The position numbers and the translations under genes are program-made. Below are positions 1 to 64,000 of a stretch of DNA of 64,000 bases, in pieces. The notes beneath the pieces are model-generated. The model searched no databases. It was not told the origin of the DNA and saw nothing but the letters and a program-made list of their open reading frames with translations. This DNA comes from Octopus vulgaris (lineage: Eukaryota), in the NCBI GenBank assembly GCA_951406725.2, contig OX597828.1, positions 59,024,001-59,088,000 of the forward strand, read 5' to 3'. Numbering within the stretch: the first letter of the stretch is position 1; every line of letters starts with the position of its first letter.

Positions 1-500
1 TTACGTTGTACGTTCAAATTCCACCGAGGTCGACTTTGCCTTTCATCCTTTCGGGATCGATAAATTAAGTACCAGTTGCGTACTGGGGTCGATCTAATCG
101 ATTAGCCCATCCCCCGAAAATTTCGGGTCTTGTGCCTAAATTAGAAACGAATATTTGTTGGTTTAAAAAGGCGGCGAGCTGGTAGAACCGTTAGCACAGT
201 GGGCTCGATGTAATCGACTTACCGACTCTCCTGAAATTGCTGGCCTTTTGTCAAAATTTGAAACCAATATTCAATGGTCTAAAGAAGGTAGCAAGCAGGC
301 AGAATTGTTAGCACAACAGGCAAAATGTTTAGCAGCATTTCGTGCGCCTTACGTTCTGAATTTAGATTCCGCCCTGTGTGACTTTGTCTTTCATTTTTTG
401 GGGGTCGATAAAATAAGTACGCTGGGATCGATTTATCAATAATTGACTTATTTACTTCTCCGAAATTTCTGTCCTTGTAGCACAGTTTGAAACAAATATT
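1..500 (+). mobile_element. Cluster of degenerate tRNA-derived SINE copies (family B)
   Basis: Head GGCGGCGAGCTGGTAGAACCGTTAGC (170), B-box-like GTTCAAATTCC and body GTCGACTTTGCCTTTCATCCTTTCGGG..GATAAATTAAGTACC; recurs at 285-500, 32520-32935 and 52830-52985. Confidence 0.8.
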
Positions 501-976
501 TAATGGCTTAGACTGAAGAGAATCAGTAGTGTCGATGACCCATTTGAAGGCCTCTGAGACAAATGAGAAGACAGGAGCAAGTCATTCTTAGATCGGAATG
601 CTGGTTTCAATACTTGCAATGAAGTGAACACACCAAAAGATAGCGACGAACATCCTGCCTGGCGTAAAAACTTAAAATACGCCATGTACTGCTGCTTATC
701 TCCCTTGTTCTTTACAGATCATTTATTCGTTTCGAAGTTGATCATTGAAACTTCAAAACTCGGTGTTTTCTTGCTATATGCAGTTCTCAAAACGACAGAA
801 CGATCTTATTTATTTATTCATTTATTTATTTATTCATTTGTTTATTGATTTATTCGGTCTGTAAGTTGTTTCGTCCATATTTAATCTTTGTTAGCAATTG
901 TAATATAGGGGAGATAACTATCGATTTCTGTGTAATTCAGATTGCGCAATGAAAAACTCACACATACTCGCGCGCG

Positions 977-1174
977 CACACACACACACACATATCTATC
1001 TATCCATCCATCCACCCATCCATCCATCCATCCATCCATCCATCCATCCATCCACCCACCCACCCATCCATCCATCCATCCACCCACCCACCCATCCATC
1101 CATCCATCCATCCATCCATCCACCCATCCATCCATTAATCCATCCACCCACCTACCCACCCGTCCGTCCGTCTG

Positions 1175-1267
<93 letters not shown>

Positions 1268-1268
1268 A
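977..1268. repeat. Compound microsatellite (CA)n-(CCAT/CCAC)n-(TCTA)n
   Basis: Direct reading; similar array at 34985-35240. Confidence 0.98.
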
Positions 1269-1269
1269 C

Positions 1270-2594
1270 AAAGTCATCAACAAGAAAACAAGACGACCAG
1301 AAAATGCACCGCAGGAAAAAATTGAAAAATGCCTTCGTCCTGCATGGGACTCTAAGGAGTATATCAGTTGGGTAAATAAATTTGGTACAGTCCAAGTACG
1401 TTTTTTCAACGAAAATTTAGCAAAATGATTTTCCACATTGGAGCTGCATTCAGACGACTTGGTAATGATACCAATCTATTTAAACCAGAGAGTGACAAAA
1501 AACCAAATAAAAAAATGTACCACATGAAGTCGAAATACAATGGTTAGTCTCTGCCATCTGCTTTGAAATGGCAGAGACAAACATCCTTGAAATCGCTTTT
1601 CTAGGACAGAAAGACTGGGTGGGAAAATCAATCCAATTCCTTCTTCAGTTGGATGAAACAACAAGAGAAAAGATACCCACCACTATAGAACTGCCAGAAG
1701 GCTACAAACTTTATGTAGTGGTAGAGGGCAGGCGACCACGTTGCTATTTGTGTGGAAGCGAAACACACTTGAAAAAGACGTGCCCAACCACTGCACACCA
1801 AGAGCGACAACAACCACTACCACAACCAAAACACTCCGAGAAAAATCTCTACTACCCACACCACCATCAACACAGAAGACGACAAGAGAAGCACACCAAA
1901 CTAATCCGTCAACAGCCAAAAATTACTCAACACCTGAGAAAATACCAACACCACCAACAACAGCAAGAACCAAAGGAACAGAAAAACAAAGAAAATATAC
2001 AAAAACTGATGATTCCCCATCCCTTATACCGCACTGACAACACACAAACACTCAACAACCAACAGCAACGAAAACAACAGCACAACCACTTACACAGAAG
2101 CCTACAACATACTCCTACCCCCTACTGATTCCTCAGAAAATTCGTCGGAAGATGAAACCAGTGAGGAATGGCAAATAGCTAGAAAAGGAAGGAAAATAAA
2201 GAGCAGAAACTCAACCAAACCAAATGCAAACACAAACAAAGCAGGGGGAAATACATCTCCCGAAGACATTTCAAACAACAGCCACACCAACACCACAAAA
2301 ATATATACAGCAAACATGCTCACAGCTATAGACACCAAAAACACAAATTTGATGGAATACATCAAATCAAAAACAAACATAACAGAAGATGACATAAAAA
2401 CAAACAATCCCCCATACACAACACCACCAGACCACATCAAAATATTACACATCTCCAGAAGTCTGCACCACACACTCAAAGGCATTTTCCCCAGTGCGGT
2501 TGGTAAATGCCAAAAATATCTCACAAAGAAACTTTACTGGGATCTCCTCGAGGACAAACCAAAGGAAGAGAAAGCAAAAACTTTCGAGCAGTAA
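1270..2594 (+). pseudogene. LINE ORF1 (gag-like, zinc knuckle), frameshifted
   Basis: CYLCGSETHLKKTC (CX2CX4HX4C) at 1742-1783; split over several frames; T/P/Q-rich low-complexity linker. Confidence 0.75.
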
Positions 2595-2638
2595 GTAACC
2601 CTCTGTTCCTTTCACTTGTATTCTAATTCATTAGGATT

Positions 2639-4617
2639 ATGATCAAGATTGGTTGTGTAAATGCGCGTGGCTTGGGGTCCTCTTGGAAACAAGGGTACCT
2701 CTTAAATGACATAAAGTCACACAAGTTAGAAATCATAGCCATAAGTGAGACCAGACTCCACAATCCGCGGGCCCTAAAGACCATGTTTGGCGGACAGTTC
2801 AACGTTTATTTTCCCCCTGTCTGCCAAGAATGGGCGGTAGTGGCACCGCGGTACTTTTTCGCAAGAGTCTGGATCTCAAAGTAAAGACAATATTCGTAGA
2901 CCCGGAGGGTAGACTGGTCGTCCTGGATGTCGACGGCAGCAATGGATGCGCTTTTCGACTCGTATCAGTCTACGCACCGCCCTTAACAGGTCGGGCGGAT
3001 TTCTTTCAACGTCTAGAAGTATTCTGGGGAACGTCTCGTCCTTTACTCTTAGTGGGGGATTGGAATGCTACCTTGGACACGCATGTAGACTACGTGGGCA
3101 GAGATAGGAATAGACGGGGATGCAAATGCCTCAGAGACCTGCTCAGACGCTTTCAACTGTCTGACAAGTTCCGACTAGACCACCCGAATACGCCAACGTG
3201 GACATGGAGCAACCGCATCGGGTCGTCGAGATCGTATCTAGATAGGATACTGTGTAGGACAGTAGATAGAGATAGCATAGGATGTCCACAATTCCACATA
3301 GTCAGCTACACGGATCACAAACTTGTGACATGTACGCTAGACTTAGGTAAGACACTTAGGCAGGGTCCCGGATACTGGAAACTAAACGCGTCTTTCCCAT
3401 CGAGACGGGTTTTCAGAGACCGGATTAGCACACTGGTAAAGAGGGCTTTGACGGGGGCCATCAACAACAAATGGTGGTTTGCCCTTAAGAGAGCAGTAAA
3501 AGCAGAAGCGAACAGGTACAGCAAAGCACTAGCCATAGATAGAAATAGAGTAGAGGGTGGGCTAGTTAAGAAGCTAGAAGAGGCAATTAGAAGCGGCATC
3601 GCATCCGACGTTTTGGCGGCGAGGTTGGCCCTCGACCGACACTTCAACGCCAAACACGAAGGGTGTGCTGTCAGAGCTAGGATGTGTACTCTAAGGAACG
3701 AAGGTGTTGGAGCCGCGGGAGAGGCCCGGGTGGCAGAGGCGCAACAGGGCAACAAATCCACCATTCGGTCTCTGGTAGATGAACAGGGGCACGAATTGCT
3801 CGAGCCAAGTAAAATGTGTGAGGCCTTTCAACAGCATTTTGCCCGACTGTTCGGGACGAGTGGCAGGCAAGAACGTAGGGTGGACTTCAGTGCCTACCTA
3901 CACAGTCTACCACGACTCTCGACAAGAGAGGCAGGGTGCTGCGAAGGTGCCATCACGGCGGCGGAAGTGCAGGACGCGATGGCAGAATGCTCGAGGGACA
4001 AATCGCCGGTTTGGGATGGTCTACCCTACGAGCTTTACAGTTGTATGCCAGACTTGTTTGGAGACGTCTTGGCAGCGGTGTACTGCAACTGGCAGCAAAA
4101 CGGGAGCATTCCTGGTTTCGTGATCCGAGGAGCCGTAACACTGCTGAAGAAAGATCTAAACAAGGGAAATCAAATAGATATCTTTAGGCCAATCACTCTG
4201 ATTAATGCAGACTTGAAAATTTTGGCCAAGGTGTTAGCCAAGAGGTTGGCGCTTGTCATCGAGAAACTGGTCGACAAGGCGCAAACGTGCGCCGTGCCGG
4301 GCCGGACCATCCATGACAACCTCCACCTGATGCGCTACATCATAGACAGGGTAGTTAATGAACCTGGCATGGGTGGGGCGGTGATCAATTTGGATCAATC
4401 GAAAGCTTTCGATAGGGTAGACCATCGATACTTGGAGGCTGTCCTCAGAGCGGCTGGCTTCGGTCCCGTCTTCCGCGGCTGGATAGCCGCTTTGTACAGA
4501 GGCATCCGTTCGGTAATTCGCGTAAATGGACATCTATCGAGACCTTTCGACATCGCACGTTCGGTCCGTCAGGGATGCCCCCTCTCGTCGCTTCTATACG
4601 TATTGACTCTCGCATAA
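2639..4617 (+). pseudogene. LINE ORF2: APE endonuclease plus partial reverse transcriptase
   Basis: GCVNARGL, ISETR, VYAP, GDWNA, SYLDRI, TDH (APE); DGLPYE, FRPITLIN.D.KI, LDQSKAFDRV, VRQGCPLS (RT). One frameshift near 2810; stops before YADD. Confidence 0.92.
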
Positions 4618-4964
4618 CGATCTGAAATACGATTAATGAACAACGAGCATACTACGCACGCATATCAGTCACCGGGAGCCCATTCGCCTAGTGAAGCGAC
4701 ATACGAACAACGAACAACGTACAAGCATGTGTGATGTGGGAGTATAAACGAACGGTTCCATACAAGAAAATGTATAGTGTACGGCTTTTCTGAAGGAAGT
4801 TACATTCAACCAGCGAATCTGAAATTTGAGCAACCACGAGTAAATTACACACGTATATTAATGACTGGGCGTGCTGCACAAACGCTTCGTTTATTTTCAC
4901 GTATTCATTTCATGTGCCTTATAAATTTTCATATTCTATACAGAAAATAATATACTTTTTATAT

Positions 4965-5823
4965 ATTTTTGGTTAATGTTTATTCCCGGTCACCAAAACA
5001 AAAGCAAAACAAGTGTAATTGGTTTATAAATAATATGTGTATTAAACAAATATGAAAACAAAAATTTGCTCCAACGAACCGGGGGTGGGGAAAGGACTTT
5101 CAGAAAATTCACGAGATCCGATTTTTTGCCCTCTTAACTTTTAGGGAAATGGATATCTTTTCATGAAATTGTATATAAATACCTTTCAAACGGCACAGAT
5201 TACGATTATAAAGAAATTTGTGGGGAAAATTTTTTCCTAGGGTGTGAGAAGACTTTCGACGAGAAAGAAATTCATAAATTATATTTTTGCTTGAGTGTAA
5301 TGGAAATAAGTTTTTTTTTTTTTTAAAGTTTTAGGTTCATTTATTTTTCGTTTGAGTAATCGAAAAAGGTTTTAAAAAAGACCCCATGTATCATGGTAAG
5401 AGAAACGAATTCATTAATACGGTGTTGAATATGATTTCACTATGGAAAAAAAGGTTAAGGGCGATTTAACTATTGTTTTTAGCACATCTCCACCGTTGGG
5501 ATCTTTTTTAAAACTTTTTTTTCCATTACTCAAGCAAAAAAAAAAAAAAATGATAATAATAATTCGTGAATTTCTTTCTGTTCGAAAGTCCTCTCCCCAC
5601 CCCTCGGAAAAAAATTTCCCTACAAATTTCTTTATAATCGTAAGCTATGTCGTTTGAAAGGTATTTATATATAGGCGCAGGAGTGGCTGTGTGGTAAGTA
5701 GCTTGCTTACCAACCACATGGTTCTGGGCTCATTTCCACTGCGTGGCACCTTGGGCAAGTGTCTTCTACTATAGCCTCGGGCTGAGTGGATTTGGTAGAC
5801 GGAAACTGAAAGAAGCCCGTCGC

Positions 5824-5886
<63 letters not shown>

Positions 5887-6290
5887 ATGTGTGTGTGTGT
5901 GTATGTTTGTGTGTCTGTGTTTGTCCCTCCCCCAATATCAAAAGGAGACCGATAGAATAAGTACAAAGACTAAGTCCTGGGGTCGATTTGCTCGACTAAA
6001 GGCGGTGCTCCAGCATGGCCGCAGTCAAAAGACTGAAACAAGTAAAAGAGTGAAAAAAAGAGTAAAGAGTCTATAAAATTTTGTTGAAAGATATCCATTT
6101 TCCTAAAAGTCATGAGGGAAAAAATCGGATCTTGTGAATTTTCCAAAAGTCCTCCCTCCACCCCCATCCCCGGTTCGCTGGAGCAAATTTTTCTTTTCAA
6201 ACTCTTCGTTTGATACACATTTTTTAAAACACCCATTACACTTGTCTTCCTTTTGTTTTGGTGTTAAAGTAAACATTAACCATATTTTGT
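4965..6290. mobile_element. Foldback/MITE-like element with long imperfect inverted arms, interrupted by a SINE
   Basis: About 4970-5170 is the reverse complement of about 6085-6285 (GGTTAATGTTTA..CACCAAAACAAAA..AAATTTGCTCCA.CGAACCGGGG..AAAATTCAC.AGATCCGATTTTTT); related pieces at 37540-38070. Confidence 0.65.
5674..6070 (+). mobile_element. tRNA-derived SINE family A with internal (TA)n(TG)n
   Basis: Head GGCGCAGGAGTGGCTGTGTGGTAAG; tail GGCGGTGCTCCAGCATGGCCGCAGTC..GACTGAAACAAGTAAAAGAG; more than 10 copies in the window. Confidence 0.9.
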
Positions 6291-6345
6291 TTGCAAAATA
6301 ACATAATCACGGATGAACAGAAGTAAGACAAAGCGAAGCGCGCGC

Positions 6346-6411
<66 letters not shown>

Positions 6412-6616
6412 TGTGTCTCTTTTATCTTTTGTTTCGGCCCTATACTGGGGCACTGCTTTTGAGGGTTTAGTTGAAAAAAAATCGACCCCAGTATTTTTTA
6501 TTGTTTTAAGTCAGGTACTTATTCTATCGGGTTTTTTTGTCGTTCCGCTAAGTTACGGAGACGTAAACAAATCCTCATCGGCTGTGAAGTTGAGGGAGAG
6601 AAACACGAACACAAAG

Positions 6617-6964
6617 ACACACACACACACACACACACATACATACATACATACACACATACATACATACATACATACATACATACATACATACATACAT
6701 ACATACATACATACATACATACATACATACATACATACATACATACATACATACGTACATACATACGTACATACATATAAACACACACACATACATACGT
6801 ACATACATACATACATACACACATACATACATACACACATACATACATACACACGCGCATACATACATACATACATACATGCATACATACATACATACAT
6901 ACATACATACATACATACATACATACATACATACATACATACATACATACATACATACATACAT
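6617..6964. repeat. (CA)n/(CATA)n microsatellite
   Basis: Direct reading. Confidence 0.98.
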
Positions 6965-8469
6965 AATTTTTATAGGAAGTCTTCTATGAATATATTTAAG
7001 GAGTTACATCTCTTATTCCTAATTGATGCTTTGTTTCAATAAATATTTTGAAAATCCTGTGAAATTCCTGATACAGTAACTACGACAGCTTCCTAAGCCT
7101 GACAAACCTTTGCACACAGAGCATAAACGAAATACCTTCCTAGTCTCTATATACTGGAAGGGGTTCCCATTAACAACTCCTCAGTAATTGCCCCAAAGCG
7201 TTAGCTGACAGCCTCTAGCGTCAGCGCCATGACCAGAAGCTCGGAGCAAATCCACTAAACATCACTTCGGCATGAAAACCACCCTCCTTTTCCAAAGCTG
7301 GAAAGAAGCTCTTTCCACAGAGAAGACCATGTCTGTTTTCCACAGACCAAGGTGGCAGCGAAGAGTGGATCTAGTAAAATCAACTAAAGTTTCCTGATCG
7401 GATCTTACGAATAACTCTCCGTCCAAACACGATCATCTCAAATTCCGTCAAGTAGGTGATCGGGAGGAAAGTGATTGTGTCCTGGTAAGAACCCAATGAA
7501 AAGTGTCACCAGAGAAAGCTTGCTAAATATCAGGAGTTGGTAGAGTAGCACAGAAGCCGAGATTAGTGGGCTCACAACGAACTAGCTTAAGTGGTTTGCC
7601 TGGGACTTCTGGGGTGCCCAGTCTGCAAAGCGCATAGAGAGAGCTTCGAATCATGAGACATTAGTTCCTTCATTGAAGTCGCAAAGAAAACAACATGTAA
7701 CTCTGGATAAAGAGAACAAACCTGTAGTTTGTTGCAGCTGGAATGCAAGCTGGGACGTCATTAAATTTGGTTGCATTATCTAGGCGAGAAGGTCTGATTT
7801 GAAAGATGTAAAAATCTCCTGCGTTCTCCGAAACATCACCAATAATCTCAGAGCATCTGATGCCTAAATCTTTGGAGATTAACTAATGGAAACTGGAACA
7901 GACCAGGTAACGACCAAGAATTGTCTGATATCAACTGGAGAGTCAGGTGACACCACAGAAAGACAACCGGGGCAAGTTGGCTCCCATCCCGAATTGTAAA
8001 ACTTAATCAATACTTCCAATTACACCTCATAAAACGTATCTCCAGAGGATCCAAGAAGTAGGGGTATGAGAGCTCCATCAGGACGGACTTGAAGATTTTC
8101 ATCTATAAAGGTTCTGACATACACCAACGACAAAACGATAATGAATTCAAGATATATTCATTACGCGGCCTCTAATCCATCTGGCTAAAATAAGCAAAAA
8201 TAACAAACTTAACTGAAAATAGTGTCCTTTGTAAAAAGTCTACAGCTGAAATAGTTGTTGAAAGTCTATGTGAGAGTCTTATGTCCGTGCAAAAGTTCAT
8301 AGAAAATGCAGGATTTGTACGCTAGGACGAGACGAAAAGCGTGTGTTTTTCTCAAAAACGCTGAGAGTAAAAGATGTTTTATATGACACATTCTACCAGT
8401 ATCCGAAGTTTCAAATGTTACAAAAAATTATTTTTTAAATCTGTCGGTCAAAAGGTAAAGACCCTACAT

Positions 8470-8631
8470 TTTACTGGTTTCGGTCACTAGTCTGCGGCCA
8501 TGCTGGGGCACTGTCTTCAAGAATTTTAGTCAAATGAATCTACCCCAGTTCAAGTCTCTTTTGCTGAACCGCTAAGTTACGAGGACATAAACATACTAAC
8601 CGGTTGTGCAGTGGTGGGGAACAGACACACA

Positions 8632-8670
<39 letters not shown>

Positions 8671-8745
8671 ACACACATATATATATATACGCAGTGGAAC
8701 TGAACCATGTGGTTGGCAAGCATGCTTCTTACCATACAACCACTT
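8470..8745 (-). mobile_element. SINE family A, internally deleted
   Basis: Reverse-complement match to the tail and head of 8950-9350. Confidence 0.75.
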
Positions 8746-8949
8746 AAGCACTTTTGATCATAAACTCAGTTCAACAAGAGTTGGCCTGGGGCTGAACAAT
8801 ATAACAACAGCATCTTCATCTGCTGCTGCTGATACTACTACTACTACTACTACTACTACTAAAAATGCCAAGATCACGAAATGCTCGTCTCTGTTTTCTT
8901 CTAGCCGGCCATGTTCATAATTAGACACAAGGTCACAATGAGATATATA

Positions 8950-9120
8950 GGCGCAGGAGTGCCTCTGTGGTAAGTAGCTTGCTTACCAACCGCACGGTTC
9001 CGGGTTCAGTCCCACTGCGTGGCACCTTGGGCAAGTGTCTCCTGCTGTAGCCTCGGTCCGATCAAAGCCTTGTGAGTGGATTTGGTAGACGGAAACTGAA
9101 AGAAGCCCGTTGTATATATG

Positions 9121-9151
<31 letters not shown>

Positions 9152-9350
9152 TTGTGTGTCTGTGTGTCTCCCTCAACATTGCTTGACAACCGATGCAGGT
9201 GTGTTTAGGCTCCCGTAACTTAGCGGTTCGGCAAAAAGAGATAGATAGAATAAGTACTAGGCTTACAAAGAATAAGTCCTGGGGTCGATTTGCTCGACTA
9301 AAGGCGGTGCCCCAGCATCGCCGCAGTCAAATGACTGAAACAAGTAAAAG
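8950..9350 (+). mobile_element. SINE family A, full length
   Basis: A-box-like head, B box GGTTCAGTCCC, CCTTGGGCAAG motif, tail ..GACTGAAACAAGTAAAAG. Confidence 0.92.
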
Positions 9351-9360
9351 AAAAAAATAA

Positions 9361-9527
9361 GGTGATCCTTCGGTATAAGTACCGTAAGTGGCTTTGTTTA
9401 CATTTCTGAAGATAACAGAAACCCTTACTCTAACTCTAACCCTAACCCTAACCCACCATATATATAAAGAAAAAACACTTTCTTGACATGTATCCGTTAC
9501 TTCCGGTACTTATACCGAAGTTACGCC
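9361..9527. mobile_element. 167-bp MITE with about 29-bp TIRs and internal (CTAACC)n
   Basis: Left GGTGATCCTTCGGTATAAGTACCGTAAGT vs right reverse complement GGCGTAACTTCGGTATAAGTACCGGAAGT; AAAAATAA on both flanks. Confidence 0.8.
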
Positions 9528-9639
9528 AAAAATAAATAAAAGAAAAAGGAATACGGAAGGCATCATCACGTCCGGTTCTTTAGCAATTCCGAAGATATTT
9601 TAAAAGGAATAATATTTCATGGTATACACTTTATGCTTC

Positions 9640-9830
9640 GACACCGCTTCGAGTACGCTCCAATGCGCACGCGTAATCACAATACTCGTAACGAAGTAAA
9701 TCTGACATCGTTGTTGTTTATTATTTCAACAGATTCCGAAGCATTTCGACTCGAGATAGATTTTATCCATTTATCACAAACTCCCGGATGCAGAAGCCGA
9801 GTCTGATGCTGCTCTTTGCTTATTGTAAAT
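9640..9830 (+). promoter_or_regulatory. Candidate promoter / non-coding first exon of the zinc-finger gene
   Basis: Locally CpG-rich unique sequence, TGCGCACGCG (NRF1-like), possible donor GTAAAT near 9825; inference only. Confidence 0.3.
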
Positions 9831-10419
9831 ATTCTTCCCTTTTTATACACTTTGTCTGTTTTCTTCTTCCTTTTATTCTCGGGTCCCTCTCTAACATCTT
9901 GCTTCGCCCCCTCCTTTAGTTTTCCTCTTTATTTCCACCCAGATTCGATGTCATTCAATATATGTGACGCCTAACCTCACACTCTAGATTGATGGTCGCG
10001 TGTGTCTGTGTCGGGAGAAATAGAAAAACTTTCCCCAGCAACAACGGCCCCGTTCGAAATGTCCATCTTACTTTTTACTTCCTTTCACAGCCACCAACAT
10101 ATTCACGCATTTTACCCTTTTACACGTTTTAGTCATTTGACTGCGGCCATGATGGAGCACCGCCTTTAGTCGAAGAAATCGACCCCAGGATTCTTTATAA
10201 GCCTAGTGCTTATTCTATTGGTCTGTTTTGCCGAACCGCTATGTTTCGAGGACGTAAACACACCAACATCGGTTGTCAAGCAATGGTAGGGAGACAAACG
10301 CACACACACATATACATACATACATACATATATATAATACAAATAAGAAAATGGAGAAACAAATTTGGTTTGTTTATCAACTTACAGATATAATGTTGGA
10401 TTATTTATTCATTTTACAT

Positions 10420-10560
10420 ATCATCATCATCATCATCATCGTTTAACGTCCGCTTTCCATGCTAGCATGGGTTGGACGGTTCAACTGGGGTCTAGGGAGC
10501 CCGAAGGCTGCACCAGGCCAGTCAGATCTGGCAGTGTTTCTACAGCTGGATGCCCTTCCT
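10420..10560 (-). mobile_element. RTE 3'-end fragment (family C, (GAT)n tail)
   Basis: Reverse complement ..AACCCATGCTAGCATGGAAAGCGGACGTTAAACGATGATG; related copies at 38505, 41145, 45990, 51262, 53470, 55541. Confidence 0.8.
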
Positions 10561-11036
10561 AAATTCATGTCTTTACACCACCCTCATCACCTCCACAAAT
10601 TCTATGCCCTAAATTTTTTGGTACTACTTAAATACAGAGGTCCTGACGCATCTCCGTAGCCCTAATCCTAGCTAACCCTAACACTAAATAGTGTGGACTG
10701 TAAAAACATTGTTACGTAGTGCCAATTTTTTTTACCATTACTCCTGTCTTACGAGGCGGGTGACCGTCCGTACGTCCACCCATCTTTTCCACCCACTATT
10801 CTTGTGAGGGTTGTGGAGTTCGTCATCTGGTACCTCTTCCATATGATTTACCAAAAGCAACCTTCTGGATTTTTGAGTGTGATCGACTGAGATTAAGGCT
10901 ATTATCTACCCATCTTGTTCTTGGTCTACCACTAGGAGACAGATATAATGGTAAAACATTACAAAAGTATTCCGTACAAAAGAAATATATGTTAAAAGAA
11001 AATGTAATCAAAAGTGAAATACAAAGAAATTGGGTT

Positions 11037-11105
11037 AGCAGAATGATAGAATGGAAGTGTGCTGGGCTCATAACCCAGAGCTCCGATCGAAACTACGCTC
11101 TGCTA
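11037..11105 (+). pseudogene. Initiator tRNA-Met(CAT) pseudogene
   Basis: AGCAGA...GGAAGTGTGCTGGGCTCATAACCCAGAG..GATCGAAAC..CTCTGCTA matches eukaryotic tRNA-iMet (A1-U72, GATCGAAA T-loop); D arm mutated, short deletion before the T loop. Confidence 0.85.
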
Positions 11106-11235
11106 ACTTTGTAGGTGCAAGAATAGCTCTTCGCGGCACCTTGGGCAATGTCTTTATGTCTTTCACTAATGTCCCGGTCTGACCAATGCCTTGCAAATAA
11201 ATTTGGTTGAAGGAAATTGTATGCAAGCTCGCCGC

Positions 11236-11275
<40 letters not shown>

Positions 11276-11961
11276 CGTGCACACCACTTGACAACCGGTG
11301 CTGGTTTGTTTACGTCCCCCGTAACTTACTGGTTCGGTAAGAGAGAGCGTTAGAATAAGTAGCAGATTTAAAAAAAAAAGATTATGTATTGGGGTCGATT
11401 TGTCCGACTAAACATTTCAAAGTGATGCCCCAGTATGGCTACTGTCAAGAAATAGACCAGACTAAAAATTTTAGATATTCTCTCTGAAGTATTATTTAAC
11501 ATTTAAACCGACCATATCAGGCCCAAATATTGTTTTCTCTTCAAACGAGCCAGATCTGGCCTCTCCCGTATATTGTAATTCTAAAAATAAAGTCATATCA
11601 TTGAAATCCCAAAGATACAAGATAATATATGATAATGCAACACTTATTTATACACTGATCATATATTATCATATATTATCATATATTATCATATATTATC
11701 TTGTAGCTTTGGGATTTCAATGATATGACTTTATTTTTAGAATTACAATATACGGGAATTTGTGGAGGTGATGAGGGTGGTGTAAAGACATGAATTTAGG
11801 AAGGGCATCCAGCTGTAGAAACACTGCCAGATCTGACTGGCCTGGTGCAGTCTTCGGGCTCCCCAGACCCCAGTTGAACTGTCCAACCCATGCTAGCATG
11901 GAAAGCGGAAGTTCTTCACCACCTCGTCCCAGGTTTTCCTGGGTCTACCTCTTCATTATTA

Positions 11962-12004
<43 letters not shown>

Positions 12005-12429
12005 ATAGTGTCAATGAATTTTATAACTGTTAGCTGCTTTTTTGTAGGTTTTTATATTACTATTTTTATTTGTGTTTATAACATTTTAAATCCAGGTTTT
12101 GAAACCTTAGAATTAAGGGTGGGTGTTATACATGAAAACTAGTTTGTAAAAATACTTGGAATTGTTTTTTTTTTAATGTATATATAACAAAAATGACTAT
12201 TATCTTAGTACCAGCCTTTAGTGATACAGAGATATTTTTCTGAGATTTCTTTGCCCAAAATTAGCAATGTGCTTTATACTTGAGGGAAAATTATAGCTGA
12301 ATAAACACAATATTTCAGGTTATTAAGTTTACAATTTTGCTTCCACAGTTTTTGTCATAATGTCATGCAGACAGACATTGCACATACATAAAGAACTAGG
12401 CCAACCATTATTCATCTTTGTATATGATT

Positions 12430-13130
12430 TGCATGGACAACTAGAAGTTCCTTCAAGGTAGCCTACTATGGGCAACAGATCAAATTTGTGGCTGGTACAA
12501 AGTTCCAGCCAGACATAGGGTGACTTGATGGTGGGTCATTGAAGAAAACGGTGCCATAAGAGCAAAGAAACAGGCATAGAGGAACTGGGGCAACTGAGAA
12601 CTATACTAGGTTGCTAGAAGAGAAGCTAGGTGGCAGGTATATTTCACTTGGGGAAAAGCAAAATGGAAGAAATTTGTCAATGTTCTGTGGTGTAAGAACT
12701 AGAGGCATGATATCTTCTGGATAGTAAGACAGCATACAAAGAAAATCATGATGTTGTAGATGAGAGGTGTGCTTGAATGGATGATGGTACTCTGGGGAAA
12801 AAAAAGAGGTGGCATGAAAGTGTCACTATGAAAGGCTTCTAAATGTGGAGAATGCATGGGAAAATGAAAGTGTTCCTAATGTGGACCCAATAGAGAGACC
12901 AAATATCCGAGTAGACAGCTGCATTGTAGATAAGGCAATTAAGGATACAAAGATCAGGAATTACCACCAGGACACTTAAGATATCTGGCAGGGTGGGATA
13001 TGGCCTGATTACTTGTACAGTTGATAAGGTCATCCAGAAGGAGTTATATTCAATGACTGATGTAGCAGCATCATAGTCAGCTGCTACGTGGGTAAAGGAG
13101 ATGTCTTGGACAAAAGTAGTTACAGTGATA
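12430..13130 (+). mobile_element. Degraded RTE LINE fragment
   Basis: Translates to VDKAIKD..GRVGYGLI..IIVSCYVGKGDVLDK, homologous to 50200-50472 (-). Confidence 0.7.
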
Positions 13131-13822
13131 TCACAGTGTTGTGTGAAGCTCTACTGCCTGCTTTGGTGTGGTTTGTATGGTTGGACACCTTTCCTAATGT
13201 CTGCTGCTTTACGAAGTGTACTAGATGCTTGTTATGTGTCCCCAGCAGCAGTGAGGTCACCGAGTATCTTGCATAGACAAGGACCTCTTAACTGAGTAGT
13301 ATTGGGGGAGATGGCTTTGTGCCAGGTTATGAGAAGTTTGTGTATGAATAGAGGGACAGAAATAGGTGTCTGGTAATAGAGGAGATACATAGCTAGCTCA
13401 GTTGGAGAGAGAGAAAGAGATCTTGGTGAAGATGTAATGGGGCATGCAGCCAAGTGACAGGGAGGTGTATAAAGTGAAGCACACCAGGGATTGGATCTGG
13501 ATAGAGTGTGTGGGTAGGTAAATTTCCGAGATTGCGAAAGGTGACTGAAAGGCAGGAGTAGGGGTTAAGGTGAGAAGATGTAGTGAGTGGATACAGGTAG
13601 GCAGAGGGTGTGGGTGTTTGGTCGATATGTTGAAGGGAAGAGATTCAACAGAGGCATGTAATGTGCAGGTAGAATATTCAGGCTGGATACAGCCAGTTTA
13701 AGTGCTAAAGGGTTAAAAATATTATCATTTGGGAGAGCAATGACCAAACAGGATTTATATTCTTGTATTCATATTCTGCTGCATCACGATATCCAAAGTT
13801 TTTTATAACTCAATTAAAAAAT

Positions 13823-13841
13823 CTTTATTCTTTTTTTGTAG
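13823..13841 (+). other. Probable splice acceptor preceding the zinc-finger coding exon
   Basis: CTTTATTCTTTTTTTGTAG followed by repeat-free sequence up to the ATG at 14200. Confidence 0.55.
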
Positions 13842-14046
13842 GATGATTGGTAGAAGGAAAGTTCTGGTTGAAATGCAGTATTAATAAGGAAAGAAAATGA
13901 TATTTAAACACCAGACAATTTAATTGATGAATGCATTGCACAGCTTATAGTAGCAAGCATAATCTGTTTTACTGAATGTTTGCTGATTTGGAGAAATTCA
14001 TTTGATTTATTGTTGTCCAATGGTGAACACTCATCATCCACGATCG

Positions 14047-14077
<31 letters not shown>

Positions 14078-14199
14078 CAAAAGTGACGTTGTTGCAAACA
14101 ACATATATACACACATATACATGCAACACCCATATATTGATTTTGAATTGGCATCATTAAGTATGAATTAAAACATAACCTTAAGTTTATCGTTCTTTA

Positions 14200-17100
14200 A
14201 TGTCTGGGAAATATTCTAATAAGGATATTTTTCAGAATGCTTCTAGTCCTGATGAAATGTTTTCTAAATGCAACATGGCTTCTTCCGATGCGGTTGACTT
14301 AATTGCTGATGTAAGCAATCAGACATTTCAGTCTGAAAAACCTTATAAGTGTAGCTACTGTAAAAAATCTTTTACTCAATCTGGCCATTTGACCACACAT
14401 GTTCGTACACACACAGGAGACCGGCCATTCCAGTGTCCTTACTGCCCAAAAGCTTTCACTGACCGAGGCAATCTTAACACGCATATTCGTACACATACAG
14501 GTGAGAAACCATTCAAATGTGAATTATGTGAGAAGGCTTTCACATTTCATATTCAATTGAGTCGTCACAAAAAAGTTTGCATGTCCAGGAATACAAATTC
14601 CACATCAAGTTTTCAGATGGATGAGAAGAACAATAATTATAACACCACCATCGCTGTTGCTAATCAATCTCAATTTAATAATTTTACATCTGATATCAGT
14701 CCTATGCAAAGTGCTCCTTTTAGTGAAAATAGCTTATATTCAGCAGCATCTAGTTTTATCTTAGGTGAGTGTTCTGATGATATGCAACAACCCAGTAATT
14801 TGTTTTTCAGTAAAAATGAAACAAACAGTACAATCTCCAGTTTTCATAATGAACCAGCATCATCAAATAACAGGTACAGTGATACAAAAGATTCCTCTTC
14901 CATTTGTGGCTCTTCGAAAGATCTACGTGAAATTTCTGCTGATGCAGTTGTGTCCAGTTGTGGTTTGTTAAATACAGAAACTTACGATTTGTATAAGTCT
15001 GAGGATGAATCCTTGCCATACACAAATGTCTCAAAACAGGAGAAACATAAATTCCAGCCCCAAACCAATAGTATATATGTAACTGCTAATATGACTAACG
15101 CTGGTTTTAATAGTCAACAGATTGAAGAAAGTGGAACTAGCTCCATACAGAAAAATGCTTGTCTCTCTGAAAATATCAAGTATGATAAAATTATTTATAT
15201 TGATTCTGATTCACCTAATGGCACTTCTGAAGAAGTTAAATCCACTTTTGATGCTAACACAGTGCCAGAAAATGAAGTTCCTTCATCCAATCCTTCAGAT
15301 CTTCTAAGTGGGAGCGACAAGACAACGACTGACATGAGGAACAAAGAGGATTTAATTAATAGCAACACAATTTCAAAGAAACCTGTCCATCGAAAATCTA
15401 TTTTTTGTGATGTATGCAAAAAGACTTTCCATCATTCTTACCAGTTAGTAATACACTTGAATTCTCATAATTGCCAAAGAAATTTCGAGTGCAAATTTTG
15501 TGGCAAAACATTCCAGCAAGTTGCTCGTCTCAATTCTCATTTACACACACACACTGGCGCCAAACCTTATAAATGTTCATTTTGTGGTAAAGGGTTTGCT
15601 GATCGGAGCAACCTTAAGTCTCATCGTCGTCTTCACACAGGTGAAAAGCCATTTAAATGTACATTGTGTTTTCAAGAGTTCACATTTCACATCCAACTTA
15701 ATCGCCACAAACGTAATTGCAAAGCAGCTGAGCCTGTTGTATTGGAGAGCAACACATCATTTAGTAGTACTGATAATAATAATAATAATAATGATGTTGA
15801 TACATTACTACCAACCATCTCAATGCCATCCCATGTTTACAACATTAACAATAGCGGTACCAGTTACAGTATCCAACTTAATCCAGATTTCATAAAAAAC
15901 TGTGATAATTCCAAAACTCTTAATAGCTCAGTGAATTCTTCCTGTGAAGTAGATTCTACTTTAAATCAATCAGATTTGATAGAGTCTGGTAGCAAAGATA
16001 ACATTGTTGATCTTACTGATGAAACACCGGATGATAGTACTGATGAGCAAAATATCTGTTTGGAACCCTGGAAAACTACTGATAGAAACCTTTTATCCAG
16101 GTTGTCTACATTCGATGGTAAACATCAAGATAATACTTCTAACCAACAGATAGAGTTCCCATCAGAGTTTTCTAAAGACTGCTTAAGGCAATGTCACATT
16201 GACTTGTCTGAGGATTATGATAACGACCTGACGCCTACTACCAATTGCAATAGTAATACCTCTGACTATAGTTCTTTGTCTTCGGGATCAAAATCAGAGG
16301 AAGCTTTGTTAACTTGCCAATATTGTTACAAGTCATTTTCTAAGAAGGATGACTTAGACAAACATTGTAAGAAAAGCCATAACAAATTTCCTTTAGAAAC
16401 CTTCAAAGTGAAAGCCAATGTGAGCAACATGAAAAAGCCTTATACTTGCAAATTTTGTCCCAAATCATTTCTACAGCCTAGTCATTTAAATGCCCATATT
16501 AGGACTCACACTGGAGATAAACCTTTCACTTGTCAGTTTTGTAATAAGGCTTTCTCCAATCAAAGCAATCTTAACACTCATATGAGGCTGCACACTAAAG
16601 TGAAACCCTTCAAATGCCTTAGCTGTAACCAGTCCTTTACGTTTCACATTCAGTTGCAACGGCATAAAATCAAATGCTTTGGCAACAAGAACCTCTCCAT
16701 ACAATATCCATCCAAAGAGAGAATATCAACTATTTCACTTATCTCTCAAGCAGACAAACTTTCCAGTTTTGAACAAAGTGGAACAGAATTAAGAAACAAA
16801 GAGTCAAGACACTTCATCTCATCCATTAAAGATGTCAATGGTTCTTCAGACAGTTGTTATATGGAAAACCCTTCAAACGCTACATTATCTCTTCAGGTTA
16901 ACACAGCCAACAAAACAGTAACGACAAATGATTGTGAAACACATTACAGCAATTCTTTGAGTCTTGGTGTAATGGAAGAGAATCAAGTGGAAGCTGCTGC
17001 TGATGTTGGTGAAACTAAAGAAAATGTAGCAGAAATCAAAGAAGAATGGAAAAAACACAATATGCCGATGAGAACTGAAATAAATCAGTCTGATACAGCT

Positions 17101-20100
17101 GATTCATTACCAAGAAGTAAGTCTACTACTGAAGAGTTAACGCTTACTGAAAAATCCATTGTAGAATCTACACCGATAGATGGGTCTTTAGAGCTGCCTG
17201 ATAAAAATCAAATTCCTTTGCAGTCGAATTTGCTGAGTTATCATCCTGGGAAAAAGTTATTTCGTTGTAAATATTGCAAAAGGAATTTTCTTGGACTTTA
17301 TCTACTGTCGGTGCATCTGCGATCCCACAACTTCGCAACGAGTGAGAAAATGTTTGAATGTGCTTTATGTAAAAAGTCTTTTCAGAAGGCTGGCCAGCTT
17401 AATAGCCATGTACGTACGCACACGGGAGTAAAGCCATTTTTGTGTCAGTATTGTGGGAAAGCCTTTGCTGACCGTAGTAACTTGAATACTCACAGGAGAA
17501 CTCACACTGGGGAAAAACCATTTAAATGTTTATTTTGTGGAAAGGCTTTTACATTTCATATCCAGCTTAGTAGACATAAAAGAGTCTGTAAGCCTTCAGC
17601 ATTAGCACAGTTACATCATCAATATCAGAAACGAACTAATTCTTTGCAAATTCCTCTTCAAAATACTGTAGAACAAACTAATTTGGCAAATAATTCCAGT
17701 GTTTCAAAGAAACTTGGCCAATCTGGAGATATATTTTTCAGTGACAAAACAACTGATCACATACTCAACAGTAATGAAATCCATTTTGAGGATCCTTTAT
17801 CAGTTCAGGTTTACAATAACCAAGCTGAATCAACAATGCCTTATAGTACCACTAGTCTACAGGAAGAAGCTGAATTACTGGATTGTAACAACAGAGCTGT
17901 TACTGGCAGAAAGTCAGACAATTTGCTCCTTCCAAGACCTGGTAACAGTTTAGAACAGGTTGAACAAAAGCCAAATTTTAATTATCAGGATGCATCCTCT
18001 AGAAAAGCTGTGGAATTAAAAGCTATCTCTACTCAACAGAACTTAACAGAAAATCAATGTAATCCAGATGTATATAGCAATAATGATCCAGAAAATGATA
18101 TCATAAAATCATCCCGATTTTCTGAAGACCAAGATTCTATAAATAGTTCTTTGTCAACTTTTGCATGTAACAAAATATCAGGGACCACTAACAAAAACTA
18201 TTGCAATGATAATGTTTCCCGAATGAGTTCCTTAACACAATCTGGAGAGGAAGCCAGTTCTTTTGTGAAACCAGGCATATTTTGCAATGATGATGACAAT
18301 GTTGAAATGAGATCCAATGTCTCATCATACACTCAAAGAAGCAACGAGAGTTTGGCCGCAAATAGCAGTTTGTTTCCTTGTTGTTACTGTAGTAAGGTTT
18401 TCAAACTAGTGACTACACTAGCAGTTCATATCAGATTACATACAGGAAGTAAAGTATACGAGTGTGAATTTTGTGGTGAAACTTTTTACCGATTTACAGA
18501 CTTAGCAGTTCACTTGAAGCTTCATCCCCAAGAAATATTGTTTCAGTGCGAATATTGTGATATGACGTTTTCACGTGATTGTCATTTGCGACTCCATGAA
18601 AAGAGCCACTTGTTAAAGGATGGAGTGCTTCAGGAGAGCCTAGCTCAGAAAACCTTGAAGCAGAAATTAAATAATGACAATAATTTCATTTGCCCTATAT
18701 GTTATTGTATGTTTCCTAGCAGTTTTACTTTAGACAACCATTTAACGACTCACACAACTGGGAAATTATATCGGTGCCAAACATGCAAACAAGCTTTTAC
18801 ATTTCCTCAGCCTTTCAAAAGGCACATTCAAGAATGCCAACAATTATTGAAAGATCAAGAATCTACTTTTATCCTGGAGCCAATTTCAACCCAGAACTCT
18901 CAGCCATTTTCCTCCCAAAATGTCTTCAGAAAGGATTTGTTGGCTAATAAGACTTCTCGAGAACAGCCACAACCTGTTGGTTTATTTTCAAATACTGGAA
19001 GACTCTCCTCTTTAGCAATGGAATTATGGAAGCTGCCTCCCAATCTTGAGACCATAAACCAGCATAAAAAGCAATTCACAGACAATAACAGTTCAGTTCT
19101 CTTAGCTCCTTCAGAACTTGATGGTAATGAAAACTTAGTGTGTAATTATTGTGAACGTAAATTTTCTTCTTGCAAATCGCTTAGTTTACATCTTAAAACG
19201 CATAATGCAAATTTTAGCACCAAGAAAGTGCATCGTTGTGAATTTTGTATGAAACTCTTTTTCCAGCAGTTGTTACTTGATAAACATAAAAGAACTCATC
19301 ATAACCAAAAGTCGTATAATTTAAAGCGAGAAAGTCTTAAATGTCGATTCTGTGCAAAGACATTTCAACAGTCGAGCCACCTGAAAGCTCATATTCGACA
19401 CCATACAGGTGACAAGCCTTTCAAGTGCCAATACTGTGGTAAAGCTTTCTCTGATCGCAGTAATTTGAATACTCACATCCGTACACACACAGGAGAAAAA
19501 CCATTCAAATGTACCAAATGTAGGTGTGCATTTACATTTCACATCCAGTTGACACGGCATAAAAGAATTTGTCAGAACCCCAGAGATGAGGCAAACTCAG
19601 CTACAGTCTCTAGAGATAGACAACAACACGAGGAATCTAGATTATCTCAGGCAACAAATTCCTTTAACCATTGTTTCCCAGAATCAACATCAAGTTGTAC
19701 TATTCCTGATGTAGCAAACGAACATTCTGAAAATAGAAATCTTGAAAGTAATTTAAGAATTCCGTTGTCCCCTTTGTTTTTCAGTAGTAATATTTTAGAA
19801 GATAATAACTTAAATCAACCAAGAATTTTGACTTCATCCAATTCAACAGAGCAGCTTGCTTCAAAGCTACCAGAGACATCATCCAAATGTGATTCCAGAT
19901 TATCTGACAGAGTTTCAACTACAAAAAGTAGCAGTCATTCTCCGACTAACCTTCATTCAAATCATTATAACACTGAAACCGATGTTTTGGATTGCAAACC
20001 TATCATTGAAGTAGATGCTAATATTTATTTGCAACCCACGGTCAGTATAAAATCTGAACCTTTTCCCCCAGATGAACAACTTTTAGTTTGTCCACCTGAG

Positions 20101-20550
20101 ATCACTTCTAACATCTCTAACATACCATTTAATGTGAATACAGATAAAATGTTTAATGATACGAGAAATACTTCAGAGTTGGAGAAATTTCCAGATTGTA
20201 CTAAAGAAGAAGATTTGAAACCAGATATTGTATCGGTAGATTATGTTAAATGTCAAGGGGATGAGATTGGTAAAAGACAAATTTCTACAATGGATTCTGT
20301 TCAAGTGGAAGAAAATCCACTTTCAATTAATAATTCATTTTCAGACCCAAATCATTCCACATGCAGTAGTGCAGCTAATAAGTCTTTTGAACATGTGGAA
20401 GATGTTTCTAATACAAATGAGAATGAGAACTCTTCTGGTAAACCTCTTCACAGTTCTACTGCAGTTGATTGTCTATTTGGTAGTGATGTGACTATTCCAG
20501 ATAAAGATAACACACATTCTTTGAAACCAAACCACTTAGATGAAACATAA
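14200..20550 (+). CDS. Multi-cluster C2H2/C2HC zinc-finger protein, 2116 aa, 25 fingers
   Basis: Uninterrupted 6.35-kb ORF; CxxC-x12-H-x3-H fingers with TGEKP-type linkers in clusters of 3,4,4,4,5,5 separated by S/N/T-rich spacers. Confidence 0.96.
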   Translation: MSGKYSNKDIFQNASSPDEMFSKCNMASSDAVDLIADVSNQTFQSEKPYKCSYCKKSFTQSGHLTTHVRTHTGDRPFQCPYCPKAFTDRGNLNTHIRTHTGEKPFKCELCEKAFTFHIQLSRHKKVCMSRNTNSTSSFQMDEKNNNYNTTIAVANQSQFNNFTSDISPMQSAPFSENSLYSAASSFILGECSDDMQQPSNLFFSKNETNSTISSFHNEPASSNNRYSDTKDSSSICGSSKDLREISADAVVSSCGLLNTETYDLYKSEDESLPYTNVSKQEKHKFQPQTNSIYVTANMTNAGFNSQQIEESGTSSIQKNACLSENIKYDKIIYIDSDSPNGTSEEVKSTFDANTVPENEVPSSNPSDLLSGSDKTTTDMRNKEDLINSNTISKKPVHRKSIFCDVCKKTFHHSYQLVIHLNSHNCQRNFECKFCGKTFQQVARLNSHLHTHTGAKPYKCSFCGKGFADRSNLKSHRRLHTGEKPFKCTLCFQEFTFHIQLNRHKRNCKAAEPVVLESNTSFSSTDNNNNNNDVDTLLPTISMPSHVYNINNSGTSYSIQLNPDFIKNCDNSKTLNSSVNSSCEVDSTLNQSDLIESGSKDNIVDLTDETPDDSTDEQNICLEPWKTTDRNLLSRLSTFDGKHQDNTSNQQIEFPSEFSKDCLRQCHIDLSEDYDNDLTPTTNCNSNTSDYSSLSSGSKSEEALLTCQYCYKSFSKKDDLDKHCKKSHNKFPLETFKVKANVSNMKKPYTCKFCPKSFLQPSHLNAHIRTHTGDKPFTCQFCNKAFSNQSNLNTHMRLHTKVKPFKCLSCNQSFTFHIQLQRHKIKCFGNKNLSIQYPSKERISTISLISQADKLSSFEQSGTELRNKESRHFISSIKDVNGSSDSCYMENPSNATLSLQVNTANKTVTTNDCETHYSNSLSLGVMEENQVEAAADVGETKENVAEIKEEWKKHNMPMRTEINQSDTADSLPRSKSTTEELTLTEKSIVESTPIDGSLELPDKNQIPLQSNLLSYHPGKKLFRCKYCKRNFLGLYLLSVHLRSHNFATSEKMFECALCKKSFQKAGQLNSHVRTHTGVKPFLCQYCGKAFADRSNLNTHRRTHTGEKPFKCLFCGKAFTFHIQLSRHKRVCKPSALAQLHHQYQKRTNSLQIPLQNTVEQTNLANNSSVSKKLGQSGDIFFSDKTTDHILNSNEIHFEDPLSVQVYNNQAESTMPYSTTSLQEEAELLDCNNRAVTGRKSDNLLLPRPGNSLEQVEQKPNFNYQDASSRKAVELKAISTQQNLTENQCNPDVYSNNDPENDIIKSSRFSEDQDSINSSLSTFACNKISGTTNKNYCNDNVSRMSSLTQSGEEASSFVKPGIFCNDDDNVEMRSNVSSYTQRSNESLAANSSLFPCCYCSKVFKLVTTLAVHIRLHTGSKVYECEFCGETFYRFTDLAVHLKLHPQEILFQCEYCDMTFSRDCHLRLHEKSHLLKDGVLQESLAQKTLKQKLNNDNNFICPICYCMFPSSFTLDNHLTTHTTGKLYRCQTCKQAFTFPQPFKRHIQECQQLLKDQESTFILEPISTQNSQPFSSQNVFRKDLLANKTSREQPQPVGLFSNTGRLSSLAMELWKLPPNLETINQHKKQFTDNNSSVLLAPSELDGNENLVCNYCERKFSSCKSLSLHLKTHNANFSTKKVHRCEFCMKLFFQQLLLDKHKRTHHNQKSYNLKRESLKCRFCAKTFQQSSHLKAHIRHHTGDKPFKCQYCGKAFSDRSNLNTHIRTHTGEKPFKCTKCRCAFTFHIQLTRHKRICQNPRDEANSATVSRDRQQHEESRLSQATNSFNHCFPESTSSCTIPDVANEHSENRNLESNLRIPLSPLFFSSNILEDNNLNQPRILTSSNSTEQLASKLPETSSKCDSRLSDRVSTTKSSSHSPTNLHSNHYNTETDVLDCKPIIEVDANIYLQPTVSIKSEPFPPDEQLLVCPPEITSNISNIPFNVNTDKMFNDTRNTSELEKFPDCTKEEDLKPDIVSVDYVKCQGDEIGKRQISTMDSVQVEENPLSINNSFSDPNHSTCSSAANKSFEHVEDVSNTNENENSSGKPLHSSTAVDCLFGSDVTIPDKDNTHSLKPNHLDET

Positions 20551-21082
20551 TTCACCATAAAACTCACTCTTCATAACCTAAAACAATGAAATTATATTCT
20601 GTTGTGTCTGGGGAGAGTCATTTTCTTTTTGTGCCTTTTTGTGGTGAGTGTGTTACATTATAAGGCACAAAAAGAAAATGACTCTCCCCAGACACAACAG
20701 AATATGCTTCAATACACTAACTCACATAAAGAATCTTGCAAACCAAATCCAAAAAACGAAATGAAATTATGGAAGACACAAAACTCAAACAACACCACAC
20801 AACTGTTGTTTATGGTATTATTGAGTGTATTAAATTTTGTGTTGATTTTAGTTCTGCTGATATCACACTTCACGGATACAACCCATTTGTACGATTATAA
20901 GCAAAAACCGTCCAATCTTTTCAAAGTGTATCACTTTCTCTCTCTCTCTCTCTCTCTTTACAAAACAATCTTCATTACTAAATGTGAAGTGAGATCAAAA
21001 CGTTCTGAGATAAAATTTATTGCAGAATGCTTCAAAAGCTTTTTCATCTTCTGTTCATTTTTATAATTTTTATACAAAGAAA

Positions 21083-21088
21083 AATAAA
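21083..21088 (+). terminator. Candidate polyadenylation signal
   Basis: AATAAA about 530 bp after the stop, T-rich downstream; a second AATAAA at 21188. Confidence 0.4.
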
Positions 21089-21329
21089 CATATCAATATA
21101 TCAATCAGTCACACATATTTTATACATTTATTAATTGTTTTTTTTTTTCCCAGATTAAATTAGCACATAGACTGGTCTATGTATTACAATAAAGCTGAAT
21201 TGAATTTTCATTTTACACTTAATAGATTTCTTTTATCTTTTATGTGTTTCAGTTATTGGACTATGACTATGCTGAGGCAGCATCTTGAAGAGTTTTTAGT
21301 TGAACAAATTGATCCCATTATTTACATTA

Positions 21330-21788
21330 TTTACATTTGACGGATATTCGTCCTCATCTTGTTTATTGTTAACACAACGTTTCGGCTGATATACCCTCCA
21401 GCCTTCATCAGGTGTTTTGGGGAAATTTCAAACCTGGGTTCTCATTCCTAAAGTATTTTTCAATGTTATTATCATTATTCAGGTCACTGCTTGGAATCGA
21501 ACTTGGAATCCTGGGGTCAGTAGCCTGTGCTCTTAACCACTATGCTATATGCCCGTGAGCATATGGTGTAGTGGTTAAGAGTGTGTGCTACTAACCCCAA
21601 GATTCCAAGTTCGATTCCAAGCAGTGACTTGAATAATAATAATGATAATATAATAACATTGAAAAGTACTTTAGGAATGAGAACTCAGGTTCGAAATTTC
21701 CCCAAGACACCTGATGAATGCTGGAGGGTATATCAGCCAAAAAGTTGTGTTAACAACACGATGAGGACAAATATCTGTCAAATGTAAA
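21330..21788. mobile_element. Head-to-head palindromic dimer of a tRNA-headed, hammerhead-bearing element
   Basis: Two inverted arms of about 225 bp centred near 21555; each has A box TGGTGTAGTGG-like, B box GTTCGATTCC and a hammerhead motif; it splits a family A SINE. Confidence 0.85.
21371..21416 (-). ncRNA. Minimal type I hammerhead ribozyme motif
   Basis: AACAC-CUGAUGA-A-GGCUG(GAGGGUAUAU)CAGCC-GAAA-CG-UU-GUGUU: 5-bp stem I, 5-bp stem II, palindromic AACGUU in place of stem III. Confidence 0.8.
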
Positions 21789-22251
21789 AAGTCTGGTACT
21801 TATTCTATTGGTCTCTTGCTGAACCATTAGATTACAGGAATGTAAACAAACCAACAACAGTTGTCAAGAAGTGATGTGTGAGTGTTTGTGTGAAAAATAG
21901 ACACAAAGACACACCCACACATAAATAGTCATTATACATATGCCAGTTCTGACACTGTTATTCTCTGTATTGCTCAAGGGGAAAAATGAATTGCTACTGT
22001 CTCTAGTGATTGGGTATCTGTCATTGACAAGACCAAGGAAGGTCAAAAATCACACGGTCTGGTGGTCTCAGCACTGGAGGTGGCAGAGATTTATCTCTCT
22101 GCTTGTGATATAAATGAGTGCATTTTGCACCAAAAACCAATATGGGAACGTTTTTTTCCTCGTGGTAACTACTGCAGTATAGTTAGTTCCAACAGAACAT
22201 CCATGTTTAAGTGGGAATAAATATTAAAGAGTAAAGACACACTTCAGTCAG

Positions 22252-22387
22252 GAATTAAGAAACAAAGAGCCAAGACACTTCATCTCATCCATTAAAGAAG
22301 CCAATGGTTCTTCAGACAGTTGTTATATGGAAAACCCTTCAAATGCTACGTTATCTCTTCAGGTTAACACAGCCAACAAAACAGTAA
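22252..22387 (+). repeat. 136-bp direct copy of zinc-finger CDS 16786-16921
   Basis: About 5 mismatches by manual alignment. Confidence 0.95.
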
Positions 22388-23599
22388 AGACTAGCTCAAT
22401 GTTGCACAGTGGAACTGAACCCAAAGCCACATGGTTGCAAAGTAAACGTCTTAACCACTTGGCCATGCCTGCACTTGGGGGAAGTTTTTCTGAGTAATGA
22501 TGAACCAACAACTTCTATAATGATCCTATGATAGGAATGTATTATGTTCTGTCACACTGACCTATTACAGAACTTGAATTCTATGGATTTCCTTATGGTC
22601 TACAGACAAAAAGAACATAGTGCTTAGGGGTTAATGCAGTCCTGGATTTATTTACTATTATGGCTTACACTAAGTAACCCCTTTTGTTCAAGGCTGACTT
22701 GAGACTAAACAATAACGTAACTGAAGTGGAGTTTTCTTTCTCCGTTTTTTTTTCTTTTTAGGTTTTTGCCTCTGCGTTGGTTAGCAGTGATTGTTTGCAA
22801 GCAAAAATATGTGTCTTAATTGATATGATTGCAGTTTTCTTAGACTGAAAGTCTACCGATATCTTTGATGTTTTACTTGTTTCAATCATTTGACTAGGGT
22901 CACGTTGGGACACCACCTTGAAAAGGATGCAGTAATGTTAGTCATTATTTATAAATAGAATAAAACAAACAAATAAAAATATGATTTCTCTATGGCAAGA
23001 GTTTTACTGTATAATGAACATTTCCTATTCGGTTAATCACAGAAAAGTTATACTTGATACTATTAATAAAACGGTTTCTAATTTAGGAAAAAGGCCAGCA
23101 GTTTTGAAGGGAGGAAAATTAGTGAATACCATTGACCCCAGTACTTAACTGCTACCTTATTTTATCAACCCAAGGATAATGAAAGGCAAAATATACTTTT
23201 AAAGTGTAATATACCGACTAAATTGCCAAATATATGTGTTTATTTTTCTGACCTATAGATTCTTACGTGACTTGTACATATGTGACCAACCATAGGCTTG
23301 ATTCCACGTAAAATCAACATTTTTCATCCGGTTTCATTCATGCTTGATAAATATATCACTTATGTTCCGCAGAAGGTTCTACAGTCTTTAGATTTGCCAT
23401 TTATGGAGTAATGGAACATCTAGGTTTAAAAGGTCAGAAAACCTACGATAGCAACTATTGTGGACAAGGGAGATAACTCTTTGTGAAGTAATGGTTAGAA
23501 ATTGATTATCTCCCTTACATGTGTGTGTGTGTGCGCATCGTCTCGTTCTCAGAGAAACATTTACAAACTCAGACTACGGTACAACGAACGCACCTGTTA

Positions 23600-24270
23600 C
23601 CATGCGGCGTTCGATAAATTCCATAAAAATTATTTATTTATTTCTGCGGCTGGAAATGTACATTTCCTTTGATGTCAGCATATGTCGTGAAAGAGAGAAA
23701 AATTACAGGGACGTGTGTATGCGTTGATAAGACAGAAAGTGTGTGTTTGCGAGAGAGAAGGAAGTACTTCTTCCCGTCACCCCTCCCCCCGTTTTCTCCC
23801 AAATTATTGTTTTGTATTTTTTTTTTGTCAAAACCCCCACCTTTTCAGATACGGAATTTTGAAATGTTTGCCCCCCCCCCCCCCCAGTTATTTCAAAATG
23901 CCGATTTTTGCCAATTTTCTTGCAAATTTGTATTCTTCATAGCTGAAAAGGGAGGGATTGTGTAGGAAAAAAAAAATAAATAAAAAGGATTGTCTTTGGT
24001 GGGGTACATAAGGAAGTGTTGCCGAGATGTTCTCTGTGTGTGTGAGGGAGAGAATACTCTCTGTACTTGTTTCAGTCATTTGACTGCGGCCATGCTGGAG
24101 CACCGCCTTTAGTCGAGCAAATCGACCCCGAGACTTATTTTTTGTAAGCCCAGTACTTATTATATCGGTCTCTTTTGCCGAACCGCTAATGTGACGGGGA
24201 CGTAAACACACACCAGCATCGGTTGTCAAGCAATGCTAGGGGACAAACACAGACACACAAACACACATAC

Positions 24271-24308
<38 letters not shown>

Positions 24309-24570
24309 GACAGGCTTCTTTCAGTTTCCGTCTACCAAATCCACTCACAAGGCATTGGTCGGCCCGGGGCTATAGCAGAAGACACTTGCCCAAGATGCCA
24401 CGCAGTGGGATTGAGCCCAGAACCATGTGGTTGGTTATCAAGCTACTTACCACACAGCCAGTAGCGTACTTTTTTTTGTTGTTTCTCCTCACATCATTTT
24501 TGAATGAGTGAGTAACTGACTGAGAGAGAGAGGGGTGTTGTCGGAAAGGGAGGGAGAAAGTGTGTATCAC

Positions 24571-24604
<34 letters not shown>

Positions 24605-24996
24605 TAAATTTTATTTATTTACATTTTCTTGCATCTTTTTTTAGTGAGTGTGTGTTTGACTGAAAGAGAGAGAGAGAGAGAAGGTTCTTGCTCTGTATGT
24701 GTGTGTGAGAGGGGGGGGGGAGAGTGTGTGTGAGACACCGTTTTTAAATTTAAAAATGCTCCTTCGCCTGAGAAACATGTATGCATATGTATTTATGTAT
24801 GTACGTGGCAGTTAATGGGTGTATGTATGTGTTTTTGTGTGCGTGTGTGACTGACCCTACCCATTTTAAACATACATGACAACACCTCCCTCCCCCTTTC
24901 TCTCTCTCTCTCTCTCTCCAGTCAATCACTCACTCGAAAAGGATGCAAGGAAAAATAAATTTTAAAAATGTAGTTTCTCTCTCTCTCCCTCACACG

Positions 24997-25027
<31 letters not shown>

Positions 25028-25245
25028 CTCTCTTTTTCTCTCTCACTTTCTCTCTCTCTTTCTCATTTTCTCTTTCTCACACACACAATACGCACTTTCT
25101 ATCTTGCACCCCCCCCCCATTAACACATACTTATCCCTGTCAATTTTCTCTCTCTTGCACTTTATCCTGACATCAAATGAAATGTACATTTCCACCCACA
25201 AAAATAAATTAAAAAAAAACATTTTACGGATTTTTACCGAACGCT
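23600..25245. mobile_element. Degenerate foldback-like element
   Basis: 23600-23720 inverted relative to 25125-25245 (GGAAATGTACATTTC.TTTGATGTCAG..GAGAGAAAA); inner arms about 24490-24680 vs 24880-24995. Confidence 0.55.
24063..24460 (-). mobile_element. SINE family A
   Basis: Near-full reverse-complement match to 8950-9350. Confidence 0.9.
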
Positions 25246-25364
25246 GTACCTTAACAACTTTTGGATTAGATGTTTGGTTTGACATTTTTGTGAGCCATGT
25301 CAAAAGATCGTCCAATTTCGTCCTCGGAGACATCTACACACACACACTGGCAGAATCATCTTAG

Positions 25365-26600
25365 ACGCACCTGGCAGAACTGGAAAAACATTCCTCTTGA
25401 ATCTTATTCTTGCGAAATTGTGACATAATGGTGACCTTGCTATTGCTGTTGCTGCCCCAGCAATAGTCTTGACTCTTCTCGACGGCAGATGAACAGCACA
25501 CTCTACCTTCAAATTGCCATTCAATGTTGAACATCAAGAAAACCCAACATGCCACATAATGCATTCCTCAGACGAAGCAACAATTTTGAAAAAGTGCAAA
25601 CTCATTGTTTGGGATGAAGCAACTATGTCCCATAAATGTTCCCTAACCACTTCATTTTACAATGAGAGATCTTAGATCAAACAACAACATCCTTAGAGGT
25701 GTGACTCTACTTATTGCATGAGATCTTCGGCAAACTCTGTCTATTATACCCAAAGGAACACCCGCTGATGAACATCCCTTGAAAAGTCCCTCCTTTGGTC
25801 GCATATCCAATTGAAGCAACTCACCATCAATATGAAATCACTCCTACAGACTGGTGAGCCTACAACCCAGTTTTTGGAAATACTCCTTAAAATTGGCAAT
25901 GGGCAAATTACGTCCAATGATAATGGATACATTGACACTACCACCATTGGCAACACTGTATCCAGCCCTGATGACTTATGTTCTGCTGTTTATCCAAATC
26001 TTACAACGGAATACATAAAACCAGATTGACTTCGCGACAGGGCTGTTTTTGCACCTACAAATACCGCTGTCAACACTCTTATATACGGCTTACTTGATCA
26101 GTTACCTTCTCAAGAATGTTGTTACAGATCAGGTTACAGAATTTCTCAACTCCCAAGATCCTCCAGGACTCTCTCCCCATGAACTTCACTTAAAAGCTAG
26201 TTGCATGTCATCCTCCTATGCAATCTAAATGCACTCACCATGCAATGGAACTTGCTTTGTGGTCAAACAAATGATGGACCATGTCATTGAAGCCCAAATT
26301 ATCATGGGACATGGCAAAAATAATAGTTTTCATTCCCAAAAATTCCGCTAACCCAAACAGACTCCCCCTACCCTGTGTAGAGATTTCAGTTCCCTCTGAA
26401 ACTCAGCTTCACCATGACAATTAGCAAAGCACAAAGTCAGTCGCTGAAAGTTGTCGGATTGGACCTTCAAACATCGTGCTTTTCACATGGACAGATCTAC
26501 GTCAGTTGTTCCAGAGTTGTCCATCCAGACAACTTATTCATCTATGCTCAAGAAGGAAAAACAAAGAATATCATCTGCAAAGCAACCCTTCAGTAGTTAT
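25365..26600 (+). pseudogene. Helitron PIF1-like helicase C-terminal remnant
   Basis: GKTFLLN (motif I), LIVWDEATM (II), [35 protein letters not shown] (V/VI); many stops and frameshifts. Confidence 0.88.
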
Positions 26601-27194
26601 TCCTCTACTGCATTCTTCACATCTACGCCAAACTGTAGTCGTTAGCACTCAAACTTCCTGCAAGCATTTAATTCATATGTTGCTTTATTTCCCTGATTGT
26701 TGTTAATAGTACATTACTTTCATTGACCCTTCTTACTTTGCGCACACTGTTCTCTCATAAGCATACTCTGGCATTTAGTCTTGTAGATGCCGCTATTCTA
26801 TTTGTGTGTTTGCTGTAAATGTTTGCTTCTCTTTATCATACATGACTTTCATTGAAAAAAAAAGCTTCAATGGTATTACAAGAAAAATCAGTACATGATA
26901 CAAAATGCTTCAAGTAAGATATAGGATCCCTAATACCTACTGCGATTGTGATCCCATTTCATGGACTTTCATTTATTACTAACTGCTAAATTTGTATTCA
27001 AAAAAATTTATTCATTACCTAAGTTTCTTAATACCATATCATAAGCTACTAACAAAAATGGTAATTATACATTTATGCTTATCAACTTGAAACGGCTTCT
27101 AACTGCAGACTAATTCAACTTAAACTGTCCACAAGAGTGCACCATTATAATAATTACACCATCCTAAGGACAGGTGCATTTGCATGCATATATA

Positions 27195-27228
<34 letters not shown>

Positions 27229-27292
27229 GAAAGAATGGAGTTGAACGACGATTTAACAAAATTCCTTTATTCTCGACATTCATTCAACTACT

Positions 27293-27330
<38 letters not shown>

Positions 27331-27854
27331 ACATTCTAAGATTTCTCGTTTTTTTTTTTATCCTTTGTACTTCATTCGCTATTAACCCTTTAAATGTATT
27401 AACAGCTTGTTTTCATGAGCTAACCATTGAAAATGTCCCCTCAAAACATATAATTTTATCTCTCATGTAATTTCGTTAAGATAATTACTCGTTTCTCGGT
27501 CTATTTAATCTCATTCTTATTACCATTATTTTCGTCCTGTCCCTAAACAAAGCTTTGCTTGTTCACGGTGCACCCACCCTTTCCCCCACCCCACCACCAC
27601 CAATACCGGATATTTCTATCTTTCCACCATCTACACCGGATATCCCTTCTCCCACTACCACTACCTGTGTCTATTCTCTCAACCTCTCCTCCTCACTGGG
27701 CTGTTCTCTATATTTTACCTGCACAAATGCAGCCAGCCCAGCTGCTCATCCACCCACCCACTTAACCGACTATCTTACGTTTCGTTCTGTCTAGAAATTT
27801 GTCACCACCACCACCACCACCACCAGATATCTCTTCTCCCAATTCCCACTCCTC

Positions 27855-28075
27855 GCTCCAGTTCACTCAGCTGTAGAAATGAGTTGCGACATCACTGGTG
27901 CCAAGCTGTATCGGCCTTTGCCTTTCCCTTGGATAACATCAGTGGTGTGGAGAAGGGAGGCTGGTATGCATGGGCAACTGCTAGCCTTCCACAAACAATC
28001 TTGCCGTGACTTGTGCCTCAGAGGGTAACTTTCTAGGTGCAATCCCATGGTCATTCATGACCGAAGGGGGTCTCC
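27855..28075 (+). mobile_element. SINE family D, 5'-truncated
   Basis: Matches 60260-60479. Confidence 0.85.
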
Positions 28076-28408
28076 TCGGAAACACATGTAGCGTGTAACA
28101 AACTACTTTTGTTATTTTAACTTTATAGCATTTTACTGCATGCTGTAAGTAACTTACAATACTTCTAGGATTGGGGTTGTCAAATCCTTGCTTTATCTTC
28201 CAGTTTTGTGACAAATGAATGGAATATTGTTAATCAAACAGTTTGCAAATTAATTGATCTACTGCGTTCCCTTAGACTACCTTACTAGCCAGACATATGG
28301 AAGCTACTGATCTGTCCATGATCATTGTGATTCCTTCCATTTCTTATATCTATTCATGTCATTCTAGAAATATGTGTGTGTATGTCGTTATTCAGTTTTA
28401 TTTCAAGA

Positions 28409-28789
28409 CTAGCAGTATCGCCCGGCGTTGCTCGGGTTTGTAAGGGAAATAACTATAAAGCATTTTTAGAGAGTTATAGCCAAAAAATAGCAAAAAGATG
28501 GAAAAAAATGATGGTAAATTTTTTTTAGTTAAAAAAGGTGGAGTTGCGTCCCCTAGACAGTTTGCGGTTTGTGTTTCTGATTCTCGACCCCATGTCGAAT
28601 TTATCAATTTTTTTCAGAACTGGGGGAACTTTTCAAAATTTTCGCTGCGTTAGTTTTGAATTATGACATTGGGCTATGTGTGTGTCAAGTTTCATCAGAA
28701 TCGGTTGAAAGCCGTGGTCAGGATGAGGGTACAAGAAAACAGACACACAGAAACACGCACAGACAAACTGCCGTTTATATAGAGAGAGA
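28409..28789 (-). mobile_element. Complete non-autonomous Helitron
   Basis: On the minus strand: 5' TC.., subterminal hairpin CCCGAGCAACGCCGGG, 3' CTAG, inserted between A and T. Confidence 0.88.
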
Positions 28790-28924
28790 TTTCTTGCCAA
28801 TAGAAGAAGAGATCCAAGGCTCCTTCATTAGAATATCAATAAGATCAACAGTGTATTTTTGCATGTATGTGTATACATGTGCAGTATTTGGAGTTAGTGC
28901 ATGTGCAAATTTGTATGTTTAGTT

Positions 28925-29092
28925 TTATGCATGTATTCTCATGCATATAGCTGCATGTCTAGGCATGCACATATATATATATACTTGAATGATAAACTTC
29001 TGGAAAGTTTTAGAAATTTTTACAGTTCCAGTGATGGCTTGGATCTGTAGTCTTTGAATCAGTTTTCTCTTTTCTGATTGCGAGAAGCCTAA
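28925..29092 (-). mobile_element. 3' fragment of an R4/Dong-like LINE
   Basis: LGFSQSEKRKLIQRLQIQAITGTVKISKTFQKFII; homologous ends at 33985-34095 and 34780-34910. Confidence 0.6.
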
Positions 29093-29170
29093 TACATACA
29101 TACATACATACATACATACATACATACATACATACATACATACATACATACATACATACGTATATATATA

Positions 29171-30455
29171 TACGAGGGACGTTCAATAAGTAATGCTTCT
29201 GACCCACTTGCAGTTGATTGATCTAGCTGAAATTTTGCATGTGCAATTATTAATATCTTTATAGATTAAGTGGCAAATTACAGCTCTGAACTAATTGTGG
29301 TTTCTGATTTACAGGTGTTTGAACTGAGCCAAGTGTGAAATGGAGCCAGTTGAGTGTCGAGCAGTGATCCGGTTTTTGTATTTGAAAGGACGCACACCAC
29401 GGGAGAATTTTGATGAAACTTATGCTGATGATGCCCCATCATATGACCTTGTAAAACGCTGGCATCGTGAATTTAAACATGGTCGGAACTCTGTGGAAAC
29501 AGCTCCCAGATCTGGTCGCCCCCTTCTGCCATTGATGAGGCATCTGTCCGTCAAGTTGAGGCTGCCATTTTGGAAGATCGACGCATAACTATTCGCCAAA
29601 TAGCCCATGAGATCAAGATTAGTACCGGGTCTGTGGAAACTATCATTCATGACCATTTGCATATGCAAAAGGTGTCTGCCAGATGGATTCCCAGGCTACT
29701 CACACCTTTCCAGAAGCAAGAACGCGTCGAGTGCTCGAGGATGAATTTGGAGATGTGCCAAGAAGATGAGTCAAAATTTTTCAGAAGACTGATTAGACTG
29801 GATGAAACCTGGGTCCATCACTATGATCCAGAGACCAAAGCCCAGTCAATGCAGTGGAAGCACCGTGACTCACCTCCTCCAAAGAAGGCAAGGGTGCAGC
29901 CCTCCGCTGGCAAGGTCATGCTCACAGTCTTCTGGGACCAGGACGGAGTAGTGATGACAGATTTCCTGGCAAAGGGTACCACAATTACAGGAGCCTATTA
30001 TGCTTCACTTTTGAGGAAATTAAGAGAAGCTATCAAAATCAAGAGGCGGGGCAAGATCAGCAAAGCATCCTCCTCCTGCAGGACAACGCTCCGGTTCACA
30101 ACTCGCGTGTCGCCAGATCAGAAGCACAGGCGTGCGGCTATGAACTCCTCCCCCACCCCCCTACTCTCCTGACCTTGCACCCTCTGATTTTCACCTCTTC
30201 CCAGCCATGAAGTTGTTTTTGAAAGGAAAGCATTTCCCATATGATGCAGCCTTGATTTCTGAAGTCACGTCGTGGTTGGAGGACCAAACTGGGGTCTTCT
30301 ACAAAAACGGTCTCCAGAGCTGCATCAAACGATGGGAGAAATGCGTAACTCTGGGTGGTTCCTATGTAAAAAAAGACTAATAACTGTGCCAAGTTTCGTT
30401 GCTCTACTGCTATGGGAAGTGGGCCAGGGGCATTACTTATTGAACGCCCCTCGTA
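29171..30455 (+). mobile_element. Full-length mariner transposon, frameshifted transposase (about 29340-30380)
   Basis: TIRs TACGAGGG.CGTTCAATAAGTAATGC; TA flanks; WIPRLL, DETW, QDNA and YSPDLAPSD motifs (DD34D type). Confidence 0.95.
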
Positions 30456-30456
30456 T

Positions 30457-30592
30457 AAACTTACTTGGAGAAGAGAAATAGAGAAATAACGCGTGCGTTC
30501 GGTCATATAATAACAATATAATAAATAAATAAAATATATGCATATATACATACATATATGTACATACTTACATCTACATGTATATATACATG

Positions 30593-30660
<68 letters not shown>

Positions 30661-30914
30661 TACAGGACACCACAAATAAGCGTAGAACACAACGAGAAAC
30701 GAAAACATAAAATCAAACAAGGAAACGGACTTTTTTTAACAACGAAAAAACAGAGTACAGGACAAACAATACAAGGAAAATTACCCTTCATCAGCTGCCT
30801 CTGGTTCGACTCAATGCGTGTTAAACAATTCGTTGTTAAAAAAAGTCCGTTTCCTTGTTTGATTTTATGTTTTCGTTTCTCGTTGTGTTCTACGTTTATT
30901 TGTGGTGTCTTGTA

Positions 30915-30961
<47 letters not shown>

Positions 30962-31006
30962 CAACCCATGTTAGCATGGAGAACGGACGTTAAACGATGA
31001 TGATGA

Positions 31007-31073
<67 letters not shown>

Positions 31074-31907
31074 TGTATATATACATGTAGATGTAAGTAT
31101 GTACATATATGTATGTATATATGCATATATTTTATTTATTTATTATATTGTTATTATATGACTGAATGCACGCGTGATTTCTCTATTTCTCTTCTCCAAG
31201 TAAGTTTTTATTTGAATAATCATGACGCGCACTCTTACTCTTTACTTGACTTTTCCTCCCTGCCTGTCTGTCTTCCTCTCTACTTGTCTCTCTCCTTCTT
31301 ATTTTTCACCCTTTCTGGTTTCTTTTCTCCTCTCTCTCTCCCCTCTCCTCTCTCTCTCCCCTCTCCTCTCTCTCTCCCCTCTCCTCTCTCTCTCCCCTCT
31401 CCTCTCTCTCTCCCCTCTCCTCTCTCAGGTCGTTGATCAGAGGGCTACTAAAAACTTTCTTTCAGCTTCGTGCTTCAACAAGCATACATCGACTTCCCTG
31501 TCTTTCGCAAGCCGATTTTTCACATGCGTTCTAACTAATTTTTCCACCGTCTAAGCCTAAAAAAAGCCCTTATTGTTGGTTCCCTGTCCTGTTATTCTTT
31601 ATTTGTACTGTTTTTTTCATCATTTGTATTGCTTTTACGTCCTGTTCTTGTCACTTGTTTTACCCCTCTGCAAAAGAATTTTACTTTATTCCTTTTGCAG
31701 AAAGGACTTCTTCGGCCTGGCCGTGTTCTGCCCTTACCTTCGAAACATGCATTGAGTCGAACCAGAGGCAGCTGATGAAGGGGAATTTTCCTTGTATTGT
31801 TTGTCCTGTACTCTGTTTTTTTTTGTTGTTAAAAAAAGTCCGTTTCCTTGTTTGATTTTATGTTTTCGTTTCTTGTTGTGTTCTACGTTTATTTGGGGTG
31901 TCCTGTA

Positions 31908-31973
<66 letters not shown>

Positions 31974-32082
31974 TATATATATATATATATATATGCATGT
32001 ATATATACATGTAGATGTAAGTATGTACATATATGTATGTATGTATATATGCATATATTTTATTTATTTATTATATTGTTAT

Positions 32083-32085
<3 letters not shown>
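30457..32085. mobile_element. Non-coding repeat with inverted copy plus partial tandem (Penelope-like architecture)
   Basis: 30457-30822 is an inverted copy; 30830-31160 is repeated at about 31825-32085; another copy at 62455-62670 (-). Confidence 0.6.
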
Positions 32086-32116
<31 letters not shown>

Positions 32117-32185
32117 TAGACAGATAGATGACAGACAGATATATGTATATATAATATATAATGCACAATATATATACATAAATAT

Positions 32186-32234
<49 letters not shown>

Positions 32235-32519
32235 ATGTATGTATTTATATGTGTATGTGTGTGTGTGTGTTGCTTTTAATCATTGAAATTCTTCCTCTGA
32301 AGAAGGAAGCTGGTTTCTTACAATGATACAAATCTCCACCTTTGGAATGTAGATAACAAAAACAGTGTCACATTTTAAACTTGAGAAAAGTCTTGCATAG
32401 TTTTACTGTTCTGCTGACAGATTGTATTTGTAATGTATGAATCAGTGACTGATTTCTTTTTCTGAAAATCCAAGCTTATCCAGACTGACAGTTAGGCATT
32501 TGACAGAATCGTCAGCATG

Positions 32520-32935
32520 CTGGGCAAGCTGGCAGAATCGTTAGCACGCCAGGCAAAATGCTTAGCAGTATTTCGCTGCTGCGTTCTGAGTTCAAATTCC
32601 ACTGAGGGTCGACTTTGCCTGTCATCCTTTCAGGGTCGATAAATTAAGCACCAGTTATGCACTGGGGTTGATGTAATTGACTTAATCCATTCGAATGTCC
32701 TTGTTTATCCCCTCTGTGTTTTGCCCCTTGTGGATAGTAAAGAAATAGGTATTTCGTCTGCTGTTACATTCTGAGTTCAAATTCTGCCAAGGTTGACATT
32801 GCCTTTCATCCTTTCAGGGTTGATTAAATAAGTACCAGTTACAGACTGGGGTTGATGTAATCGATTTAATCCCTTTGTCTGTCTTTGTTTGTCCCCTCTA
32901 TGTTTAGTCCCCTGAGGGCAATAAAGAAATAAGTT
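32520..32935 (+). mobile_element. SINE family B with internal duplication
   Basis: GGCAAGCTGGCAGAATCGTTAGCACGCC head; body TTCTGAGTTCAAATT..CATCCTTTCAGGGT present twice. Confidence 0.85.
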
Positions 32936-32939
32936 AGGC

Positions 32940-34100
32940 ATTTACTTACAAAACCAAACGCTCCAATTATTATTGGCATAAATGTAAATTTGTAATTCGG
33001 ATATAAAAGCTGGGGGTTTCAAAGCAGTTGCCCTTTGTTATCTTCTTTCTCATTGATTTTCAAAGAGATATTTACACCAGAAGGACAGTTGACCGCTGTG
33101 ATAATACATACTTTCTCTTGTCTGTCCCAAACAACATTATCCATCCTGTTATGCTTTCGCTTGACAGATATTTTGATGGGAATGTTCTGCCAGTATTCCT
33201 TGTGAGATGTATTCAATAACTGTGGGGGAGGGGGGTCTCTATATTTATTCCAGGACAGTCTTTTCTCTGAATGGCATTGTACATTGTTTATGTGACAATG
33301 TCATGTCACACAGGGAGGTTGTACCCTGATGACATTTTTAAGCAGCTGCTAGTCACGTGTAATGTCTTCCATAGATATATGACATAATCTACATTTATGG
33401 TTGCCTCTTAGAACACCAAAGAGACCAATAGAATAAGTACTAGGCTTTCAAAGAATAAGTCCTGGGGTCGATTTGCTCAACTAAAAGGTGGTGCTCCAGC
33501 ATGGCCACAATCAAATGACTGAAACAAGTAAAAGAGTAAAAGATTAAAAGAGTGGTCATGAGTCTAAGAGAGGCTTTGCTTCATGTCAGTGTTGCTATCT
33601 TCTTCAAGTCTTCAAGAAACATACCCATATAACATCTTTTATTGGTATGCTGAGCATTTCACCTCCAGGTCTTCTTTGAGGTATGCTAGTCCTGCTGATT
33701 TGGGGTTGTATGAGAGGTCATCAGGAAGAGAGTACTTCCTGAGGAGTTCACTTCCAACACATAGGATGTTGTTTTCCTCACTTTTCACCACTAAGTTCAT
33801 GTATTTATTTTTGCTGCTGTTGTTTGGCACATGCTGCCTGAGAGAGACTATGTGACATTCAAAGGCTGCTTGCACTGATCTCAAGTCCCTGCCTCCTTTG
33901 TCTCTTCTTAGGTAGAGCCTGTTGATATCACTATTTTTGTTGATGCTAGAATCACTATCACTATTTTCCAGTTGATATTAGAATGTATATATTCTCATGC
34001 ATATAGTTGTATATCTAGACATGCTCATATATATTTGAATGATAAACTTCTGTAAAGTTTTATAGATTTTTACAGTTCCAGTGATGGATTGGACTGTGGC
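32940..34100 (-). mobile_element. R4/Dong-like (restriction-like endonuclease) LINE remnant
   Basis: DINRLYLRRDKGGRDLRSV (post-RT); KHNRMDNVVWDRQEKVCII..CP..EKEDNK..PIIIGAFG (degenerate RPD..E..K nuclease); SINE A tail inserted at 33415-33552. Confidence 0.75.
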
Positions 34101-35140
34101 GGCTCGTAGATAAAATTAGTGGAGGTGCTGCTTCAGAAAACTTTAAGCCATTGTTTTAATATTGTCGAAAAGGAAACAAATATATAAAAAGAAAATTTAT
34201 ACATAAACTTGATCATTTCGCATTTTAGACACTGTCGGGTAGTGTGTTTAATTTGTTCACTGAACACCACCATGCATTTCCCCTTGTTTTTCAAAAATCC
34301 CCCTAAATCACAAAATAAGTGGGGAAAAAATCTGCCCTATTTTTCAAATCCTGGCAACAACACTGAGCTGGAAGCAGGGTAATAATCTAATTCTACACTT
34401 TATCACATTCAAGAATATAAACATGCTTTTAAGCACAATACATGCAGAGTCAAAAAGAAACACTAGCTTCCACCGGAACACCAGGGGTCAGCACTGTTGT
34501 TCACGCAGGGCTCTTCCTCCCTCAGACATGTGAGCAGGGTGCACACAACAGCCAAACAGCGCATCGATAGAACTGTGAAGTGCACAGTTCTATAGAAAGA
34601 TTTTTGTATTTTTTCATAAACTAGGGAATGGCTACTGACATTAAGCTTAAGGATTATATAATGTACAAATATAAAGAAAGAATTAAAGAAAAAAAGGGAC
34701 TCATTATATTGAATGTTTTCGATAATATGGAATGGAAATAGGGGGTGCTGCAGTTTCGCAGAGTCTATACATGAGCCACCACTGGGATTGGACGTGTAGT
34801 CTTTGAATTAACTTTCTCTTTCTGGTTTTGAGAAGCCTAATTTCTCAAGATTGGTATTTAGGCAGTGTATTACATATCCCAGGACCCCAATAATTACAGG
34901 TATAAACCTGAACATGTGTGTATGTATGTATATAGTCTGTGCTGTTCTACCTCAGAGTGTACGGGCATAGTTCTATAAAAGCATCTCTCTCTCTCTCTCT
35001 ATCTACCTACCTACCTATCTACCTACCTACCTATCTATCTATCTATCCATCCATCCACCCACCCACCCACCCACCCACCCATCCATCCATCCATCCATCC
35101 ATCCATCCATCCATCCATCCATCCATCCATCCATCCATCC

Positions 35141-35223
<83 letters not shown>

Positions 35224-35689
35224 AATACACACACACACACGGATATCATTCCAATTGAGATCCGAAAAAATTAATTTCTCATCTTCAGTGCAGAAAACGA
35301 ATATTATTATTCGTGTGAAAAAATCGATAAAATTTGAAAGAAATTAATAAATAATTGAATACAGTTTAAATTAAAATTCTCCAGCAGAATAAGGATTTAT
35401 TTTATAGGCACAAGGCTTGATATGACGGAATTCTGGTTCAGGCAGACACATAACTCCTCAACTTTTTTTTTTTTTTGGAATTTTGCCGATATTGTCATTG
35501 GTATTTGAGACACTTGATTTATAGTTTGTCTGTAATTTATTTTACCCGACTGTCCTAATAAAATAAGTTAGAGTTAACCTTGATGAAATTTGAACTCGAA
35601 TAGTAAGCATCCAAAACAAATTTCGTAAAGTATTTAGTTCATTGGTCGAACAATTCTGCCACGAAACAAATTAAGAAAAACTTGTAGAC

Positions 35690-36080
35690 TCAGCAGTTGA
35701 TACGAAAATGCTGCTGCTGTCCAGAAAGCTGGCTTTGGAAGTGGGCTGAATGCACGTGGGTGGATGTTTACTGTCGTTGCTTCCTGCTTTCGTCGACGTC
35801 GCACTTCGTCCTTCTCTGATGCTTGTTTCTAGCAATCGTGGACACTTCGCTTAATGTCATCGTAAATACTTTGCTGGCCGACGTAAAGAATACATACACA
35901 ATCCGTTCTCGGCGTAACAAATACCCTAACTACCACTTTACTTTCGCTTAATTGGATCCATCTGCGATGTTATTAAAATAAGAATCGTTTTAGAGATGAG
36001 GATAACATCTCCGGAATAACGTTGCTTTTGGAATTGAGCACTTTTATTGAATACTGCTGTTCTGGACTTTTGAAGTAAGT
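35690..36080 (+). other. Candidate non-coding first exon of another gene
   Basis: CpG-enriched unique stretch ending in the strong donor AA|GTAAGT at 36074/36075; no ORF. Confidence 0.3.
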
Positions 36081-36576
36081 TCTTCATTTTCATTTCAATT
36101 TAGTAGACTTAGTATGCAATGGTATTCTACCAAATATAACTGCATGTAATACTATGGTGTTATCAGCACTTTTTCGTTTCAGAGACTCTTGAAAGTGAAA
36201 CAAGTAAATTTATCGCTGTTATTTGCTTTTAATTATTCTAACTTTCTGAACTGTCGATACCCTTGGGTGTTAGTAACCAAGCTTTTCGTAATTTAATTAT
36301 CAATGTACTGGCAATAAATGCAAATATCAGGCAGCAGAGGCCGGTTTGGTACCTTGTACCTCACCGCAAAGCATTCGATGTGACATTCTCATTATTTTAG
36401 TCAGATTCACTTCATATTTTGAGAGTAAATTAATAATCCACATTAGCAAAGCATTAACTAGACAAATGTGTCAAATGACAGCATGGGAGAGATTATCTGC
36501 AAATTAAGGTGACAGTATTACTAAGGATTATACTATTTGGCAGCCCCAAACGCGTGCATTTGTGTGTGTGATTTTA

Positions 36577-36635
<59 letters not shown>

Positions 36636-36651
36636 TTACACACACACACAC

Positions 36652-36699
<48 letters not shown>

Positions 36700-39162
36700 C
36701 GTTTGGGCCCCAAAATCAAGACGCAACGACAGCATATCAAACTGATAATAATGTAACTATCATTTCGAGTTACTTGCCAACCAAGTAAAAAATGTCCGTA
36801 AATTGTTTTCACTATTTACCAAAATCTATTTGAACATTTGTATATTGTAAGTGGGTAACTTAGAATTTCATGAACCCATTAACTGGTGTCCCGGAAACAA
36901 AGTGTAAACAATCTTTAACATGATGGGATGTACCAGCAACTAACTCTAATTTTATCATCTGGATGGATGCATATAATGTGATTCATAGACAAAAAAAATG
37001 ATACCAGGATTAATTTATTGGCGGTCTTTGCTTTGAAGTACATCTGCGGAACTAAAGCATGCATTTTTTGTTTACAAACAACTACATTTCTTTGTCACTT
37101 TTCGTTCCATTTCTAAATTGTTTTCGTCAAGTTTTACCCTCACCTCATTCCGATTTTCTGGTAGTATTTTGATGTTGTCTCAGTTCCCACAAAATACTTG
37201 TTTTATCGTGAATTAAAATTATGAGTGAACTTGAATAATTGGAAACTGTAAGGTAGCCCATCGGAGGTACAGTTCATGTTCTGGGATACATTTAATCTAC
37301 TGCATGGTTTACGAAATAACCACCTGGTTTACGGTGCTTTGACTGCGTTCACTATGGGTGCTTTAACTACATCTGGGTCAAGTCTCCAATCTAAGGGTAA
37401 CTTCCTCCTTTCGTCTCCCTTGACCCCGAGGTCCTCTAAAGTATCATTAGATACTGTACCGTTCTTTTTTTTAAAAAATCGGAAAAAGAAAGCAAGTTGG
37501 ATATGCCTACACATGTATGCTTCAGCTTCGATTATATGAGAGTTTGTTGTGAAAAATTTTTTTTCTTGTGGTTGAGAAGAGTTTCGGAAATTTCACTCGA
37601 GTCGGTTTTGTTTCTTCGTAAATTTCAGAAAAATGGCTATTTTTTCATGAAATTTTCTATGAATACCTTTCAGAATGTGTCGATAACGATTATGAAAGAA
37701 TTTAGTATCGAAAAGAAAGTTGGTGCTCTGTTAGACATATATACTGATACACACCAGAATTTCTTTCGAAATATCACGTTTTATTTTGTGTATAGATGTG
37801 ATGTGTGTCAGTATGCATGTGTACGAGCCCACCAATGTTATTCCGTATTAAATTCCTATATAATTTTAATCTGCACGCTCTGAAAGGTATTTACAGAAAA
37901 TTACTCATTTTTCTGCCAGTTATGAGTAAACAAAGTCGGCTCGCGTGAATTTTCGGAAACTCCTCTCCCCACCCTCGGAAAAGTCTTTTCCATTACAAAT
38001 TCCGATATAATCAGGATCTACTCCATCCGAAGTGTATTTGTAGAAACGTTTATTAATATCCATTTTTCTGGAAGTTATGAGGCAACGAAGTAAGGGGGCG
38101 GGGCACGCACGTGGAGGTATGCCACAAGTTGTGCGTTTGTGTGTGTGTGTGTGTATACATACACACACAAACGCACATATATATATATATACATTCAGTC
38201 ATTACACTGCGGTCATGCTGGGACACTGGTTTGAAGAGTTTTATTCAAATGAATCGACTCGTGCGTATTTGTTTTTTTTTTTTTTAAGCCTGGTTTTTAT
38301 TCTATCAGTCACTTTTGCCGAACCCCTTAGTTACAGGACTTAAATACACCGACATCGGTTGTTAAGCGATGGAGGTGGGGGTGGGGCAAACACACACATT
38401 CGACGGCCTTCTTTCTGCTTCCATCTACTAAATCCCTTCACATGACTTTGGACGGTAGAAGACGCTTGCCCAAGGTGTCCCACAGTGCGACTGAACTTGG
38501 GACCATCATCATCATCATCATCGTTTAACGTCCGCTTTCCATGCTGGCATGAGTCGGACGGTTTGACTGAGGGCTGGTGAGCCGGAAGGCTGCACCAGGC
38601 TCCAATCTGATCTGGCAAAGTTTCTACAACTGGATGCCCTTCCTAAATCCAACCACTCCAAGAGTGTAGTGGGTGCTTTTATGTGCCACCGGCACAAGGG
38701 CCAGTCAAATGGTACCGACTAAAGCTTTGTGATTGATTTTGGTAGGCAGAAGTTAGTGCTGCATGTGTATATGTGTGTGTGTGTGTGTGTAGGTGCTTGT
38801 ACCTCTCCGAGAGAGAGAGAGAGAGAGAGAGGTGGGGACTATATGATTGGGAAACAAGTTTCTTACCACGCAGTCACACTTACACCTACAACATGTCTGC
38901 ACGCACACACACACACACACATCTCAAAACGGACTCTGAAGCCTGGTGAGTCTTCTGCTTAGCCAGCTCCTGTCAAACTGTCCCACCCATGCCAGCATGG
39001 AAAGCATAACTTATACACATGCAATGAACATTTTGATGTTTCTTAGAATACAGTTCTGCATATCACAAGAGTGAATTTAAAGGCTATCATGAATCTTTTG
39101 TGATGTAATTGTTTCAATTTCAGTGAGTGATCTCAGACAAGTCATTTGTCAAACTGTAAAAG

Positions 39163-39198
<36 letters not shown>

Positions 39199-39288
39199 AT
39201 ATATATTTAAGTAGGTGAATGAATTATCGTATGTTTATTGAAATCATCAGCATGGAAAATTGTCTTGTTGTTGAGAGAGGCTCCCTTT

Positions 39289-39369
39289 CTTTCTTGATGA
39301 GAAGATTGCATAGTGCACCCTTTATTCCTTTGGAATGAAAATATGCTGCCCTTCGAAACATGTCGAGAG
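39289..39369 (+). ncRNA. Type I hammerhead-like motif (C3U variant)
   Basis: CUUUC-UUGAUGA-GAAG(46 nt)CUUC-GAAA-CAUG-UC-GAGAG; palindromic ACAUGU, GUC site. Confidence 0.65.
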
Positions 39370-39416
39370 TAAAGGAATTTTGTTAACATCTTCGTTCGAC
39401 TCCATTCTTTCATTTA

Positions 39417-45597
<6,181 letters not shown>

Positions 45598-45600
45598 ATA

Positions 45601-45706
<106 letters not shown>

Positions 45707-45732
45707 TATTTATATATATATATATACATATA

Positions 45733-45828
<96 letters not shown>

Positions 45829-45857
45829 CATATACATATATATATTTATATATATAC

Positions 45858-45888
<31 letters not shown>

Positions 45889-45989
45889 CATATATATATT
45901 ATATATATATATATATATACATATATATATTTATATATATATATATTTATATATATATACATACATATACACACACATATATATATATG

Positions 45990-46433
45990 ACAGAGCGGCT
46001 AACCGGCTTCCGTGCCAGTGGAACTTAAAGGGCACCATTTGAGCGTGATCGTTACCAACGTTGCATTACTGGCACTCGAGCCCCGTGCTAGTAGGGTATT
46101 AAGAGCACCATTCGAGCGTGATTGTTGCCAGAGTGGCTATCTAGCCTCCATGCCGGTGGCACGTAAAAGACACCATTCGAGTGTGGTCGTTACCAGCATC
46201 ACCTTACTGGCAACTGTGCTGGTGGCTTGTGTAAAAGATTTGAGCGATGTCGTTGCCTATGCCACCTGACTGGCCCCATGCCGGTGGCACATAAAAGCAC
46301 CCACTACACTCTCGGAGTGGTTGGCATTAGGAAGGGCATCCAGCTGTAGAACCTCTGCCAGATCAAGATTGAAGCCTCAGTCATTTGTCCATCCCATGCT
46401 AGCATGGAAATCAGACGTTAAACGATGATGATG
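45990..46433 (+). mobile_element. RTE 3'UTR fragment (family C)
   Basis: About 5 degenerate internal repeats then ..CCATGCTAGCATGGAAATCAGACGTTAAACGATGATG. Confidence 0.85.
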
Positions 46434-46648
46434 ATATATATATATATATGAGCAAAAACATCCGGGTGTTTACACTCGAATAGCTCCTATTTTTAAACAG
46501 GTCAATGCTGTTTCTGCATTATGCTAACTTTAAATTTTGTACCTTTATAATGCTATTAGACCTGTTGAATCGCCTATGTTGCTGCTGTTAATATTATCAA
46601 TTAAAATTATTCACTACAGATAATATTAATAATAGTAACATCTTACCA

Positions 46649-47978
46649 TAAACTGTGTATCACGCTTTATTGCTGGTCAAATTTTTGTTGATATTTTGAA
46701 TGTCAAACATTGTTCAAACCTGAAACTTGGTTCACTGAACATTTCAATCATATTGATAAGCTACATATAAAGTTATTTTGAGTTATGTATTCTGAGGTGC
46801 TTTCAGCCCTGTCACACTTTATTGCAGGTGTACAAAAATGTCAATTTAAGGTAATGATACAAAATATTATTGTTATATTACCATTTTATTGTAATAATGA
46901 AACATGCTACTGAAGAATAGCAGCAGAAGATATGAAATAAACACAATTAAATTGTTGGTGCTGTACTTTATTTGTCTATGTAACTTCCTTGTTTAGAAAT
47001 GATATAAAACAGTCTTTTGTCCACATCTGAGAAGATGTTACGGTACCAGCAACTGTTTTCATCTTTTCTCACAGGGCATCCTTTGATGAAAACTGGATAC
47101 CTCCTTCATATACTTTCCTCTTCAAGATCAACCAGAGCCAGGGTTTAAGTCATGAGAAGAGGGAGGCCAAGTGATGAGTGATTGGCCTGTCATTCCCAAA
47201 GTTGCAAGATACGAAATTGTGACGTTGGCTGAATGCAAAGGAGCATTTTTCATGCATAAAAATCAGTCGCCATCTCTGTGAGAGTGGAAGATCATCTAAC
47301 GAAGCTGTTAGCTGCTACTTCAGAAACGCAGTGTAGGAGTTGCTGGTGAGTTGGACACCTTCTGGCACTTGGAAAGGCCTGACAAGTTCATTTCCTATGA
47401 TTCCCACCCAAAACATGACATCACCACCTTTTGTTGATGCCAAATATGATGCAGGCAAGAGGCTCCATCAGGTACTCATACTTTGGCGCATCTGTTGGAG
47501 CCATCCAGCATAGCTCTGGCCTCATCCGTGAAGAGGACTTCTTGGAAATTGATTTTCATGTACTTCTCTGCCCAATCAATACGCTTCTCTTTGTGGTTCT
47601 TGCTTAGGATGGGTCTAGTGATGCACTTAGCATTTTTGGCTGTCTCTTTAAGGATCCTACACAGTACTTTCAAATATGGCAGCACTTGTGCTACCGAGGT
47701 CTTTTTCTTACTCGTCTACCTATTTTTTTTATGTCACGCTGGGGTTTTCAACATATGCCTTCAATTTTCTTGTATCCTGACAAAGCTCTTGGGCTAATTC
47801 TCCCACAGATAAGCCTTCTGTGAGACCTGCAGCAATCCGCATCTTCTCTGTAGCTGTCAGACGTTGTTTCAGGGGCATTTTTGTATACCTGCATGACTGA
47901 GTTTCACATTTGTACAATGTGTAATATTCAAAATATCACCAAAAATATGACCTGCAATAAAGCACGATACACAGTTTA
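46649..47978 (-). mobile_element. Tc1-like transposon, degraded
   Basis: TIRs TAAACTGTGTATC..GCTTTATTGC.GGTCA at both ends; RPILSKNHKEKRIDWA, VLFTDE, VMFWVGI, MHENA, WPPSSHDLNP. Confidence 0.9.
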
Positions 47979-47992
47979 TATACAGTATATAT

Positions 47993-48373
47993 ATCTATTA
48001 TATATCTATTATATAAAATCCATTCTGTCTGTCTGTGTGTGTGTCTTCTAGGATCTCGGGCATCCTCCATCCGATTGCGCTCAAATTTAATATGTAGTTA
48101 CCGACAGTATTAGGGTGTATATAAGTCTTGAAAAAAATTACAAAAATTAATTCCAGGTGAGAATGCGGTTGATAAAGCCGTGGGAACGTGCATTTGTACA
48201 CACAAGTATATCAGTCGAAATCCATCTTTTGCTGGTGTCTCAAATTTAGGTTAAATCAATGTTTCTCAAAGGGGAGGCGTATGGGACGGTCGGACAAGTT
48301 GTTTTGAGAAAATTTGGTTTAAATGTTTGGCAACTCAACACCGTTCATTGGACGGGGTGGGGGCGTTTTCCTC

Positions 48374-48375
<2 letters not shown>
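47993..48375 (+). mobile_element. Helitron-like 5' end fragment
   Basis: ATCTATTATATAAAATCCATTCTGTCTGTCTGTG..CATCCGATTGCGCTCAAATTT resembles a non-autonomous Helitron start. Confidence 0.55.
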
Positions 48376-48430
<55 letters not shown>

Positions 48431-48436
<6 letters not shown>

Positions 48437-48590
48437 GGGTACTGAAAAGTTCCTGGCTTTGGTTAAAAGAAAATAGAGGAGGATCAGTTAATTATGATTT
48501 TATTCAACATATTCCTCTCTCATATTCACACACTTATTACAGTAGTCCTTTAGTTCTTCTAAGCCCTGTAAAAGAACTTGGAAGTTTGGG
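48431..48590. mobile_element. Mariner-type terminal fragment
   Basis: TATGAGGGGTACTGAAAAGTTCCTGG next to (TA)n; no partner TIR seen. Confidence 0.5.
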
Positions 48591-50980
48591 CTCACGGGGT
48601 CAGCCAGGTCGTACTGGCAACACCCACACTCGAATGGTACTTTTTACATACCACTGATGCAGGAGCCAGTCAGGCGGCACTGGCATTGACCATGACAATG
48701 ATTCCGCTTGACCCAACAACTCTTCTCAAGCACAGCATATTGCCTGATGATTAAAGGGTACTTTTAAATGGGCCAATTATGTGACACTGGCATTGGTTGC
48801 AGATACAGTCTCACTTGGCTTGCCGGGACTTCCCAAACACTGCATATCTCCAAAGATCTCGGTCACTTGTCATTACTTCTGTGAGGCTCAATGTTTGAAG
48901 GTTGTGCTTCATCCCAAGTATTCCTGAGTCTACTTCTTCCACAAGTTCCGTCCACTGTTTGGGTGTGACACTTCTTCACGCAGCTGTCTTCATCCATAGG
49001 CAATACATGACCATACCAGCGCAGTTGTCTTTCTTGCACACCACATCTGATACTTCTTTCTCTCAGGGCACTTACACTCTGCCGTGTATGCACACTGACA
49101 TTACACATCCAACAGAGCACACTAGCTTCATTTCTTTCAAGCCTATGCAAGTCCTCAGCAGTCATAGCCCATGTTTCACTGCTGTATAACATGGCTGTTT
49201 GCACACATACATCATATTGTCTACCTTTCACTCTGAGTGAGAAGCCCTTTCTTACCAGCAGAGGTAGGAGCTCTCTGAACTTTGACCAGGCTCTTCTTAT
49301 TCTAGAAGCTGTGCTCTCAGAGCATCCACCCCTGCTACTGACTTGGTTACCTAGGTAATGGAAGCTATCAACTATTTCTAGTTTTTCCTCCTGGCATGTG
49401 ATGGAATCTGTTTTCTGTACATCTTTGGTGTTTATTGTCCCTGTGCATCTGCCACACACAAAAACTATCTTCCCAGTTAACCTTCCTTTGATATTACTGT
49501 ACCTTTTATATGTCCATAGCTTACACTGGGTACATCTTATGGAGTGTCTATCTACACTTTTTCTGCAGATTGAGCAGGGCTCTCTACCTGAAGGGATTTG
49601 TAATTTGTCTGCCTTACTGCTTACTAAGACTTTGGTTTTTGCTAGATTCACTCTAAGATCCTTTGATTCTAGACCTTGCTTCCACATCTGAAACTTCTCC
49701 TCTAGTTCTGGTAGTGACTCAGCTATAAGAGCATGATCATAAGCATAGAGGAGCTCCCAGGGCAGCCTGTCTTGAATTCCTCTGTTAGCCTGGAGGACTA
49801 TGATAAATAAGAGGAGGCTGAGGACTGAGCCATGGTGAACCCTTACTTCTACCTGGAACATAGTTGTTGCCAACCCATGCCTTACTGACAGCATCCCTGT
49901 ACATGGCTTGTACAACTCACACCAACCACTCATCTATCCTTAGTTTCAGCTTTGACCACCAGATAAGAGATCAGGGGACCCTGTCAAAGGCTTTTTCCAT
50001 GTCATTGAAAGCCAAATACAGAGGTTTCTCTTTGGCTAGGAATTTCTCCTGCACCTGTCTTACCAGAAATATAGCATCAGTGGTGCTTCTCCCTGGCAAA
50101 AACCCAAACTGCATCTTGTCTAAACTAACTTTCTCCCTAATTAGTTGGGCTATGACCCTCTCCGTGATTTTCATCACCTGGTCCAACAATTTGATATCTC
50201 TAATTATTCCTATCTAATGCATCACCTTTACCATTATAGCAGTTGACTATGATATTGCTACACCAGTCATTGGGTATGACTCCTTCATGTACCACCTGGT
50301 TGACTAGACTATAGCCTACACCACCAGATGTTGTAAGCATCTCTGCAGTGACTCCTGATGGACTGGAGGCTTTCCCTGTCTTCATACCTTTAATTGCTTT
50401 ATTTACCAAGGTACTATCAATTCGAATAGCTGGTCCCTCTGTTGGGTCGACAATTGACAGACTCTCTTCCATTCATTCTCTTCATTTAGCAATCTTTCAT
50501 AGTAGCATCTCCAAGTCTCTTTCTTTGCAACATCATTGAATGCAAGTGAGCCATCCTCCATACGGACGCATTACTCTCCTATGACATCACAATTCTCTCT
50601 CATAGTCTTGCAGTACAAAATACTTCAAATCCTTCTTGATGCAGAACGTTGGCTAATTTTTTCTTATCTGCTTCCCATCTGGCTAAGTAAATCTGTCCCT
50701 TAGGTTCCCTTCTGTCACTCTGATACTGTTCCCTGCTACCACTGCACTTTCAGTCCTTCCATGCCCGTTTCTTTTCCCTAATGGCCCTTTCAACTACATG
50801 TTGCACCAACATGTTACCTAAGGTCAAAAGGGGACTTTACACCAGCCACAGATCTGGTTGGTAGCCCTCAACAGATTGTCCTGTAGGAGCTTCCAGTTGT
50901 CCTCCACATACAATACTATATCCTCTTTTTCATCAAAAGCTTCAAGTAATATGTCTCTAAATCTCTTATGCAAACTGAAA
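48590..50980 (-). mobile_element. RTE-clade LINE, degraded
   Basis: MQFGFLPGRSTTDAIF, DMEKAFDRVP, VHHGSVLS, LLYAYD, FHYLG, RQLRWYGHV, GRSRLRNTW; more fragments at 53000-53460 and 53760-54130. Confidence 0.92.
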
Positions 50981-53900
50981 GAAGTGGGGTTCACAATCTC
51001 TAATGATTTCTGAGTGATCTCGTATTATGATAATATTAAAAACGTTACACCCTAAAAACTATGATAATTTTTTTATCATCGTTGCCATCATTCAAAGTTC
51101 ATTTTTCCATGTTTGTATAACTGAAACAGAGAGGTTATTTGTCGCAGATTTCCTAAGGCCGGATGCTCTTCCTGTCACCAATCCACATTTGTTTCTAAGC
51201 AAGGTAATATTTCCCCATAGCAAGCAGGTTATTGGAAACGAATGATGTTGCTTATATCATCACCGTCCAGCGTCCGCTTTCCATGCTAGCATGGGTTGGA
51301 CGGTTCAACTGGGGTCTGGGAAGCCAGAAGGCTGCACCAGGCCCAGTCTGATCTGGCAATGTTTCTACGGCTGGATGCCCTTCCTAATGCCAACCACTCC
51401 ATGAGTGTAGTGGGTACTTTTTATGTGCCACCGGCACAGGTGCCAGAGGAGGCTGGCAAACGACCACGATCGGATGGTGCTTTTTACGTGCCACCGGCAC
51501 GAAGCCAGTCGGGGTGGCGCTGGCAACAGCCATGTTCGGATGGTTCTCTTACATACCACCAGCACTGGTATCACAGCTGCAATTTCCATTGATGTTGATC
51601 GATTTTGATTTTGATTTTGAATATGATTTTCACTTGCCTCAATAGGTCTTCACAAGTAGAGTTTTGTGTCCCAAGAAGGAAAGGTATGCATAAGTGGACT
51701 GGTTACATCCCAGATGATAGTGATATTCATTTACAACTATCATGCAACACACACACACACATATACAATACATACATATACAATAGATTTATTCCAGGTT
51801 CCACCTCCCAAATCCACTCACAAGGCTTCGGTTGGCTCAGGGCTATAATAGAAGAAACTTATCCAAAGTGCCATGCAGTTGGACTAAACCCAGAAGCATG
51901 TGGTAAGAAAATACTGCAGTCCTGATTAAATGTTGACCCCCCCCCACTCCCTTGCACAGAGGTTTGATGCTGTGGTTACACACAAATGTAACCCCAGCAT
52001 CTAAAAGAAGATGTAGTGAGGACACTTGAGTAATTTGCAAGGATTTGTGTAGGAAGGGCATCCAGCTGTAAAAACCATGCTAAAAGAGACAACGGAGCTA
52101 GGTGCATTCCTCTGGCTTGCCAGCTCCTGTCAAACTGTCCAACCCATGCCAGCATAGAAAATGGACGTTACCCTAACCCTACGGTTATTACATTGGGCAT
52201 GCTGTACTTGTCTCTTCTATTGCTACTACAATGGTTGCTACTCTGAAATAGCAAGTTGCACACCACTTCTTATGCAGCCTCCTTGCTTTGCCTCTTTCAT
52301 CCCTTGCTTTATTATTCTTCCTCAGTCCTATCGTTCTCTCAAATATCCTTGCTATCCAGATTTTTCCTGCAGATATTGGTGTTAAGATGTTCAAGCAGGG
52401 CTTCAGTTTCATCAATCCTCAAGAGCCTGAGTGCTTGTGTGACTTCCTTTGATTAAGTGGTACAAAAAGAATTTCTACCATATCATTCCCATAATAATAA
52501 TATTAGTAATAATAAGTGAAAGAAGTGCAGAAAATTGTTTCAATTGGAATGTTACACATCCTGAGAAGAACATTGTCACTGTGAACTTTTTCCTTTTTCT
52601 ATTATCTTTTTCTCTTTGTCCTTTTTCGTTGTTTCTTTTTTCCTTCTCTCTTTTTCTTTTTTTTTCTGTGCCACATGACTTTGTAAATGAACAATCTATT
52701 GTGTTTTTTTAATGGCCTACCAATGTATATAGTGAGTTTCTTTGCCCTAGGTGTTTGGAAGACACACAACAAGAAATGGAAACAAATCTGAAAGAAAAAC
52801 TCAATAATAATAATGATAATTTCAAATTTTGGCACAAGGCCAGCAATTTTAGAAGAGGGGGGTAAGTCCTACCTTAATCCCAGTACTCAAATGGTACTTA
52901 TTTTATAGACCCGAAAAGGTTGAAAGGCAGAGTCAACCTTGGTGGAATTTGAACTCAGAATGTAAGGATGGATGAAATGCTGCTAATATCACACATGCGT
53001 CGTACAGTCTACCTTTTACTCTGGAGCAAGAGGCCCTTTGTCACCAGCAGAGGTAAGAGCTCTCTGAACTTTGCCCAGGCTATTCCTATTCTAGCAGCTA
53101 CACTTTCAGTGCACCCTCCCCGGCTACTGACTTGGTCACCTAGGTAACGGAAGCTTATCATCTACTTCTAGTTTTTCTCCCTGGAATGTGGTGGAAGTTG
53201 TTCTCATTGTACAACCTAATTAAATATATGAGTGACTAGGCCTTACTCCATTCAGCCAAATATCTTAAGTATCTCTGTGGTAATTTCTGATGGGCCTGGG
53301 ACTTACCCTGTTTTCATATCCTTAGCTTCTTTATCTATCACACTTCTGTCAACTAGAATGGCTGGTCCCTCTGTTGGGTTCACATACAGAAGGCTCTCCT
53401 TCTCCCATGCATTCTACTAGTTAGAAGCCTTCCTTGTCTCTTTCTTTTCAGAATCACTGAGTGCAAGTGTACCAGCATCGCCTTACTGGCACCTGTGCCA
53501 TTGGCATGTGGAAAAAATTCGAGTAAGGTCGTTGCCAGTGCCACCTGACTGGCCACCGTGCCAGTGGCACGTAAAAGCACCCACTACACTCTCGGAGTAG
53601 TTGGCATTAGGAAGGGCATCCTGCTGTAGAAACTCTGCCAGATCAAGATTGGAGCCTGGTGCAGCCATCTGGTTCGCCAGCCCTCAGTCAAACCATCCAA
53701 CCCATGCCAGCATGAAGAGCGGATGTTAAACGACGATGATGATGACATCCACTTCTCACTCACATCTTGATCTCTCTGGTACACTGCCCTGCAATCCAGA
53801 ATACCTCATACCTCTGGTCCTCATGCTTTAGAACATTGACAAATCTCTTCCTTTCTGCTTCTCCCCATTGTTAAATCTACCTGTTGCTTAGCTTTTCTTC

Positions 53901-54196
53901 AAGCTACCTGACATAATTCTCTGCACCCTCATTCTTCTAATACCTCCAAGCCTGTCTCTTTGCTTTTAAGCTTCTCTCTATTTCACAGTTTCAGCACCAT
54001 GTCCACTCTTGGTCTGATTTGGTACTTTGCACAAACTGCAGATTTGACCATAAGTAGATTATCCCCTAAGAATTTCCAGTTGTCCTCTATATTATAAGTT
54101 TCTACCTCTTCCTCCTCCCCCAAAATAAAGTCACTGTCATTCGTCATCAAGGTAGTCTGCAAAAGAGTATCATAAGTAGTCATGTATATATTTATA

Positions 54197-54390
54197 TATC
54201 TGTAAAATAATATGTGACAATTATTCGGTAGCCAAGATAAAACTCTGAGTTTCGGATGCCGAGGTGGAAATCCACAACACCATCTCTTCGTTTGTCTGAA
54301 GAGATGGTGTTGTGGATTTCCACCTCGGCATCCGAAACTCAGAGTTTTATCTTGGCTATTGAATAATTGTCACTTATTATTTTACAGATA
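54197..54390. repeat. Near-perfect palindrome of about 190 bp containing a hammerhead core
   Basis: Arms of about 92 bp around GTTTGTCT; right arm CTGAAGA-GATG..CATC-C-GAAA-CTCAGAG-TT-TTATC. Confidence 0.85.
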
Positions 54391-55177
54391 AATTTCCTCT
54401 ATTTACATAATATTGAGGTCTCTTTCTTTCTTTTATCTTACCATTTTTACCAATATATATATATTTTTTTTTCTTGTGTCCCTTTTCACTTGTTTCACCC
54501 ATTAGACTGCAGCTATCCTGGAGCACCATCCTGAAAAATTTTATTTGAATGAATTAACCACCTCTAGCACTTTTTTTAAAAGTCTGGTACTTACTTTATT
54601 AATGTTATGGAAGTCATAAACACACCAGCTCCAGTTGTCAAGGGGTGGTGGGGAACAGGCAGAGACACAACAATACACACACACACACACACACGCACAG
54701 AGTATAGTATAACGACAGTTGTGAATAGCCGATGCCCCATCCACAGTTGAGTGTGATATGATGGCTAGAAGGACATACCCTGAACCTAAAAAATGAATAG
54801 CCCTCCCTAACAAACTAACATATACCATATCCAATGTACGCAGCAGAACACCAGCAATATAACCATAAAAATAAATATGTGAACAGTTAAGGACTCTTCA
54901 TTAGAGGCACCACTTGAAATCAAAACTACAGCACACCTAGCCGATAAAATGAACCAAAGACCATGCAAAAACACTAATCTTAATCTTGATCCAAATAGAC
55001 TGAACCCTAACTTCAGACAGTGACTGGTGTGAATCAGAGGCGAATCACACAAGCCTGCAAGCAGATCAGGTTTCAGTTTCACATAGCCTCCACCACCACC
55101 ACCATCACCACCTTCCCCCTGAACATTAATAAAAAACTAACTCCACTCAGTTTGCTTTGTGACCTGCCAAATGGATA

Positions 55178-55261
55178 GATCCTGAAGAAGCTACATCGAT
55201 GATAGTAACAGGTTGCTTCTGCAACTGCAAGTAGTCTGTGCAGCGGAAATACATGTAGGTC
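55178..55261 (+). ncRNA. Hammerhead-like motif
   Basis: GAUC-CUGAAGA-A-GCU(..)AGC-G-GAAA-UACAUG-UA-GGUC; 4-bp stem I, extra G before GAAA. Confidence 0.45.
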
Positions 55262-55757
55262 ATTATGATATGCTGTAAAAAAATTGTAAAATATGAGAAA
55301 ATAGATCTTGAGGATGAACAAGTCAGCATATTCTTTATAATTATTACTAATATATACTCCAGACTATTAGCGTCCAGTGAAGTGAACACGGAATTAGCCA
55401 TCAGAGGAATTCCCAGAGTGATTGACAACTAATAGCAGCTACAGACATTAAATACTGATTGGTGTTATTAGCTGTAAACTGGAAATTAACTATGAGTCAC
55501 CATGGTATCCACCTGGATAATATAACCCCACAAACTAATATCATCATCATCATCATCATCATCATTTAGCGTCCGCTTTCCATGCTAGCATGGGTTGGAC
55601 GGTTCAACTGGGGTCTGAGAGGCCAGAAGGCTGCACCAGGCCCAGTCTGATCTGGCAATGTTTCTATGTGTGTGTATATATGTATACACACACACACACA
55701 TATATATATATAGATATATAGATATATGTATGTATTTATATATATATATAGATATAT

Positions 55758-55812
<55 letters not shown>

Positions 55813-56162
55813 ATAAAATAAATATAAGAGAGTGGTCACTATATTGATCACTCTAGCACCAGTTAATCCAAAAGGTTTCAACCACGAAAAATACATGTTT
55901 CCCATGAAAGCCAGTACGACTGTTAGCTCACATATATATATATATGTATATATATATATGTATATATATATATGTATATATATATATGTATATATGTATA
56001 TATGTATATATATATATGTATATATATATATAGATATATGTATATATATATGTATATATATATAGATATATGTATATATATATGTAGATATATGCATACA
56101 TATATGTATATATATATATAGATATATGTATATATATATATAGATATATGTATATATATAGA

Positions 56163-56200
<38 letters not shown>

Positions 56201-56292
56201 TATATGTATATATATAGATATATGTATAGATATATATATAGATATATGTATATATATAGATATATATAGATATATGGATATATATGTAGTTG

Positions 56293-56342
<50 letters not shown>

Positions 56343-56358
56343 TATATGTATATATAGA

Positions 56359-56520
<162 letters not shown>

Positions 56521-56680
56521 TATATGTATATATAGATATATGTATATATATGTATATAGATATATGTATATATATGTATATAGATATATGTATATATATG
56601 TATATAGATATATGTATATATATGTATATAGATATATGTATATATATGTATATAGATATATGTATATATATATGTATATA

Positions 56681-57327
56681 GCAATAATAATTCTCTAAAA
56701 GAGATATAGACAGTAACTGCTCGATAACATAAGGGACTAAAGCCATCTGAATATGGCTAGGGACAGGGCAGGGTGGTGGGGGTGTTACTGTTGCATTTAG
56801 CCCCAGGCGAACATCGACGTCACCAGAAAGGCTCGACACCGTCACGGTGTCCTTATCCTGCAAAGGGAGGTAATTCCCCGATGAAGCGGAAACCACACAC
56901 GGACCATGGTTTCAAGGTGTATTGCCTATCGTCGGCGTGTGGTAGGCTTCCGCTTCCTCGACGAACTCTCACTCTGCAGGATATTCATATATAGATTTTC
57001 AAGCAAAATACATTTGCTGATTTCGAAAATCTGTTCGAAAGCAATAATAATTCTCTAAAAGAGATATAGACAGTAACTGCTCGATAACATAAGGGACTAA
57101 AGCCATCTGAATATGGCTAGGGACAGGGCAGGGTGGTGGGGGTGTTACTGTTGCATTTAGCCCCAGGCGAACATCGACGTCACCAGAAAGGCTCGACACC
57201 GTCACGGTGTCCTTATCCTGCAAAGGGAGGTAATTCCCCGATGAAGCGGAAACCACACACGGACCATGGTTTCAAGGTGTATTGCCTATCGTTGGCGTGT
57301 GGTAGGCTTCCGCTTCCTCGACGAACT
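56681..57327 (-). mobile_element. Retrozyme-like partial tandem (360-bp period, 1.8 units) inside (TA)n
   Basis: 56681-56967 equals 57041-57327 with 1 mismatch; one hammerhead per unit; non-coding. Confidence 0.8.
56883..56956 (-). ncRNA. Type I hammerhead ribozyme motif with extended stem I (U4C variant)
   Basis: GAAGCGGAA..CACACG-CCGACGA-U-AGG(CAAUACA)CCU-U-GAAA-CCAUGG-UC-CGUGUG..UUCCGCUUC; second copy at 57243-57316 has CCAACGA. Confidence 0.72.
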
Positions 57328-57378
57328 AGATATATGTATATATATATGTATATAGATATATGTATATATATATATAGA

Positions 57379-57427
<49 letters not shown>

Positions 57428-57657
57428 AGATATATGTATATATATATAGATATATGTATATATATATATAGATATATGTATATATATATATAGATATATG
57501 TATATATATATATATAGATATATGTATATATATATATATAGATATATGTGTATATATATAGATACATGTATATATATATAGATATATGTATATATATATA
57601 TAGATATATGTATATATATATATATAGATATATGTATATATATATATATAGATATAA

Positions 57658-57704
<47 letters not shown>

Positions 57705-57921
57705 TTGAAGTAGATAAATGAATTATCTTATTACGGATAATTCAAATGATAACCGATACCTGGGTAGCAAAAATCAACAGAAAAAGCACGGTTGAGGTTA
57801 CGACCATGGGGCCTATTAGGGACTTTGCAGCCTTTGAAACATATGTAGAAAATAATAAAAAGGAATTTTGTTAAATCTTCGTTCAGCTCCATTTCTTCCT
57901 ACACTAAATATATATATATAT

Positions 57922-57975
<54 letters not shown>

Positions 57976-58071
57976 GATATATATATATATTGATAGAAAT
58001 GATAAGACAACAAAAGTATGACAGAGGAATTTATTTGTAAAAGTAATATGTGACAATTATTCGGTAGCTAC

Positions 58072-58132
58072 GATAAAACTCCGAGTTTCGGATGTCAGGC
58101 CGGAAACCCATGCCGCCATCTCTTCAGTTATC
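58072..58132 (-). ncRNA. Type I hammerhead motif within an inverted-repeat element (58035-58250)
   Basis: GAUAA-CUGAAGA-GAUG(22 nt)CAUC-C-GAAA-CUCGGAG-UU-UUAUC; same family as 54197-54390. Confidence 0.72.
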
Positions 58133-60148
58133 CGGCCATCGGAAAAAATGCTATGAAAATGACCATTAAGCAAAGTTTCTGCCCCGACATCCGAAACTCG
58201 GAGTTTTATCATGGCTACCGAATAATTGTCACATATTACTTTTGCAGACATATGTATATATATATATATGTGTGTGTGTATATATATGACAGACTTCTTT
58301 CAGTTTCCGTCTACCAAATCCACTCACATGGCTTTGGTCAGCTTGGGGTTATAGTAGAAGACATTCACCCAAGGTGCCACACAGTGGAACTGAACTCTGA
58401 ACCACGTAGTTGGGAAGCAAGCTTCTTACCACACAGCCATGCCTGCACCTATGAATATTTATTTTACTGTTTATTAAACGGCAATGAGAAACCTGTGCTG
58501 TGTTTAATTAATCATTTTCCGTTATAGTTTGCCATGTGTAATAAATCATAAAAGTGAAAATTCAGTCCGTGTATATGTGTATGTAAGTGATAGAGGGAAA
58601 GAGAGAGAGAGAGAGAGAGAGAAATAAGAAAGTGCCATAGATGACTTATACCAATTTACCGTTGCTGTGTTTTGGTGTTAGAGAAATGCAGTTGTAAAGC
58701 AAGTGTAGGTTGCTGTAAATACCTTGTACAGTTTCGCTGTACCATAGCATGAGAAAACAAGTTGTTTCTATTGTTGGCTAGATCTGATCAGGTTTGTTGA
58801 AGGAGGCCTTTTGCTATAGAACTACCTAACCAAGCAATGATTTGACAAGTGTTCTAGCTGTTCTTAACATGAGATTATCGTAATTTAAACAGGTGTTTGC
58901 TATTGCAAATACAGATCTGGCTGCCAGTTGATGTAGGCTGGGGTTTTATATTTATACATAATGCGTAGATCAGTTTGATTTCTTGTGATTTTTTTTTTAA
59001 GTAGCAGCAATTACATTACCGAGTGTAATAAATGAGTGAGGGTAAAGAGTTATTTTGCCATTAATTTATAGAGCAATAAGAAAATGGAGGGGATCAATAA
59101 GTGGTATTCATCAACTTTTAGACATTTTATTATTTATTATTAAAATATATAAACAAACTAATATTTTTATTGAAAGAACCAGGTTATTCATAATTATATA
59201 ATTCAAAACAACTTTAATAACTAAAGGTGTGGTTGTGGCTGTGTGGTACAAATTTTGCTTCCTAATCACATGATTCTGGGTTCAGTTCCACTGCATGGCA
59301 TCTTGGGGAATTGTTTTCTACTTGGGCTGACCAAAGCCTTGTGAATGAATTTGGTTGAACCAGAAAGAAGCTGATCGTATATGTGTGCCTTTGTGTTTGG
59401 GTTTGTCCCCCACCACTGCTTGACAGACAGTGTTAGTTTGTTTACATCCCCATACCCTAGCAGTTCGGCAAAAGAGACCAATAGAATATGTATCAATGTG
59501 CATCCGTGTTTGTTCTCCCCACCCCGCCCCACCTCTGCCTGATGACCAGTGCAGGTATGTTTTTGACCCTGTAACTTTACAATTTAGCAAAAGAGACCAA
59601 TAGAATAAGTGTGAGACCCCCTTCGGTCATGACTGACCATGGAATTGCACCTAGAAAGTTACCCTCCCAGGCACAAGTCCGGGCAATAGAATAAGTACAA
59701 GGCTTTAAAAAATGTACAAGTACTGGGCTTGATTCATTTGACTAAAAATTCAAGGTGGTACCCCAGCATGGCCACAGTCTAATGACTGAAACAGGTAAAT
59801 GATAATTTCAGCTTACGATCTGTAGCTGAGCTCTAAATGATTGTTTAAATGAATAAACAATGACTTACAGTCATGATAACAATAGTATTCAGTATTTACA
59901 TTGAAAACATACATCTGACTAAGTAAATGCAGCTCTGTACTTCCTGTGGACATTTAATACTTGCTCTTTTGCTTTCATCTTGATTGACCCTAACCTCTGT
60001 CAATGTCACCTTACTGTTTATCACATGATGCTGAGGCAAGGAGACAGTAACACGTGCACATCTATGTACTCACACACACACAAACATGATGGACTTTCTC
60101 AGTTTCTGTCTGTTTACCGAATCCACTTATATATATATATATATATAA

Positions 60149-60479
60149 GGCGCATGGCTCAGTGGTTAGAGCGTCGAGCTTACGATCGTGAGGTTGTGAG
60201 CTCGAATCCCGGACCGGGCTGCGTGTTGTGTTCTCGAGCAAGGCACTTTATTTCACGTTGCTCCAGTTCACTCAGCTGTAGAAATGAGTTGCGACGTCAC
60301 AGGTGCCAAGCTGTATCGACCTTTGTCTTTCCCTTGGATAACACTGGTGGCGTGGAGAGGGGAGGCTGGTATGCATGGGCGACTGCTAGCCTTCCATAAA
60401 CAACCTTGCCCGGACTTGTGTCTAGGAGGGTAACTTTCTAGGTGCAATTCCATGGTCATTCATGACCGAAGGGGGTCTC
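60149..60479 (+). mobile_element. tRNA-derived SINE family D (CORE-like), full length
   Basis: A box TGGCTCAGTGG, B box GCTCGAATCC, central GAGCAAGGCACTTTA..CAGTTCACTCAGCTGTAGAAATG resembling the CORE domain. Confidence 0.88.
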
Positions 60480-60924
60480 TAATATATATATATATATATG
60501 ATGATATATATATTATGACACTCCTGTCACAACCTGGGACCTTGAAGACTGCTTTAATGCAAGAAAGTATACTAGTCCCTTAATATTTTATATTCAATAT
60601 TTCATCTCTTCAATAAGACAATCAATACTTCATTTCATTTTACTATATATTCTATATTCTACATTAATATTATAAAGAATATAAATTAAACATAAAAAAC
60701 TGACAGAGTTGGAATTCCTTTGAATAATATATATATACATATATAAAATACCATTATCTATTCCATCTTGCATTTATCTTATAATCCAAAGTTTCAGCCT
60801 TCTTTTCAGTTCTTTTGCATAATAAATTCAGATGGTTCCATAAGTTACACATTTTCCTCTTAGTAAATTCTCTTTTTCAAATGTGAGGAATTGCAAGAGT
60901 GACTTGTCACTATACTTTCTTTTT

Positions 60925-61275
60925 CACCGCTTCCCAACCACATGGTTCTGGGTTCAGTCCCACTGAGTGGCACCTTGGGCAAGTATCTTCTACTATAACC
61001 TCGGGCCGACCAAAGCCTTGTGAGTAGATTTGGTAGACGGAAACTGAATGAAGCCCATTGTATATATATATATATGTAAGTGTGTACATATATGTTTGTG
61101 TGTCTGTGTTTGTCCCCACCCCCAACATCGCTTGACAACCGATGCGGTTCGGCAAAAGAGACCAATAGAATAAGTACTAGGCTTACAAAGAATAAGACCT
61201 GGGGTCGATTTGCTCGACTAAAGGTGGTGCTCCAGCATGGCCACACAGTCAAATGACTGAAACAAGTAAAAGAGT
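60925..61275 (+). mobile_element. SINE family A
   Basis: Match to 8950-9350. Confidence 0.88.
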
Positions 61276-62327
61276 TATCTAAAGAGTTTTTTCAAAATAC
61301 TAAACCCACTAACTGCACCACAGCTGCATGTCTTTTTAATAACTTCAGCAGGTTTTTCAAATGCTGCTCTATGTTTCTTGTTTTTCCTGGGTTGCATCTC
61401 TGCATTCTGCAAGTGCTAGACAGAAGCTAACATCAGCTGTACTAACAAATTAGAATCTGTCCTGAATTTTATGCAGTCTTTTCAATTGCCATAGTTGACA
61501 AAAATTGTAATAATAGTAATTAAAATACCACTTATAAAGTAGTTACTAGTGAACTCTACTAGTAACTACATACCAGAAATGATTATGTAATTACACTACA
61601 CTAATTGTATACAACAGTAATTTAGTTCTTTTTTGATAATAAACTTGATGAACATGTAAGTTAATGTGTTTGTGAAGTGTGTATCAAAATGCATAATAAT
61701 CAAGGACAAATTAATTTTCTTACTATACAGTTGTGTACTTGATAATCTCTTAATTAGGAAACGTATCTCTAATTTGTGGCTGTGTGGTAAGAAGATTGCT
61801 TCCCAACTGCATGGTTCCGGGTTCACTCCTACTGTGTGGTACCTTGGACTGAGCAATGCCTTGTGAGTGGATTTGGAAGATGGAAACTGAAAGAAGCCAT
61901 CATATATATATATGAATGAATAAATCAATTAAACAATTTTAAGTAGAGATTGTTAACTTTAACAATACCCAGAAACAGGCTACAAATAAAGTTCTCTAAT
62001 TGAGCTAATTTCCAATTTATAATTTCAGTTGAGGCAATAGCAGCAGAAAACTTAGATCATATCAACGTTTTATACATATTTTTATATCTGTTTGTATATC
62101 TATTTATGTATTTATATATCTATAATGCCAACGTATTTTTAAAAATATTTTTAAATATTAAATATTTATATGTTCATGTACTTGTGTGTTTTAGTGCTGT
62201 ATTATCTGGAACTTTATATTGATTTATTAATGTCCAATGAAAGTGCACATATATATTGAATATTCTATTGGATAATAGGTCATATTCCTCTAGTTTTCTG
62301 CTGCTATTGGCTCCATTGAAATCATAA

Positions 62328-62417
<90 letters not shown>

Positions 62418-62423
62418 TGTATG

Positions 62424-62454
<31 letters not shown>

Positions 62455-63575
62455 TAACAACAACAATTTAATAAATAAAACATATGCATACATACATACA
62501 TATATGTACATACTTACATCTACATGTAAATATACAAGCATATATATATGAGTACAGGACACCACAAATAAACGTAGAACACAACGAGAAACGAAAACAT
62601 AAAACCAAATAAGGAAACGGACTGTTTTTAACAATGAAAAAACAGAGTACAAGACAAACAACACAAGGACGCCAACCCTGAAGGGGAGCTGGGGCTTCGT
62701 AGATGAATTCTCCTGGTTGACGACGGAGGGCATGACCCAGCCAACGCAGACGTCTCGTTAGGATGACTCATGATTGCGAGATTGTGGGTTCAATCCACAG
62801 ACTGGGCATTGCGTTGTGTTCTTGAGCAAAAGCACTTCATTTCACATTGCTCTTCTGTGATCATCTCGGTATCTGACATGTGGCACATGGTGCACCTGTA
62901 CAGGTAACGTCGATTTGATGGAGGGAGTGAGCTGATGTTTACACAAACATTTGATCACTATAAACGAATCATGTGTGTGGTGGTTCAACAAGAAATTGCC
63001 GAACCCTCATACATCATCTAATGACAGGAGAGTCCATGATATTTATATGTATTGAGAAAAAGGAGGCAGTCAGAATTTAGGATAATTCTTTATTAGCACT
63101 TTCATTAACAAGACAGAATCAAAATGGTAAAAACAGAACGTTTCATTGTTCATCTATAGGAATCAGATGTGTTTTGGTTTGTTTTGAAGAGGAGAAAAAT
63201 ATTTTTGTATTTTTGGAAAAAGGAGAAAGAAAAGCAAAGAGGGGGGGTGTGTGAGAAAATAGAGAGATTTCAGGACAATCAAGAAAGAGGAAAAAAATAA
63301 AGGGTAGAGAAAGGATAAATAAAGAGACAATTAGATAGACAGAGAAAGAGAGAGAGGGGGTTCTTTTCAATCTGATGTAGTCAACCCATTGAAATTACAT
63401 TACAAAGCATTTTCCTTTGTTCCTTTTTTTTTTCACAAGGGCTTTTGTTTATTTACAAATATGTTGACAGGTAAAAAATGAGAAAGGAAAGAGGAGGAAG
63501 AAAAAGGAAAAAAGAAAGAAAGGAAAATGCTTTGTAATGAAATTTCAATGGGTTGACTACATCAGATTGAAAAGA

Positions 63576-63649
<74 letters not shown>

Positions 63650-63671
63650 TGATGATGATGATATATATGAG

Positions 63672-63995
63672 GAGACCCTCTTCGGTCATGAATGACCATG
63701 GGATTGCACCTAGAAAGTTACCCTCCAAGGCACAAGTCTAAGGCAAGGTTGTTTGTGAAAGGCCAGCAGTCGCCCATGCATACCGACCTCCCCTCTCCAC
63801 ACCACTGATGTTATCCAAGGGAAAGGTAAGGGCCAATACAGTTTGGCACCAGTGACATTGCAACTCATTTCTACAGCTGAGTGAACTGGAGCAATGTGAA
63901 ATAAAGTGTCTTGCTCAAAAAACACAACACACAGCCCGGTCCATGAATCAAACTCACAACCTCACGATTGCAAGCTCGATGCCCTAACCACTGGG
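63672..63995 (-). mobile_element. SINE family D
   Basis: Reverse-complement match to 60149-60479. Confidence 0.88.
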
Positions 63996-64000
63996 ATTTT

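Follow-up and report, generated by a model that had tools for sequence, protein, structure and literature searches.

The window analysed here is a 64,000-nt stretch of the Octopus vulgaris genome, in which the insertion of interest occupies 56681..57327 on the minus strand. A repeat search combined with an offset comparison gave a period of 360 bp and about 1.8 units within the insertion. The repeat search of the window returned two copies of 288 nt each, and the copies match at the 360-bp offset from 56680/81 to 56967 with C at 56933 versus T at 57293 as the sole difference, which recovers both the period and the single mismatch reported in the first-pass annotation. We numbered the unit u1-u360 on the hammerhead strand as the reverse complement of window positions 57040-56681 (u is 57041 minus the position in the first copy). 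In this numbering, the insertion is a single arm that is 5′-truncated at u74 and has its 3′ end at u360. A complete 360-nt unit, the 3′ copy in RNA sense (56681..57040, minus strand), is preceded by a partial upstream unit of 287 nt covering u74-u360 (57041..57327, minus strand), which would stem from a second pass of reverse transcription. Full-length 100% matches to the complete unit lie on contigs C10 and C4. The insertion sits between two (TA)n-type microsatellites, at 55932..56680 as the 3′-side target and at 57330..57700 as the 5′-side target, in agreement with the TA flanks seen at first reading. At 58020-58245, a MITE-like element with long terminal inverted repeats lies next to a TA tract.

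The unit has a G+C content of 168/360 and no long open reading frame (ORF). On the circularised unit, ORFs beginning with ATG reach at most 50 aa, which bears out the earlier statement that no credible ORF is present, and no ORF was found inside any array when the ORFs in the flanks of 20 loci were listed. Folding of the predicted 360-nt circle gave -120.4 kcal/mol as compared with -86.6±5.6 for 60 shuffles (z -6.0). The TATA-like sequence TATATA is found at 56988..56993 on the minus strand, preceding the extended helix I by about 25-30 nt, in a run that is AT-rich across all three sister families; an internal promoter at this position is a guess.

The hammerhead motif and its core variants

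The minus-strand type I hammerhead motif at 56883..56956 comprises a helix I of 6 bp plus 9 bp, the core CCGACGA (56935-56929), a U·U pair followed by a 3-bp helix II, GAAA (56913-56910), the helix III palindrome ACCAUGGU (56910-56903), and GUC. The secondary-structure elements of a type I hammerhead are present, namely helices I-III, C3-A9, G12-A14, A15.1-U16.1, H17, and the pair 3-8. The predicted cut in this downstream motif lies at 56902/56901 on the minus strand, corresponding to u139/u140 on the unit. The second motif (57243..57316, minus strand, predicted site 57262/57261) carries G5A at 57293 in a CpG context, and its core reads CCAACGA. The two-part helix I, the GUC, and both cut positions agree with the earlier prediction. 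Rfam gave no hammerhead match in the window, and this silence is uninformative because Rfam also gave no match to a sister motif with a canonical core.

We aligned 16 motifs and found 98.7% of the cells paired, a value that none of 500 shuffles reached, and the slid controls stayed at or below 55%. The pair 3-8 is CG in 10, UA in 3, and UG in 3 of these motifs, and the helix III palindrome is kept in differing sequences (CCATGG, CCTAGG, CTCGAG, and CCGG). These compensatory changes lend support to a conserved hammerhead fold, with the aligned motifs being related sequences that stand for few independent covariation events.

Among the 56 complete cores of the first 30 loci, 54 read CCGACGA, one reads CCGATGA, and one, the upstream copy in the window, reads CCAACGA. 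G5A is thus private to the window copy and most likely reflects decay after insertion, and the core of the motif at 57243..57316 is likely dead, as had been suspected of the mismatch. Because one of its two cores has G5A, the window locus is probably a poor source of the 360-nt monomer, contrary to the 360-nt release that the first-pass annotation expected from it. If the copies fold as a dimer, the site of the G5A partner could in principle still be cut by the intact core; a helix III palindrome is described as enabling dimeric cutting by animal type I motifs (PMC4209133).

The core had also been called atypical. CCGACGA and the U·U pair are indeed present, but both deviations are known as natural variants: U4C is described in a natural viroid variant with reduced in vitro activity, and U10.1·U11.1 is tolerated (PMC3088659), and the same U·U occurs in the axolotl Amex2 motif, which cleaves and does so better as a dimer (PMC7229834). 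We rejected a core-masking fold peculiar to CCGACGA, as the same rod fold was predicted for all 9 variants tested, weaker in two. Weak or mismatched cores have been amplified as well, with U3·G8 at 7/69 loci and C3·A8 in 8/20 units of a sister family at 76-87% identity, and such cores would count against strict selection for catalysis.

A dispersed family with two fixed 3′ ends

At least 167 matches to the unit, mostly 95-100% identical and located on many contigs, were obtained among the best 40 of 924 candidates, and a pattern on the flanks of the core had 1,454 exact genome-wide matches, compared with 0 for a control pattern. The copies form dispersed arrays of up to about 13 units, which are purely head-to-tail with no LTR-spacer-LTR layout. 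The core CCGACGA is the norm of the young subfamily. Further subfamilies at 84-98% identity have the cores CCGATGA, TTGACGA, TTGATGA, and TTGATAA, the older sister family at 76-87% identity has TTGACAA or CTGACAA, and another older sister family at about 60% identity has the canonical CTGATGA core (3,022 candidates). The insertion thus belongs, as proposed from the window, to a family that is young, dispersed, and tandem, carries a type I hammerhead, and is of the same kind as the animal non-LTR retrozymes. The annotation had further looked to genome-wide copies in circular permutation; many dispersed copies exist, but they are not permuted, their 3′ ends being fixed at two sites.

Animal non-LTR retrozymes as described by Cervera and de la Peña 2020 (PMC7229834), such as axolotl Rtz_353/HHR_Amex2 and the mussel 350-390 bp repeats, share with the 360-nt family a tandem arrangement of non-coding 150-450 bp units, a single type I hammerhead per unit, a GC content below 50%, good folding, and target-site duplications longer than 4 bp when present (11-13 bp here). 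HHR_Amex2 resembles the 360-nt motif also in having U·U at the helix II base, together with a 2-bp helix III with a tetraloop. In contrast to those elements as described there, the 360-nt family has U4C fixed in its youngest subfamily and targets (TA)n, and we found no description of two fixed 3′ ends with inverted arms in the accessible parts of that paper. Circles and cleavage are demonstrated in the known retrozymes (PMC7229834) and are predicted for the 360-nt family. The accessible open literature gave no account of the 360-nt family or of paired fixed ends in retrozymes, and we regard the family as a previously undescribed addition to the animal non-LTR retrozymes.

The anatomy of the insertions was scored at 69 non-redundant loci, a non-random sample picked by similarity and pattern. 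Two arms lie head to head at 52 of these loci, and 17 have a single arm. Four inverted loci were set aside, two that ran off the fetched stretch and two with a short inversion ending elsewhere, which left 48 scorable loci. At 47 of the 48, one arm ends near u317 and its partner near u360 (p 3.5e-13), and the remaining locus has u317 twice. The single arms end at u360 in 11 cases and at u317 in 6, so that all 17 end at either point. The two fixed 3′ ends are therefore 43 nt apart and away from the cleavage site. In the window they correspond to 56681 (u360) and 56724 (u317), the putative starts of reverse transcription, and the 43 nt between the family ends form a tail of the type known from Penelope-like elements (PLEs) at 56681..56723 on the minus strand. 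The same two 3′ ends recur in the sister family at 76-87% identity, with good conservation of the tail across the three families. By a crude test, 108/121 3′ ends abut TA. Ten loci were tested for target duplications: all four inverted loci with non-TA targets have duplications of 12-13 bp, and among the single-arm loci an 11-bp duplication was present at one and none at five others.

The 5′ ends are scattered over the unit, and 41/103 arms cross at least two cut sites, with a maximum of 11. We observed no enrichment of 5′ breakpoints at the cut site (2/103 arms against 1.7 expected; also 5 versus 5 hits). The lack of a 5′ pile-up excludes cleaved linear RNA as the main template and fits both a circle and an uncleaved multimer. 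Cleavage thus seems to have left no trace in the genomic copies.

Penelope-like elements as the probable mover

The fixed paired ends together with the inverted arms are the "tail plus inverted arm" signature of PLEs. PLEs are described as partial tandems with an inverted 5′-truncated copy, a tail of 30-40 bp that is often at one end only, and a bias for microsatellites (PMC8557442). For an anole PLE, the protein, a predicted dimer, is reported to nick and extend both strands, reverse transcription starts internally at two sites bounding the tail, and hammerhead mutants still insert in vitro, making cleavage unnecessary (PMC11167929). The described features of endonuclease-positive PLEs (the Neptune/Nematis linker type, PMC8557442) and of the anole Poseidon PAc (PMC11167929) shared with the 360-nt family are partial tandems, 5′ truncation, an inverted 5′ arm, an optional tail, microsatellite targets, a type I hammerhead, and two internal start sites. 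Unlike those elements, the 360-nt family has no ORF, a unit of 360 nt, as many as about 13 units in an insertion, a tail of 43 nt instead of 30-40 nt, and no sequence match to the sampled autonomous families. We consider mobilisation of the 360-nt family by PLEs highly probable, and in its insertions the family behaves like a non-autonomous PLE. The one-of-each pairing of the ends also constrains PLE insertion itself, because both starts seem to be used on one RNA, one for each target strand.

PLEs have been called strong candidate movers of animal retrozymes (PMC7229834). Xenopus retrozymes are related to PLE pseudo-LTRs, and the paper reporting them (bioRxiv 10.64898/2026.07.22.740005) argues that animal retrozymes are non-autonomous PLE derivatives. 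As far as its accessible text goes, the argument is based on co-occurrence and homology, mainly in vertebrates, with arrays made by local amplification, whereas our argument is based on insertion anatomy and has arrays made at insertion. The non-autonomous Chlamys PLEs such as MRC1 (PMC8557442) have in common with the 360-nt family the status of a non-coding passenger and multicopy head-to-tail insertions; they differ in that their 3′ ends resemble those of their partner, and canonical hammerheads are described as missing from most Chlamys elements.

In two PLE families of the genome, intact ORFs (781 and 775 aa) encode reverse transcriptase (RT) and a GIY-YIG endonuclease. Both have the RT, a CX2-5CxxC linker, and, at the C terminus, a GIY-YIG domain as in the Neptune/Nematis type, and both target (TA)n, with tails of 40 and about 30 nt versus 43 nt in the 360-nt family. 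They also have hammerhead-like motifs, one with the core TTGATAA and the other with CCGAAGA. In the first family, tail/no-tail pairing was found in 2/3 scorable inverted copies, and in the second, the inverted arm was tailed in 4/4 scorable loci from 20 chosen for a tail-less main arm. These two families are candidate partners of the 360-nt units. The survey of GIY-YIG sequences gave at least 148 matches among the best 150 of 6,136 candidates, and the partner may be among the unsampled ones. No DNA similarity of the unit to the sampled PLE 3′ regions or GIY-YIG loci was found (best z 3.3 among 22 comparisons). A 61% match beside one PLE was dismissed as a homology link, as it belongs to a separate older sister element.

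The PLE search returned several further observations. Hammerhead-like motifs with the core CCGAAGA are also located at L076:4290-4345 and L052:1725-1790, one of them in a very young PLE family with many near-100% copies (8,827 candidates), and U4C cores recur in unrelated elements of the genome. At L053:6160-6272, a PLE 3′ end has a minimal hammerhead-like motif with a U3-A8 core, and a 479-aa ORF upstream of it had no Pfam match. A GIY-YIG family at L080-L084 has a tandem duplication of about 290-330 bp right after the ORF, in which the pattern search detected no hammerhead motif.

Origin of the arrays and competing explanations

The arms of one locus differ on average by 0.88 sites, compared with 5.1 between loci (25 loci), and 76% of same-locus arm pairs have at most one difference as against 14.5% between loci. 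Variants private to a locus fill every unit, in 5/5 and 3/3 units over both arms at two loci and in 6/6 units of one arm at a third. The two arms of a locus have a single haplotype in common, which makes reverse transcription the likely stage at which the arrays arise, in keeping with the earlier suggestion that copying made more than one pass. Variants that fill the units on both sides of an inversion are not easily explained by crossover growth after insertion, but follow readily from a monomer bottleneck, of which a circle is one example. We consider a circular template for reverse transcription fairly probable. However, 5 of 13 long arrays are haplotype mosaics with multi-unit polymorphisms, mostly in blocks that switch mid-unit, and these require a further contribution from template switching, a mosaic tandem template, or gene conversion. 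The arrays L151 (G000:C14:72706200-72711100) and L153 have haplotype blocks that change mid-unit, suggesting template switching or gene conversion. We also considered a dimeric 720-nt circle and rejected it, since the 13 arrays show no clear alternation and one alternates at a single site. A>G changes account for 13/51 multi-unit variants and 5/57 singletons (Fisher p 0.036, with clustered singletons in three loci dropped); the comparison of A>G with T>C is not significant (p 0.12), and a footprint of A-to-I editing is a hint only.

Taken as a whole, the explanation that we somewhat favour has the window insertion as a copy, truncated at its 5′ end, from a young non-coding 360-nt hammerhead family. 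The RT-endonuclease of a co-resident PLE would likely have inserted it into (TA)n, and the RNA copied would probably have been a unit-length circle. What is observed is the family with its arrays, the pair of fixed 3′ ends with one of each per inverted locus as the rule, the targets, and the conserved fold. The steps would be as follows. Arrays would be transcribed, the hammerheads would cut, probably as dimers via the helix III palindrome, and the monomers would be ligated into circles. A PLE protein dimer would then bind one RNA at the conserved tail region and nick both target strands about 12 bp apart, with one cDNA primed at u360 and the other at u317. Each cDNA would cross the cut site as many as 11 times, with occasional switches of template. 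Afterwards the two cDNAs would be united head to head or, as at the window locus, one of the arms would be lost. There, the single arm would have been primed at u360 (56681), and one full unit plus 287 nt would have been copied up to the stop at u74. More tentatively, and as a possibility rather than an expectation, the PLE dimer might sit on a single 360-nt circle and start a cDNA from each target strand at sites 43 nt apart with nicks 12 bp apart, both cDNAs rolling round and sometimes hopping between circles; the weakened U4C core may even be favoured for sparing the circle from being cut again. If this is true, the genome records double rolling-circle reverse transcription. The mover of animal retrozymes and the origin of their arrays, by rolling-circle reverse transcription or by local amplification, are in debate, and the 360-nt family bears on both, with anatomical evidence at dozens of young loci and candidate partner ORFs intact in the same genome. 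With a 360-nt RNA, an intact protein, and (TA)n as the target, retrozyme movement would be directly testable in vitro.

The alternative that survives best keeps the PLE but replaces the circle by an uncleaved tandem transcript, or by jumps between linear RNAs, with a weak or dispensable hammerhead. It would account for the lack of a 5′ pile-up at the cut, for the amplified mismatched cores, and for the mosaic arrays, which one homogeneous circle cannot give. It would also suit the insertion by anole PLE hammerhead mutants (PMC11167929), the lower in vitro activity of U4C (PMC3088659), and the in vitro cleavage of only 1/9 Xenopus retrozyme dimers (bioRxiv 10.64898/2026.07.22.740005). However, private variants filling all units of both arms call for passage through a single monomer somewhere on the way, arrays attain about 13 units although 5′ truncation is routine, and the pair 3-8 and the palindrome covary. 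We therefore judge this alternative rather unlikely, although it deserves to be taken seriously.

Much less room is left for monomers or PLE ends inserted singly, with the arrays growing later by unequal crossover or slippage. Such later growth is a published model, proposed for retrozymes in the discussion of bioRxiv 10.64898/2026.07.22.740005, and the mosaic arrays could be the outcome of gene conversion. Yet two fixed ends bound the arrays in both inverted arms, private variants are shared across the inversion, and 95-100% identity leaves little time, making this explanation improbable. Still less probable is a SINE-like element mobilised by a LINE, the inversions being due to ordinary twin priming. 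LINEs also undergo 5′ truncation and inversion, and a short inversion that stops away from the fixed points is present at 2/52 inverted loci, but the second site of priming does not vary from u317, both arms may contain several units, and the unit has no poly(A) or simple-repeat tail. A single-copy local duplication or an assembly artefact, the counter-explanation named in the first-pass annotation, has nothing in its favour beyond the TA-rich setting and is a negligible prospect, given the 1,454 flank matches, the at least 167 unit matches among the best 40 of 924 candidates, the 20 public sequencing runs from 10 studies, and the 360-nt junction in contigs of 4/4 runs compared.

These 20 runs contain the window stretch or part of it, and no run is on record as RNA, a result that speaks neither for nor against expression. 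In two of the four compared runs, X1 and X7, whose RNA status is guessed, the unit appears as a 390-nt contig (360+30) with a 30-nt self-overlap and the CCGACGA core. Such a self-overlapping contig is expected from a circle or a uniform tandem alike, the junction is also present in X18 and in genomic tandems, and the contigs matched to the unit carry no information on strand, ends, or level.

Two other features of the loci were recorded. At L035:158-268, a palindromic element of about 110 nt in (TA)n has a near-perfect long helix I round a hammerhead-like CCGACGA motif, and its end sequence flanks several other loci (L016, L067, and L171). L171 and L172 (G000:C1, about 61 kb apart) contain the same insertion with the same flanks in inverted orientation, which suggests a segmental duplication or an assembly duplicate.
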